Positions 1-64,000 of a DNA stretch of 64,000 bases are shown in pieces; position 1 is the stretch's first letter, and every line of letters begins with the position of its first letter. The notes under the pieces are model-generated. The model was not told the DNA's origin, searched no databases, and worked only from the letters and a program-made list of their open reading frames with translations. Both the position numbers and the translations under genes were made by a program. This DNA comes from an uncultured Eubacteriales bacterium (GTDB lineage: Bacteria > Bacillota > Clostridia > Peptostreptococcales > Anaerovoracaceae): NCBI GenBank assembly GCA_902776725.1, contig CACYQX010000002.1, positions 34,400-98,399 on the forward strand, given 5' to 3'.

Positions 1-83
1 TCCCAGAATCTTTCGTAGAGTTCTTGATCAGAAAGGTTCGCGATATGCTTACGCCTTTCCTGAAAATCATCTTCTCTTATCAT
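1..83 (-). CDS. oraS: D-ornithine 4,5-aminomutase S subunit (5' part, runs off the window)
   Basis: Not in the ORF track. The reverse strand from ATG at 83 reads MIREDDFQERRKHIANLSDQELYERFW, matching the OraS N-terminus (..DDF..RR.HLANLSD.EL..RFW). It directly follows ortB. Confidence 0.88.
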   Translation of the reverse strand, partial: MIREDDFQERRKHIANLSDQELYERFW

Positions 84-99
84 GACTATCTCCTGTCAT

Positions 100-1515
100 T
101 TATAAACCTAAAGTTTCTTTGACAAAGTCTATATCTGTCTTTGTTTCAACTGCAAGGAATTCGAGGTCAGCGTCGGTGAGTCGCGTTACGTCGCCGCCCG
201 CGTGCTTCTCTACGGACTTCTTGATGAGCGACTGACGGAAGCGATCGAGGTCTGCATCCTGCACTCTGATGTAACTCGGATCCTTTGGAAGAATCACGTT
301 AACACCTGGAATGTCCTCTGCATCCGGATCTCCGAATCTTACGTCGATTCCGTTTTCTCTTGCAAAGGCGAGCTGCGGCTGAACGTGTTTTCCGGCGCCC
401 GTATATTCCGTTTCACTGATTACTATTACCGCATCTTCAGGAAGTTCCTGTGCGAGAGCAAATGCAGCAGCGAGCGCGGTGTTTCCGGCAGGTCCTCTCT
501 CGATTCCTTCGAGGTTTGCAAGAGCTTCGGTCATATACATTACGTCGCCCTGCTTTACCGTTACATAGCGGTCCATATACCTAAGCGGTCTTGCCGCACT
601 TCTCGGAACGTCGGAGTGATCCGGATCCGTAGCATATGGTACGCCGAATCCTGTATGTCCGGTTGTGCATGACTTCTTGTTGAACTGCGTGTCTGACGAC
701 ATCGAGAGTCCCGTAAGGTCAATCGATGCGGCAACAAGCGTCGTGTTTACCGCTCCCGCTTTGATGAGTCCTCTTGCGGTTCCAGTAATCATTCCGCCGC
801 CTGCGTTGGTGCAGACAACCATCTCAGGATCTTTTCCGATTACTTCTCTGCACTGCATCGCGATTTCGTAACCAAGGGTTTCGACACCCGCGATTCCAAA
901 CGGCGAATATAAAGATGCATTGAAGTAACCCGTATCCTCGAGTACCGAGAGGAATGTGTAGAAAAGCTCCGGTCCAACGGTTAGTTGAATTACTTCCGCT
1001 CCGTAGGCTTCGCATTTACGAGCCTTCTCTACGATTTCCGGTTGTCCAACTCCGTGCGAATCGTAGCATTCCTGAACGATGATGCATTTAAGCCCTTGCA
1101 TTGCTGCCTGCGACGCAACAGCTGCGCCGTAGTTTCCGGATGTCGCGGCGATTACGCCTTTATATCCGAGCTTCTTTGCGTGTGCAACTGCGCATGCCGC
1201 GCGGCGTGCCTTGAAGGAACCGGAAGCGTTTGCGGCTTCGTCCTTTGCAAAGATGCGAGCGCCGTAGCCAGGCTTTGCATATCTTCTTGAAAGTGCGGAG
1301 AGGTTTCTAAGTTCGATGAGCGGGGTGCTTCCTACAGCAGTTCTTCCCTGAATCTTTGAAACTTCTTCGAGAGTATATCCGGTCGATTTCATGAGCGCCT
1401 CATAATCAAAGGCAACCGAACCGGATTCAAAATCATTGTAGTCGAGACCAAGTGCGGTCTTCATAATTTCGTTTGATCTTCCCATCACGGAATCATAGTC
1501 TTTTGCGAGTGCCAT
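100..1515 (-). CDS. ortB: 2-amino-4-oxopentanoate thiolase beta subunit (PLP fold type II)
   Basis: SGSFKARRA PLP-lysine motif, ATSGNYG and AGGG motifs; 471 aa; translationally coupled to ortA. Confidence 0.93.
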   Translation of the reverse strand: MALAKDYDSVMGRSNEIMKTALGLDYNDFESGSVAFDYEALMKSTGYTLEEVSKIQGRTAVGSTPLIELRNLSALSRRYAKPGYGARIFAKDEAANASGSFKARRAACAVAHAKKLGYKGVIAATSGNYGAAVASQAAMQGLKCIIVQECYDSHGVGQPEIVEKARKCEAYGAEVIQLTVGPELFYTFLSVLEDTGYFNASLYSPFGIAGVETLGYEIAMQCREVIGKDPEMVVCTNAGGGMITGTARGLIKAGAVNTTLVAASIDLTGLSMSSDTQFNKKSCTTGHTGFGVPYATDPDHSDVPRSAARPLRYMDRYVTVKQGDVMYMTEALANLEGIERGPAGNTALAAAFALAQELPEDAVIVISETEYTGAGKHVQPQLAFARENGIDVRFGDPDAEDIPGVNVILPKDPSYIRVQDADLDRFRQSLIKKSVEKHAGGDVTRLTDADLEFLAVETKTDIDFVKETLGL

Positions 1516-1811
1516 TATTTCTCACCTCCCATGATTTCGCGAAGCTGCTTGTCTATCTGAACGAGCTCGGGAACAAATTTGCCGTAGCTATGCGTGTAAT
1601 ACGGATTCACTTCTATGAGCGTGCCTTTTTCTATGCGGCCGACCGCGGTTTCAACTTCGACTTCATCGCCTATCTCCGCGTCGCCAAGGAGGAATCCTTT
1701 GGTCCACATCTCAAGGTCGCAGGCCTTGGTGTCTTCGGGAATTTTTCCCGTGCGCTCTTCGGCTTTGAGGACCACGGTATGAATGCGGACCCAATCACCT
1801 TTTTTAGCCAT
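1515..1811 (-). CDS. ortA: 2-amino-4-oxopentanoate thiolase alpha subunit
   Basis: MAKKGDWVRIH...P.DT...LEMW.KG...NPYYTHSYG signature; lies between ord and ortB. Confidence 0.93.
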   Translation of the reverse strand: MAKKGDWVRIHTVVLKAEERTGKIPEDTKACDLEMWTKGFLLGDAEIGDEVEVETAVGRIEKGTLIEVNPYYTHSYGKFVPELVQIDKQLREIMGGEK

Positions 1812-1827
1812 TATGTATCTCCTTTAA

Positions 1828-2886
1828 TTACTTAACGATCTTCTTTTCCGGTTTGATGCGATCGCGAACGTCGCCCATAAGTGCTCTTGGAAGCGGAAGG
1901 TCGATCATAGTTACGAGACCTGCATCTGCGTTGATAACCTGTGGAATCATGTTTACGCACATAGCGATTGTTCCAAGTCCGCCTTCTACTTCTGGGCTGT
2001 TAAGCATGTTGACGGACGGTGTTCCTTTGATGATTACATAGTCGCCCGTTGTAACGCCAACCTGCTCTGGTTCGATCTGCTGTGGGTGATCCATATGAAC
2101 TTTCATTCCGTTTGAAAGAACTGCTTCTGCTGTCATTGCGACGCCTGCGCAAGAGCCTGCTGCTGCAAATCCATAAGGACTCTTTCTATCAACATCTGTT
2201 GTGATCGGGTTCATATCCTGGGAGAATTCGCTTACGGTGAGGCCGAGACCCTCTGCCATCATGCCAACGGATTCAGCAAATCCAACGTGACCGCTCATTG
2301 TTCCTTCAGCTTTTCTCTTCTGGAATTCTTCTACGCTGATGCCAATTCCCTGCTCTTCCATTACTACAGGACCAAACGGTGAAAGAGAGTTAACTCTTCT
2401 TGATGTGATTTCTTCTACATCTACCATACAGCCTGTCATCATGAGCACGAGTGAATCCATGATGTGACCCGGGTTGATTCCTGTTCCGAGAACAGTTACG
2501 CCGTTAGCCTTGGCGATTTCGTCAAGCTCTTTGGCAAGGTCGGGATTCTGAGCTGCAGGATATGCCATTTCTTCAGCGGATGTGATCACGTTGATTCCCT
2601 GCTCAAGGATGAACTTCATTCTTGGGAATGCGTTCTTGGTGAAAGAATCAGTGCAGAGAAGAACGATGTCTGCCGCACCCGGTTTGATTATGTCTTCGGC
2701 CGCCTGAATGATAACGTCAGGACGGTCGCCTCTCTCTGTCTTGATGTAGTCGTACATCGAGGTTCCAATCTTGGCGCCGCGTCCGGCAACTCCAACGATC
2801 TCAATACCCTTCTTCTTCAGAATCATGTCGGCCATTCCGCCACCCATAGCTCCGAGTCCCCAAATGATTACTTTTACGTTTTCCAT
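1828..2886 (-). CDS. ord: 2,4-diaminopentanoate dehydrogenase
   Basis: Rossmann motif IIWGLGAMGGG, GTGINPG and GHVGF motifs. Start placed at ATG 2886 (MENVKV) behind an AAGGAG RBS. Confidence 0.92.
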   Translation of the reverse strand: MENVKVIIWGLGAMGGGMADMILKKKGIEIVGVAGRGAKIGTSMYDYIKTERGDRPDVIIQAAEDIIKPGAADIVLLCTDSFTKNAFPRMKFILEQGINVITSAEEMAYPAAQNPDLAKELDEIAKANGVTVLGTGINPGHIMDSLVLMMTGCMVDVEEITSRRVNSLSPFGPVVMEEQGIGISVEEFQKRKAEGTMSGHVGFAESVGMMAEGLGLTVSEFSQDMNPITTDVDRKSPYGFAAAGSCAGVAMTAEAVLSNGMKVHMDHPQQIEPEQVGVTTGDYVIIKGTPSVNMLNSPEVEGGLGTIAMCVNMIPQVINADAGLVTMIDLPLPRALMGDVRDRIKPEKKIVK

Positions 2887-2932
2887 GTTTCGCTCCTTTG
2901 TAAAACGAGATTTAATTTCCGAATTATATATA

Positions 2933-2948
2933 TGCAAGGTGCGTGCCA
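2933..2948 (-). promoter_or_regulatory. sigma-54 (-24/-12) promoter of the ord-ort-ora operon
   Basis: The minus strand reads TGGCAC-GCACC-TTGCA, the exact TGGCAC-N5-TTGCA consensus, ~47 nt upstream of the ord start and next to a sigma-54 activator gene. Confidence 0.92.
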
Positions 2949-3034
2949 AAATATTCTTCGAGCAAAGCTGGGATTAAAATGGCTAATTTTAGCCATTTTC
3001 GGCACTCCGTTTAGGGGGTATTTCCCTGCATAAC

Positions 3035-3176
3035 GCAAATATTTTTGCATATTTACAGCAAAATTATTTGCATATATTGGTTTTGGCTGTTTTTCATATA
3101 TTCGTGCCCTTTCAAAAGCATAGTTATAGTGTTTTTCTCCGCCGAAAGCGCTAAATGTTGATGCAAAAAAATTTGC
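3035..3176. promoter_or_regulatory. three GCAAA-N4-TTTGC palindromes, likely enhancer/operator sites of the RocR-like activator
   Basis: GCAAATATTTTTGC 3035-3048, GCAAAATTATTTGC 3058-3071 and GCAAAAAAATTTGC 3163-3176. The third overlaps the -35 of a TTGCTC-17-TAAAAT promoter (3173-3201) for the activator gene. Confidence 0.72.
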
Positions 3177-3223
3177 TCTTGCCACTTCTTTGTTGTAAAA
3201 TTAGGGTATTCTAGGAGGAAGAA

Positions 3224-4624
3224 ATGGAAAATTTGGATTATAAGGTTCTTTTGGATGAGCTTCTTAAGCTGCTCTCTGAGGGCGTCTATATCGTCGACGA
3301 AGACGGCATCGGCATCGCCTACAACCAGGCGATGGCGGATATCGAGAAAATCAGCGTGGACGATGTAGTGGGAAAAGAATATAGCAAGGCCTTTCCCGGC
3401 GTTCCCCCGACAGAGAGCACCATGTTCCGAGCGCTTAAAAAGGGCGAGGCGACGAGCAGCCAGGAACAAACCTATCTAAACCTCTACGGAAAAGAGGTTA
3501 CCACCATCAACCGCACGACACCCGTAAAGATAGACGGAAAAACCGTCGCCGCAATCGAGGTCGCATCCGACATCACCGTGCTCAGAGATATGAGCGATAC
3601 GATTCAGGATCTCAGGAGCCGCGCTACGGATTCCCCTTCTCGCGAAAAAACTTCCGCGGGGTTAAAGAAATATACATTTGCAAATCTTGTCGGCGAGAAT
3701 CCTGCGTTCAAGACCGTAGTGGAAAAAGCAAAGAAGGCAGCCGAGAGCAAGGCCTCTGTTTTCATCTACGGAGAAACAGGAACCGGTAAAGAACTCTTTG
3801 CCCAGAGCATTCACTACGCGAGCGATCGTCGCGACAAACCTTTTATCGCACAGAACTGCGCGGCACTTCCGCAGTCGCTCCTCGAAGGCATTCTCTTTGG
3901 TACATCAAAGGGCGGATTCACCGGCGCCGTAGATCGCGCGGGACTTTTTGAGCAAGCGAGTGGAGGAACTCTTCTTCTCGACGAAGTGAGCGCGATGCCT
4001 TATGAACTTCAGAGCAAACTCCTCCGCGTTCTTCAAGAGGATTATCTGAGAAGGGTAGGCGGCACCCACGATATCCCGGTCGACACGCGAATCATCGCAA
4101 CGGTTAACGAAGATCCTCTTAAACTTATTCAAGAGGGCAAACTGCGTAAGGACCTTTATTACAGATTGAACGTCGTTAACATTTCCATTCCGCCTCTTCG
4201 CGAAAGAAAGGACGATATACCGCTTCTCGTCAGTCGCTTTTTGTCGGAAAACAATCTCAGGTTCAAAAAAGAAATTTGGATGGCGAGCGACGATGCGCTC
4301 CGCACGCTTTCCGGTTACGATTATCCCGGAAACGTCAGAGAGCTTGAAAACATTATCATCCAGGCCGCGGCGCTTGCCGGAGACGAGCACGTTCTTTCAG
4401 AGGATCTTTTGCAGATGCCTATTCTCGCAGAAGTTTCGCGTCAGGATATCGAAGGTTGGAACACAAAAGATTCCCTTCCGGATTATCTCGAAAAACTCGA
4501 GAAGGAGCTTCTGCGCGAAACTCTTCTCCGCGAGGGTTGGAATATAACAAAGGCCGCAGACGCGCTCGGAATAAAGAGACAGACGCTTCAGCACAAGATG
4601 CGTAAATTCGGATTCAAGGAGTAG
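3224..4624 (+). CDS. sigma-54-dependent transcriptional activator (PAS + AAA+ + Fis-type HTH), RocR-like
   Basis: GETGTGKELFA Walker A, GGFTGA loop, LLLDEV Walker B, YPGNVRELEN and a C-terminal HTH; divergent from ord. Confidence 0.92.
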   Translation: MENLDYKVLLDELLKLLSEGVYIVDEDGIGIAYNQAMADIEKISVDDVVGKEYSKAFPGVPPTESTMFRALKKGEATSSQEQTYLNLYGKEVTTINRTTPVKIDGKTVAAIEVASDITVLRDMSDTIQDLRSRATDSPSREKTSAGLKKYTFANLVGENPAFKTVVEKAKKAAESKASVFIYGETGTGKELFAQSIHYASDRRDKPFIAQNCAALPQSLLEGILFGTSKGGFTGAVDRAGLFEQASGGTLLLDEVSAMPYELQSKLLRVLQEDYLRRVGGTHDIPVDTRIIATVNEDPLKLIQEGKLRKDLYYRLNVVNISIPPLRERKDDIPLLVSRFLSENNLRFKKEIWMASDDALRTLSGYDYPGNVRELENIIIQAAALAGDEHVLSEDLLQMPILAEVSRQDIEGWNTKDSLPDYLEKLEKELLRETLLREGWNITKAADALGIKRQTLQHKMRKFGFKE

Positions 4625-4627
4625 GGC

Positions 4628-5110
4628 ATGAATATAAATATTGTCTGCATCGGAAAATTAAAAGAAGCATATTGGCGCGACGCATGCAGCGAGTATATAA
4701 AAAGACTCGGTGCATATTGCAGCGTAGATATAATCGAACTCAAGGAAACAAAACTCGTCGGCGAAGGCACCAAGGCAGAACTCGCCGTAATTGAATCAGA
4801 GGGAAGGGACATTCTTTCAAAGCTCGACAGCGCGAGCGATGCCTATATAATCGCGCTCGACGTAAAAGGGAAGAAGCTTTCTTCGGAGGGACTTGCCGAA
4901 AAGATCGACGCTCTCGCTCTCGAAGGAAAGAGCAATATCTATTTCATCATCGGCGGAAGCCTCGGTCTCTCGAGCGACGTTCTAAAGCGCGCGGATTATA
5001 GACTTTCTTTTTCGGATATGACATTCCCGCATCAGATGATGCGCGTAATTCTTCTGGAGCAAATCTATCGCGCATTTAAAATCAACAGAGGAGAAACCTA
5101 TCATAAGTAA
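4628..5110 (+). CDS. rlmH: 23S rRNA (pseudouridine1915-N3)-methyltransferase
   Basis: IVCIGKLKE, FIIGGSLGL and FSDMTFPHQMMRVILLEQIYRA...YHK motifs. Confidence 0.97.
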   Translation: MNINIVCIGKLKEAYWRDACSEYIKRLGAYCSVDIIELKETKLVGEGTKAELAVIESEGRDILSKLDSASDAYIIALDVKGKKLSSEGLAEKIDALALEGKSNIYFIIGGSLGLSSDVLKRADYRLSFSDMTFPHQMMRVILLEQIYRAFKINRGETYHK

Positions 5111-5281
5111 AGCGGCTCGCGTCCACCTATTGTGTTTGTAAATCCGAAGAGCACTATATTTTGAAACTTTCTAAAGATTATCTTAAAAAACCCTTTAAAT
5201 TGTTGAAATTAAAGGGTTTTTCTGTTATTATCCTTTTCCCAACCATAATAATTGGAAGGGAATATTTTTAGGGGATCAGAG

Positions 5282-6718
5282 ATGAACACAGGGGAAAGAG
5301 ATAACAAGAGAGTATTTCATATTTTTATTTGTATTGTCCTTGCGATATTGGCGTTGCTTGCGGCATTTTTTGTTGCCGGAATTTGCACCGCACGCGCAGA
5401 GATTTCCCTTCGCGATCCCTCTAACATCACAGCCGAATACGGTTCCGATTGGGTCGATCCCGGCGCAGACGGAATATATAAATTCCCCTTGGTTTCGCTC
5501 CTTAGCAGCAATCCTGAAGTAACCGTCTCCGGCGAGATTGATACGAACAAACTCGGAGAGCAGACTATTACATATTCCTTTAATCATTTCGGAAAGCACG
5601 CAGAGGAAACGAGAAGCGTAACCGTATCCGATACCTCGGGTCCCGTAATTACTCTCACGACAAACCCGGATTATTATACAAAGCCAAACGAAGAATATGT
5701 CGAAGAAGGATTCACCGCAATCGATCTCCACGACGGCGATGTCACTTCTGCCGTCACCCGAACGGTCGAGAAAGACAAAGTGATTTACAGCGCTACGGAT
5801 TCTTTCGGAAACACGACGACGGTAGAGCGCGAGATCCCCTACGACGACAGGGTCGCTCCGGAAATCGTTCTTAACGGAGGAGGGGAAATCACATGGCTTA
5901 TCGCAAGTCCCTTTAAGGATTCTTTTACCGCAACGGACGATGTCGATGGCGATATCACGAGCAAGGTCAAAGTCACGGGCGAGGTAGACATCTATACGCT
6001 CGGCGATTATAAATTGGTTTACGAGGTTTCCGATTCTTATAACAACACGACAAAAGTAGAGCGCCTCGTTCGCGTCGTTTCAAAAAACGACGGCACCGAT
6101 CGCTTTGTCTATCTTACGTTTGACGACGGGCCATATAAGTATACGGAGAAGCTTCTCGACATCTTTGATAAATACAATGTCAAAGCAACGTTCTTTGTAA
6201 CCGCGTGGTACGGTTTTCCGGAGTTGATAGGCGAAGAGTTCCGCCGCGGTCACAGCGTCGGCGTTCACACCTATAACCACAGATACGATGAGATATATTC
6301 GAGCGACGCCGCCTTCTGGGAGGATTTTGAAAAGGTTCAGGCACTCATAGAAGAGCAGACGGGCGAACGCACCAAGATTATGCGTTTTCCGGGTGGTTCA
6401 TCAAACGAAATCTCAATCGAATACAACAAGGGTATCATGACGCGTCTCGTCCAGCAGGTCGAAGAAAAGGGTTATACCTATTTCGATTGGAATGTTTCTT
6501 CCGGTGACGCCGGCGAAACAACTGACAGCAACGAAGTCGCGCAGAATATCATCGACGGAATCGAGGGAAGAACCAATTCCGTAGTCCTCTGCCACGACGT
6601 AAAAGAGTGGACTCTGGACGCAATGGAGATTGTAATTAAATACTGCCTGCAAAACGGATACACGCTGCTCCCTCTTACCGAGAACAGCCCGACCGTTCAT
6701 CACGGAATCAATAACTAA
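5282..6718 (+). CDS. membrane-anchored polysaccharide/peptidoglycan deacetylase (CE4) with three Ig-like (DUF5011-type) repeats
   Basis: N-terminal TM helix; repeated P.I.L...A.D..DGD.T Ig units; TFDDGP, HTYNH, RFPGG, DWNV and LCHD CE4 motifs. Alternative start TTG 5252. Confidence 0.88.
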   Translation: MNTGERDNKRVFHIFICIVLAILALLAAFFVAGICTARAEISLRDPSNITAEYGSDWVDPGADGIYKFPLVSLLSSNPEVTVSGEIDTNKLGEQTITYSFNHFGKHAEETRSVTVSDTSGPVITLTTNPDYYTKPNEEYVEEGFTAIDLHDGDVTSAVTRTVEKDKVIYSATDSFGNTTTVEREIPYDDRVAPEIVLNGGGEITWLIASPFKDSFTATDDVDGDITSKVKVTGEVDIYTLGDYKLVYEVSDSYNNTTKVERLVRVVSKNDGTDRFVYLTFDDGPYKYTEKLLDIFDKYNVKATFFVTAWYGFPELIGEEFRRGHSVGVHTYNHRYDEIYSSDAAFWEDFEKVQALIEEQTGERTKIMRFPGGSSNEISIEYNKGIMTRLVQQVEEKGYTYFDWNVSSGDAGETTDSNEVAQNIIDGIEGRTNSVVLCHDVKEWTLDAMEIVIKYCLQNGYTLLPLTENSPTVHHGINN

Positions 6719-6759
6719 ATAATTGTGAAATCGTAAGTCTTCCACGAGCGATTGCAACG

Positions 6760-6793
6760 AAAAAGACGGAGGCCAAAAGCCTCCGTCTTATTT
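6760..6793. terminator. bidirectional intrinsic terminator
   Basis: AAGACGGAGGC-caaaa-GCCTCCGTCTT hairpin between the convergent deacetylase gene and rpsR. Confidence 0.85.
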
Positions 6794-6794
6794 A

Positions 6795-7037
6795 TTACTC
6801 TGCTACGTATGGAAGCAGTGCCACGATTCTTGCTCTCTTAACAGCTGTTGTGATATCACGCTGGTGGATTGCGCAAGTTCCGGTTACTCTTCTCGGAAGA
6901 AGCTTACCTCTTTCGGTAATGAACTTCTTAAGAAGATCGGTATCCTTATAATCTATCGTGGCATTCTTTTCTGCACAGAACTGACAAACTTTCTTTCTGC
7001 GCATTCCGCCGCTTGCCGGGCGTCTTTTCTCTGCCAT
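6795..7037 (-). CDS. rpsR: 30S ribosomal protein S18
   Basis: RRKKVCQFC...IDYKD...ERGK.LPRR.TG.CA.HQR; Zn-binding C+ form. Confidence 0.98.
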
Positions 7038-7078
7038 ATCATTTCTCCTCTCAAAACGATTGAGGCCTTCCTAACTTT

Positions 7079-7519
7079 TTAGAAAGGAATGTCCTCGTTG
7101 ATTGCAAGGAAGGAATCCGGCATCTCTGCCTCGAGATCTTCCCCGCTCTGAACTTCCGGTGCCTGACTGAAACTTCCGGATCCCGCCGACTGCTGCGGAC
7201 GATCTCCCCATTCGAGGAATTCCACTCTGTCGGCAATGACATCTGTAGTATAGACAGTCTTTCCGTCCTTGTCCTGATAGGAACCCGTCTGGATTCTTCC
7301 CTGGACGCAGACCATTTTGCCCTTTGACAGATACTTCTCGCAGTTCTCGGCCTGCTTGCCAAATACGGTTACGCGCGGAAAGTCAGCTTTCTTTTCTTCG
7401 CCCTGTCTTGTAGGACGATCGATTGCCAAACTGAATTTTGCGATAGCCATCTGTGAACCGTTTGTATATCTGAGTTCAGGATCTCTTGTAAGTCTTCCAA
7501 TAAGTATAACGCTATTCAC
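7079..7519 (-). CDS. ssb: single-stranded DNA-binding protein
   Basis: MNSVILIGRLTRDPELRY and a C-terminal DIPF tail; GTG start. Confidence 0.98.
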   Translation of the reverse strand: MNSVILIGRLTRDPELRYTNGSQMAIAKFSLAIDRPTRQGEEKKADFPRVTVFGKQAENCEKYLSKGKMVCVQGRIQTGSYQDKDGKTVYTTDVIADRVEFLEWGDRPQQSAGSGSFSQAPEVQSGEDLEAEMPDSFLAINEDIPF

Positions 7520-7535
7520 TGTCTACACCTCTTTC

Positions 7536-7823
7536 TTACTCAGCATCTTTATTGATGATGATGTGTCTAATGAAGTCGTCAGAAATCTTAAGTCTTCTGT
7601 CTAGCTCCTGCGGTAATGTCGGTTCAGCCTTGAACTCGATTACTGCATAGTAGCCATCGTTCTGCTTCTGGATCGGGTAAGCGAGCTTTCTCATGCCCCA
7701 AACGTCTACGTTTACTACTTCACCCTCTGAAGAAATAACCTCTTTTACTCTTTCGACTGCGGCTTCTTTCTTCTCATCCTCCAGAGTAGGATCAATGACG
7801 AACATGACTTCGTAATTAATCAT
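7536..7823 (-). CDS. rpsF: 30S ribosomal protein S6
   Basis: YEVMFVIDP...WGMRKLAYPI; start ATG 7823 behind GGAGGTG. Confidence 0.97.
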   Translation of the reverse strand: MINYEVMFVIDPTLEDEKKEAAVERVKEVISSEGEVVNVDVWGMRKLAYPIQKQNDGYYAVIEFKAEPTLPQELDRRLKISDDFIRHIIINKDAE

Positions 7824-7828
7824 TGTTT

Positions 7829-7875
7829 CACCTCCCTTTGGACTATCGGCGCTGTTTCTCACAGCGCAGAGATTT
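7829..7875 (-). promoter_or_regulatory. S6:S18 autoregulatory leader RNA
   Basis: The mRNA reads CUCU-GCGCUGU-gagaa-ACAGCGC-CG-auag-UCCAA-AGGGAG. The outer stem sequesters the RBS, as in the Firmicute rpsF leader. A TTGCAT-17-CATAAT promoter lies at 7889-7917. Confidence 0.75.
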
Positions 7876-8081
7876 AACGTGCTCCACTATTATGCCCTAA
7901 AGGTATTGAAAATGCAAGTAAAAAAGCCCCGAAAAACAGCCTTTTTAAGCGCCGAATCGACATTTTGGAGAGCAATTGCCCTTTGACCCCAAAATATGCT
8001 CGGAGAGGGGCGTTTTGTTTGCTAGAAATGGCCGTAAATGGTAAGATTAAGAGGTAACGAAGCGCATTTGGAGGTATCAAA

Positions 8082-9029
8082 ATGACCAATAATATAACAA
8101 AGCCGACCCTCGTCGTCATGGCGGCAGGCATGGGCAGTCGCTACGGCGGTCTCAAGCAGATCGACCCCGTAACTGACCAGGGAGAAATAATACTGGACTT
8201 CTCGCTCTACGATGCGATGCTCGCAGGTTTTGAGGATGTCGTCTTTATAATCAAGAAGGAAAACGAGGACGCTTTCCGCGCTCTGATCGATGATCGCGCA
8301 GGAAAGAGGCTCAACGTCCACTATGCGTTCCAGGACCTAAACGATATTCCCGATGGCTATAGCGTTCCCGAAGGAAGGGAAAAGCCTTGGGGTACGGGAC
8401 ATGCGGTTCTTTCCGCAAGAAAGATTGTGGATGGTCCCTTTGCCGTAATCAACGCCGATGATTATTATGGAAGCACCGCGTTTCAGGAGATGTACGATTT
8501 CTTGAGCGGCGAATACTCTTCGGTCGATGCTTCTAGCGCTGCGCAGTACGCGATGGTTGCATTCAGACTAGCAAATACTCTTTCCGAGAGCGGTCACGTC
8601 GCACGTGGCGTATGCCAAGTTTCTGACGACGGAAAACTCCTCGACATCCACGAGCGCACCATGATTCAAAAACTTGATTCCGAGGCGGGCGCAATCGGTT
8701 ATTCCGAGGACGGCGGAGATACGTGGACGCTACTCTCGGAAGATACTCCCGTATCAATGAACTTCTGGGGTTTTACGCACGGCTTCATGAAGGAGCTCGA
8801 GAATCGCTTCCCCGCATTCCTCGATACGGTTCCCTCCAATCCGCTAAAGGCGGAATATTTCCTCCCCGGCGTCGTCGACGAACTCCTAAAGGAGGGAAGG
8901 GCGGAAGTCAAAGTTCTTCGCTCCTCTGACAAATGGTACGGGGTAACCTACAAAGAAGACAAAGAGAGCGTCTTTGACGCCCTCCGTTCCATGAAAGATA
9001 AAGGCCTCTATCCGGAAGTTCTCTGGTAG
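8082..9029 (+). CDS. sugar-phosphate nucleotidyltransferase family protein
   Basis: VVMAAGMGSRYGGLKQ, KPWGTGHA and VINADDYYG motifs; substrate unknown. Confidence 0.85.
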   Translation: MTNNITKPTLVVMAAGMGSRYGGLKQIDPVTDQGEIILDFSLYDAMLAGFEDVVFIIKKENEDAFRALIDDRAGKRLNVHYAFQDLNDIPDGYSVPEGREKPWGTGHAVLSARKIVDGPFAVINADDYYGSTAFQEMYDFLSGEYSSVDASSAAQYAMVAFRLANTLSESGHVARGVCQVSDDGKLLDIHERTMIQKLDSEAGAIGYSEDGGDTWTLLSEDTPVSMNFWGFTHGFMKELENRFPAFLDTVPSNPLKAEYFLPGVVDELLKEGRAEVKVLRSSDKWYGVTYKEDKESVFDALRSMKDKGLYPEVLW

Positions 9030-9037
9030 AAAAAAAC

Positions 9038-9075
9038 AAAAAGCGCCGTACCCCCCAGCGGGTGCGGCGCTTCTT
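9038..9075. terminator. bidirectional intrinsic terminator
   Basis: AAGCGCCGTACC...GGTGCGGCGCTT hairpin between convergent genes. Confidence 0.8.
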
Positions 9076-9081
9076 ATTGCA

Positions 9082-9243
9082 TTATTCAACTTCTCCGAAA
9101 ACCTCTTTTCCGAGCCCGCAAAGTGGGCAAACCCAATCTTCCGGAAGATCTTCAAAAGCGGTTCCCGCAGCGATGCCGTTATCCGGATCGCCTACTTCCG
9201 GATCATAAACATATCCGCAAGCTGAACATTCATATTTTTTCAT
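9082..9243 (-). CDS. rubredoxin
   Basis: [15 protein letters not shown]...[14 protein letters not shown] with two CxxCG motifs; 53 aa; GGAGG RBS. Confidence 0.97.
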
Positions 9244-9288
9244 GTCGTTTCCTCCATAAGTTTCAATAATAATTATCTTGCTGCTCTT

Positions 9289-9313
9289 ATACCCCGGAGC
9301 TGCCACTTTAAAC
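9289..9313 (-). promoter_or_regulatory. SigB-type promoter upstream of rubredoxin
   Basis: The minus strand reads GTTTAA-N13-GGGTAT, the canonical SigB consensus, 46 nt upstream of the rubredoxin start. Confidence 0.78.
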
Positions 9314-9339
9314 GAAAGGTCGTTCCATTCGTTATTGGT

Positions 9340-10095
9340 TTATTCCGTTTCGCTTTCGTAGCCGTTATTGGGTAGGGCGCTTCGTATTATTTCTTCTACG
9401 CGAGTATGAAGTTCTGCCTGCTCGGCGCGGCTCATACCTGCAGTTTCTATCGGCGGATGAATCGTAATCTTGGCGCTCTGGCCCTTGGTAATTCGTTCGT
9501 GTTCCTCAAACATCCTATAAGTGCCGTCAATTGTTATAGGAACAACCGGAACTTTGGCCTTTGTCGCGAGCTTAAAGCTTCCGGCCTTTAGCTCATCCAT
9601 TACCGGCCCCCAACTTCTCTTTCCTTCGGGATAGATCGCCATGGAGAATCCCTTATTGATTATCTCAACGCCTTCGTTAATTACTCTGAGCGATTCCCTG
9701 GTGTCACCTCGCTGCGTCGGAATAAACAGTCCGCGCACGCGCTCAATCCACGGAGCAAGAAGGGGAACGGGCTTAAACTCTTCCTTTGCTATGAAGCCGG
9801 TAGCGTGGCCCTCGAGAGCTTTTAGCATCGCCGGAACGTCTGCATATCCCTGGTGGTTCGCAACGAATACGCAGGGGCCCTCGGGAATATTCTCGCGACC
9901 TTTGATATCGAGATCCATATCGAAGATTTCGATTACGTCGTTAATCCACGCGGAGCTCAGCTCTGCAATGATGCGACGTTCCTCATCCGTGTCGCCGGAT
10001 TCCCTGGCGCGCTCGAGCGGCTTTATGTATTTGTTCAGGCGCAAAACCGACATAGCAAGTTTGGCGCCACTCATCAGATTACCTTTTAATTTCAT
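9340..10095 (-). CDS. plsC: 1-acyl-sn-glycerol-3-phosphate acyltransferase
   Basis: NHQGYAD (NHX4D), FIAKEE, YPEGKRS and VVPITI motifs. Confidence 0.9.
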   Translation of the reverse strand: MKLKGNLMSGAKLAMSVLRLNKYIKPLERARESGDTDEERRIIAELSSAWINDVIEIFDMDLDIKGRENIPEGPCVFVANHQGYADVPAMLKALEGHATGFIAKEEFKPVPLLAPWIERVRGLFIPTQRGDTRESLRVINEGVEIINKGFSMAIYPEGKRSWGPVMDELKAGSFKLATKAKVPVVPITIDGTYRMFEEHERITKGQSAKITIHPPIETAGMSRAEQAELHTRVEEIIRSALPNNGYESETE

Positions 10096-10736
10096 TCTTG
10101 ATCATCCAGAAGTTTTTTAAACCCTTCGCGATAGATGTCCCTGAGTGCCTCTTCTTGCTTTGCGTTGAGTTCCATATACGGATCGCTCCCCATTTCCGGA
10201 AGCGCGCCCTGATGGTCGTATACGACCTCACCTTCCTTAACAAAGAAAACGTGAGGCACATAGAGGTGCTTGAACCCCTCCGTGTCGTACTCGAGTTGCT
10301 CATCAAAGTCCGCCACAAACAAATCGTAGTCATCTATATCCATATTGCTTTCCCACTCAGGATTCTTCCTTGTGTTAAGGCTTGCAACTTTGATGCCCGC
10401 TTCGTTTGCGACATCGATAAACCTCGTCAGCACCGCGTTGCACCACGGGCATGTGGAGAAAGATACGAAAAGCACAAAGCTTTCTTTGTCTTCCATCAGT
10501 TTATGAATGTCTTTGACTGTAACGTCAACAAAGGGCAGGGGATCTTTCGCATCATAATCCTGAAGCGCTGCGTATCCTGTCATCTCCGCTTGCGGAAATC
10601 CATCAAGGTCTGACATGAACTCAAAGTCCTCTGCTTTTAAGGAGTTCTTTCCTCCAATACCACTGCTGGCACACCCCATGATGGGAAGTGCCAGCAGAGC
10701 AATGATTATTAATGTTATAGCTAATTTTCTTTTCAC
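10092..10736 (-). CDS. thioredoxin-fold lipoprotein (CPWC), Bta/SdbA-like thiol-disulfide oxidoreductase
   Basis: Signal peptide with lipobox IMGC; FVSFSTCPWC active site; YVPHVFFVKEGEVV cis-Pro strand. Confidence 0.75.
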   Translation of the reverse strand: MKRKLAITLIIIALLALPIMGCASSGIGGKNSLKAEDFEFMSDLDGFPQAEMTGYAALQDYDAKDPLPFVDVTVKDIHKLMEDKESFVLFVSFSTCPWCNAVLTRFIDVANEAGIKVASLNTRKNPEWESNMDIDDYDLFVADFDEQLEYDTEGFKHLYVPHVFFVKEGEVVYDHQGALPEMGSDPYMELNAKQEEALRDIYREGFKKLLDDQE

Positions 10737-10748
10737 GCGCTTTTCCTA

Positions 10749-13700
10749 TTATCTTGACTGGTTGCGTCTTCTGATAATCAGCACAATCATTATTGTTGCA
10801 AGAGCTGCGATGGCGAGATAGATCCAGAGCATCATATTGTTCTCGTCTCCCGTCGGCGGAGCTATTGCAGGTGGATCCGCAGGTGTGCTCGGTGGAGCGT
10901 TCTTGCAATCCGTAGCATACTTGGCAACAAATACTGTATTGCCGTTTGCGTCTACAATCTCTGCCCACTCAACGAACTGCATGTTGCCGTAGGTTGACGG
11001 TGTCGGCGGAATTACGCTGCTCGGATCATCCGTAACCTCACTCTTGATGAGCTTACCGCTTACAGGATCGATATAGCTTGTTGTTTTCTTGGCCGGTGCA
11101 GGCTCAGGAAGTTTCTCGTTGTACTTGGCAACGAGGATCCAATCGCCAAACTGATCCTGGTTTAGTACCCAACCAACAAAGTCATAGTTCTCGTGACTTG
11201 GGTTCTCAGGCTTATCGGTCTTATTCTGTGCGGCATCATCTGCTTCTGCAGAAGTGTTGTACTTTGTCGCCTTCAGAATCATGCTTCCGTCAGCAGCCTT
11301 CGGATCAACGTATGTAACCTTGCACGGTGTAACAACATCTACAAGTTCTGCATACTTGGCTGTGTAAACAACATTACCGCTTGCGTCCTCAACTCTGGTC
11401 CATCCCAAGAATGTATATCCCGGATGTACAGGATCTGCAGGTGCATCAGGCTCGTTTTGATCGCGAGCTATTTCGTCCGGACCCTGGAGGATCTCGTCGT
11501 TAAACGCCGCAGGCTCCTTATAGGTTATGGTTATCATATGCTTCTTGTTGGTGACGGTAATCTCGAGATCTATTCCCGGCTCCGGATCAACTACGCCATC
11601 CGACATTATTGTAGTGTATCCGTCAATCGGTTCCTCTTCTACCGTATAGGTTACAGGCAGATGGTTAACCGTCTCAGGTAGGCCTGTCCAGATTACGATA
11701 AGATCATCACCCTCGGCACCTGCAGGAATGGTTTGTTCATAGCCCATATCCTTGATGGTTCCGTCGTTGTGAACCTGTATCAGCCTGAACTTAACCTCGT
11801 GTGGCTGGCTCGGAAGCTCTGTGCCATCTGAATCCTGCCACTTCTTGATTGCCCTAATCGTCATGGTTTCGCCCGGTGTATGAGTGTTGGTTACGGTCAG
11901 CTTCTTGCTGCTTCCGATGGTTCCGTCCGTCTTGTCTCCGGCGGCATCCTCCGAGAAGTAGCTTGCGTGATAACCCGTTGGAACTGTTAATTCCTCAACA
12001 ATATACTTAACCGGCGTGTTGACTGCGCCATCCTGGTTTACAGGTACGTCGTGAATTACAACCTTCCAACCGTTGTCTTCTCCAACAAGGATGTTGGCGA
12101 TGGTCTTTTCTCCTGCGTGGATATATGTTTGACCATCCTCGGTTGTAAGCTTGAATGTTACGTGATCCGGTCTTACGCCATCAGCGTTGTCGTTATCGTT
12201 CCAGACCTTCTGGATTTCCAGATTCTTGGTATCACGCTTACGTGTATTGATGGCCTTGTACTGACCTCCGCCGAGAGCCTCTATTACAGGTTCTTCGTAG
12301 CCGTTGGTCTCGAGGTCGGTTCCCGTATACTCCTCTGTTACATAGTAGATTACAGGCTTGGTCTCATATACGTCGACAGCTTCCGGCGTGGATGTCTCGG
12401 AATCGTATGGCTCATAGTCAGCCTTGGTCCATTCTGTCAAAGCATTGTATTCTGCCTCGTTCTTCTCCGTGCCATCGTTCTTGTTTACATATGTCGTAGG
12501 ATCAACCGGCTTAACCTCGGTTACCGGAGTATACTCGGCTTGCTCAGCCGGTGTAAGATCCTCATAGTCGGTCTGGTCGAGTTCAATGGTTCCGTCCCCA
12601 TTAATCCACCTCGGTGGATCAACAGGTACTACCTGTGTCTTGAGCTCGTAGTCTGACTTTGTCGGACCGGATGCAGGAAGTACATCGTATTCATCCGCAG
12701 AGATATTCGTATCATCGTGGATGTTCCTGTATCTTGTTACAACTTCCAGACGATCTACGTTCTCGGTTCCCGTCTTAACTTCTTCCGTTGTCGGCAGGTT
12801 GGTCCACTGGTAACCCCAGTTGTTGAGCTGACCTGTTGCGTCGGTAGCCGGTGAAGCAGGAGTCTTAACAGCTTCTACTGCAACGCCAACCTTTTCGGCG
12901 GCACTATCTCCAACCTTCTTCCAGAGCTGGTAGGAAACAGTTGTCGGACGCTTGCCGTCAACATCGTCGTTATCCTGCCAATCCTTTTCGACTGTGATCT
13001 TTGTTACAGGTCCGTCATAGGTATTGGTTACCTTGAAGTTGTTTGGCGAAACCTCTTCAACCTTGCTGGAGTATCCCGGAACAGCTTCTTCAACGATTAC
13101 CCATATGAGGTCTTCGTTGCTGTAGTGGCGTGACGGAAGATCTGTCCACCTTACTTCAATCGGATTGCCGTTTGAATCCAGCGGCTGATGGTTGGCATCC
13201 ATTTCAATCTTCTTGGTTCCTGCGTCATAGAGGATACGTCCGTAGGAGTTGGTTCCATAGAGGTGGAGCACAACATCCGTATGCATCTCGGCGCTTCCTG
13301 CTACTCCGTCATCCCATACCTTTGTAGCAACTACATCTTCTGTCGCAACGGCATGTCTATTGGTTATAGTAACCTCGTTGCTGGTTGTAACCGTTCCGTC
13401 CGTCTTGCTGTCCGTAGCATCCTCGGAGAGATAGCTTACGGTATATCCTGTCGGTGGTAACCATGTCGGCGCTGTACCTTCAGTTACCTTGTATACATAA
13501 GGATCGCCGTTGGTATCCTTTCTCGGAAGTTCCTTGAAGATATATGTCCAGTTGTTATCCTCGTTTAGAACTGCCGGATTGGTGAATCCTGTAGCGCTAT
13601 ATGCAGTGCCATTCTGGAGCAGGGTGATTTCTATGGCGTCAGGACGGAGTCCGTCGTGATCGTCCTTGTCATCCCAAACCTTGCGAACAGCTATGTCTAT

Positions 13701-16700
13701 GTACTTACCTGTGTTGATTACAACCCAGTCGCCGGATCCGGTCTGGATGATGTCCGCATCATAGAGATCTCCGTTTACTTCCTGTACGGTGTAAACAACT
13801 TCATCTCCGGTAGCGGTGAATCTATCCAAGAGAGCAGGACCTGCATTGTTCGTACCCTTCTTGGTGAAGGTGTGGGTGTATTTACCGTCAACCAAATCAT
13901 CAACAGCAAATGTATAATCCGCAACTTCTGTACCATCAGCAAGGAGCTTAATCGTTACATCAGCTTCCGGTTTTCCTGTCCACTTCTTGGTTACTTCAAC
14001 CTCGGTGTACTTGTATGTATTGGTTACGGTCAAGTCTTCGTATGACGGAATGTACATGTCAGCGATGCTGGGGTCGAGAACCTCGTTCTTAACAAAGTAT
14101 CTGTACTCGAAGCCTTCGTCATCGTACTTATCGTACTTACCTGTCACGAATGCACTTGTACCGCTATCGATTGCGCCGAAGTCGAACTCTGCATCACCTT
14201 CTGTGGCTGTCCAGTTGTCGATGACTGTTGCCGCAGCAACCTTGGCCTCGGCCTCTGCTCCGCCATTGGTGGTGCTCTCACGCCAGAGCTCAACGCTGGT
14301 GATGAGCGAGTTATCATGGTCGGCAGCATCTCCGCCTACCCATACCTTCTCGGCTGTGATTTCCTTCTCGGCCTCCAGCTTATTCTCAACCTTACCGCCG
14401 TTATAGATGGCATCGGTCTTGCTTTGATCCGCAGTGTCCGTAGCGGCGCTGTTATCGTAGCTGACTACATAGTCAGGATTGATAGCCTGAACTACGGTTC
14501 CGTCTTCTACTACGCGGTACTTATATGCATTGCCCAAAGCATCCTTCTCTAGGAGACCCGTTACGGTGAAGCTCTGGGTGTACTTGCCGCCGCTTGCAGC
14601 TCCGTCTCCATTCCAATGGATGTGGAGGTTGGCATCGGTTACAGTCTTCCACTCCTTATCGGTAGTGATCACTGTATTGAAGTCAGCAGGATCTACGCCG
14701 TCCGTAGTAGCCTGAGCCTCTGCAGCCGCTCTTGTGCTGTAGGAAGTACCATCGTAAACATATACAGTCTCTTCGCGCTCTACCGTCAGAGCATCCTTGA
14801 GTTCTGTAACGTTATCGTGGGTCTTGCCGCCGTCTATCCAAACCTTTGTGCCCGTAAATGTTATACGGTCGTACTCGTTGGTTATTGTATAGAGGTTACC
14901 CTTCTGAACCAGCTTAGGTTCCTTATAGTTAGGCAGCTGATCTTCACTTACGCTATAGATGATTGCATCGCCTGCGGCATCCATCTTTGGAAGCTCTTCT
15001 GTGTCGATCTGCCATGTATGCTCTGTATCCTGAGCGGCAGCATCGCCTGTGGTCAAAGTATAAACCTTGGTGTACTTCTTGCTGTTGACCTTGGTGAAGT
15101 CTGCTAGCAAGAGCTTGTTCTCCGCATCGGCCCATACGCCATCGTCGGTGGCGATTTCTGCTGTTACCGTAAAGTCTACGCTTGTCGGACGAGCTTCAAG
15201 TACCGTTCCGTCTGCATCATCATCTACCCATACCTTGCGCAGGGTGAGTATGGTGTTGGCGCCGTATCTGTTAACAAAGGTATCAGATCCGGTTGAACCG
15301 TCGCCCCAAACCACTCCGGATGCAGGTATCTCAAGCGTACCGTCAGCCTTTCTGGTTACGGTTATCTTGAGAGTGAGTTCTGAATGATCGTAGTACAGAT
15401 CGTCATAGGTCTTTCCGCCGTTAACCTCGCTTAGCTTATAGGTGAAGGTCTTAGTGTCGCCTGCGTTAAGCTTGTCGGTCATATCTTCACCGGTGAAGGT
15501 GAATGTTCCCAGCGGAATATTCTTTGTATTGCTCAAGATGTCTGTCAGACCGGTCTTGATGGTTACCCAACCCGGTGTCGGCATCGGAGCATCGGTAGAA
15601 GTGCTCTCCAGCTTGAAGGTGAACTCTTCACCGTTTCTGAACTTACGTCCCGCAATTTGTTTGATTGCATTTGGTGAAACGCTTACTCTTACCGGTGTAT
15701 GGCTGTTGGTTACCGTATAACCCGCAGTCTGGCTTCCGCCTATTGTCGGCATCTGATCGGTATTTCCGATATTGTATCCACGAATCGGATCGATGGTTAC
15801 ATTAACGGTTGTATCGTTTACGGTATCGTTTGTTACATCTCCATCTTCCTTGATGGTGTATGTTATTTCCTTGCCGCCTGCAGCAAACTTGGGTAGTCCT
15901 TCGAAGATGACTCTGTTCAGTGTGCCCTGAGTTTCGTCGGTCTTCTTGCTGGCTATGGTTATGTAACCGTTTGCGTATGAAGCAAGTACCGGATCAGCAC
16001 CGTTTGTAACGGTCTTAACCGTTGCTCCCGTGGGCAGTGCCTTAACCAGCTCTTCGGCGTGGCCTTCCCACGACTGATACAGTCTGTAATTGATTGTGTC
16101 AGGTCTCAGATTGTCTACGTCTGATGCGTCGTTCCAAATCTTATCAACCGTGAATCCAATCTTATCCTCTGCATCAGTATTGGTGATGCTGAAGGTCAAG
16201 GTATCCTTATTTGTATTCCATTCATTCAGCAGGATCTGACGGATCGTTGCCTCATTATCAAGGTTGCCCCAGAGGTCTGTTCCTGTACCCAGGTTGGTCT
16301 CGGTAGCTGTGTAGTTATATACAGAGCCATTGGCATCCGCGTAAGGCAGGTTGGTCCACGCATCTGTCCATGTCCATGTATCGTTGCCGGCGTTGGCACC
16401 TACCGTTGCCGTTGCCTTTGTCAAAGTCTTCTCACTGCCGTATGGAACACCATTCTGATACAGTGTAACCTTGATCTGTTCCGGTCTCTGGTTGTCGTGG
16501 TTACCGTTGTCGTTCCACTCCTTAACTACGCTTACCTTGACAAGCTGCGTATTGGTAATGGTTCCGCCCTTAAGAGCCTTGCTTGTTTCGCTTGCCTCGT
16601 TGGCCCTGGTGTTTGGATTATCCGGGTTGCTGTATACACCCCTGGAGTATCCCGTAATCGGATTCGGATTCTCTACAACGCTATAGACGATCTCAGGCTT

Positions 16701-19700
16701 GGTGAGGTCTCCGCCTGTGCGCTTTGGAAGTCCGGTCCACTTAAGTGTATATGTTCCGTCTCCATTGTCCGTAACGGTGAGCTTGCTGGCGTTGGCCGCA
16801 GTCACGTCTTCGCTTCCGGCATAGAGCTTGACCATGCTCTTATAGTCGTTGCCTGCAGGACTATTCGCTGGCGGACGAACCGCTGTAGGAGTTGCGGTTG
16901 TGCCGTCTACATCGATCCACTTCTTGGTTACTACGAACTCTGTGTAAGAGTTGGTTATCTCTGCGTACTTGTAATCGCCCTTATTCAGGCGGATTTTGAT
17001 TCCTCCAACATCGGCCTGTGGGTAGAGACGTTGATATCCTGTCGGAACAGTGTTCTCTGTTATTACATAGCAGATCTGTGTGCCGTCATCAGCGTGCGTC
17101 GGAAGATCTCCTATCTCAAAAGCTCCTGCCTCATTTATAAACCACTCGTCGCCGGAGTTATCCGTCTTGGTCATTGTGTAGTTGATGGAAGCAACCTTGG
17201 TATTGGTGCCCGTGCCATCATCAATAACCGCATAAGTATTATTCAGATCTCCGTCCTTGGTTGCGGTGATGGTGAATGTTACGCTGTCCGGTCTTGTGCT
17301 TGCGGCATCGCTGTCATCGTCCCAAATCTTAATCGGTGCGATGGCTCCCTTGTCGCGGTTGTATGTGTTTACAAGGGCGATGGACGGTTTGGTATTTCCG
17401 CCGCTGCCCGAATTATAGTTTCTAACCGCAGGTGTAGTATTGGCTGCTCCTGCCGGCATGGTGAATTCCGCATATGTCGGATTCTCCGAAACATGCGTTG
17501 CATCATCGTCACCGTTTACGGTTGTCGTCGTTGAAACATAGCTGTATCCGGTCGGACTATCGTATCCAACTTCTTCAGCTGTTACCTTGGTTCCGGCAAC
17601 TACTCTTTCCAGAGTCCACTTATAGTTGCCGTCAGCGTCGGCTGTCAAATCACCTATGGTCAGTTCTTCTGTCTTGGTCTCAAACTTCTTGCTGGTCGGG
17701 TTGTTCCAGACGTAGCTGACCTTAATCTTGAAGCCTGCAGGCAGAACAGCCTTTGGAATAATATTGTTTTCGCTGTCTACGAACTTCTTGGTGATTTCAA
17801 CATCGCCTACCTTTGCTGCGTTCTCAACCGTACCACCGCTATAGAGGGCGTCAGTCTTGGTCTTAAGCGCATCAACGGTAGCAGCGTTATTCAGATATGT
17901 TGTTTCATATCCTGTAATCTCTGCCTCAACTATCTTATAATAGTAGGTTTTTCCGCTTCCGTCCTTCTTGGCAAGTCCGGTAATGGTGAAGGTATCATCC
18001 TTCTGAGTCTTTGTAGTCCAGTCAACATGATAGTCACCATTGGCAACACCTGTTGAGAGGAGTCCCATATCAGTCCACGTTGTTGAATCATCCCAGTCGG
18101 CAGGAGCCACTGTGGTTCTGTACAGATGGAGCTGACTCATGAGTTCTGCGCTGTTGTTATGGGTGATGCTTGTATCACCGTCAACCCAGCTCTTTGTTCC
18201 CACAAAGGTTGTCTCCTCAGGTGTGTATTCGTTTGTTACGGTGTAGCCCTTAATCTGATCTCCTATGATCACCGGCTTGTTGCTGTACTTGCCCGGTGTT
18301 CCAGGATCAGCGTAAGCGCTGTCTGTTCCTGTCGGAATAACTTCCTTAACAACGTAGAGGATTGTCTTACCCTTCTCAGTCAGAGGCAGGTTAATCCATT
18401 CGCCGTTCCAGGTGTATGTATTGGTCGGCGCGGTTTCATTGGCCTGGGTGTCGACATCGTCATCGGTTGACGGCGTGCTGCCGTCTTCATCAGTTTCCGC
18501 AGTACCATCAAGTACAAGATCCTCGATCTTGATGATATCGCCAACCTTCATGGTGCTTTGATCGCCCTTGGCAGCCTTATCCGCATCGACATCTGCCTTA
18601 GTCGCAGGACGTCCCGTGCCGCTGGTGCCGCTTACGAGTTCCTCTGTAGTCTTGTATGCGCCCTTGCCACTATTGGCATCCGGATCCCATACATATTTGT
18701 ACAGCTGGAATGTAACATCTGTCGGACGTGCGCCGTCAATGTTGTTTTGGTCATCCCAAACCTTGGTCACCTTAACTGTGTTTGTGGCCGGTGTCAGGGA
18801 GTTCTTGATGTCTATTGTCTGTGGAGTTACCGTAATGGTATCGCCAACATTTTCTGCCAGACCGGCATCTACTTCTGCCTGGGTAGCCGCATGTGTGCTG
18901 TTTCCGTCAAGCTCAATCTTGAGGGACGCATCGCCGGCAGCCTTGTAGTCAGCTTCTGCAGTGCTGTCTACTGCGTACTTGGCAACATATCCGCCTATGC
19001 CTTCTTCTAGTACGAAGTACTTGATAACATTTCCGTTATCATCGTAAAGCGGCAGGTCTTCCCAAGTGATACCTGTGCTCCAAGAATCTGTCTCGGTACC
19101 CTGCTTGGTGATGGTCTTCTTATCAACTTCAACCTGAACGGTCTTGGTCGTTGCCGAGCCGCCCGGGGTTTCCGCAGGAACGATTACTTCTTTGTACAGA
19201 TGTACGATAACTTCTTCCGGACGTGTGCCCTCAACACCCTGAGCATCATCCCAAGTCTTGGTTACCTTGAGGTTATCCGTAACGTCGTATATGTTGGTTA
19301 CATTGAGCGGCTTAACCGGATCGTAACGCTCCTTATAATTGGTAGGAACTTTTATCTCTTGAATTCTGTAGATGTATTCGTTGCCGTCCTTGTCTGTTGT
19401 GTCCAGATACGGATCTACATATTCGGTATTCGTTACAACGCCGGTCTGAGGATCCTTAGTCTCCTTCTTAGCCTTGATGGTATAGGTGTACGGACCGCTG
19501 CTTCCCTTGCCCGTTGCAGTTGCTTCTTCGCCTTCCTGCTTCGTGTATTCGTATTTGTAGGTGGTAGTGGTCGTTCTCTCGCACCATCCAAGACCTTTTG
19601 GATTCTCCGTGCCCTCCGGCGTGATTGCGTCGCCAGTTGATTCGTCGTAGTAGGTCTTGTTAGGATCTACGCTCGTATCCTCTGTTACGTTATAGCTGTA

Positions 19701-22700
19701 GGTGTCAACCGGAGTTCTTGTCTGCTTCGCCCATACGATATAGAGCTTGTTTCCGGCTTCGTCTTCAGCAACGTCACTGAAGTTCTCACCATCAGTCGAG
19801 CGCTGGAGCTTGAGTCCCAGTTCGTCTATGGGCTCTGTTGACGGATCAATTTCCGTATTCTCATTCATGAGAGCGACGGTACCGTTATGGTGCGTTGCCT
19901 TCTCTCCGCCGACCCACTTCTTTTCGCCTTCAATCGGTGTCTCAGTCAAAGCATAGTTAGTGTAGACCGGAACATACTCTCCCGAATTACGATCGTCGAA
20001 GCTTACTTCAACATCCAGCTCGCCGGAGCCGTCGTCCTTAACTACAATCTTGACCAAATGCTCCACGGTGGTGTATTTGATCTTGTTGCCTCTTCCGTCG
20101 TCGGCTACATAGTAGTATAGGTTGTTTCCTTCTGAATCTTGTCCGCAGACCTCATCAGTCTTCTGAGCACCAGGCGGCAGTACTTCTGTTATCTTGTAGA
20201 TAAACTCACCGCCCACCAAGTTGGTATCCGGGTCGTGTCCCAAATCGCTACGCTTAATTACGAGTTCCTTAAAGTTAGCGGCAAATTCATTGACGCTTAC
20301 CTTGTCGTTCGGGTTGCTCGTCTTCTTGGCTGTGGCGATATTGCCATTGGTACCTGTGTATTCCGGCAGATGATTTACTTCTGTCGATTCATGCTCCGTG
20401 TATTTGGCCTTATCAGTATCGGAAAGACCTTCATACTCAACCGGACCTATAACTACGCCTGTATCGTTATTAACGTAAGTCTTTACAGTCCTGTCGTCAC
20501 CTTCATTGATATAATCGCTGTCGCCTGCAAGCTTGCTCTTAACAGGAGTGATCTTGAATTCGAATTCTTCATTATTCCACTCCTTGCCGATGTACTGCTT
20601 AACAACACCGACGTTAGCCTTACCGGGTATATCCTCCGGGAAGTTGGTTACATAGAGCTGCGTTACGCGATCGGTCGGTTTGAGATATTCATTCTCGGTG
20701 CCTTCCTTGAACTGTGCTCCGGTATGGAATGGCACATCTTTGAACTTCTCTGTATTTCCGACTACATCCGTTGCGCTGGTCTCGTTATAAGGTGTTTCAT
20801 TATACTTAACAGTAGCATGGGTGGGCTTCTCTTCAATTACCTGGTAGTAAACCCACTTGTCGTTCAGATCCTTATCGTCGGCTCCGTCGGTTGTAATTGA
20901 GCCATCCTCCTCTATGACGACAGATGAAATATTGGCATAAGCCGGCAGATTCTCCCATTCAACGGTTAGCTCTTTTCCGGTAGCGCCCTTCTTGATAACC
21001 TTGGTTCCTTCTATTTCATATGGGAACCAATCCGAACCATCCACATCGTAGAAGTTGGTGCCGTTGATGGACCACTGCAGCTTCAGTGTTACATCCTCTG
21101 TTGCAGAGCCGGCCCAAGCCTTGGTGGCCTTGAGATTGCGTTTAAGCTTATTGGCAAATGTAACAGCCGTAGCCCTTTCATCTGATTCGCCACCTGTAGC
21201 ATTTGGTATATAACGTGGTATGGTGCCGTAGCGATCCTCAAAGATCTCTACATAGTACTTGAGTTCACCGTCACCTGTGTCGTATACGGTAATACGTGCA
21301 TACTCGGTATCAGGATCGGGTTCAAGGTCCTTAACAACGTTTGCATTAACGTCATTGAACTCCTTGGTCTCTTCAATGGCGTACATGAATTGTCCATAGA
21401 CGGTTCCTAGTGGAAGGAGGTGCGTTTCTTTTTCCGCTCCTTCTGCCATATTGTAGCCAGTTACGTCATATACTCTGAAGTCCGGTTTGTTCTCTTCAGG
21501 TGCTGTCCTGTTCTCTTCAGTGATAACCTTGTTAAGATCAGAAATGTTGATCTTGATTGCAGGGAAATCAAAGCTGACAGGATCATGTGTTCCAGTCTTA
21601 TCGCCCGTCGTGCCCTTATCCGGCGTAACTCTTATGACGTGCTCGCCTTCTTTGTTATGGACTGCATTTCCTGCATCGAGCTGCGTGTTGCGCTCAGTGT
21701 GACTGTAGGTGTTCTGCTCTGGGAAGTCGGTTGGATCTGCATCCGTGAACGGAGCTCCTGCCATAGGAATCATCCTGAAGTCAAAGTTATCGCTAGCCAC
21801 CCAGTCACGGCCCATGATGTACTTATTAACGGGGACGGTAACCTCGGTCTCAGCCTCATACTTATTGGTATATACCGGTGTGAACTGAGTACCGCTTGAG
21901 ATGTCTGCCTGATCCGTCCAGTCGTAAGCTATCTGTACCTGCAGATCCTCGGTACGATTCTCGCGAACCTTGACGTGTACTTTGTGCTCGTCACAATCAT
22001 AGGTGATGCCGTTGCTGAACTTGACGGACTTGAGTGTCTCTCCATCTCCGAGGGTAGGCATAGCCTTGTTGGTGATTGCTTTGGTCTCGGTTGTTTCACC
22101 GGCAGTGCCTTTGTTCTTAACAACGGTGTACTCAACAGGATAGTTCTGGTTGGCACCTGTAGTTACAATCTCTGGCAGCTTCTCTCTCATGATGTAGTAG
22201 AAGTCACCCTGCATGTGCCTATCTGTCTTGTCGTATTCAAGGTCAGATGTTGTATAAGTGATTGCACCGAAACGTGCCAAACGTTCAAGGTTTCCGTTTG
22301 GATCTACGACTATAGCGCCGTCATTCTCTTTTGCATGAGTGGTGGATTCTTTCTGTGCAACGTAATCCTGTTTGCTCTCGCCATCCGTTAGGGCGGCCCA
22401 CTCAACTGCTGTTATGACATCATCTGGGTCTTCCTTGTTGATGTACTTAGTATTGTCGGTAGGATCTACTTTATAGTTACCCTGAGATACCTTTGGTAGG
22501 GCGCTATACTCTGCCTCCGTCTTGGGTGTGGTCTCGTCGTTCTTATTGATGTATCCCTTTATGACAGTGTCGGAGTAGAGGCTTGTATTTTTCTCCGGCA
22601 TCGGAACTTTAGCCTTACCAGCTTCGCTTTTATCAATATCGACGATTTCATCATTCTCGTTATATACAGCCACACCGTACGGGATAAGTTCAAACTCAAA

Positions 22701-25700
22701 GTCGTCCGTATCCTTTATCCAATTACGTCCGAGGAGCTGCTTAACGGCAGCGATGTTAGCTGTGTTGGTGGCTACGACGGTGTTCTTAACAACAAGTGCG
22801 GCGTCCGCGCCTGCAAGGCTCTGATTATTTACGTAGAGGGCGCCGGTTGTTTCAACGCCATTCTTGGTTACAGAGTACTCTGGGCTATAAGATCTGGTGT
22901 AAGCGTCGGAGGTGTTATCCTCTACCAGCAAGTAAACCGCACGGTAGGTTATACCGTTCTTTACAACATACTTAGGAAGATCTTTGTTGAATCCATCTTC
23001 GTTTTCTATTAGCAGACTGCTGGTGGTATTGCTTCCCGCGTCATACCTAGGATCGCCATTCTGCTTTAGGAACTCGCCACGCCTTACATCGTAAACATAA
23101 CCGAGTCTCTCCCAGAATGGTCCGCATTCCTCGTAATTGGCCCTGTTTTCAGGTGTTAAGCCGTCATAGACCGCCTTGCTTATGACGTCGTCATAATTTG
23201 TTTTGTTGATATATTTTTTCGGATCCCACAGCTCGTTCTTGTCTTGGACGAATGTAACTGCGCTATCTCCGTCCAGACCTGCTTCGTCAGTCAGCGGGAA
23301 GAGGTGCCTCTCAAGATGTAGCGTAACATCTTCAATCGCAGGACCACCGATCCACTGCTTCTTAACAGGAATATCTATGGTCTCACGGTTCTCAAAGTGA
23401 GCAATATGAACTTCTTTATATCCCGCTGCGGTTAAGCCTGCAGTATTTCCTGCAGTCTTCATGGCATTGGCCTGAGTTCTCTCTTCCTCTGTGAGCAATC
23501 TCTTGAGACGGTTGGTGTACTTGGCCTTTTCAGTATCGCTCATAGCCTTATACTCTGCGGCAGTCTTGAGCTCTGCAAACGGATCGGTCTTGCTTACATA
23601 GTTATAAACAGCCTCGAAGTTTTTCTTCTCTGCGTCAGATAACGCGTTGTACTGTTCAACGGTCTTTTTTACACTTGGATCGGATTTGCTTACGTATTCT
23701 TCAATTAACAGTTTGTCTACGATCCATGCCGTATGCTTTGTGATTTCATTCTTGCAGGATGCGTCCGTATAATAGCGGACGTCAAAGCTTAGGGTACCGT
23801 CCCAATTGTCGGTAACCTTTACCTTGGCAAAGATTCTGCTGTCATCGTAGGTCAGTCCGTCTACGGTGTATCCATTAAGTCCAAGCTGGTCTCTTTCAGG
23901 ATCCGAAGTTGCGCTTCCGTTCTCAGTGATTTCGTAGATGAAGTAAGCTTCACCCTTCTTACCCAGGAGTTCTCCTGTGTATGGGTTTCCGTTTACGCCA
24001 AATGCCCACATGCTATTTGATAGCTTCTGCAGGTCATGTTGTGGATTGTCAGTTGTACCACTTGTAACGAGCGGATTCGTTACGTAGGAGTCGTTCGGCT
24101 GTGCGCCAGGCGTGTTAAGCATTGCTCCCGCGATACTTGTTATGGTGAACTGGAAGGCATCGCCACTCTCATTGGCGTAGTCTTCCCATGCTCTACTTTG
24201 GATATTCTTTTCTATCCATGCCTTAGCTTCGCCGTAGGATGAATAGACATTCTCGAATACAGGAGCCTGAGTCGTCCACTCAACGCCTGTGACTGCACCG
24301 GCTTCGCTTCTCTTGAGCGACGCCCAGCTGTGCTCTGCCGTTACAACGTTGTTGGCATCAGCTGTTGCAACGACCTTCATGATCTCTACTTTTGGCTTCC
24401 ATGGTGTGTTCGGGTCATCATCGTCAGCATCGTAGGTGATTCCCTGATCGTCCTTTTCTTCGACGATGGTTCCCTGATTATCCTTGGCCTCATAGACCTT
24501 GTAGTAGAAGGTAGATGTCTTGGTTGTCGCATCGATGTCAGTCGCATCGTAAAGTATCGGCGAGAAGGAAACTGCACGTGCAGTACCTACCGCAGTGTTT
24601 ACATTCAGTGCGCGACCATACTGCTCTCCATTACCTGGTAGCGGAACTGCGGCCTTGGCATCTTGATCCTCTTGAGAATCTGTAAACTCTATGATCTCAC
24701 CGGTTGTTTCATCTATGCTCTTGATTGGCTCAATCCAGAAGTAGAATACATCCTTATCCGCTTCATTTTCTCTATTGTTCTTTATATACTTGGCATCCCA
24801 TTCTCTTCCGCTGAGGTCCTTTAGGACATCAACTTTGGCGGTGCCTTCTTCCATAAGCTTATTGATATTGGTGACCGTAAGAATTCTTTGTCCAGCGGCA
24901 TCGATTTCTTCACCATAATGAGCTTCAAATCGGTCGTCCGTCCAGGCACCATCCTGGGTGGTTTCAAAGATTCTATATTCGTATGGATTTCCTGCGCCGT
25001 CCATCTGTGGCAAGTTTTGGAACAGCTCAGGTTCCATATCTCCAGGAGCAACAAGTGAGGTGTCAAACTCTGAGGATGTAAAGAGACGCTGTCCTTCTCC
25101 AGAGCCTTCTGTTACTCTCTCCCATCCGCTCTTAAGCTTGATCTCGTAATCGCTCCTATTTACTGCCGGTACGTAGTTTTCTTTATCGGCAACCGGCAGA
25201 GCGTTATATTCATCCTGAGAAACAACCGTAGAATCGTTCTTGTTAACATACGAATTGTATTCAGCCTCAGAAATGACAGAAGAATCGTTCTTGTTTACGT
25301 ATTGAGGATCACCATTTCCGTCCAAATCATACGGTGTCCAAGTAGTGATTTTGATCGTGGCTACAGCGCTATCAATGCTGTATGGCGATTCCGTTGTGCC
25401 GTCACCGGTTAACTCGTGCCATTCAGGTGCTCCTTCTCCAGTCTCATTCTTGTTCACATATTTCTTGCCGTTGGAGTGGTTGTATACATCGTAAGTCTTG
25501 GACTCAACTGTTACAGTTGTTCCGGTCTTGATTGGCGCCGCAGTACTGTTCACCTCATCCATAGCAGGAACAACAGGCTTATAGTCCTTCTGCTCTTCTT
25601 CGGTCTTTTGGTTGTAATCATGTACGGATATCTTTTCACCGGTAGTCTTGTTCTCATACTGGGTGAAGATAGTTCTGTACAGATAGAACCTAACGTTTAC

Positions 25701-28700
25701 GTTGGCTCCACCAAGCCAATACTTCCTAGTGGATAGGTTGTTCTTACTGGTGTTATCCACTCTGAGGATAGCCTCTGTTGTTTCTTGCTTATATTCAGAA
25801 AGTGTCGGGTTGGTAGGCTGTGGATCAGCTTGTTCTGTTGCAATGCCATATGGATCTTCATCCGTACCACTTCCCGTTATTTCATAGTAAATATACGGAT
25901 CCGGATCGGTGCCCTCTCCTGTCCTTACGTATTTCTTTCCGTCCTTTATATAGACATCGTAAGAGGTGCCGCCGACCTCAATGGTTTCAATCTTATCTAC
26001 AAAGGTTCTCTGGATGTCATCTGCTACCAAGGAGTCTTTGAATTTCACATTCTGAACAACACCGGCTGTGTCTGTGTAATTTACGTAGTATGTATTTACA
26101 TACCAAACTTTAGCTGTGTCATCCAAGGTTTCTTCAAGTCTGTACTTGATAGGTGCGCCGTTGGCAAATGCCGGTAGATCCTTAAATACGGCTTCCCAGG
26201 AATTCGGGTCCGCAACGTCAACCTCGTAGACACCGGCCTTAATAATTTTCTCTCCTGCTGCAACAGCGGCATCGTATGCGCCCTTCTCTGTTGCGTCCTC
26301 CGTGCCATCGCCATCCAGGTCATAAACCAGAACGGTGTCATCCAGCGGAAGTCCGCTTTCATCCTTGTCAAAGGCGCTTTCGTCAGGAATTTCACCTCTA
26401 CCGTCAAGGACTATGCTTCCTTCCTCGCCTTCTTTATTATCGATTTCTCTATAAAGAGTGATCTTAAGTGTTCCTGGACGATGTCCTAGGGAATTATCGT
26501 TATCTACCCAGTTCTTGACTACTCGTATGGTCAGGATCTGTGGTGTGTGGGTGTTGGTAACTTCAACTATCTGGTTGATAGGTTTATTATCATCGTCAAC
26601 CAGATTAAAGTTTTCGTCGCCGGTGGCAACGGTCTCGTTCTTTGTAACCTTATATATTTCGTCGTCAAGGATTGTTCCGGTTTCTTTGATCCTGTAGTAA
26701 ACAACTTTACCGTCACGATAAGCCGGCAGGTCAATCCATGTGTATGCATTGTTGTTATCCTTATGGATAGCGCCGCCTGCGTAGGTGGTATCTTTAGTGT
26801 CTACATCCACCAGGGCAGCAGGGATTATTGTTCCCGGGTTTTGAGGATCCTCGTGTGCAGGGACAAATATTTCAGCTGTATCCCAATGTGTCTCAGGGTC
26901 AAAGTCCTCGTCGTTAGGATTCTTGGTTGTATACTGGAGGGTCATAGTAGGAAGCTGCTCTTCGCGAGGAACTACATGTGTCTCGGGATCCTCAGCGCCG
27001 GTAGGACGTGCGCCGTCCTGGTCGTCCTCATCGTCCCAAACTTTTCTTACAAGAACATGAGCAGTAAGCGGTGTATCTTTTACGGTAAGGGTTCCACTTC
27101 TTTCATCGCTTCCTTGCTCCCACACTCCTTCTTCTTCCGCGATTGTTTCATCGCCAAAGATCAGATTCCAGATTCTCTTCCACCAATTGGTTTGATGGTC
27201 TGTATCCGGATTCATATATGTAACCTTATTAAGGTTTTGATCGACTTCGATTTGGTAAGGCGTTCCGTCAGCAGTGTATCCGGCAGGAGCATTTGTCTCT
27301 GCGATAGTATATGTTCCTGTTCTGTTGAAGTTGATTGTAGCCAGACCATTCTCGTCAGTTATAACTTTGATCTCATCTACTTCGCCAGCGACTTTTATCT
27401 CGGTGAGATCGCTTTCATTTGGCTGTGGATCTGCTTTTTCGGCTGCCACTTCGTCGTTTGCACTTACCTCACGCCAGTCGCTTCCTATCTTGACATATCT
27501 ATGTCCTTGCTTGTCGGTGAATACAGTATATTCTCTTCCTCCGACAGTAACCTTTTTGTAGTTGGTTTCTTCTACCTTGGTAAGGTTTGCTTTATTAGGC
27601 TGCGGATCTGCGGCTTTTGATGCTATAGTTGTTCCTCCGGTAACGACATAGTATTTACCGTCGGCCTTTCTTACGTAGAATTTTCCGTCGCTTGAGTCCT
27701 TTAGGAGGGTTAGTCCGTTAATCTGCTTATACGTACTGGTCCCAACTTCTGTCTTAAGCTGGTAATTTGTATACACGGTGAACTCCGCTCCCTGAAGCGG
27801 CATACCGGTGTATGCGTCTAATTTCTTTATGGTAACAGGAAGGCTATTTATCTCATCGTCAATAATCGGCGTGTTAATAAATCCGCCCTTATAGCCCTTG
27901 ATTTCCTGGTTTTCTACTATCTTGTATTTATCTCCAACAAGAGCGAGCTTATATGTAACTTCACCGCCCTCTTCTTCCTTAACAGCACCGCCTGTAACGG
28001 TAAAGGAGTTGGCCCTATTAAGACTCTCTGTAACGGTATAAGTTATCTCTTGTCCGTTGTCATACGCCTGGAGATTATCAAATACGACGCCATAGTTATA
28101 GCCGTCTGTCTTATAGGCCTCGTTATACGCAGGTTTTATATCTTCTTTTCTAGGTTCCTGTCCTGCAGGTACAGGTGTAGCTGAATAACTGCCCGTGGTT
28201 CCTGCATTCTTGTCGTCCGTTGAAGATACTTCATAGTAAACATATGGGTCAGAGTCGGTACCGGAACCCTCTCTTACGTATTTCTTTTCCGTGGTTGCGT
28301 CGCGGTATACCGTCTTTCCATTCGAGGTCATAACTCTGTCGTTGGCCTCGGTTTTACTTAGGGTAATCTGCAGATAGTCATTGGCGGAATTCGGATCAAG
28401 ATCAACAGGAACGTCATCTCCACTGGCGTTCTTTATAGTACCGCGAAGAGTAAATACAATGTCACTCCTATCATAGTCACTGTTATTAGCTGCGACAGGA
28501 TTGGTCGGTGGTGTACTTACGGGTTCGCTAAAGTCCACTTTTCCGTTGTTATATTCATAGTAAACATAGGGATCGGTGTCTGTTCCTTCACCAGTCCTTA
28601 CGTACTCATTGTCGCCTTCTTTATATATGTCGTATATTTCGTCTGTTGCGCCGTCTTGATAATAGTTTGCCTTACGCTTTCCTTCGGCGCCGTTGTAGAG

Positions 28701-31700
28701 GTCGTCGTCATTCCAATTCTTGGTGATCTCTACTTCTATATCCGAAACGGTATGCTCATTCTTAACGCTAACAGACTGATAAGGAATACCCTTGTCAGCT
28801 GTGTTGTAACCGTTCATGAGAGCATTAGCAAAGGTGCTCGTATCCGGAGTCTTGGGGTTGGTAGGGTCATAATCCGGATCCGACGTGCTATAAGTAGATG
28901 AATCAAATGCAACATTGGCACTTACCTGATTGAAGAAAACTTCATAATACTTGGTGCCTCTTACTACGTATTCTTTGTTGTTTGTCGGATTCTTTACAAC
29001 CTGTTCACCATTTATAACTTTAGGCTCTTCCGATCCTGAAACGGGTTCAAGCTTGTCCGGATTGGGTCGACTGCTTTCCGGCACAGGTGTCGAACTGGCC
29101 ACCCAATCGTTAACCTCATAATACTCCCCATCTCTTACGTTGTAATACTTGCCACTGGTGCTGTCCTTATAGATAAGCCACCCTTCTGTAGCTTTGGTTT
29201 CTTCAGATGTCAAATAGAAGGACTGTCCATCCTTATACTCAGGACTCTTATATCCCGTAAAAGCAGGATCGGTTCCGGAGTAGGTTCTAACATCTAAGTC
29301 AGCCTGGGTTCCCTCTACCAAACGATAGAGAATCATACGGTCTGCTTTACCGTTGGAGTCATAGGTATAAACCGGTAGGTACTGCCAAGTATATGGGTGC
29401 TTTACAACATTCGGATCTGTGCTATCTTTGTTTGGATCGTTATTCTGAACAAAGGTACCATCCAAATATTCGCCATATGTAGCGCTAGTGGAATTCTCAT
29501 CCTTTCCGGAAGGAACATTCTGAGGAGTTATCGTCTCATCGCGAGAGTTTTTTTCAACATTGGTCCAAGTTGCACCGCCGTCAATGGATCTCTGAAGTTT
29601 AACTTTAGGCCATTCTTCCGTTCCATCTGCTCCGGCACGCATTCCGTCTTTGTCGTTGCTATCATTCCAGATTTTAGAAACGAGAATATCGGCTGTGGTT
29701 GGCTGCCATTCTACGTGAATCTTTTCATCGTGCTTGGCGTACGGGAATACAAAACTATAGGTTCCATCTTCTTCATATTTAAGAGTTCCTGTAAGAACCT
29801 CGTCATCATATATGACTGCGCCTGTAGAATCTACGCCTATAGGACGTTTTATTCCGTCGTCTCCGGCAGCGGTAGTCCAGGTGACCGTATCACCCTTCTT
29901 CATTTTTTCAATATCGGCACTGTCGAACTTCACCGTATGCATAACGCCATTCTTGTCCGCTATCTGAAGAGTCTTAATCTTATAGCCGACATCCGGCGTC
30001 ATGGTGTATGTAACAGTCTTTCCTTCTGCAACAACATAGGTACCGGGACCGAGAACATTACTTCCGTCAGTAAGTTGCTTATTGTAGTTACCATCCGCAG
30101 TAATCTGAATATTACCGTTCGGACCAGTAGTGGATGTGTAGCGGTACCAGATCTGCTGGCTGTTGAATATGTAGGAGTTCATTGACGCGCCAGCACTACC
30201 GTGTCCGCTAGCCGTTACTTTAAACCCTTTAGCGGCATCGGCAAGGGTTACGAAGCCTGCGTTGTAGCTGTTATCGTTTCCGCCAAGACCGCCCGTCACA
30301 CCACTTAGGTTTGCATCTACTTGGTTACCTATGAATTTAATGTTCCCATTGTGCAGCGAGACGTTTGGATAGAAATATTGTCCCTTTACCCCTGTAATTT
30401 TACCCGGGTTATCTTCCTGGTTTGTGTTTGGTCTTACATATACATAGTCGGATGCCTGTCCGCCGGTGATTTCCATGGCCTCGGAGAAGAAGCTGTGCGC
30501 CGTTCCATCTTGGCCATCGAAGTTGGTGTCATAGGAATACCAGAGGGGCTTAGCCGTATTGTTTCCGCTGCCCACGTCCGGATCTCTATCCAGGTTGATA
30601 CCGCAGACGGCGAAAACGAATGTCCCCGCTGCCGGGGTGCCGTCCTTGTTTACGATTTGATAGGTGGCATCTATCGTCAGACCTGTTACCGGAGAATTGT
30701 TGCTGCCTGCAGCATTGCCATAGGTATACGTATTATTAAATCCTGTGACCGGATTACTAACCGTAGCATTAACCACAGCTGAGGAAGTCGGAAATGTGTC
30801 CCTCATATCTGTTGTATCCGTACCACCATAGGCGAAGGAGTTTCCCTTGACTAGAGATACAGCACCTTGATAATGCTGTGCTTCATCTGGTTTGAAGAAC
30901 TTTTGTGTGCCTTTTGTGTAAACTGTGTAATTTTTTCCGTTATAATTAAATGTCTCGGCAGTAGTTGTCAGACCGGTCGGCTGGGGATTAACAGGTTCAG
31001 CGCTATGGTATAGAACGCTATAATATCTGTGGTTGTTACCTTCCTTCCTGTAGGCATACTCCTTATTCGTACCAGCTACTTTGTATATAGGCATTCCATC
31101 TATCGACTCACCGGTTGCCGTCATGTTCATGCTTGAGTCGGTCGGTGCTTTATTGGATAGACCTGCATGGCTCGTCACTCTCCATCTTTTGATTTCGTAG
31201 TACTTTGTACCATCAGGCGCTGCGTTATATCTTTCGTCTATGACAATTCTGGCATTCGAATAAGTAATGACAAGATCTGCCCTCTCACCGTTAGGCAGAA
31301 TCGCTGCATCAGAAAATGTGACTTTGACCAGATCTTCCTTGAGTTCGTTTATTTTATTCGGAACCATTTTTATGGCGCCAGCACGGTTGCCGTCATAGAG
31401 CACTCTGTTATTTTCATCGACGTAAAGTCCTGCTATTATAGACGTATTTTTGGACACAATCTCTGTGGTGCCCCCGCCTTCGGGAATCATGCTCTGGTCG
31501 ATAAATATGGTTCCAAGAGGAAGTCCGGCTGCAAAGCTGGTCGGAGATGCCGTGCTTTGGGACTGGTACACACTCTTTCCAGTAGATGTAGTCACAGAAT
31601 TATAAGTGCCATAGCCAGGACCGTAACCATAATATGTAACCCCACTAGAGCTAGGGCCATTAGTTCCTAAGCCGGTGTTGATGGTGTCTGTATAAAAATC

Positions 31701-31985
31701 ACTGGCGCCACCGGATGTCTCGGAATCCGGTACAGTGTTCACGAGGTCGTCAGCGAATGCAATTTGAGGGATGCTTCCAAGAATCGTTATGAAAGAAAGG
31801 AGTACGACAAGAAGGGCTGCTATAAAGCGACCCCCGTGATGGGTATTCACTTTGCTGCCCGACGTGCCCGAATCAGCTCGCCGGGTCGACGCCCCAGGGC
31901 AGGACGCCTTTCCCCTCTTAAGGATTCTAACCTCTTCCGAAGTTTTCCTTACGACAGTTTTCTCTTGTCCCTTAAAATCTTTCAT
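10749..31985 (-). CDS. giant (~7,078 aa) sortase-anchored surface protein with CnaB-type, FctA/Spy0128-type and SpaA-like Ig domains and C-terminal InlB-B-like repeats
   Basis: Uninterrupted 21-kb ORF; signal peptide (FIAALLVVLL...AFA/D); many V.K.W.D...RP CnaB starts; K.L.GR.W...F.F FctA-type units; PPTGD + TM helix + RRR tail. Start placed at ATG 31985 behind GAAGGGAAG. Confidence 0.88.
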   Translation of the reverse strand: MKDFKGQEKTVVRKTSEEVRILKRGKASCPGASTRRADSGTSGSKVNTHHGGRFIAALLVVLLSFITILGSIPQIAFADDLVNTVPDSETSGGASDFYTDTINTGLGTNGPSSSGVTYYGYGPGYGTYNSVTTSTGKSVYQSQSTASPTSFAAGLPLGTIFIDQSMIPEGGGTTEIVSKNTSIIAGLYVDENNRVLYDGNRAGAIKMVPNKINELKEDLVKVTFSDAAILPNGERADLVITYSNARIVIDERYNAAPDGTKYYEIKRWRVTSHAGLSNKAPTDSSMNMTATGESIDGMPIYKVAGTNKEYAYRKEGNNHRYYSVLYHSAEPVNPQPTGLTTTAETFNYNGKNYTVYTKGTQKFFKPDEAQHYQGAVSLVKGNSFAYGGTDTTDMRDTFPTSSAVVNATVSNPVTGFNNTYTYGNAAGSNNSPVTGLTIDATYQIVNKDGTPAAGTFVFAVCGINLDRDPDVGSGNNTAKPLWYSYDTNFDGQDGTAHSFFSEAMEITGGQASDYVYVRPNTNQEDNPGKITGVKGQYFYPNVSLHNGNIKFIGNQVDANLSGVTGGLGGNDNSYNAGFVTLADAAKGFKVTASGHGSAGASMNSYIFNSQQIWYRYTSTTGPNGNIQITADGNYNKQLTDGSNVLGPGTYVVAEGKTVTYTMTPDVGYKIKTLQIADKNGVMHTVKFDSADIEKMKKGDTVTWTTAAGDDGIKRPIGVDSTGAVIYDDEVLTGTLKYEEDGTYSFVFPYAKHDEKIHVEWQPTTADILVSKIWNDSNDKDGMRAGADGTEEWPKVKLQRSIDGGATWTNVEKNSRDETITPQNVPSGKDENSTSATYGEYLDGTFVQNNDPNKDSTDPNVVKHPYTWQYLPVYTYDSNGKADRMILYRLVEGTQADLDVRTYSGTDPAFTGYKSPEYKDGQSFYLTSEETKATEGWLIYKDSTSGKYYNVRDGEYYEVNDWVASSTPVPESSRPNPDKLEPVSGSEEPKVINGEQVVKNPTNNKEYVVRGTKYYEVFFNQVSANVAFDSSTYSTSDPDYDPTNPKTPDTSTFANALMNGYNTADKGIPYQSVSVKNEHTVSDIEVEITKNWNDDDLYNGAEGKRKANYYQDGATDEIYDIYKEGDNEYVRTGEGTDTDPYVYYEYNNGKVDFSEPVSTPPTNPVAANNSDYDRSDIVFTLRGTIKNASGDDVPVDLDPNSANDYLQITLSKTEANDRVMTSNGKTVYRDATTEKKYVREGSGTDSDPYVYYEVSSTDDKNAGTTGSYSATPVPAGQEPRKEDIKPAYNEAYKTDGYNYGVVFDNLQAYDNGQEITYTVTESLNRANSFTVTGGAVKEEEGGEVTYKLALVGDKYKIVENQEIKGYKGGFINTPIIDDEINSLPVTIKKLDAYTGMPLQGAEFTVYTNYQLKTEVGTSTYKQINGLTLLKDSSDGKFYVRKADGKYYVVTGGTTIASKAADPQPNKANLTKVEETNYKKVTVGGREYTVFTDKQGHRYVKIGSDWREVSANDEVAAEKADPQPNESDLTEIKVAGEVDEIKVITDENGLATINFNRTGTYTIAETNAPAGYTADGTPYQIEVDQNLNKVTYMNPDTDHQTNWWKRIWNLIFGDETIAEEEGVWEQGSDERSGTLTVKDTPLTAHVLVRKVWDDEDDQDGARPTGAEDPETHVVPREEQLPTMTLQYTTKNPNDEDFDPETHWDTAEIFVPAHEDPQNPGTIIPAALVDVDTKDTTYAGGAIHKDNNNAYTWIDLPAYRDGKVVYYRIKETGTILDDEIYKVTKNETVATGDENFNLVDDDNKPINQIVEVTNTHTPQILTIRVVKNWVDNDNSLGHRPGTLKITLYREIDNKEGEEGSIVLDGRGEIPDESAFDKDESGLPLDDTVLVYDLDGDGTEDATEKGAYDAAVAAGEKIIKAGVYEVDVADPNSWEAVFKDLPAFANGAPIKYRLEETLDDTAKVWYVNTYYVNYTDTAGVVQNVKFKDSLVADDIQRTFVDKIETIEVGGTSYDVYIKDGKKYVRTGEGTDPDPYIYYEITGSGTDEDPYGIATEQADPQPTNPTLSEYKQETTEAILRVDNTSKNNLSTRKYWLGGANVNVRFYLYRTIFTQYENKTTGEKISVHDYNQKTEEEQKDYKPVVPAMDEVNSTAAPIKTGTTVTVESKTYDVYNHSNGKKYVNKNETGEGAPEWHELTGDGTTESPYSIDSAVATIKITTWTPYDLDGNGDPQYVNKNDSSVISEAEYNSYVNKNDSTVVSQDEYNALPVADKENYVPAVNRSDYEIKLKSGWERVTEGSGEGQRLFTSSEFDTSLVAPGDMEPELFQNLPQMDGAGNPYEYRIFETTQDGAWTDDRFEAHYGEEIDAAGQRILTVTNINKLMEEGTAKVDVLKDLSGREWDAKYIKNNRENEADKDVFYFWIEPIKSIDETTGEIIEFTDSQEDQDAKAAVPLPGNGEQYGRALNVNTAVGTARAVSFSPILYDATDIDATTKTSTFYYKVYEAKDNQGTIVEEKDDQGITYDADDDDPNTPWKPKVEIMKVVATADANNVVTAEHSWASLKRSEAGAVTGVEWTTQAPVFENVYSSYGEAKAWIEKNIQSRAWEDYANESGDAFQFTITSIAGAMLNTPGAQPNDSYVTNPLVTSGTTDNPQHDLQKLSNSMWAFGVNGNPYTGELLGKKGEAYFIYEITENGSATSDPERDQLGLNGYTVDGLTYDDSRIFAKVKVTDNWDGTLSFDVRYYTDASCKNEITKHTAWIVDKLLIEEYVSKSDPSVKKTVEQYNALSDAEKKNFEAVYNYVSKTDPFAELKTAAEYKAMSDTEKAKYTNRLKRLLTEEERTQANAMKTAGNTAGLTAAGYKEVHIAHFENRETIDIPVKKQWIGGPAIEDVTLHLERHLFPLTDEAGLDGDSAVTFVQDKNELWDPKKYINKTNYDDVISKAVYDGLTPENRANYEECGPFWERLGYVYDVRRGEFLKQNGDPRYDAGSNTTSSLLIENEDGFNKDLPKYVVKNGITYRAVYLLVEDNTSDAYTRSYSPEYSVTKNGVETTGALYVNNQSLAGADAALVVKNTVVATNTANIAAVKQLLGRNWIKDTDDFEFELIPYGVAVYNENDEIVDIDKSEAGKAKVPMPEKNTSLYSDTVIKGYINKNDETTPKTEAEYSALPKVSQGNYKVDPTDNTKYINKEDPDDVITAVEWAALTDGESKQDYVAQKESTTHAKENDGAIVVDPNGNLERLARFGAITYTTSDLEYDKTDRHMQGDFYYIMREKLPEIVTTGANQNYPVEYTVVKNKGTAGETTETKAITNKAMPTLGDGETLKSVKFSNGITYDCDEHKVHVKVRENRTEDLQVQIAYDWTDQADISSGTQFTPVYTNKYEAETEVTVPVNKYIMGRDWVASDNFDFRMIPMAGAPFTDADPTDFPEQNTYSHTERNTQLDAGNAVHNKEGEHVIRVTPDKGTTGDKTGTHDPVSFDFPAIKINISDLNKVITEENRTAPEENKPDFRVYDVTGYNMAEGAEKETHLLPLGTVYGQFMYAIEETKEFNDVNANVVKDLEPDPDTEYARITVYDTGDGELKYYVEIFEDRYGTIPRYIPNATGGESDERATAVTFANKLKRNLKATKAWAGSATEDVTLKLQWSINGTNFYDVDGSDWFPYEIEGTKVIKKGATGKELTVEWENLPAYANISSVVIEEDGSITTDGADDKDLNDKWVYYQVIEEKPTHATVKYNETPYNETSATDVVGNTEKFKDVPFHTGAQFKEGTENEYLKPTDRVTQLYVTNFPEDIPGKANVGVVKQYIGKEWNNEEFEFKITPVKSKLAGDSDYINEGDDRTVKTYVNNDTGVVIGPVEYEGLSDTDKAKYTEHESTEVNHLPEYTGTNGNIATAKKTSNPNDKVSVNEFAANFKELVIKRSDLGHDPDTNLVGGEFIYKITEVLPPGAQKTDEVCGQDSEGNNLYYYVADDGRGNKIKYTTVEHLVKIVVKDDGSGELDVEVSFDDRNSGEYVPVYTNYALTETPIEGEKKWVGGEKATHHNGTVALMNENTEIDPSTEPIDELGLKLQRSTDGENFSDVAEDEAGNKLYIVWAKQTRTPVDTYSYNVTEDTSVDPNKTYYDESTGDAITPEGTENPKGLGWCERTTTTTYKYEYTKQEGEEATATGKGSSGPYTYTIKAKKETKDPQTGVVTNTEYVDPYLDTTDKDGNEYIYRIQEIKVPTNYKERYDPVKPLNVTNIYDVTDNLKVTKTWDDAQGVEGTRPEEVIVHLYKEVIVPAETPGGSATTKTVQVEVDKKTITKQGTETDSWSTGITWEDLPLYDDNGNVIKYFVLEEGIGGYVAKYAVDSTAEADYKAAGDASLKIELDGNSTHAATQAEVDAGLAENVGDTITVTPQTIDIKNSLTPATNTVKVTKVWDDQNNIDGARPTDVTFQLYKYVWDPDANSGKGAYKTTEELVSGTSGTGRPATKADVDADKAAKGDQSTMKVGDIIKIEDLVLDGTAETDEDGSTPSTDDDVDTQANETAPTNTYTWNGEWINLPLTEKGKTILYVVKEVIPTGTDSAYADPGTPGKYSNKPVIIGDQIKGYTVTNEYTPEETTFVGTKSWVDGDTSITHNNSAELMSQLHLYRTTVAPADWDDSTTWTDMGLLSTGVANGDYHVDWTTKTQKDDTFTITGLAKKDGSGKTYYYKIVEAEITGYETTYLNNAATVDALKTKTDALYSGGTVENAAKVGDVEITKKFVDSENNIIPKAVLPAGFKIKVSYVWNNPTSKKFETKTEELTIGDLTADADGNYKWTLERVVAGTKVTAEEVGYDSPTGYSYVSTTTTVNGDDDATHVSENPTYAEFTMPAGAANTTPAVRNYNSGSGGNTKPSIALVNTYNRDKGAIAPIKIWDDDSDAASTRPDSVTFTITATKDGDLNNTYAVIDDGTGTNTKVASINYTMTKTDNSGDEWFINEAGAFEIGDLPTHADDGTQICYVITENTVPTGYQRLYPQADVGGIKIRLNKGDYKYAEITNSYTEFVVTKKWIDVDGTTATPTAVRPPANSPAGNDYKSMVKLYAGSEDVTAANASKLTVTDNGDGTYTLKWTGLPKRTGGDLTKPEIVYSVVENPNPITGYSRGVYSNPDNPNTRANEASETSKALKGGTITNTQLVKVSVVKEWNDNGNHDNQRPEQIKVTLYQNGVPYGSEKTLTKATATVGANAGNDTWTWTDAWTNLPYADANGSVYNYTATETNLGTGTDLWGNLDNEATIRQILLNEWNTNKDTLTFSITNTDAEDKIGFTVDKIWNDASDVDNLRPDTINYRLYQSWEGHAEELVKALPTGATVKTVTNGADPVLASYANGYITIASKKTDETQGTLNRVIFEGLPKFAAGGKEITYTIKEDGDVTNDTVNDTTVNVTIDPIRGYNIGNTDQMPTIGGSQTAGYTVTNSHTPVRVSVSPNAIKQIAGRKFRNGEEFTFKLESTSTDAPMPTPGWVTIKTGLTDILSNTKNIPLGTFTFTGEDMTDKLNAGDTKTFTYKLSEVNGGKTYDDLYYDHSELTLKITVTRKADGTLEIPASGVVWGDGSTGSDTFVNRYGANTILTLRKVWVDDDADGTVLEARPTSVDFTVTAEIATDDGVWADAENKLLLADFTKVNSKKYTKVYTLTTGDAAAQDTEHTWQIDTEELPKMDAAGDAIIYSVSEDQLPNYKEPKLVQKGNLYTITNEYDRITFTGTKVWIDGGKTHDNVTELKDALTVEREETVYVYDGTSYSTRAAAEAQATTDGVDPADFNTVITTDKEWKTVTDANLHIHWNGDGAASGGKYTQSFTVTGLLEKDALGNAYKYRVVEDGTVVQAINPDYVVSYDNSAATDTADQSKTDAIYNGGKVENKLEAEKEITAEKVWVGGDAADHDNSLITSVELWRESTTNGGAEAEAKVAAATVIDNWTATEGDAEFDFGAIDSGTSAFVTGKYDKYDDEGFEYRYFVKNEVLDPSIADMYIPSYEDLTVTNTYKYTEVEVTKKWTGKPEADVTIKLLADGTEVADYTFAVDDLVDGKYTHTFTKKGTNNAGPALLDRFTATGDEVVYTVQEVNGDLYDADIIQTGSGDWVVINTGKYIDIAVRKVWDDKDDHDGLRPDAIEITLLQNGTAYSATGFTNPAVLNEDNNWTYIFKELPRKDTNGDPYVYKVTEGTAPTWLPPTGYTVSYLSEDATDSKTDGTVTTSNEVTITNRHAVATEDVVATKVWDDGVAGSAEMHTDVVLHLYGTNSYGRILYDAGTKKIEMDANHQPLDSNGNPIEVRWTDLPSRHYSNEDLIWVIVEEAVPGYSSKVEEVSPNNFKVTNTYDGPVTKITVEKDWQDNDDVDGKRPTTVSYQLWKKVGDSAAEKVGVAVEAVKTPASPATDATGQLNNWGYQWTNLPTTEEVKTGTENVDRLEVVTRYRNIHDDTNISADEYDVLPASGPTKSDYELKTQVVPVDPPRWINGDGTIELDQTDYEDLTPAEQAEYTPVTEVKPVDPTTYVNKNDGTEKNEAEYNALTEWTKADYEPYDSETSTPEAVDVYETKPVIYYVTEEYTGTDLETNGYEEPVIEALGGGQYKAINTRKRDTKNLEIQKVWNDNDNADGVRPDHVTFKLTTEDGQTYIHAGEKTIANILVGEDNGWKVVIHDVPVNQDGAVNTPVKYIVEELTVPTGYHASYFSEDAAGDKTDGTIGSSKKLTVTNTHTPGETMTIRAIKKWQDSDGTELPSQPHEVKFRLIQVHNDGTIKDMGYEQTIPAGAEGDDLIVIWTGLPETVNHLPVTYTVEEEPIDGYTTIMSDGVVDPEPGIDLEITVTNKKHMITITYKEPAAFNDEILQGPDEIARDQNEPDAPADPVHPGYTFLGWTRVEDASGNVVYTAKYAELVDVVTPCKVTYVDPKAADGSMILKATKYNTSAEADDAAQNKTDKPENPSHENYDFVGWVLNQDQFGDWILVAKYNEKLPEPAPAKKTTSYIDPVSGKLIKSEVTDDPSSVIPPTPSTYGNMQFVEWAEIVDANGNTVFVAKYATDCKNAPPSTPADPPAIAPPTGDENNMMLWIYLAIAALATIMIVLIIRRRNQSR

Positions 31986-32091
31986 TTCTCTTCCCTTCAA
32001 CAGTGAATATAAATGGCGCATTAATTTATATTTCCGGAGAGCTTTGATTTTTTTGCATGCACAAAAAAATCTCAATACTCCCCCACGTTTT

Positions 32092-32120
32092 ATTCTACAA
32101 TGTTACATTTATATATGCAA
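32092..32120 (-). promoter_or_regulatory. sigma-A-type promoter of the giant surface protein gene
   Basis: TTGCAT-17-TAGAAT on the minus strand. Confidence 0.6.
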
Positions 32121-32180
32121 GTAAAATTTTGGGAGGGCCAATATTGAGAAAATGGCTAAAAATAGTGGGGCAGATGGGTT

Positions 32181-32921
32181 TTACTTGGTGCTTCCTAGGA
32201 GTTCTGATCTGAACTTACCGACCATGGCTTTTTCGGCACGCGAAACGGTCATTTGGGAGATTCCAAGCTCGCGCGCAATGTCGGATTGCGAACGATTGTT
32301 CAGGAAGCGCTCTGTGAAGATTTTTCGGTCCTGAGATTTCATTTCCGAGACTACTTTGTTTATGATTTCCATGAGTTCAACGCGGCTATATCCAACCTCC
32401 TCAAAGGCTGTATAGCGCTCAAATAGGGCGTCTCCGTCGTCGCCGGACTCATCAAAGGTCTGGTCGAGAGAGTAGGCGCTATAGGCTTTGGCGCTGTCCA
32501 TAGCCTCGATTATCTGTTCTTCTTCTATGCCGGTCGCTTCGGCTATTTCCTTGACTGTGGGCTGGCGAAGGAGCTTCCCGGCAAGGTCTTCTTTGGCTTC
32601 CTGGACTTTTGCGGCTATTTCCTTGAGTCTGCGGGGAACCTTGAGGCTCCACTGCTTGTCTCTAAAGTATTTTTTTATTTCGCCGAGGATGGTAGGGGTA
32701 GCAAAAGTGCTGAATTCAAAGCCTTTTTCCGGGTCAAAGCGCTCCACGGCGGAAACGAGCGCAAGCGAAGCAACTTGGTAAAGATCGTCGTATTCTACGC
32801 CTTTCCCCAGGTATTTTTTTATTAAAATATCGACCATATAGAGGTGTTTCTCTACAAGTTCGTTCCGTTTTTCGATTGTTGGGTCGTTCCTATAGTCCAG
32901 GAACAGGTCCATGTCTGTCAT
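32181..32921 (-). CDS. sigB: RNA polymerase sigma factor, SigB/SigF/SigG family, most likely SigB
   Basis: YDDLYQVA...RFDPEKG.EFSTFATPTILGEIKKYFRDK.W.LKVPRRLKE and ISQMTVSR; follows an rsbW-like gene close to gyrA. Confidence 0.85.
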   Translation of the reverse strand: MTDMDLFLDYRNDPTIEKRNELVEKHLYMVDILIKKYLGKGVEYDDLYQVASLALVSAVERFDPEKGFEFSTFATPTILGEIKKYFRDKQWSLKVPRRLKEIAAKVQEAKEDLAGKLLRQPTVKEIAEATGIEEEQIIEAMDSAKAYSAYSLDQTFDESGDDGDALFERYTAFEEVGYSRVELMEIINKVVSEMKSQDRKIFTERFLNNRSQSDIARELGISQMTVSRAEKAMVGKFRSELLGSTK

Positions 32922-32939
32922 TTCTTATGTTTCCTCTGT

Positions 32940-32993
32940 CTGCGGGCGTTAAGCTGTGCGCGGCTAAACTGCGGGCGGCTAAGCTGTGCGCGC
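32940..32993. repeat. short tandem repeat (~15-bp units, ABAB) in the rsbW-sigB spacer
   Basis: The minus strand reads GCGCACAGCTTAGCC GCCCGCAGTTTAGCC GCGCACAGCTTAAC GCCCGCAG. Confidence 0.8.
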
Positions 32994-33020
32994 AGAGCTA
33001 TGCTTGGCGCAGGGCGATGC

Positions 33021-33419
33021 CTATGCGCGCTTGACCATGTTTATGAATTTATGGCCGTCTTCGTCGCGACCGACTTTGACGCAGTTCATGAGGGAGCGCA
33101 GCATTACCATGCTTATATCGCCCTCCTGTGGGCAGTTGGCGCATTGTTCGCTCATTTTCTCGAGCGCGTGCTTCTCGCAGGCGTCGATTATTGTGATTTC
33201 TACCACGCCTTGGTCCACGGTGAAGTCTATCTCGTATTTGTCGCTATAACCCTCGTTTCCGTGGCAGCTTACTGTCTTGCAGGCTTCGGTGACGGCTGCC
33301 TTGATGTCGTCCGCCTGTTCCACGTCAAAACCCGCCTCCGACGCAATTGAGCTCGTCGCAAGCCTGATCATGGTCATATACTCCGGCTTTCCCGGAATGG
33401 TGAATTTTAGATTGTCCAT
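33021..33419 (-). CDS. rsbW: RsbW-like anti-sigma factor with degenerate GHKL motifs
   Basis: IPGKPEY...IRL....IA...GF....DDIK.AV.EAC N-terminus and IRSLM..V-type C-terminus; directly upstream of sigB. Confidence 0.8.
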   Translation of the reverse strand: MDNLKFTIPGKPEYMTMIRLATSSIASEAGFDVEQADDIKAAVTEACKTVSCHGNEGYSDKYEIDFTVDQGVVEITIIDACEKHALEKMSEQCANCPQEGDISMVMLRSLMNCVKVGRDEDGHKFINMVKRA

Positions 33420-33460
33420 AGTATCCTCCGTAAGCTAATTATACCACAAGATTTTCACTT

Positions 33461-33510
33461 AAAAAGACGCCTCGCTCGTGTCCTGAGACATGGGCGGGGC
33501 GCCTATTTTT
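33461..33510 (-). terminator. intrinsic terminator after the 2,090-aa gene
   Basis: GC-rich hairpin (GACGCCTCGCTCGTGTC...GACATGGGCGGGGCGCC) flanked by A and T runs. A TGGTATAAT extended -10 for rsbW follows at ~33438-33446. Confidence 0.7.
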
Positions 33511-33532
33511 GCTTGTTTGCGCTTGTTTACGC

Positions 33533-36500
33533 TTATTTACGCCTTACGCTTGTGCGAAGTTTAAGCGCGGCTGCAAGCAGCATGGAGGAGGCGAGGAGCA
33601 TCATCCACTCTGCCATATTGTTGCTGTCGCCGGTCGGCGTAGGAGTTTCCTTCTTGTGGTAGACGATATATTCGTCTTCCAGTTCGACAGGTCCTGTAAT
33701 CGTGAGTTCTCCCGCGATGTCCATGGTTGACCACTCGGGTCCGGCCTCTGCATCAGGGTTCTTAACGGCAGGGAAGGTGTATGGGAGCCATGGACCCCAT
33801 TCCGTAACCTCTCCGGTCTTAGGATCTACCTTGAGGGCCTTACGCGTTAGAAGTCCAACCTGTGTAAGGCTGCTCGTGACCTCTTTTCCGTCCTTTGTTT
33901 CGTAGGTGAACTTGATTACGCGCGTCACCGTGGTTGCATCAATCGGATCAATTACATGCGGTGTGTATGTGACCGTCGCCGGGTTGCCCTGCTTGTCCAC
34001 ACACTCTATATCTATCGGTGTCGGGTCGCCAACAAAGTCCGCCTCCGGCGTAAAGGTAATCGAGCCGTCATCATTAAGCACGTATTTTCCTTCGCCCGGA
34101 ATTGTGACCGTCTTTCCGTCGTCGCTTATGGTTGAACCCGCCTTGGACGGCTTAACAAGCTTTGTCGGTTTAACGGGGTTGTTTGGATTCACCTTATAGT
34201 TCGGCATTCCCGTCTGAGGCTCGCCCCTGAGGCCATATGTCTCATCGCCGTCCGCAGCGCCTTCACCGGGCGTATGCTTGTTGGTGATGGTGAGTACGTA
34301 TTCGTCCTTTTCCGGATCGAGCTTAATCGCGGAATTGTCCTTATCATAGCTTACGGTATATCCGGCAGGAACCTTTCCTTCTTCAACGGAATAGGTTATT
34401 TCCTTTAGCTTTTCGGTCTTAATATCAAACTCGTAAACCGGAAGCTTCTCAGAAGCTGTCCATGTGCTTCCCTTGAGTTCAAGGTCTATAGGATCAAAGT
34501 CGCCCTCATCGCTTGTGATTGTTATGGTAAGTGACTCCGGTCTGATCTTATCCTGATCGTCGGCGTCGTCCCATTCCTTGACAACCTTTAGGTCCACATA
34601 CTTCTGCTCAAAGCGATAGTTGATAAATATCGGAGCTCCCTTTACTTCTTCGCCGTGTTCATTCACCTTGAAGTGATGTCTTGATGGATTGTATCCTTCA
34701 ACGTCGCTCATAGTAACTTCCTTGGCGCTGCCATCCTTTTCGCTGATATAATAGCAGGCCTTGTGGTCATCCTCGTGACCTTCTACATCAAGCGTCTCAA
34801 GGTCCGGCGTGAACAGTGAGTTGTCTTCAACCTTATATGCTTTGCCATCCTTCTCGTAGAACTTGACGCCATTGAAATCTTTATAGACATCGTAGTCCGT
34901 GCCGCCGATGTTAACCGTCTCTCCGGTCTCTGTGGCTTCGCCCTGGATGACCTTGACGGTAATCTTACGCGTATGGTGAACGCCGTCATATACTATTTCC
35001 TGGGCGTCGCCGATTACGGAGTGGGTACCGTCTTCGTTGTTGACCAGAATCTCATCGTCGGTCAGCGTTTTACCCTTTGCTATTCCTTCCTCTGTACCCG
35101 GAATGAGTTCGTAGATTTCATACTCAAAGTCAACACCCTTATCTGAATGGAGGTCGTCCTCGTCTATGCCGGCCTCAAGAAGTTTCTTGTAGTTGAATAC
35201 TATTCCGTCAGAAGGATCTGTCGGATCGTTTTCAAATTCTATATCTCCGTCATTCTCGTTGGTCTTATAGTATTTACGATCGACGCCCGTTCCTTCCGTT
35301 CCTACCGGCATCGGTGCTATCGCGGCGTTGTCTCCGGTAGGCTTCAGAACAAAGGTGAATTCTCCGCCCGTAAGCGTTATCTCCTCTTCCTTGTTAACAT
35401 CGTAGAAATCCTTAACCGCTTCCATCTTATAGTCGGTTTCGTCTGCTTCATAAATGTTGGTGAAGCTTGAAATCGTTACGGCGTCACCGTTGTTGTCTGT
35501 ATATGTTGCCGTTGCAACAAGCTTTGGATTGTCCGGATCAGTATCGTCCAGAACAACCGTAACCTCTACGTCATATTTCTCCGTATCATAGGTTACGCCC
35601 GGAACAGCATCAACGCCTGACTCTGCCGGCGTGAGCTCGCGAACGTGATACGTGTAGGTTTTACCGGCATCTGCAGGTTTATAAGTAATGGCATCAAATT
35701 TATCCTTGTAACCGATTATTCTATCGGCATCATTCTTAACCGCAGTGTCATCGCTGCTTATTACAACCTCGGATACCTTTTCGCCGGCTCCTATTGTGGT
35801 TGTGTTTGTCGGCATTGGTGCGTCTGCACTAACAAGAACGAGTCCTGCGGCAAATTCGTCGCTGTCCTTCCATTTACGTCCCTGCAGAATCTTCTGCACC
35901 GGAATCTCCAAAGTGGTCTCGAGTTTTTTATTCTTGATTTTGATGTCGGAAAGTGAAATTGGATTCGGGGCGGATACCTCGTTTCCATTTTCGTCATACC
36001 ACTTGTCCGCAGCTATATCTACGAGGCTTCCGTTTGTACAGTCAACGCATGCCTTGTCGTGATGCCAGTAGGTCTTGTCCGGCGTAACGCCTGTACCCGG
36101 CGTTTTGTCAACATAGATTTCCGCCTTTATTCCGCGAATCATCTCTGTCTCGTTCTTTGGCGGAGTGATTACTACCGTAATCGTATGCTCGGTTGCGTCA
36201 TAGATGATGCTGTCCTTTGCCTTGTATGTGCTTCCGCTCTCGCCCGTTACGTCAGTTGCGTCGGTCGGAACTTTTTCATAAACCTTGTAGGTGTATGTAA
36301 ATACATTATGCTCGTTGGTGGTAGTGTCCGTTCCCGGATAATAACCGTCCTCTACGCTTGGCTTGAACTCCATCGCATCAAAGGTTACTTTTCCGGATGC
36401 ATCATTCTTCTTGGTTTGGTTGTTGTTTGTTGGGCTCGGAGCCGCGGTTGATGTGCTTGACTCCTTGCTTACTTCTTCTAATACAAACTCAAACTGATCG

Positions 36501-39500
36501 GCAGCTAGTGTTCCGTTCAGGAGTTCCTTCAGAACCTCCGGCTGCAGTTTGATTGCTCCGGCATTCTGCGACTTGGTGTTGCGGAGCGCGTAGGATGTGC
36601 AGCCGATTCCGCTAGTCCATGTGTAGTTTGACCCCTGCGCATCTGCCTTTACGGCAAACTCGGACCATGTGGTATCCGGGTCGGAACCCGTAGCGATTAC
36701 CTTGTTACCATCTACTACCGCAAGCCCTGTATGCTCGGCAAATCTCAATGTGCTCAGCACATTTCCGTCGCCAAGTATAAATCCTTCGCCGCCGACTCCG
36801 TATGTTGCATTCTGTATAGGAAGATTGTCGTAGCACGCGTCGGTGGTTGAATTGTTCCATGTCTGGTCTGCAGCTACGTCCAAATCTTCGCCTTTGAATA
36901 CAAAAGATGTATCATCAGGAGCGCCGTCAATTTCTATTGTGAATTCAATATCGGTTCCCGATCCTTTGCTCAAACAATTTGTTTTGTTCCAGGGCTCCAT
37001 CGGATCACCGGTCCAAACATAGTTATGGAATTGCAAGCCGTCACTCTTATGAGCCTGGAGGATCGGTCTGTAATATGTGCGATCTGTCGGAACGTAATTG
37101 TTTCCGTCGTGAGTAACTCTGCTGCTAGGTTCTGTTGGAACCTTATCAACATCCTTGAATGTGATTTTGGTAATGGTAATGATTACATCATATTTGCGAC
37201 CGTTCATATCGACAGCAGCCTTTTCGTAAATAACCTTGATCGGATTGCTGCTGCGATCTATGACGTAGTTTCCGGTCTCTGTCCACTGCCTGTTTTTCGT
37301 GTTGATGTAGGTGTTGTCTGTACCATCAACCATAACAAGATCCGGATCGCTTGAGTCTATACCCTCTACTCTGTACGGTACTTCGCCGATGTATGCGATT
37401 CGGTAATATGTGTCGCACATAGGTGCTCCGGCAGGCTCTGTGCGTTCGGCACTACCTATGGTGTATACTCCCGGTGCCAAGAATCCCGCACCTTTGGTAT
37501 TGAGGTCGCCGTTTGCTATATTTATATTTGTTGACGCGTCCGGAAGCGGATCCTGTACCGGATTTGTTGTCGGTACATTGGTTCCGTCGCGGTCGGTGAT
37601 AAGGTCAATATAATCGCGGTCGCTATCTATGGTTACAGTCGGTCCCACGTCGGATGCGAATTCCATTACCTTGTCTGTGAAGTAATATGTTTCGGTTTCG
37701 TCAGCCGCATTATAGTATTCCTTGCTAGGCACGCCACGATTGTTGTACACCATCCAAACCTTGGAGTTTTGGGCGGAAAGTGTTTCGAGCGCGGTACATG
37801 TATGTATGCCAAGCATGCGGCCAAAGTCAGAAGCACCGATAATGCTGCTGTCCGCATGGCTTGACGTATGTCCTTTATTGCTTGTCGGACCAATGCGTGA
37901 GTTATCTAAGTTGTCAATGTTAAGCGTTGTGAGAGATGTACAACCCTCAACGAATCCATCCATATTGACGATGTGCGTGAGTGTTCCAAACGTGGAAACG
38001 TCCAGGTCTTCCAGTGCGGTACAGTCTTTGAACATGTCAGTCATGGTTTTGGCTCCTGTGACATCCATGCCGTTAAATTCTACGTCTGTAAGGCTTGTGC
38101 ACTTCTGGAACATGCCAGCAAGGAGCGCATTGTCCTTTACTATAAAATCAGAGCCCGGCATCTTGACCGTTGTTAGCGAAGTACAGTCTCTGAACATATT
38201 CTGCATGTTATATACTAGTCCGTCATTTTCCCAGCTGCTTATATCTACTTCTTCCAGACTGGAGCAGCCGGAGAACATTCTCTGCATTTCCTGGGTGTCA
38301 GTCGTATCCAAATATTCCAGACCTTTTACTTCGGTAAGCTTAGCGCAGTTATAGAACATGTAGGATAAATTCTTGGTCGTTCCGACCAAAGCACCCTCCT
38401 GTATTTCAACAGATTCCAAATTGGTAAAACCACAGAACATATATGAGAGGTGGCTCTTTTCAGGATCCAGCGCTATTCCCGCGCCATTATCATTCTTTTT
38501 AATAATTACTTTCTTGACTTCGGTGCGAATTGATGCGCCACCCGCAACGCTGTTTTTATGCTTCCAAAAATCATCCCATGTGGCTTGTCCTTGAGATACA
38601 GTACTACCGGTGTGAACCGTATTAAAATATGCCGGGTTTGTGGTTGTGCGCGAGTTCTGTGGACGGATAGTCAAGGTTCCGTCAGCGGTAAGCCCCCACC
38701 AAATTCCACTCTCAGTTCCCGGAGTTCTGTCGTCTGCAGACGCATCTTCAACATCAATTACAATGACCTCGCCATCCGTGAATGTGATGGTGAGAAGCTC
38801 GCTGGTTGTGAACGGAGCGAGGGAAGTGATTCTCCAGTCTGCGTCTTCTTTGGTAAATTTAACGAGGGTCTCGTCTGTGAATTCTACGTTTGCTATGTCA
38901 ACTGCGCTGCGATTGATACCGAGCCTTGTGAAGAGGTCGGACATCATCATTTCCGAGCCGCCGTTCATGTGGTATTCTGCGTCGCCGTAGTAGAAATCCA
39001 CGGTGTAGAAATAAACCACGCCATAGGTTGAGAAGCTGTCGGCATCAAAGCTTACAGTGCTTTCTTCGTCCGCCGCGTCAACCGTTGCTCCTGTTTCTAT
39101 CGTTACGAGTTCTGTTTCTACAATTTCTGTCTCGCCGCTTGCTTCGGTTTCTTCCTCAACAAAATGTACCGCAGCAAACTCAACATCTTCTGTCGCGAGA
39201 ACTTGATCTTTTAAATCTATGATTACTTGTACGGGTGCCGCAGGCTCAATAGCTTCGCCCTCGGCGTTGAGAATTGTTATGTCAAAGAAACGTGCGTAGG
39301 GAAGGGTTGTCGCATCGTTGTCATCGTTCTCAAATACTTTTGCCGCAGCCTCTGCCATATAGCTTTCGTAGGCTGCTGCGTCTTTTTCTATTTCAAAAAC
39401 CGAAAGGGTAGCGTCTGCCGGGATCTTGGCAGCTTCGCCATAAGAAAGGGAAATATAATATTCGTCGGATTCCGCAGTGAGCGTTCCTTCGGTATATGAA

Positions 39501-39805
39501 GGAGCTTCTTCCGCCGGTTCTTCTACCGGTTCTTCGGTAGGTGCCTCAGCATCTTCCGTTGGCTCGGCTTCAGGCTCCGCATCAGCGGCCTCCGCTTCTT
39601 CCTCCGGCACCTCGGCCTCTGCAGCCTCTTCCGCAGGTTCCGCGGCTGTTTCTTCTCGCGCTTCTTCTAGCGCCTCTTCAATCGGTGTTTCGGCTTCCGT
39701 CTCGCCCAAGATGTCTTCCGCCCTGGACAAACTTCCCATACCAAAATTGGTTGCGACCATAACGATGCACAACAGCACGCTTAGAAATCTTTTTGATCCT
39801 CTCAT
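33533..39805 (-). CDS. 2,090-aa sortase-anchored adhesin: acidic spacer, BspA/DUF285-type leucine-rich repeats, FctA-type and CnaB domains, a CshA-type repeat and a mucin-binding-like domain
   Basis: Signal peptide; repeated M..MF..C.SL..LD units; K.L.GR.W FctA unit; VVKEWDDADDQDKIRP; IPGEGKY....DGSITFTPE.DFVG; VTRVIKF.Y...; TPTGD + TM helix + RRK. Confidence 0.87.
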   Translation of the reverse strand: MRGSKRFLSVLLCIVMVATNFGMGSLSRAEDILGETEAETPIEEALEEAREETAAEPAEEAAEAEVPEEEAEAADAEPEAEPTEDAEAPTEEPVEEPAEEAPSYTEGTLTAESDEYYISLSYGEAAKIPADATLSVFEIEKDAAAYESYMAEAAAKVFENDDNDATTLPYARFFDITILNAEGEAIEPAAPVQVIIDLKDQVLATEDVEFAAVHFVEEETEASGETEIVETELVTIETGATVDAADEESTVSFDADSFSTYGVVYFYTVDFYYGDAEYHMNGGSEMMMSDLFTRLGINRSAVDIANVEFTDETLVKFTKEDADWRITSLAPFTTSELLTITFTDGEVIVIDVEDASADDRTPGTESGIWWGLTADGTLTIRPQNSRTTTNPAYFNTVHTGSTVSQGQATWDDFWKHKNSVAGGASIRTEVKKVIIKKNDNGAGIALDPEKSHLSYMFCGFTNLESVEIQEGALVGTTKNLSYMFYNCAKLTEVKGLEYLDTTDTQEMQRMFSGCSSLEEVDISSWENDGLVYNMQNMFRDCTSLTTVKMPGSDFIVKDNALLAGMFQKCTSLTDVEFNGMDVTGAKTMTDMFKDCTALEDLDVSTFGTLTHIVNMDGFVEGCTSLTTLNIDNLDNSRIGPTSNKGHTSSHADSSIIGASDFGRMLGIHTCTALETLSAQNSKVWMVYNNRGVPSKEYYNAADETETYYFTDKVMEFASDVGPTVTIDSDRDYIDLITDRDGTNVPTTNPVQDPLPDASTNINIANGDLNTKGAGFLAPGVYTIGSAERTEPAGAPMCDTYYRIAYIGEVPYRVEGIDSSDPDLVMVDGTDNTYINTKNRQWTETGNYVIDRSSNPIKVIYEKAAVDMNGRKYDVIITITKITFKDVDKVPTEPSSRVTHDGNNYVPTDRTYYRPILQAHKSDGLQFHNYVWTGDPMEPWNKTNCLSKGSGTDIEFTIEIDGAPDDTSFVFKGEDLDVAADQTWNNSTTDACYDNLPIQNATYGVGGEGFILGDGNVLSTLRFAEHTGLAVVDGNKVIATGSDPDTTWSEFAVKADAQGSNYTWTSGIGCTSYALRNTKSQNAGAIKLQPEVLKELLNGTLAADQFEFVLEEVSKESSTSTAAPSPTNNNQTKKNDASGKVTFDAMEFKPSVEDGYYPGTDTTTNEHNVFTYTYKVYEKVPTDATDVTGESGSTYKAKDSIIYDATEHTITVVITPPKNETEMIRGIKAEIYVDKTPGTGVTPDKTYWHHDKACVDCTNGSLVDIAADKWYDENGNEVSAPNPISLSDIKIKNKKLETTLEIPVQKILQGRKWKDSDEFAAGLVLVSADAPMPTNTTTIGAGEKVSEVVISSDDTAVKNDADRIIGYKDKFDAITYKPADAGKTYTYHVRELTPAESGVDAVPGVTYDTEKYDVEVTVVLDDTDPDNPKLVATATYTDNNGDAVTISSFTNIYEADETDYKMEAVKDFYDVNKEEEITLTGGEFTFVLKPTGDNAAIAPMPVGTEGTGVDRKYYKTNENDGDIEFENDPTDPSDGIVFNYKKLLEAGIDEDDLHSDKGVDFEYEIYELIPGTEEGIAKGKTLTDDEILVNNEDGTHSVIGDAQEIVYDGVHHTRKITVKVIQGEATETGETVNIGGTDYDVYKDFNGVKFYEKDGKAYKVEDNSLFTPDLETLDVEGHEDDHKACYYISEKDGSAKEVTMSDVEGYNPSRHHFKVNEHGEEVKGAPIFINYRFEQKYVDLKVVKEWDDADDQDKIRPESLTITITSDEGDFDPIDLELKGSTWTASEKLPVYEFDIKTEKLKEITYSVEEGKVPAGYTVSYDKDNSAIKLDPEKDEYVLTITNKHTPGEGAADGDETYGLRGEPQTGMPNYKVNPNNPVKPTKLVKPSKAGSTISDDGKTVTIPGEGKYVLNDDGSITFTPEADFVGDPTPIDIECVDKQGNPATVTYTPHVIDPIDATTVTRVIKFTYETKDGKEVTSSLTQVGLLTRKALKVDPKTGEVTEWGPWLPYTFPAVKNPDAEAGPEWSTMDIAGELTITGPVELEDEYIVYHKKETPTPTGDSNNMAEWMMLLASSMLLAAALKLRTSVRRK

Positions 39806-39920
39806 TTTGGAGTCCCTTTCCCTATAAGACTTAAAATTCTGCCCCAGTACAACAAAATGTCTTTGCGCTTCCCCTTTTTAAAACGCAAAGAAGAATATAC
39901 ATTAATATAATGCTTTTTTT

Positions 39921-39949
39921 ATTGTAAACCAGTGCTTTTTTATTTACAA
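39921..39949 (-). promoter_or_regulatory. sigma-A-type promoter of the 2,090-aa gene
   Basis: TTGTAA-17-TACAAT on the minus strand. Confidence 0.62.
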
Positions 39950-40043
39950 GAGGTTTTTTCTTGTTTTTTTGGGCATTTTTGGACATTTTTTAGGGAATGT
40001 TAGGGGTTTTTGAGCCTTCGGGCAAACCATCTCTTTCAAAAAT

Positions 40044-40070
40044 AAAAAGAGCCGCGATATGCGGCTCTTT
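40044..40070 (-). terminator. intrinsic terminator after gyrA
   Basis: AAAGAGCCGC-gatat-GCGGCTCTTT with a U-tract on the minus strand. Confidence 0.85.
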
Positions 40071-40096
40071 CGGTTTTTGTTGGCTTGGTTTAATTG

Positions 40097-42577
40097 CTAT
40101 TTTTTCTTGCTCGGCTTTTCGTCTTTTGCTTCTTCTTCCTCGTCTTCTTTGATGGCCTTGGCCATGGCGACGATCTTGGTTTCACCTTCTACCTTCATTA
40201 TCTTGACGCCCTGGGTTGCGCGGCCTAAGATTGAAACTTCGCCTGCGCGGGTACGGATAATGATTCCGTCGGAGTTGATGAGGAATACTTCGTCATCGCT
40301 ATCGACTACCATTGCGCCGATCAGGTTTCCTGTCTTCTTGAACTTGGCTTTGTCGTAGGTGAGGAGGCCCTTGCCGCCGCGCGCCTGAATCTTATAGTCT
40401 TCTACAGGTGTGCGCTTGCCGTAGCCGTTCTCTGTTACAACCATGAGCTGCTGTCCCGGAAGAACGAGTTCCATGGAAACGACTTCGTCGTCGTGCTCGA
40501 GCTTGATTGCGCGGACGCCGCCTGCGGATCTACCCATAGGTCTTACGTCCTTTTCTGAGAAGCTGATGCACTTACCCTTCTTGGTTACGATGATTATGAT
40601 GTTGTTTCCTGTGCTCTCTTTGATGCCGATGAGTTCATCGCTTTCGCGGAGACTTATTGCGATGAGTCCTGTTGAACGCTTGGTGTCGAACTCGCTCATC
40701 GCGGTTTTCTTGATATGACCTTCCTTGGTTACGGCGATCAAGAATTTATCTTCCTTGAACGCGTCCTGCTTAACCGGAATCACTGCTGTGATTCTCTCGC
40801 GCTGCAATAGGTGCAAGAAGTTAATCGCAGGTGTTCCCTTGGCTGTGCGGCTCGCTTCAGGAATCTCGTAAGCCTTGATTTTGTGCGCTTTTCCGGTGTT
40901 GGTGAAGAACATCAGATAGTCGTGCGTGGATGTCATCACGAGGTCCTTAACAAAGTCGTTTTCTCTCGTGGTGATTCCCATGATGCCCTTGCCGCCGCGG
41001 CGCTGTGCCTTATAAACGTCTGCCGGAACTCTCTTGATATATCCGAGGTGTGTGAGCGTAACCGCTACGTTTTCATCCTCTACGAGATCCTCTTCGTCGA
41101 GGTCCGCTTCGTCACGAGCAATCTTGGTACGACGCTTGTCCGAATACTTCTTTTTGATCTCAAGAAGCTCGTCCTTGATAACTCCCATGAGAAGTTTTTC
41201 GTCTGCGAGAAGCGACTTCCAGTACGCGATTTTTTCCATGAGTTCGTTATACTCTTTTTCGATTTTCTCGCGTTCAAGTCCCTGGAGCCTTCTGAGCTGC
41301 ATGTCCAGAATCGCCTGCGCCTGAATGTCGGAGAGGCCGAACTTTCTCATGAGCTGAACTTTGGCGTCGTCGTAGGACTCTCTGATTGTTTTGATTACTT
41401 CATCTATGTTATCTAAGGCAATTCGGAGACCTTCCAAAATGTGTGCGCGCGCTTCTGCTTTGTTGATATCAAATTGCGTACGGCGAGTTACTACTTCTTT
41501 CTGGAACTTGAGATATTCTGTGAGGAAATCTCTAAGCGAAAGAAGCTTTGGCTGTCCGTCAACGAGCGCAAGCATAATCATGCTGAAGCCGTCCTGAAGT
41601 TGGGTGTGCTTATAGAATCTGTTCAGCGTGATCTGAGGATTTGCGTCGCGTTTAAGCTCTATTACAATTCTTATTCCTTCGCGGTTGGACTCATCTCTAA
41701 TCGTTGAAACTCCGTCGATTTTTTTGTCCTTAACGAGCTCTGCCATCTTTTCGATTAGACGAGCTTTGTTGACCATATACGGAATTTCCGTAACGACGAT
41801 CTGTGTCTTTCCGCCCTTTGTTTCTTCTATTTCGCAGACTGATCTAATCTGGATTTTTCCCTGGCCTGTTTTGTAGGCTTCTTTGATGCCTGATTTTCCA
41901 AGGATTTGAGCGCCAGTCGGAAAGTCCGGACCCTTTACAACCTTCATGAGATCGTCTAGAGAGCACTCAGGTTCATCTATCATCATTACGGTTGCATCTA
42001 TTACTTCTCCGAGGTTATGCGGCGGGATGGATGTTGCCATACCTACCGCGATACCGTTTGATCCGTTTACGAGAAGGTTAGGGAAGCGGCTCGGGAGAAC
42101 CTCCGGCTCAACTTCTTCTCCATCAAAGTTCGGACGGAAGTTAACTGTGTCCTTATCGATATCACGAAGCATCTCAAGAGCATAATGCGTCATTCTTGCT
42201 TCTGTATAACGGGATGCAGCGGCGCCGTCTCCGTCGATGGAACCAAAGTTTCCGTGTCCGTCAACGAGCATATATCTCATGGAGAAGTCCTGCGCCATTC
42301 TTACCATCGAGTCGTAGATGGAACCGTCGCCGTGTGGGTGGTATTTACCCATTACTTCACCGACGATACGCGCGGATTTCTTATGAGGCTTATCCGGAGT
42401 TACGCCGAGGTGTCCCATTCCGTAGATGATACGTCTATGTACCGGCTTGAGACCGTCTCTTACATCAGGAAGAGCACGTCCAACGATTACGCTCATTGCG
42501 TAGTCGATATAGGACTTTTTCATTTCGGTTGATATCTCGTGCTGTTCCAGCTTTCTGTCTTCTATCAAATTTGCCAT
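40097..42577 (-). CDS. gyrA: DNA gyrase subunit A
   Basis: [27 protein letters not shown] and the GyrA box QRRGGKG. Confidence 0.98.
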
Positions 42578-42594
42578 CTATGCTCCTCCTTTCC

Positions 42595-44532
<1,938 letters not shown>

Positions 44533-44755
44533 TTATGTGATTTGATTGCGCGTTTTTCTTGTCGCGCCTAAATAGGTTGACTATGATTTTTTGCAATAAG
44601 GGCAAAAGGAACATAAGAAAAGGACTTTTCCTTTCTCTTCTGTTTCTCCTCTTGTTTTTTTCCTCCGTGAAATTGTTCCCGGACTCTACCCCCTATAAAT
44701 TGGCATTTTTCAACGTTTTATATGATGTGTTCGCCTATCAATGCCACCGCTAGAT

Positions 44756-44784
44756 ATTGTACCACTAAATCTTCGATTTTACAA
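44756..44784 (-). promoter_or_regulatory. sigma-A-type promoter of gyrB, implying a ~230-nt leader
   Basis: TTGTAA-17-TACAAT with a TG extension on the minus strand. Confidence 0.65.
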
Positions 44785-44919
44785 GGTTTTATAATATTTT
44801 TTCGTTTTTTTGAAAAAATTAAGAAAAACGTGCTCTATGGGGAAATTTTCCCTATTAGAACACGCTTATAATTTTAGACTATAACCCTTTATTTTTTAAC
44901 AGTTTTTGGAAGGTCTATT

Positions 44920-46029
44920 TTAGCCTATGCTGACTTTTCCTTCTTTTACGCGGAAAATTCGAGCGTTTTGTATTCTGGATAGGATATTGCTATCCATATC
45001 TGTCGTCGTTATAAAAAGCTGGTTTTCCCTTAGGGTCTCTATGAGAAATTCCTGGCGCCTTTGGTCGAGCTCGCTCATCACATCATCCAGAATGAGTATG
45101 GGATTTTCCCCTGTGTCTTCTTTTATAAGGGAAAGTTCCGCCAGTTTTAACGAAAGCGCGCAGGTCCTTTGTTGTCCTTGCGATCCGAAGGCTCTCATGT
45201 CTACCCCATTAACAAAGAACGAAATGTCGTCTCTATGCGGACCGACCTGTGTGCTTCTGTTTCGAAGATCGCTATCAAAGGACATCTTAAGAGTTTCGTA
45301 GAATCTCGCCTCTTGATCCTCGACCGTTGGCTGTATGCTCAAGTTTGGATCATATTTTATTTCGAGGTTTTCTTCTCCTCCTGTTATACCGCTATGAATA
45401 GCCGCGCTGAACTTTGCTATTTTTTCTATATACTTCTCTCTAAGTTTAATTATGGCCGCGCCGTATTTTGAAAGTTGAACATCCCATACGTCAAGAAGGT
45501 CGGGATCTATAGAGGCTTCCTTTAGATATGTGTTTCTCTGTAAAAGTGCTTTTTTATAATTACTTAGGTTGTCGTAGTAAGAAAGTGAAATTTGACAAAG
45601 CTCACGATTTATAAATTTTCTTCTCTTCTCCGGTTCGTCTTTTACTATTTTTAAATCTTCGGGAGAAAAAACAACTATAAGAATATTGCTCAGTAAATCC
45701 GAAACTTTGGTTATGTTTTTCTTGTCCTTCTTTACGAATTTTTCTGTGGACGCCGAACCTTTTGCTTTTATTAAAATTTCTACTTCGGTATCAAAATCTT
45801 CTTTCGCAGCTTCTATATTTATAAAAGCTTCCTTCTCGCCGAACTTAATTAGTTTATAATCGCTTCCGGTTCTAAATGATTTTCCGAACGAAGAAACATA
45901 GATGGCTTCGACAAGATTTGTTTTACCCTGCGCATTATCTCCCAATATAAGATTGACGCGCTCGTCAAAGTCGAGCGTTAGCGACTCATAGTTTCTAAAA
46001 TTCTTCAGTTCTATATTTTTTATAAACAT
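44920..46029 (-). CDS. recF: DNA replication/repair protein RecF
   Basis: NFRNY, GDNAQGKTN, GSQGQQRT and LDDVMSELD motifs. Confidence 0.98.
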   Translation of the reverse strand: MFIKNIELKNFRNYESLTLDFDERVNLILGDNAQGKTNLVEAIYVSSFGKSFRTGSDYKLIKFGEKEAFINIEAAKEDFDTEVEILIKAKGSASTEKFVKKDKKNITKVSDLLSNILIVVFSPEDLKIVKDEPEKRRKFINRELCQISLSYYDNLSNYKKALLQRNTYLKEASIDPDLLDVWDVQLSKYGAAIIKLREKYIEKIAKFSAAIHSGITGGEENLEIKYDPNLSIQPTVEDQEARFYETLKMSFDSDLRNRSTQVGPHRDDISFFVNGVDMRAFGSQGQQRTCALSLKLAELSLIKEDTGENPILILDDVMSELDQRRQEFLIETLRENQLFITTTDMDSNILSRIQNARIFRVKEGKVSIG

Positions 46030-46040
46030 AAAATCTATTT

Positions 46041-46066
46041 AAAAGTCCTCTTAAAGAGGACTTTTT
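46041..46066. terminator. hairpin/terminator between dnaN and recF
   Basis: AAAAGTCCTCT-taa-AGAGGACTTTT perfect inverted repeat. Confidence 0.6.
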
Positions 46067-46076
46067 CCACACTTTT

Positions 46077-47192
46077 CTACATATTAGAAATTCTAACCGG
46101 CAGAATTAAATACTCGTAAGCGCTGCCGTCGAGCGGTTTGATCATGCATGGTGAAAGACTTGTGTTGAACTGCATCTTAATCTCTTCATCTTCTATTACG
46201 CGCATGATATTAAGCAAGAAACGCGAGTTAAATCCTATATCGAGATCGTCGCCATCTTTATGAATTAGTATATCTTCCATGGCGCCGCCTTCTTCGGATT
46301 TTGATGTAATCGTCATTACATTGTCTTTGATGGACATTTTAATTAGATTATTTTTACCCTCGGAAAGAATTGAAACTCTTTCTATTGCTTCGCTTAAGTA
46401 TTTTTTGTTTAGAGTTATTTCTGTATTAAATTCTTTCGGAATTATTTCTCTATATTTTACGAAATCGCCGGCAATTAAACGGGTAGAAATTTTTGTATTA
46501 TCAAGATATACAGTCGCATTCTTTTTATCTATTACTATTTTAATTTCACTATCATTTTTTCTATCATTCTCTGTTATTATTTTATTAATTTCATCCATAA
46601 TGCGAGCTGAAATAATAATACTTTCTTCTTTTTCACTTTCTATATTTTCTGTAGTGACAGCCATTCTGAATCCGTCGATAGCTACCATCTTCATTTCTTC
46701 TTTTAATAATTCAACCAAAACACCGGTGATGGCACCCTTTGTTTGATCTATACTTGCAGCGAAAGAAGTTTTCTTAATCATATTACTGAAAGTATTTCTG
46801 TTGAATATTATTTCTTCTGTTGTTTCTTCGTTGTTTTTTATGAAAGGAAATTCATCTGCATCACTTCCAATAATAGAAGAATTTGAAGTTAAGCAATTTA
46901 TATTAATATTAAAACCGTCGGTAGAAATATTTATATAATCGTGCGGCATTTTTCTTATTACTTCATTAAATAATTTTGCCGGAACTACGATGGATCCTTT
47001 TTCTGTGTTTTCTACTTCTATAGATGTTTCTATAGTTAAATCCATATCTGATGCTGTGAGTAAAAGTTTATTATCATCTTTTACTTCCATAAGTATTCCT
47101 TTAAGTGTAGGAATTGTAGTTCTTGAACTTACAGCTTTAGATACAATATTTAAAGCTTTGGTTAAATTAACTTGTTCGCAGGTAAATTTCAT
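46077..47192 (-). CDS. dnaN: DNA polymerase III beta clamp
   Basis: 371 aa; VAIDGFRMA, IGFNSRFL and YLILPVR; directly after dnaA. Confidence 0.97.
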   Translation of the reverse strand: MKFTCEQVNLTKALNIVSKAVSSRTTIPTLKGILMEVKDDNKLLLTASDMDLTIETSIEVENTEKGSIVVPAKLFNEVIRKMPHDYINISTDGFNININCLTSNSSIIGSDADEFPFIKNNEETTEEIIFNRNTFSNMIKKTSFAASIDQTKGAITGVLVELLKEEMKMVAIDGFRMAVTTENIESEKEESIIISARIMDEINKIITENDRKNDSEIKIVIDKKNATVYLDNTKISTRLIAGDFVKYREIIPKEFNTEITLNKKYLSEAIERVSILSEGKNNLIKMSIKDNVMTITSKSEEGGAMEDILIHKDGDDLDIGFNSRFLLNIMRVIEDEEIKMQFNTSLSPCMIKPLDGSAYEYLILPVRISNM

Positions 47193-47194
47193 AA

Positions 47195-47365
47195 AACCCT
47201 CCAGAAATGCTATTTTATATATATATTATATATTTAGTAATAGTAGTAATAGTGATGTGAAATATGTGGATAACTTATCTACACCGCTATTTTTTAACGT
47301 TTTTTATCCTAAATACGTCTGTTAATAATACTATAATTTGCGTTTTGTTTTTTAGGATAACTTAA
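47195..47365. other. oriC unwinding region (dnaA-dnaN spacer)
   Basis: AT-rich tract 47210-47235; DnaA-trios TAG TAA TAG TAG TAA TAG 47235-47252; paired boxes TGTGGATAA 47265-47273 and TTATCTACA 47275-47283. Gene orientation switches around this locus. Confidence 0.9.
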
Positions 47366-48721
47366 TTAATAAGCGTTTATTCTATTTATCAACTCTTTTA
47401 TTTCTTCATTTAAAGAAGAATCTGTGGTTATTTCCGCATCTATCTTATCACAGGCGTGTTTTACTGTCGAATAATGCTTGTTTCCAAAAATACTTCCTAT
47501 ACGCGGTAATGAATAATTAGTCATTATTCTACATAAATACATAGCCACCTGTCTAGGGAATGCTATATTGCTTTTTCTGGTTTCAGAATCTAATTCTTCG
47601 AGCGAAATATTATAGTATTCACATACTGTGTTTTTAATTTTTTGTGGTGTTATATTTCCGCCGCCCTGAATTATATCCGTAAGATGACTTTTTACTAAAG
47701 CTAAATTAAGATCCTTCTTTAAAAGGATTGAAGCTGATACTACTGTTTCAAAAGCACCTTTAAGTAAACGGATGTTATCTGTTATTCTTTCGGCTATATA
47801 ATTTATTACTTCTGTTGTATCTTTGTTAAGCGGTATATTTAATTTTTCTGTTTCCTTTTGGAGTATCGCCACCCTTGTTTCATAATCCGGGAAAGTCAGT
47901 CCAGCAGTGGTTTTCATGAGAAAACGAGACTGCAATCTTTTATCAAGAGTAGTTAAATTGCTTGGCGGTCTGTCACCGGCAAGAATAATCTGTTTGTTAT
48001 TATTTAAAAGTGCGTTGAACGTATGAAAAAATTCTTCCTGGGTTTTTTCTTTTTCTTCCAAGAATTGAATATCGTCTACAAGAAGTACATCGGTTCCTCT
48101 GTATTTTTGTTTAAATTCATCTGTGTTTTTATTGCGCATAGCTTTCATAAAATCATTGGTGAAAGTTTCTGCGGTTACATAGAGAATTCTTATGTCGTCA
48201 TTGTTTTCCAGGAGATGAATTCCGACGGCGTTAAGAAGGTGGGTTTTTCCGAGTCCTGACCCTCCGTAGATGAATAAAGGATTGTATAAATTGAATGGTG
48301 ATTCCGAAATTGCACGACAAACAGCCTCGGCGTATTCATTGCATTCTCCGACAATAAAATTGTCAAAAGTAAGCGCCGGATCAAAGATTCTTTCCTGAAT
48401 AAAGTTTGGAATTACAAGAGGTTTAACAAAATCGGGGTTATCCTCGATAATTTGCGGTTTTTCCGCATATTCTGAGGCATTTTTGATGACAATTTTGTAT
48501 TCTTTCCCCGTTACAGACTTAAAACTCTCTGAAAGAATATCAAGATAACGCCTTTTTAAGACGTTTGTGATCATATCCTTAGGTGTTTCTATATAAGCGA
48601 TAGGTGGATTATCGTTTATTTCCCTTAATGATGCCGGTTTTATAAATGATTTCATGGTAGCTGAAGTCACTTTTTCCGCAACATCCTCTAATACCCGACC
48701 CCAAAGTTCCGTTTTGTTCAT
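47366..48721 (-). CDS. dnaA: chromosomal replication initiator DnaA
   Basis: YNPLFIYGGSGLGKTHL, LLVDDIQFL, QEEFFHTFN, PDYETR and PRQVAMYL motifs. Confidence 0.97.
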   Translation of the reverse strand: MNKTELWGRVLEDVAEKVTSATMKSFIKPASLREINDNPPIAYIETPKDMITNVLKRRYLDILSESFKSVTGKEYKIVIKNASEYAEKPQIIEDNPDFVKPLVIPNFIQERIFDPALTFDNFIVGECNEYAEAVCRAISESPFNLYNPLFIYGGSGLGKTHLLNAVGIHLLENNDDIRILYVTAETFTNDFMKAMRNKNTDEFKQKYRGTDVLLVDDIQFLEEKEKTQEEFFHTFNALLNNNKQIILAGDRPPSNLTTLDKRLQSRFLMKTTAGLTFPDYETRVAILQKETEKLNIPLNKDTTEVINYIAERITDNIRLLKGAFETVVSASILLKKDLNLALVKSHLTDIIQGGGNITPQKIKNTVCEYYNISLEELDSETRKSNIAFPRQVAMYLCRIMTNYSLPRIGSIFGNKHYSTVKHACDKIDAEITTDSSLNEEIKELINRINAY

Positions 48722-48754
48722 CCTAAAAACTGCTCCTTTGGTGTAGTGAGGACT

Positions 48755-48865
48755 ATTCTACCCAAAAACTTATCCTAAAGCAAGATGTAAATTTTGGTTG
48801 AAATTCGAGTTTTAGTAAGAGTTATCCACAGGTTGTGGATAACTTTATCCATATGTTGTGCATAG
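48755..48865. promoter_or_regulatory. dnaA promoter and upstream DnaA-box cluster (upstream half of oriC)
   Basis: TTGCTT-17-TAGAAT on the minus strand (48755-48783); boxes TTATCCACA 48822-48830, TGTGGATAA 48834-48842, TTATCCATA 48845-48853 and TGTGCATAG 48857-48865. Confidence 0.85.
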
Positions 48866-49006
48866 GTCATAGCACTACCACAAGCAGTAAGATTTTGGCC
48901 ATCCGAGAGGTAATTTTTGCCTTTAAAAAATTTTTTTCGCGCTCAAAACCTAAGGACAAAAAACCCTCAAATCGTGCATTTTTAGGGCTTTTGGCGAAAA
49001 CTGTGG

Positions 49007-49035
49007 TTGACAATATAATAAGGATAATATAGAAT
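49007..49035 (+). promoter_or_regulatory. sigma-A promoter of the rpmH operon
   Basis: TTGACA-17-TAGAAT. Confidence 0.8.
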
Positions 49036-49100
49036 TATTTGGTGCGCACTATTGAAACTTAGATAGTGCTGAGAGATTTTAAAATAGAGGAGGTAACGAC

Positions 49101-49235
49101 GTGAAACAAACATTTCAGCCTAAGAATAGGCAGAGAATGAAAGAGCACGGCTTCAGAAAGAGAATGAAGACTAAGTCCGGCAGAAACGTTCTCAAGAGAA
49201 GAAGAGCAAAAGGCAGAAAGAGACTGTCTGCTTAA
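49101..49235 (+). CDS. rpmH: 50S ribosomal protein L34
   Basis: Not in the ORF track. GTG start after GGAGGT gives [44 protein letters not shown]. Confidence 0.98.
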
Positions 49236-49237
49236 GC

Positions 49238-49597
49238 ATGCTTAGAACCAATGTGCTCCGCAAGAAGGCGGATTTTGATGCTCTCTACAAAAAGGGTAAG
49301 TCGGCCGGCGATAGATATGTTGTGGTATTTGTTAGACCAAACGAAGTCGGACACGGACGAAAGGCTTTTCTCGCCAGCAAGAAGGTGGGAAACAGCGTTG
49401 AGAGAAACAGGGCCAGAAGGCTTATGAAAGAGGCCTTCAGAAACATCTTGAAAGATCCCAAAATCCTTAAAAACGTTGAAAATCTGGACGTTATAGTGAT
49501 CGCAAGGAGCACGATTAATGGAAAAAAGGAGTGCGATGTTGAGACTTCGCTCAAGTCTGCACTCATCAAAACCGGCACAATCGAAAAGAGAAGCTGA
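49238..49597 (+). CDS. rnpA: ribonuclease P protein component
   Basis: [15 protein letters not shown] (RNR motif); synteny with rpmH. Confidence 0.96.
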
Positions 49598-49598
49598 T

Positions 49599-49829
49599 AT
49601 GAAATACATAAGCAAATTTTTCAGCGGGATAATGATTCTTTTGATCAGGTTTTATCAAAAAGTGATATCCCCCCTCTTTCCGGCAACATGTCGGTTCTAT
49701 CCGACCTGCTCCACCTACTTTATTCAGGCCCTCGAAAAGTATGGTGTCATCAAGGGCAGCTATTTGGGAATTAAACGCATTTTGAGATGTCACCCCGGAA
49801 ACCCCGGTGGCTATGACCCTCTAAAATAG
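49599..49829 (+). CDS. yidD: membrane protein insertion efficiency factor YidD
   Basis: YQKVISP...CRFYPTCS...RILRCHP...GGYDP; start ATG 49599. Confidence 0.95.
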
Positions 49830-49855
49830 CGTAAGACGGTAAAGGAAAATACTAA

Positions 49856-50557
49856 ATGTTTAGCATTTTGGCTCAGCCATTTGGATGGATATTGCAGTTT
49901 CTTTATGGACTGCTCGGAAAGTATTGGCTTGCAATACTCATTTTTTCCGTTGTAGTTAGACTGGCACTTTATCCGGTGCACAAAAAGACAATAATGTCTA
50001 CGGTCGGCATGGCGGAAATAAGCAAAAAGTCTCAGGAAATACAGAAAAAATATGCCGGAGACCAGGAGATGATAAACAAGAAGACGCAGGAGCTCTATGC
50101 CGAGTCGGGATATAACCCGATGGGCGGATGCCTTCCGATGCTCATTCAGCTTGTTGTAATCTCCGGTCTTTTTATTCTTCTCAGAAATCCGATGAACTAT
50201 TATACGGACGAGAAGATGGTATTTGCTATCCACGAATCCTTCCTCTGGATCAAAGACCTTTGCCAGCCTGATCCATGGATTCTCCCGATACTCACAGGTA
50301 TCGCAACATTCTTTGCTATGAACATGTCCGGTTCCGCAGAGACCATGGCGGGAAACGCGCAGGGAAACAAAGGAATGAACATGATGAAGTACGTGATGCC
50401 CGTCATGCTCATGTGGCTTGCACACTCCTACCCTGCAGCACTTGCAATTTATTGGACCATCGGTCAGATCATCCTGATCTTCTTCAACCTGAGATTTAAG
50501 AAACTCAAAGAAGAACTCGCGGCAGGAAAAGCGACCACAAAGAGAAAGAAGAAATAG
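49856..50557 (+). CDS. yidC: membrane protein insertase YidC/Oxa1
   Basis: NPMGGCLPMLIQ, FLWIKDL..PDP and ALAIYW motifs. Confidence 0.93.
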   Translation: MFSILAQPFGWILQFLYGLLGKYWLAILIFSVVVRLALYPVHKKTIMSTVGMAEISKKSQEIQKKYAGDQEMINKKTQELYAESGYNPMGGCLPMLIQLVVISGLFILLRNPMNYYTDEKMVFAIHESFLWIKDLCQPDPWILPILTGIATFFAMNMSGSAETMAGNAQGNKGMNMMKYVMPVMLMWLAHSYPAALAIYWTIGQIILIFFNLRFKKLKEELAAGKATTKRKKK

Positions 50558-50589
50558 AAAATTGACGGCCTCGCCGTTGGAGGAAAATA

Positions 50590-51450
50590 ATGAATTCAAC
50601 AGAAAAATACGGAACCGACGTTGATACCGCCGTTCAGCTCGCGCTGGATGAGCTGGGAGTCGGTATTGATGATGTGGAAGTAGAGGTTCTCGACGAACCG
50701 ACAAAGGGCTTCCTCGGAACAGGACTCGGAAGAAAACTCGCATTCGTAAGAGTGACAAAGAAAGTGCCGGACGAACCGGAAGAAAAAGAAAAACCAAAGA
50801 ACAAAGCCGCTTCTACAAGAGCACAGAAATCGCAGAAGAATTCGCGCGGCGGAAGCCAAAAGAATTCGCAAGACAGACCAAAGAAGGAAAAAGTTGAGAA
50901 GCAGGCGCACGCAGAAAGTGATGCTGCGAGCGAAATCGATTTTGATGCGGAACTCGAAAAAATTGAACACGTAACTCCTGCAATCGATATCGAAAGCCTC
51001 CAGGATCTCGGAGAAAACGAAGGACTCACCTTCCTCCAGGATATTATCAAGGCTATGGGTATAGAAGTTTCAACCGTTGGCAAGACTGACGGAAAAGATA
51101 TCTATATGTTCATCGACGGAAAGGACAGCGGAACAATCATCGGTAAGCGCGGTGCGACGCTTGACGCAATCCAGTATCTCACAAGCCTCGTCGTCAATAA
51201 GAACGGTGGCGACTACAAGAGAGTTGTGGTGGACGCCGAGAACTATCGAGCAAAGAGAGAGAAGACTCTCGAGAAGCTCGCGATGAGAATGGCCGACAAA
51301 GTTGCGCGCTCCGGAAGAAGCTTTAAGCTCGAGCCGATGAATCCATACGAGAGAAAAGTTATACACGCAACTCTTCAGAAGGACAACCGAGTCGTTACGA
51401 GAAGCGAAGGACAGGATCCTGCGCGTCGCGTAGTAATAGACGTAAAATAA
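50590..51450 (+). CDS. jag: RNA-binding protein Jag/EloR (KhpB)
   Basis: Jag_N domain, KH motif IIGKRGATLDAIQYL and R3H motif MNPYERKVIH. Confidence 0.95.
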   Translation: MNSTEKYGTDVDTAVQLALDELGVGIDDVEVEVLDEPTKGFLGTGLGRKLAFVRVTKKVPDEPEEKEKPKNKAASTRAQKSQKNSRGGSQKNSQDRPKKEKVEKQAHAESDAASEIDFDAELEKIEHVTPAIDIESLQDLGENEGLTFLQDIIKAMGIEVSTVGKTDGKDIYMFIDGKDSGTIIGKRGATLDAIQYLTSLVVNKNGGDYKRVVVDAENYRAKREKTLEKLAMRMADKVARSGRSFKLEPMNPYERKVIHATLQKDNRVVTRSEGQDPARRVVIDVK

Positions 51451-51459
51451 TCAACGAGT

Positions 51460-51495
51460 ATATGCTGTTCTCGCAAAGGGGGCAGCATATGTTTT
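51460..51495 (+). terminator. intrinsic terminator after jag
   Basis: ATATGCTGTTCT...GGGGGCAGCATAT-GTTTT. Confidence 0.7.
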
Positions 51496-51531
51496 ATAAG
51501 AAAAAGTTTAAGAGATTATAGGAAACGTAAA

Positions 51532-52056
51532 GTGGAAAATAACACAAAGAAAATTACATTGTCGGCGCTCTTTCTTGCGATGGGTCTGCTTCTTCCGTTT
51601 CTAACGGGACAGATTCCGCAGATAGGAAAGATGTTATCGCCGATGCACATTCCGATTTTGCTCTGCGGATTTTATTGCGGATGGAAGCATGCGGGTGTAG
51701 TCGGATTTATTTGTCCGCTTATGAGATCGGTGCTCTTTGGAATGCCGGTGCTATTTCCTTCTGCGGTCGGAATGGCGTTTGAACTTATGACATACGGAAT
51801 ACTTTCCGGAATTCTTTCAAAGAAACTCGGAAAGGAAAAGCTTTGGAAGATATACGTTGCATTGATCATTGCGATGCTTGGCGGAAGAATCGTTTGGGGC
51901 ATTGCGCAGGTTGTTCTGCTTGGCTTAAGCGGATCTGCGTTTACCTTCCAAGCGTTTATCGCGGGCGCGTTTGTAAATGCGGTGCCCGGCATCATACTTC
52001 ATTTAATTCTTATTCCGATTATAGTTAAGTCGATAAAGGCGGAACAGTTAAATTAA
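51532..52056 (+). CDS. ECF transporter S component (substrate unknown)
   Basis: Hydrophobic 174-aa protein; SALFLA.GLLLP...PMHIP.LLCG...GMP...MAFEL..YG. Confidence 0.82.
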   Translation: MENNTKKITLSALFLAMGLLLPFLTGQIPQIGKMLSPMHIPILLCGFYCGWKHAGVVGFICPLMRSVLFGMPVLFPSAVGMAFELMTYGILSGILSKKLGKEKLWKIYVALIIAMLGGRIVWGIAQVVLLGLSGSAFTFQAFIAGAFVNAVPGIILHLILIPIIVKSIKAEQLN

Positions 52057-52066
52057 TTTGCGAGCG

Positions 52067-53530
52067 ATGAGAGAAGAAACGATTGCGGCAATCGCAACTC
52101 CCGCGGGAGAAGGCGGCATAGGAATAATAAGAATCAGCGGACCGGAAGCAAAGGACATTCTTTCGCGAATTTTTGTTGCGGGAAATCGCGGAGGGAATTG
52201 TGCAGACGCGGAGGCAAAGAGCGTAGGACGCTCGAGTGCAAAGGCTGCGTCCTTTGATATTAAACCGCGCGAGTTAACATACGGACATATAATTGACAAG
52301 AGTTCGGATGAAACCGTTGACGAAGTTATGGCTTGCTTTATGCCGGCACCTTCAACATATACGAGAGAAGACGTCGTTGAAATAAATTGTCACGGTGGAC
52401 GCATTCCTCTATCAAAAACTCTTTCGCTAATTTTGAGAGAAGGCGCGCGCATGGCGGAGCCCGGCGAGTTTACGAGAAGAGCATTTCTAAACGGAAGACT
52501 AGATCTATCTCAAGCGGAAGCTGTAATCGATGTTATAAACGCAAAGACCGATGCGTCTCTCGATGCGGCGATCGCTCAGCTCGAAGGAAAATTTTCTCTT
52601 GAGATATCCGGGATCAGAAACGCGCTTACGGATGTGCTTGTCGACGTCGCGGTAAATATAGATTATCCGGACGAGGACATAGAAGAACTCACATACAATA
52701 AGTTGATCGAGAGACTCAGTGAAGTTTCTTCGGATATAAAAAAGCTTCTTGCGAGCAGTAAGTCCGGAAAAATTTTGAGAGACGGATTCTCGGTTGTAAT
52801 AGTCGGAAAGCCCAACGTCGGAAAATCGTCTTTGATGAACGGACTCCTAAAGGAGTCTCGCGCGATTGTTACAGAGATTCCGGGAACGACAAGAGATACC
52901 ATAGAAGAGTTTGCAAATATAAGGGGAATTCCCGTTAGAATTACAGACACTGCAGGAATAAGGGAAACCGATGACCTCGTCGAGAAGATTGGAATAGAGC
53001 GAAGCAAGACGTCGCTCGAGGATGCCGACCTTGCACTTCTTCTTATTGACGGTTCCGAAGAAATAACCGCGGAGGATTTGGCGCTTAAAGAAATGATACC
53101 TGCGTCGCTTCCCGCAATCGCAATCTTCAACAAAGAAGACAAGGGCCTTTCCGTTTCCGAAGATGATATGAGAAACTTCTCAAATCCCCTTCCCTATATG
53201 GTAATTTCCCTAAAGGACGAAGAAGGAATACGTGAGGTGGAAGAAGCAATATTCCGAGCCTCGGGATATTCTGATGATGCCGCAGGGTTTAATCCCGAAT
53301 TAAAAACAAGGGGCGGCAGCATAGTTACAAATGTAAGGCATCAAACTATGCTTCAGGCTGCGGAGCAGTCGATAGACGATGCGATTAACGCGGCAAAAAA
53401 CAAATCGCCGCTGGAACTCATAGAGATAGATATTTCCTCTGCGTACGAAAACCTGGGATTCATAACAGGTGACTCAGTCAGAGAAGATGTAATAGATCAA
53501 GTCTTCAGTCGTTTTTGTCTTGGAAAATAG
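52067..53530 (+). CDS. mnmE: tRNA modification GTPase MnmE
   Basis: TIAAIATP.GEGGIGIIRISG, GKPNVGKSS, GTTRD, DTAG and FCLGK. Alternative start TTG 52058. Confidence 0.97.
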   Translation: MREETIAAIATPAGEGGIGIIRISGPEAKDILSRIFVAGNRGGNCADAEAKSVGRSSAKAASFDIKPRELTYGHIIDKSSDETVDEVMACFMPAPSTYTREDVVEINCHGGRIPLSKTLSLILREGARMAEPGEFTRRAFLNGRLDLSQAEAVIDVINAKTDASLDAAIAQLEGKFSLEISGIRNALTDVLVDVAVNIDYPDEDIEELTYNKLIERLSEVSSDIKKLLASSKSGKILRDGFSVVIVGKPNVGKSSLMNGLLKESRAIVTEIPGTTRDTIEEFANIRGIPVRITDTAGIRETDDLVEKIGIERSKTSLEDADLALLLIDGSEEITAEDLALKEMIPASLPAIAIFNKEDKGLSVSEDDMRNFSNPLPYMVISLKDEEGIREVEEAIFRASGYSDDAAGFNPELKTRGGSIVTNVRHQTMLQAAEQSIDDAINAAKNKSPLELIEIDISSAYENLGFITGDSVREDVIDQVFSRFCLGK

Positions 53531-53533
53531 CGA

Positions 53534-55408
53534 ATGAAAAATAGTTTTAGCGAAGAATTTGATATTGTTGTAATCGGAGGCGGGCACGCGGGCTGCGAGG
53601 CCGCGCTTGCTTCTGCGCGCCTTGGTTCCAAGACACTTATGCTCGTTACGGATATAGATTCCGTCGCTATGATGCCATGTAACCCTGCAATCGGAGGCAC
53701 GGGAAAAGGCCATCTCGTAAGAGAGATAGATGCGCTTGGAGGAGAGATGGGAATAAACATCGACAAGACTTTTATTCAAAGCCGCATGCTTAATACGGCA
53801 AAAGGTCCTGCGGTGCATTCTCTTAGAGCGCAGGCGGACAAGGCTTGGTACCACAGCGAAATGCTAAAGACGATTGAGTCGCAGGATGGCCTTACGCTTC
53901 GCGAAGAAGAAGCCGTCGATTTGATTATCGAAGATTCTCGCGTAGTCGGTGTTGTTACTACCGAAGCTTCTTACGCGACAAAGTCTGTCGTAATCGCGAC
54001 GGGAACTTTTCTTCGCGGAAAAATATTTATCGGCGAGAACGTAAAAGAGAGCGGACCCGCAGGAATGAAGCCGGCAAAGACGCTTGCCGAAAACCTAGAA
54101 AAATACGGGCTTCCGCTGCGCAGATTTAAAACGGGAACTCCGGCGAGAGCCATAGCTTCTACCTTTGATTATGAAAAGATGCAGGAGCAAAAAGGAGACA
54201 GCGAAATTGTCCCCTTCTCTTTTATGAACGAAAAACTCGAGCGCGACCAGATTTCATGTTGGCTGACTTATACCAACAGTCGCACGCACGAGATAATAAG
54301 AAATAATTTTCATCGGTCTGCGCTTTTCGGTGGACAGATCGAAGGAATCGGACCGAGGTATTGTCCGTCGATAGAAGACAAGGTAAATCGATTTGCGGAC
54401 AAAGAGCGTCACCAGCTTTTTATTGAGCCCGAAGGACTTTCGACGGATGAGATGTATATCCAGGGAATGAGCTCAAGCCTTCCCGAGGATGTGCAGCAGG
54501 ATTTTTATCACAGCATCGAAGGTTTGGAAAATATAGAGATAACAAAACCCGCTTACGCGATCGAATATGATTGCGTGGATCCGCTGTCGCTCGAGCCGAG
54601 TCTGGAGAGCAAAATAATAAAAGGTCTTTTTTGCGCCGGACAATTTAACGGAAGCTCGGGCTATGAAGAAGCGGCTGCACAGGGAATAATAGCCGGAATT
54701 AACGCAAATATGGGAATATGTGGTAAAAAACCGCTTGTCCTCGGAAGAAACGAGGCTTATATTGGCGTTCTAATCGACGATTTGGTCACCAAAGGTACCA
54801 ACGAGCCTTATAGAATAATGACCTCTAGAGCGGAATATAGGCTGCTTCTACGTCAAGACAACGCCGACGACCGTTTGACGGAGCGCGCATACGAGCTCGG
54901 GCTTGTTACGGAGGAGCGCTATCAACTATTCCTAAAAAAGCGTGAGGAAGTGACTAATGAGAGAGCTAGGCTCGAGGAGACGACGGTCAAGCCTATAGTC
55001 GCAAACCCCTTCCTAGCAAAGCTTGGAAGCGCTGAAGTTTCGGGAAGTATAGCGCTTTCGGAGCTTCTAAAAAGACCGGAGGTTACCTATGAAAACCTTG
55101 CGGAAATTGATCCCGATCGCCCTTCCCTGTCTCGCCATGCGCGTGCGCAGATTGCTGTTGAAATCAAGTACAGCGGTTATATCGAAAAGCAGAGGGATCA
55201 GGTCGGGAGGTTTAAGAAGCTCGAGGACAGAAAACTGCCGCAGGATTTGGACTATCTGAATATGAAGGGACTGAGAATAGAGGCCGCGCAGAAGCTCGAT
55301 GCGCAGAGACCGGAATCTCTCGGAAGAGCATCCAGAATCTCCGGCGTATCCCCTGCCGATATAAATGTATTGCTTGTACACCTCGAAAAAGAGAGACGAA
55401 AGAAGTGA
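53534..55408 (+). CDS. mnmG: tRNA uridine 5-carboxymethylaminomethyl modification enzyme MnmG
   Basis: [27 protein letters not shown] and GYEEAAAQG motifs. Confidence 0.98.
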
Positions 55409-55416
55409 GTTGAAAG

Positions 55417-56142
55417 ATGACGAATATCGTTGAAATGACAAGCTTAGACTATATTATGGACGCCTTTAAAAAAGCGGAAATCAACGCATCAAAGAAAGAA
55501 GCTGAGAAGCTCTCCGCCTATATGGATGGGGTTTTGTCCTGGAATGAAAAAGTAAATCTAACCGCCATAACCGACCCCGAGGAATTTGTTGAAAAGCATT
55601 ATGTGGATTCCCTCTCCGCCCTTGGTGTTGCGGAGTTTAAGGAAGCAAAGAAAATTCTTGATCTCGGTACCGGCGGAGGATTCCCGGGAATTCCCCTCGC
55701 GATAATGGCGGAAGACAAGGATTTCACATTATTAGATTCTCTCGCAAAGCGCCTAAAGATAATTGATGCGCTCGCGGAAGAAATCGGAATTGGGAACGCA
55801 AGAACGATTCACGGAAGATCAGAAGATCTCGGACAGAGCGAAGAATACAGGGAAAAATTCGATGTTGTCGTATCGCGTGCTGTCGCTGAGATGGCTGTTC
55901 TCGGCGAATACGCGCTGCCGTTTGTCAAGGTCGGTGGAGCACTGATCGCTTATAAAACCGGAGGAGAAAAGCTGGACCAAGAGATTGAATCGGCAAAAAA
56001 AGCCATCAAAACTCTCGGCGGAGAACTCTCCAGAATCAAAACCGGCACGGGAGATCACGTCATTGTCATCATTAAAAAGATAAAGAAAACCCCTGCCAAA
56101 TATCCGAGAAAAGCGGGAACTCCCAAGAAAAACCCTTTATAA
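55417..56142 (+). CDS. rsmG: 16S rRNA m7G527 methyltransferase
   Basis: WNEKVNLTAI, DLGTGGGFPGIP, SRAVA and YPRKAG.P.K.PL motifs. Confidence 0.96.
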   Translation: MTNIVEMTSLDYIMDAFKKAEINASKKEAEKLSAYMDGVLSWNEKVNLTAITDPEEFVEKHYVDSLSALGVAEFKEAKKILDLGTGGGFPGIPLAIMAEDKDFTLLDSLAKRLKIIDALAEEIGIGNARTIHGRSEDLGQSEEYREKFDVVVSRAVAEMAVLGEYALPFVKVGGALIAYKTGGEKLDQEIESAKKAIKTLGGELSRIKTGTGDHVIVIIKKIKKTPAKYPRKAGTPKKNPL

Positions 56143-56145
56143 AAA

Positions 56146-56270
56146 CGTTTCACGTGAAACATCCCGAAAGAGCGCAAATAAAAAATGCGCTCTTTTTATT
56201 TAAATGTTTCACGTGAAACATAATCTAAAGAGCAGAAAAAGAAATTTATTTAGTTGTTTCACGTGAAACA
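56146..56270. promoter_or_regulatory. three parS centromere sites
   Basis: CGTTTCACGTGAAACA 56146-56161, TGTTTCACGTGAAACA 56205-56220 and 56255-56270, upstream of parAB. A terminator hairpin (AAAGAGCGCA...TGCGCTCTTT) lies between sites 1 and 2. Confidence 0.95.
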
Positions 56271-56351
56271 TATAGGCAAGGGAAAAGTTTTGATGTATAA
56301 TACAAGAAGTGTTTTGTTCTAAATAATATCTATATATAAAAGGGAGGAAAT

Positions 56352-57122
56352 ATGGGAAAAGCAATAGCTATTTTCAACCAAAAAGGTGGTGTCGGCAAGA
56401 CAACCACCAATATCAATCTAGGCGCATGCCTCGCTATGAAGGGTAAAAAAGTCCTGATTTTGGATATCGACCCGCAGGGAAATACGACGAGCGGAATCGG
56501 AATCAAGAAGAAAACTTTGGACTATACGGTCTACGATCTTCTGATAGACGACAACTTTGACACAAGAAGCGCCATCATTCCGACGGCGATAGAGGGGCTC
56601 GATATAATTCCCGCAAGTGTTGATTTGGCAGGCGCAGAGATTGAACTCGTTCAGATAGACGGTAGGGAAAAGAGACTAAAGAACGCCATCGACAAGGTAA
56701 GAGACAGCTACGATTATATATTTATCGACTGCCCGCCTTCGCTCGGACTTTTGACCATCAATTCTCTTACGGCGGTAGAGAGCGTACTCATTCCGCTCCA
56801 GTGCGAATTCTATGCCCTCGAGGGTGTGAGCCAGCTCATGAATACGATCGAGCTCGTAAAGAGGGGTCTTAATCCGGGGCTCGAAATAGAAGGCGTTATC
56901 CTCAGCATGTTCGATGGAAGAACAAACCTATCGGCTCAGGTAGTCCAAGAGGTTAAGCGCTATTTCGGAGACAAGGTTTATTCGACGGTAATTCCGAGAA
57001 ACATTAGACTCGCGGAGGCGCCCGGCTACGGAATGGCAATTACGCAGTACGATCCAAAGTCCAAAGGTGCCGAGGCATATATTGAATTTGCCGACGAGTT
57101 CCTGGAAAGAGAAGGTGTATAA
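56352..57122 (+). CDS. parA: chromosome partitioning ATPase ParA/Soj
   Basis: NQKGGVGKTTT, DIDPQGN, DCPPSLG and QCEFYALEG motifs. Confidence 0.97.
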   Translation: MGKAIAIFNQKGGVGKTTTNINLGACLAMKGKKVLILDIDPQGNTTSGIGIKKKTLDYTVYDLLIDDNFDTRSAIIPTAIEGLDIIPASVDLAGAEIELVQIDGREKRLKNAIDKVRDSYDYIFIDCPPSLGLLTINSLTAVESVLIPLQCEFYALEGVSQLMNTIELVKRGLNPGLEIEGVILSMFDGRTNLSAQVVQEVKRYFGDKVYSTVIPRNIRLAEAPGYGMAITQYDPKSKGAEAYIEFADEFLEREGV

Positions 57123-58111
57123 TGGCTGCTAAACCAAAAGCCGGAGGACTCGGAAGAGGTCTTGGAGCCCTGTTCGCCGACTACCCCGTTTCCGATATGG
57201 AAAAAAATGTAAATAAAAAAGAAAAGTCTTCGGCCACTGCAGGCTCAAGTAAAGATGCCGCCAAGCAGGCGGAAAATGCCAACCAAAAAGCGGTTTCGAG
57301 CTCGGCTGTAAACCCCGAAGACCTTGAAAATACAGTAATTCTCGTAGACATAAACGATATCAAGCCGAACGAAAATCAGCCGAGAAAGAATTTTGATGCG
57401 GAAAAAATAAGCGAACTCGCGGACTCCATCAAGGAGCACGGCATCATCCAGCCGCTTCTTCTCCGAAAAGAAAAAACAGGCTATGAGCTCGTTGCCGGAG
57501 AGAGACGTTGGAGAGCTGCGAGGGAGGCGGGGCTCAAGAAGGTCCCCGCAATCGTAAAGGTTCTCACAGACCAAGAAAATATGTTGGTTGCGATAATCGA
57601 GAACATGCAGAGAGAGGATCTCAATCCTGTCGAAGAGGCCGAGGGTATAAACCAGATGATCAAAACCTACGGACTCACCCAGGAGCAAGTGTCTAAAAGC
57701 CTTGGAAAATCAAGGCCTTACATCACTAACGCGCTGAGAATCCTGGCTCTTCCGAAAGAAGCTTTGGACAGTCTCGCGGCCGGTGAAATTACATCGGGAC
57801 ACGCAAGGGCGCTCCTCGCGATTCAGAATAAAGATCGTCAATCAAGCGTTCTAAAGAAAATCATAAGCGACGGCCTATCCGTGAGAGATGTCGAGAGAAT
57901 CGCGCAGGGCGAGAAGCCGAGCGCCAAGAAGACCCGCGGTCGCAGGATGGAAAAGAGCAGAGATGTTCTGGCGGTCGAGCAAGATCTCAAAGAAATTTTC
58001 GGAACAAAGGTCAGCATCGTTTCAAACGGCAAGAAGGGCGCGATTGAAATCGAGTATTACAGCGTCGAGGAACTAAATCGACTCATCGACCTCATCAAGA
58101 CGATTAAATAA
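57122..58111 (+). CDS. parB: chromosome partitioning protein ParB/Spo0J
   Basis: GLGRGLGAL, QPRKNF, AGERRWRA and ENMQREDL motifs. Confidence 0.97.
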   Translation: MAAKPKAGGLGRGLGALFADYPVSDMEKNVNKKEKSSATAGSSKDAAKQAENANQKAVSSSAVNPEDLENTVILVDINDIKPNENQPRKNFDAEKISELADSIKEHGIIQPLLLRKEKTGYELVAGERRWRAAREAGLKKVPAIVKVLTDQENMLVAIIENMQREDLNPVEEAEGINQMIKTYGLTQEQVSKSLGKSRPYITNALRILALPKEALDSLAAGEITSGHARALLAIQNKDRQSSVLKKIISDGLSVRDVERIAQGEKPSAKKTRGRRMEKSRDVLAVEQDLKEIFGTKVSIVSNGKKGAIEIEYYSVEELNRLIDLIKTIK

Positions 58112-58139
58112 CTCAGACAGAAAAAATATAAAAAATCAT

Positions 58140-58169
58140 GAAATCGGGCGAAGCAAATCGCCCGATTTC
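58140..58169 (+). terminator. hairpin after parB
   Basis: GAAATCGGGCGA-agcaaa-TCGCCCGATTTC perfect stem with a weak U-tract. Confidence 0.6.
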
Positions 58170-58244
58170 CTTAAATTCCCAACAAAAACCCTCCTTAAGC
58201 CATGTCTCTCTATGGTATAATATTTGGTACACTCAATTTAGAGA

Positions 58245-60068
58245 ATGGGAAAGCAGATGGAACCAAACAAAGACAAAAATGAACTTAATATTGAGGCGCC
58301 CAATATCCCTATTCCTGCCTGCATCGTCAACGAGGACGGCAAGATAGAGAGCGCCAACGAACACATAGAAAAAGTTTTCCCCTTCGGCGGCGTAGAGGAG
58401 CAGGATTTCTTTGCTCTTTCCGGCGTCAAGTTTAAGATGCTCAAGTCTATCGCGGGAGCAAGCGCAGACGACGAAGAGAAAGAAAAAGACGCCGATAAAG
58501 AATCCACACCGGAAGAAATAATCATAGAAAGAAACAGCCGGAGGTTCTCGATAACGGCAAAGGCTCTCGAAAACGGTAAGCTCTTAGTCTTCTTCTACGA
58601 CGTAACATCATATGAAGAGATAAGAGACAGATATGACAGAGAGCAGATTTGCGTCTGCAGAATCAACGTCGACAACTACGATCAATTTACAAATGCCGTT
58701 TCTTCGGAAACGGGGATGGCGGTTTCGACGGAGCTCAATAAGATAATCAGAAAATGGTCGGCGGAAATCGGCGGAGCGATCGACAAGATCAAAGAAACGC
58801 AGTTCGTAATCCACTTCCAAAAAGCAAACCTGGAGGAGCTCACCGCAGGAAAGTTCCAAATTCTCGATGAGGTGAGAGCGATAGAAACCGGAATCGACTT
58901 TCCGCTTTCGCTCAGCATCGGAATCGGCGTAGAAGGAAAGGATATTTCCGAGACCGCGGAGTTTGCTGCTGCGGCTCTCGACCTCGCGCTCGGACGTGGC
59001 GGCGATCAGGCCGTAATCAAAAACCAAAACAGAATTCAGTACTACGGCGGAAAGACTCAGTCCGTCGAAAAGAGCAACAAAGGAAAATCCCGCATCGTAG
59101 GACATGCAATCAAGAAACTCATAGAGCAATCGAACAGAGTTTTCATAATGGGACATCAGCACGCGGATATGGACGCGTTCGGATCCGCGATGGGAATCTA
59201 CAGAATTTGTCTCACCTGCGGAACGGAAGCCTTCATAGTGATAGACGAAATTCCGGAGAACATAAAAGCATTCTACGAGCAGGTTCGCGCAGCGGAAAAC
59301 TACAATATGATCGGAACCGAGCAGGCGATGAGCATGATAGAAAAAGACACGCTCGTCGTTGTCCTCGATACGCATAGACCGAGCTATCTCGAGGCACCGG
59401 AGCTTCTTGAAAAAACCGATCAGATTGTTGTCATAGACCATCACAGAAGAGCAGAGGACAATATCGAAAATCCTACGCTCTCGTATATAGAGACCTATGC
59501 ATCTTCGACGGCGGAGCTCGTAACGGAAATGCTGCAATACGTTCTCAACAGAAAGACGCTCGTAAGACTCGAAGCAGAAGCTTTGCTCGCGGGTATGACC
59601 ATCGACACAAATCGATTTGCGGTAAAGACAGGTGCGAGAACATTTGAAGCGGCGGCGTGGCTAAGACGCTCAGGAGCGGACACGACGGAAATCAAACGCT
59701 ACTTCCAGATGGAAAAGGATGCCTTCCACGTTAGGGCGGAGGCTCTTGCGGGAGCTGAGATTCACGAAAGCGGAATCGCAACGGCTTTGACCAAGGGTGG
59801 CGGCGCGGATGTTCAGGTAATCAACGCACAGGTCGCGGACGAACTTTTAAATATAAAGGGTATCAAGGCGAGCATTGTCGCGGGCGTAAACCACAAGGGA
59901 ATAACCTGCGTGAGTGCAAGATCTCTCGGAGATATGAACGTGCAACTCCTACTCGAAAAATTCGGAGGCGGAGGACATCTCACGGTTGCGGGCGCACAGG
60001 TAGAGGACGCGCCGGAAGAAGCGCTCGAAAAAATACTTAAAGCAGCAGAAGAAATGGAAAGAGAATAA
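58245..60068 (+). CDS. gdpP: cyclic-di-AMP phosphodiesterase GdpP (PAS, degenerate GGDEF, DHH/DHHA1) lacking N-terminal TM helices
   Basis: ALGRGGDQ, MGHQHADMDAFGS, VIDHHRR, SARS and GGGGH motifs; upstream of rplI. Confidence 0.92.
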   Translation: MGKQMEPNKDKNELNIEAPNIPIPACIVNEDGKIESANEHIEKVFPFGGVEEQDFFALSGVKFKMLKSIAGASADDEEKEKDADKESTPEEIIIERNSRRFSITAKALENGKLLVFFYDVTSYEEIRDRYDREQICVCRINVDNYDQFTNAVSSETGMAVSTELNKIIRKWSAEIGGAIDKIKETQFVIHFQKANLEELTAGKFQILDEVRAIETGIDFPLSLSIGIGVEGKDISETAEFAAAALDLALGRGGDQAVIKNQNRIQYYGGKTQSVEKSNKGKSRIVGHAIKKLIEQSNRVFIMGHQHADMDAFGSAMGIYRICLTCGTEAFIVIDEIPENIKAFYEQVRAAENYNMIGTEQAMSMIEKDTLVVVLDTHRPSYLEAPELLEKTDQIVVIDHHRRAEDNIENPTLSYIETYASSTAELVTEMLQYVLNRKTLVRLEAEALLAGMTIDTNRFAVKTGARTFEAAAWLRRSGADTTEIKRYFQMEKDAFHVRAEALAGAEIHESGIATALTKGGGADVQVINAQVADELLNIKGIKASIVAGVNHKGITCVSARSLGDMNVQLLLEKFGGGGHLTVAGAQVEDAPEEALEKILKAAEEMERE

Positions 60069-60069
60069 A

Positions 60070-60516
60070 ATGTTAGTATTACTTAAACAAGATGTAAAAG
60101 GATCCGGCAAAGCCGGCGACATAGTCAAGGTGAGCGACGGTTATGCTCGCAATATGCTTCTCCCAAAAGGACTCGCGGTAGAAGCGACGGAGGGAAATAT
60201 CCGCGCGGCCGAAAAACAAAAAGAGCGCCAGGCGCAGAAGGCTGCAGAGGATAGAGCTGCGGCAGAGGCCCTCGCGGAAAGCATCAAAGAAAAATCCATC
60301 GAGATAAAGACCAAGGCGGGAGAAGGCGGAAAACTCTTTGGTGCAATAACATCCAAAGACATTTCGGAAGAGCTTCAGAAGCAACTAGGTCTCGAGATAG
60401 ACAAAAAGAAAATCGAGCTCGAGTCTCCGATCAAAAGTCTCGGAACATATACCGCGGTTTTGAAGCTTTATTCCGAAGTCAAAGGCGAACTAAAGGTTTC
60501 CGTAGTAGAAGAATAA
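60070..60516 (+). CDS. rplI: 50S ribosomal protein L9
   Basis: DVKGSGKAGDIVKVSDGYARN and GKLFGAIT motifs. Confidence 0.98.
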   Translation: MLVLLKQDVKGSGKAGDIVKVSDGYARNMLLPKGLAVEATEGNIRAAEKQKERQAQKAAEDRAAAEALAESIKEKSIEIKTKAGEGGKLFGAITSKDISEELQKQLGLEIDKKKIELESPIKSLGTYTAVLKLYSEVKGELKVSVVEE

Positions 60517-60557
60517 ACATCGACAAACAAAAAAGAAAAACCAAAGAAGGAGACAAT

Positions 60558-61883
60558 ATGCCAGAGAGAATTCCTCCGCACAGCAAAGAAGCCGAACAGG
60601 CGGTGCTCGGTGCAGCGCTATTAAATAAAGATGCACTTTCCGACGTAATAGAAATAGTTAAGCCGGAAGACTTTTATGACGCTGCGCATAAAGAAATATA
60701 TTCGGCGATACTTGACCTCTTCCAGAGCAATGTAAGAGTCGACATTATTACCGTGAGCGAAGAACTCAAGAAGCGCGGAAGCCTCGAACTCGCGGGCGGC
60801 AGAGCTTATGTTGCTTGGCTCCCGGACAATGTTCCGTCGGCGCTGAATGCAGCGGGCTATGCAAACATAGTCGCAAAGAAATCCGATCTCAGAGCTTTGA
60901 TTTCTGCGGCAGATGATATTAGAGACAGAAGTTACAGAGAGGGCGACGAGTCGTCTACAATCCTCGATAAAGCCGAGCAGAGAATTTTTGAAATCGCACA
61001 GAAGCGTCAAGGGAGAGACTATACGCACATCAAAGACGTAATGAGAGATTCGCTCGACCTAATTGACAAGGCCGCAAGAAGCGAAGGAACGCTTACCGGA
61101 GTTTCCACCGGATTCTCGCAGCTCGACAAAATTACTCGAGGACTTCAGAAGTCAAACCTCATAATCGTTGCGGCGAGACCTGCGATGGGTAAGAGTGCCT
61201 TTGCTCTAAATATCGCATTGAACGCAGCAAAGAAATCCGACGCGTCTGTTCTCATCTTCAACCTGGAAATGTCCAAAGAAGAAATCGGAAACAGACTTCT
61301 CGCAATGGAAGCGAATGTCGAGATGGAAAGAATCCTTGAGGGAAAAACGCTTACTCAGGATGACTGGAGCGCAATCGGCGAAGCAACCAATCGCATGGGC
61401 AAGATGAATATAACGATAGACGACACCCCGAACATAAGTATCCTCGAAATGAAGAACAAATGCCGTCGCATGAAGGCGGAATACGGACTAGACCTCGTGG
61501 TTCTCGACTATTTGCAGCTCATGGATTCCGGAAGCAAGGTAGAAAACCGTCAGCAGGAGATAAGCAAATTCTCGAGAGGACTCAAGCTTCTGGCAAAGGA
61601 AATGGAATGTCCGGTTATAGTTCTTTCGCAGCTCAACCGTGGACCGGACCTGAGAGCGGACGACCACAGACCGAGAATGGCAGATCTTCGTGAGTCGGGT
61701 TCGATCGAGCAGGATGCGGACATCGTAATGTTCCTCTATCGAGACGACTACTACAACAAAGAAGAAAGTCCGATACCGGGCGTTTGCGAAATACATATAG
61801 CAAAGCATCGTAACGGACAGACCGGAAAGATAGACCTCGCTTGGGTTGAGCGCTACACAAGGTTCAACGACATCGCATATTAA
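60558..61883 (+). CDS. dnaB: replicative DNA helicase (DnaB; DnaC in Bacillus nomenclature)
   Basis: PPHSKEAEQAVLG, AARPAMGKS, DYLQL, LSQLNR, DLRESGSIEQDAD and AKHRNG motifs. Confidence 0.98.
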   Translation: MPERIPPHSKEAEQAVLGAALLNKDALSDVIEIVKPEDFYDAAHKEIYSAILDLFQSNVRVDIITVSEELKKRGSLELAGGRAYVAWLPDNVPSALNAAGYANIVAKKSDLRALISAADDIRDRSYREGDESSTILDKAEQRIFEIAQKRQGRDYTHIKDVMRDSLDLIDKAARSEGTLTGVSTGFSQLDKITRGLQKSNLIIVAARPAMGKSAFALNIALNAAKKSDASVLIFNLEMSKEEIGNRLLAMEANVEMERILEGKTLTQDDWSAIGEATNRMGKMNITIDDTPNISILEMKNKCRRMKAEYGLDLVVLDYLQLMDSGSKVENRQQEISKFSRGLKLLAKEMECPVIVLSQLNRGPDLRADDHRPRMADLRESGSIEQDADIVMFLYRDDYYNKEESPIPGVCEIHIAKHRNGQTGKIDLAWVERYTRFNDIAY

Positions 61884-61924
61884 TCGCATATTAAAATCGC
61901 ATACAAAAAAGAAAAAGTATAATA

Positions 61925-63208
61925 ATGAATTTTATAAGACCAAAGGTGTCAGATCTCAATATGGCGGATCTGACCGTCGAAAACATTTTCATAAACGAGT
62001 ATATGCCGGAGGCTGACGGAGATTTTGTCAAAGTCTATCTTTTGGCGCGACTCTATGCGGAAACCGACAGAAGCATTTCCGACATAGAGATGGCCAAGCA
62101 GCTAGGCATCAGCAAGGACAGAATCCTTGAGGCGTGGAACTACTGGGAAGAGTGGGGCGCAATCAAGAAGCACTACCTCGGCGGTGACGGACGTCTCGAT
62201 TTTGCCGTGGAGTTTGTCAATCTAAAAGAAATGCTTTACGGAGGAGAATCGGATGAACCGCTTCTGATAGAAACCGATCCCGAAATCAAAGTGAGACCGG
62301 TCTTTGGAAACGAAGAAATTAACTCCCTAATGGAGCAGATAGAAAAAACTTTTGGAAGAACGCTTTCGCCGACAGATCTTCAGTCGATCATCAATTGGAT
62401 CGAAGAATACAAGGCTACGCCGGAAGTGATTCTGAAGGCCGCAGATTATTGTGTGGCAAAAAACAAGATGAGCTTCCGCTATATGGGTTCACTCATAGAA
62501 GGTTGGGTTGCACAGGGATTAAACACCGCCGACAAGATCGACGACTATCTGGAGGAGTTCGACCAAAAGTTTTCGAGATATAAGAGAGTAATGCGCGCGC
62601 TCGGTTATTCCAAAGAGGCGTCGGAAGAGGAGCGCAGAATCATGGACACATGGTTCGACACTCTCGGTTTCAATATGGACAAAGTTCTCGAGGCGTGTTC
62701 CAAGAGTGCAGGTATCAACAATCCTTTCCTATACGTCAACGGCGTTTTGAAGAATTGGAAGAAGGATGCGGCTCAGGATAACAGAGATGTAAACGACAAG
62801 AAGCCGGTTTCCAATTCCGTGCTCAAGGATTATTATAATTTCCTGAGAGAAAAAGCGGAAAGAGAAGCCAAGGAGAGAAGAGATAAAATCTACAGTGAGA
62901 TTCCGAAGATAAAAGAAATCGACGAGCAGAACAAGATCATCGGAACGCAGCTTGCAAAAGCATATTTGAGCGGAGATACCGAAGAGGGCGGAAGACTAAA
63001 GGCCGAACTCGAAAGGTTAAACGAAGACAGAGCATTCTATCTTGCGGAGCACGACTACGATATGGATTATACAGATCCAAAGTTTGCATGCACGGAATGT
63101 AACGACACGGGAATTGCGGAGATGGGGGGACCCTGTCCTGTTTGCAGAGAGCAAAGAAGGATGGAGGCAGAGATATGGCAAAGCGAAAGAGAAATAAAAG
63201 AGACATGA
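61925..63208 (+). CDS. DnaD/DnaB_2-domain protein with a fused C-terminal coiled-coil and Cys4 Zn module
   Basis: VENIFINEYMP.A.GDFVKVYL winged helix; two DnaB_2 repeats (YMGSLIEGW, YVNGVLKNW); C-terminal CTECNDTG...CPVC. Confidence 0.85.
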   Translation: MNFIRPKVSDLNMADLTVENIFINEYMPEADGDFVKVYLLARLYAETDRSISDIEMAKQLGISKDRILEAWNYWEEWGAIKKHYLGGDGRLDFAVEFVNLKEMLYGGESDEPLLIETDPEIKVRPVFGNEEINSLMEQIEKTFGRTLSPTDLQSIINWIEEYKATPEVILKAADYCVAKNKMSFRYMGSLIEGWVAQGLNTADKIDDYLEEFDQKFSRYKRVMRALGYSKEASEEERRIMDTWFDTLGFNMDKVLEACSKSAGINNPFLYVNGVLKNWKKDAAQDNRDVNDKKPVSNSVLKDYYNFLREKAEREAKERRDKIYSEIPKIKEIDEQNKIIGTQLAKAYLSGDTEEGGRLKAELERLNEDRAFYLAEHDYDMDYTDPKFACTECNDTGIAEMGGPCPVCREQRRMEAEIWQSEREIKET

Positions 63209-63738
63209 GCGCAGGCCGCATCGCCATGATAGCTATCGTGGTGGGCCTTCTTATCGGAATCGCTTTGGTGGCAAAGAATATAATCACTCTTTCGCTAGAG
63301 AAGCGTGCGCTTTTACAACAGAATAGTGAGCTCACGGATAAACGCGACGAACTTGCAGCGGAACTTGAGAACGTAAACGACCTCGACTATATAGAGGAGC
63401 AGGCCAGAAAGCTTCTCCACATGATTAAGCCGGGGGAGATTCTTTATATTCTTAACGGAGGGCATCCAAAGGACGAGAACGGAAACCTCGATATCGAACT
63501 TCCGACTCAGCCAAATGTGACAAACCAAGAAGAGACATCCGAAGAGACATCCGAAGAAACATCCGAAGAAGAAAGCACAGAAACCGAGGCAGTAGAAAAT
63601 TCCGAGGAGGAGACGACAGAAGAGTCCGCGGAAGAGCAATACGCGGAAGAGTATTACGAAGAAGAAACATCGGAAGAGAGCTCGGAGGTTTACGAGGAAT
63701 CCACGGGAGACGAAGACAATGAAGGCTCCGACGGATAA
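63175..63738 (+). CDS. septum formation initiator FtsB/DivIC family protein with a long acidic tail
   Basis: Basic N-terminus, TM helix, coiled coil and YIEEQARKLL.M.KPGE; EETS repeats in the tail; ATG 63175 after GGAGG. Confidence 0.85.
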   Translation: MAKRKRNKRDMSAGRIAMIAIVVGLLIGIALVAKNIITLSLEKRALLQQNSELTDKRDELAAELENVNDLDYIEEQARKLLHMIKPGEILYILNGGHPKDENGNLDIELPTQPNVTNQEETSEETSEETSEEESTETEAVENSEEETTEESAEEQYAEEYYEEETSEESSEVYEESTGDEDNEGSDG

Positions 63739-64000
63739 TAACCTTCCAAGGATATCGGAAGTAATCGTCGTTGAAGGACGTGACGATACAGCAGCTATTA
63801 AGAGAGCCGTGCGTGCAGTTACAATCGAGACGCACGGCTTTGGTATATCTAAAAACACTTGGGAAAAAATCGAGAACGCCCATCGCGATCACGGAATCAT
63901 AATTTTTACGGACCCCGATCACGCGGGCGAGGAAATACGAAAGAAAATTCTGGAGAGTTATCCCGATGCCAAGCAAGCTTTTCTGACAAAGGAAAAAGCC
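63719..64000 (+). CDS. rnmV: ribonuclease M5 (5' part, runs off the window)
   Basis: Not in the ORF track. ATG 63719 gives MKAPTDNNLPRISEVIVVEGRDDTAAIKRAV...IETHG...GIIIFTDPDHAGEEIRK (Toprim motifs). Confidence 0.92.
   Translation, partial: MKAPTDNNLPRISEVIVVEGRDDTAAIKRAVRAVTIETHGFGISKNTWEKIENAHRDHGIIIFTDPDHAGEEIRKKILESYPDAKQAFLTKEKA

Follow-up and report, generated by a model that had tools for sequence, protein, structure and literature searches.

A DnaD/DnaB-type co-loader fused to the N-terminal domain of a helicase loader, without the loader ATPase, in Anaerovoracaceae

The fused gene and its neighbours

The window, a stretch of 64,000 nucleotides from an uncultured member of the Anaerovoracaceae, contains directly behind the replicative helicase gene and on the same strand an open reading frame in which a co-loader of the DnaD/DnaB type continues into the N-terminal domain of a helicase loader (Table 1). 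The original prediction had read from the letters a gene placed behind the helicase gene, a winged helix followed by two DnaB_2 repeats, an in-frame continuation with a stop some 20 residues past a cysteine motif, an overlap with ftsB and the lack of a Walker motif downstream, and all of this is borne out by the coordinates, by the Pfam and TIGR01446 matches and by the predicted model.

Table 1. Features of the locus in window coordinates
Feature	Position	Strand	Basis or remark
dnaA	47366..48721	-	451 aa; likely recruiter of the fusion protein, as inferred from B. subtilis (PMC13326638)
gdpP-like phosphodiesterase gene and rplI, the usual genes preceding the helicase gene	58245..60516	+	domain matches
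Replicative helicase gene	60558..61883	+	41 bases upstream of the fusion; Walker A intact
Fused gene, DnaD/DnaB-type co-loader plus loader N-terminal domain, without ATPase	61925..63208	+	427 aa, single frame
Winged-helix N-terminal domain (DDBH1), aa 13-105	61961..62239	+	secondary structure of the predicted model
Two DnaB_2 (DDBH2) repeats, aa 136-208 and about 220-284	62330..62776	+	PF07261 twice, TIGR01446
Fusion junction, short linker	62777..62812	+	replaces the 56-74 aa conserved tail of unfused co-loaders
Loader N-terminal domain	62813..63145	+	NF005304 positions 8-130, invariant columns, predicted model
Last helix and stop	63146..63208	+	AAA+ domain begins here in full-length loaders (alignment with 14 separate loaders)
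DivIC/FtsB-like gene	63175..63738	+	PF04977, E 1e-14; ATG at 63175

The DivIC/FtsB-like gene overlaps the 3' end of the fusion by 34 bases, is the next gene in only 4 of 85 loci, and is a variable neighbour that lies outside the loading system. Its product carries a long, repetitive, glutamate-rich C-terminal tail, of which 12 bases are missing in a related strain, and the orthologue in the closed genome G010 has just 106 residues. The dnaA gene is found about 13 kb away from the fusion gene.

The predicted model of the 427-residue protein has a mean pLDDT of 85. Its N-terminal domain can be aligned with unfused DnaD-like proteins and yields weak Foldseek matches to residues 1-300 of Geobacillus DnaB (5wtn, prob 0.92, E 0.13). 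Pfam DnaB_2 is matched twice (E 3e-28), and each repeat is closed by a YxxxIxxxW-type motif (Y186-W194 and Y270-W278, in which L and V take the place of the I), of which Y186, W194 and Y270 are invariant across 58 aligned rows. The modelled helix that follows the linker begins at 62813 and the residues YNFL at 62834, the final cysteine ends at 63145, and 20 residues remain after it. Neither the protein nor any of the three plus-strand frames between 62801 and 63997 contains a Walker A motif, and the DciA profile PF05258 is unmatched in the protein. Judged by domain content, the fusion protein is a member of the CD3653-type co-loader family with its tail replaced and belongs neither to the loader ATPase family nor to DciA.

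Residues 299-420, the appended module, match positions 8-130 of the 330 positions of NCBIfam NF005304/PRK06835 (E 3.8e-20; 72 bits, the cut-off being 215), which upholds the predicted homology to the N-terminal domain of clostridial loaders. Among 103 distinct fusions P327, C389, C392, D394, T395, G396, C404 and C407 are invariant, and the four cysteines are likewise invariant in all 65 rows of an alignment of fused and separate proteins. All 103 fusions end 7-24 residues beyond the last cysteine, whereas 14 separate loaders run on into the ATPase domain; in four fusions GxxxxGK[TS] occurs by chance, within the linker or within a helix. In the predicted model of the module (pLDDT 96.8) three long helices are followed by a cysteine knuckle (C389, C392, C404, C407), for which zinc binding is predicted, and by a final helix. 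The median dN/dS is 0.062 for the module and 0.033 for the DnaD part, as calculated from 16 usable of 26 disjoint pairs (ten were dropped as their synonymous sites were saturated), and the module is under purifying selection. Among solved and viral structures the model has no clear counterpart, with a best Z of 7.9, to helical bundles, and Foldseek E-values above 0.2; in the Atlas only unnamed clusters match, comparison of the helical model with the solved N-terminal domain of DnaI yields many tied matches, and a sequence search against PDB chains gave no match. Such a lack of a structural match is no proof of a new fold.

Spread and origin of the fusion

Could the reading frame be the remnant of a decaying pseudogene or the product of an assembly join? 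A contig of another study covers positions 62230-63414 with zero differing letters and a contig of a third study covers the entire fusion gene without an indel, such that both junctions, at about 62800 and about 63150, are bridged by independent work and an assembly artefact is ruled out. The identical protein is recorded on 36 contigs, the source possibly among them; the window's own genome is 85% complete. A frameshift interrupts the module in genome G359 and a contig end cuts the gene in G255, but in a sample of 120 Anaerovoracaceae genomes, each at least 95% complete, the gene is present in all 120 and runs in a single frame through the module in 118, closed genomes and named isolates included. 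With the module evolving at a dN/dS of 0.06 in addition, the idea of a pseudogene or an assembly join is refuted and deserves practically no credence. The G359 frameshift (L201, G359:C8:33228-34447) lies near a G-rich run, with conserved residues kept in both halves, and may be an assembly error or a recent break. Two RNA runs gave zero coverage of the fusion gene, which has no bearing either way.

Relatives keep the fusion. Beyond the 118 family genomes it is found in six of six genomes of a second, sister family (f8), so that the predicted joining of co-loader and loader N-terminal domain holds lineage-wide. In a scan of species genomes, in which the best 80 of 137 loci were considered, both parts lie in one open reading frame at all 80, on the same strand as the helicase gene and directly after it at 68 and after a purA-like gene at ten. 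Fusions are present in Emergencia timonensis, Anaerovorax odorimutans, Sinanaerobacter chloroacetimidivorans and Zhenpiania hominis as well as on a complete Ihubacter chromosome, and databases label the proteins merely 'DnaD domain protein'. Since all fused genomes are kin, these counts represent one event and not many. In a quick tree of the DnaD part, built from 35 of 109 fusions and 14 unfused rows, all fusions fall on one side of a branch and the 14 unfused rows on the other (SH-aLRT 99), and the sequences may descend from a single fusion.

Of 301 genomes surveyed in the class, 287 contain the module; several genomes of family f47 and of genus g255 are without a match. Among the 150 of 291 class-wide matches listed, 143 lie in separate frames of 320-382 residues, and therefore the two-gene state is likely the ancestral one; the others are five family fusions and two frameshifted loaders. 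A triple fusion that retains the ATPase was found neither among proteins of 749-2135 residues, which is a weak test, nor in the best 120 of 335 near-length matches, nor in the best 150 of 4155 module matches, of which 57 hold the module C-terminally without a Walker A motif and 46 N-terminally with one, the remaining 47 being nearly all short.

The orientation of the gene differs between the lineages. In at least 11 unfused genomes the co-loader gene is placed on the opposite strand, facing the helicase operon, an arrangement in which purA follows the helicase gene, and the same facing arrangement occurs in four of four f8 genomes tested. Since the fused genes of f8 retain the orientation seen in unfused genomes, the fusion likely preceded the inversion.

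Loader ATPase, DciA and the co-loader tail

The original prediction left it open whether the ATPase was lost or moved. When a full loader is defined as an NF005304 match above the curated cut-off, with six candidates scored per genome, none of 72 family genomes and none of six sister-family genomes contains one, as compared to 215 of 222 other genomes in a set of 301 genomes of the order. The best loader E-values of the 72 family genomes, the six f8 genomes and the window's own genome are all weaker than 1e-36 and far below the cut-off. A first genome set gave the same picture, with a loader in 0 of 25 family genomes and in 15 of 16 others, the one exception carrying the fusion. Of the seven loader-less genomes among the 222, one has the gene cut by a contig end, two (G186 included) score just below the cut-off, and the remaining four have no match to the DnaD-like gene either and likely represent assembly gaps. 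These four, G088, G127, G270 and G280, are 90-99% complete and also lack a match to the loader N-terminal domain; G127 is in this state at 99% completeness and in 30 contigs.

Searches with IstB/DnaI-family profiles recovered only a DnaA-sized match and short P-loop matches in the closed genomes G010, G021 and G266 and likewise in the near-closed G216 (nine contigs). DciA (PF05258) is found in 0 of 121 family genomes, with seven of 14 controls positive, and in none of the 41 genomes of the first set. On these profile searches the loader ATPase is absent from the genomes and not relocated, which settles the alternative in favour of loss. Bacterial species with neither dnaC/I nor dciA are on record, 49 of 1,426 in one survey, and are mostly small or host-associated (PMC5109545).

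An ATPase acting in trans has nevertheless to be considered. The module might hold the helicase while the AAA+ domain of DnaA, an unrelated core ATPase or a mobile IstB-like protein performs the ATPase step, and candidates for the last are at hand, since IstB-like genes of 283-289 residues are present in the window's own genome, in G005 and in G188 (283-287 residues in the latter two) and IS21-type IstB genes in G031, G246 and G284; moreover, loaders have repeatedly been replaced by phage genes (PMC5109545, PMC11087808). The distribution of these IstB-like genes is patchy, however, and they adjoin integrase, KilA-N, DUF6291 or RepA_N genes, that of G005 sitting after a RepA_N gene; they are lacking from the closed and near-closed genomes named above, and the fusions have no tail on which an ATPase domain would dock (see below). 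On these IstB/DnaI-family searches an ATPase step in trans is improbable. The IstB-like gene of the window's own genome (C3:7355-8224) was rejected as a loader, as it lies in an integrase/KilA-N region of 36-41% G+C as compared to 46.5% and does not match the loader N-terminal domain. The surrounding low-GC island (L186, G000:C3:5000-14500) encodes an integrase, KilA-N, DUF6577, a DUF6291 replication-type gene, the IstB-like ATPase and a small gene resembling a mobilisation accessory protein.

A separate observation concerns family f50, with genomes of 1.2-1.5 Mb and about 25% G+C, in three of which one additional base disrupts the gene of the full-length loader (L231:3844-4853 in G542:C30; L232, G561:C9:5442-6453; L234, G599:C9:32927-33932). 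In G542 and G561 the break falls at the same place within the Walker A motif, in G599 at a different place, and in all three a leucine codon is followed by CGG and TAA, whereupon the protein resumes in the +1 frame; if CGG and the next base are read as one step, a loader of 336 residues results. The loader genes of G580 and G520, also f50, are intact. This sequence pattern suggests +1 recoding at CGG in the f50 lineage, on which nothing was found in the literature searched.

The fusions also differ from their unfused relatives in what they lost at the junction. All 14 unfused DnaD-like proteins have a conserved tail beyond the last YxxxIxxxW motif, and a profile of this tail scores 28-55 bits on each of the 14 when that protein is left out. 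With a threshold of E<0.01 this profile has a match in 0 of 109 fusions, and the window's own genome is likewise devoid of one. The DnaB protein of B. subtilis uses its C-terminal tail to bind the AAA+ domain of DnaI (PMC13326638). If the clostridial tail contacts the loader ATPase domain as in Bacillus, to which it is alike in position alone, then both sides of the contact would be gone in the fused lineage and a peptide bond would stand in their place.

A possible tether between DnaA and the helicase

How might the fusion protein act? Probably the covalent tether replaces the ATPase-based hand-over, the module being the part that would bind the helicase. The oligomeric DnaD/DnaB part would be recruited by DnaA to the origin, or by PriA to stalled forks, and the appended domain would grip the replicative helicase where the strand has been opened. 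Assembly of the ring on this strand would be driven by the binding of ATP to the helicase itself, and primase would activate the loaded helicase as in C. difficile. Historically, the tail of the ancestral co-loader would have held the loader through its ATPase domain, one deletion-fusion of the adjacent genes together with the loss of the ATPase would have removed both contact sides, leaving the peptide bond instead, and a later inversion in one of the two families would have put the gene behind the helicase gene. The term 'ATP-independent', used originally for this route, was overstated, as DnaA and the helicase retain their ATP sites and only the loader ATPase is absent. By analogy with B. 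subtilis DnaB the fusion protein would be tetrameric and bind domain I of DnaA (PMC13326638). Such a tetramer would offer four modules as compared to six in the DnaI6-helicase6 complex, which counts against the tether.

Several observations on related loaders bear on this mechanism. Walker A mutants of the C. difficile loader still bind the helicase, the ATP requirement lying in the helicase, and ATPase-dead loaders allow 2.5-fold more unwinding in vitro, from which the authors concluded that the helicase can be delivered without loader ATP, which instead 'locks' it (PMC5204125). B. subtilis DnaI and E. coli DnaC both bind the helicase through their N-terminal domain (PMC1636449, PMC2673437, PMC8213410), and the isolated helicase-binding domain of DnaC stimulates unwinding almost to the level of the full-length protein (PMC8213410). 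For C. difficile a complex with the replicative helicase is documented for full-length CD3654 only, and since this loader resembles DnaI mainly within the AAA+ domain (PMC5204125), a helicase-binding role of the clostridial N-terminal domain is an analogy. Hence, of the original designation of the module as the helicase-binding half of a loader, the homology to the loader N-terminal domain stands, and the binding is carried over from DnaC and DnaI. When a complex of the module and two C-terminal domains of the helicase was predicted, without folded controls, the score was 0.01 and the mark 0.32, which has no bearing either way.

In C. difficile the helicase can load itself, and primase activates it in the absence of the loader, so that the module might have been retained for a different function. 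The helicase would then load itself together with primase, and the appended domain would serve contacts to DnaA, PriA, single-stranded DNA or primase or the stability of the oligomer. The wild-type C. difficile loader even inhibits the helicase (PMC5204125), dnaG and priA are present in five of five genomes tested, and the species mentioned above that have neither dnaC/I nor dciA show that such a state exists. It is, however, the N-terminal domain that binds the helicase in the two model loaders, the invariant residues of the module are the same as in full loaders, which fits an unchanged partner, and the loader gene is reported to be essential in C. difficile (PMC5204125), so that self-loading with another use of the module appears unlikely. 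In the closed genome G021, dnaG is found in two frames (G021:C1:609479-610686).

The helicase itself offers a further hint for the tether. Columns that separate the helicases of fused and unfused lineages show an enrichment in the linker helices (158-172) and the docking helices (266-281). The mean divergence is 0.455 in these two windows, a level reached by 0.2% of random window pairs, against 0.227, and the ratio of 2.0 for the fused/unfused split compares with 1.3-1.6 for three control splits; it should be noted that three positions were already known when the windows were chosen and that one evolutionary event is compared. The helix windows were placed partly by E. coli numbering. As these helices are contacted by loaders (PMC8216460), the enrichment is a weak hint in support of the tether, and shared ancestry alone could explain the diagnostic positions. 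The separating positions include C410 (31 of 31 against G, A or T), R82, D170, D271/D278, N165 and P407, and no large helicase insertion is found in fused genomes (31 versus 19 sequences). Taken as a whole, it is a tentative and somewhat doubtful proposal that the two sister families have a loading system of their own, with one essential polypeptide reaching from DnaA to the helicase, neither loader ATPase nor DciA, and docking helices adapted to it.

The closest known counterpart is the pair CD3653/CD3654 of C. difficile, with the same DDBH1-DDBH2-DDBH2 order and the same loader N-terminal domain in adjacent genes near the helicase gene (PMC5204125). The fusion differs from it in being one polypeptide instead of two and in that the AAA+ domain is absent from the gene and none was found in the genome; compared with CD3653 it is devoid of the co-loader tail, and in the window's family it is encoded behind the helicase gene on the same strand. 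In the DnaB-DnaI system of B. subtilis, too, a co-loader scaffold connects DnaA with the part of the loader that binds the helicase (PMC13326638), and the fusion would act like such a pair drawn together into a single chain. The connection in B. subtilis, however, is non-covalent and made through the ATPase domain of DnaI, whereas the fusion has a peptide bond instead and no ATPase. The zinc site of DnaI is formed by C67, C70 and H84 (PMC1636449); in the module this role would fall to four cysteines, placed where long helices end. DciA and the P protein of phage lambda are also loaders without an AAA+ domain, and both target the linker and docking helices of the helicase (PMC8216460); in contrast to DciA, the fusion descends from an AAA+ loader that had replaced DciA and would be a return to ATPase-free loading by truncation. 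E. coli DnaC reduced to its N-terminal, helicase-binding part still stimulates the helicase in vitro (PMC8213410), but this fragment is engineered and has a different N-terminal domain, whereas the fusion shows a truncation that arose in nature, became fixed and is tethered to the co-loader. That a helicase can be loaded without a loader ATPase is already known; the new part would be a natural, fixed truncation-fusion of an AAA+ loader. The literature searched, to which most subscription papers and most bioRxiv supplements did not belong, contains no description of the fusion, and neither Mogibacterium nor Anaerovorax nor Family XIII is entered in the species table of PMC5109545.

The purpose of the ATPase of DnaC/DnaI-type loaders is a long-running question, since ATPase-dead or truncated loaders can deliver the helicase or stimulate it in vitro (PMC5204125, PMC8213410) and yet the genes are essential. 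A whole lineage appears to have run the loader truncation in nature and kept it, and isolates of Anaerovorax, Sinanaerobacter and Emergencia provide a culturable test case. The fusion indicates which domain of clostridial loaders matters and leads to the prediction that the conserved tail of CD3653-type proteins binds the ATPase domain of the loader. Surveys of DnaC/I versus DciA would count the fused lineage as loader-less. If the tether holds true, these families would demonstrate in nature that in DnaC/DnaI-type loaders the AAA+ domain serves as a regulatory lock and as a linker and does not drive loading.
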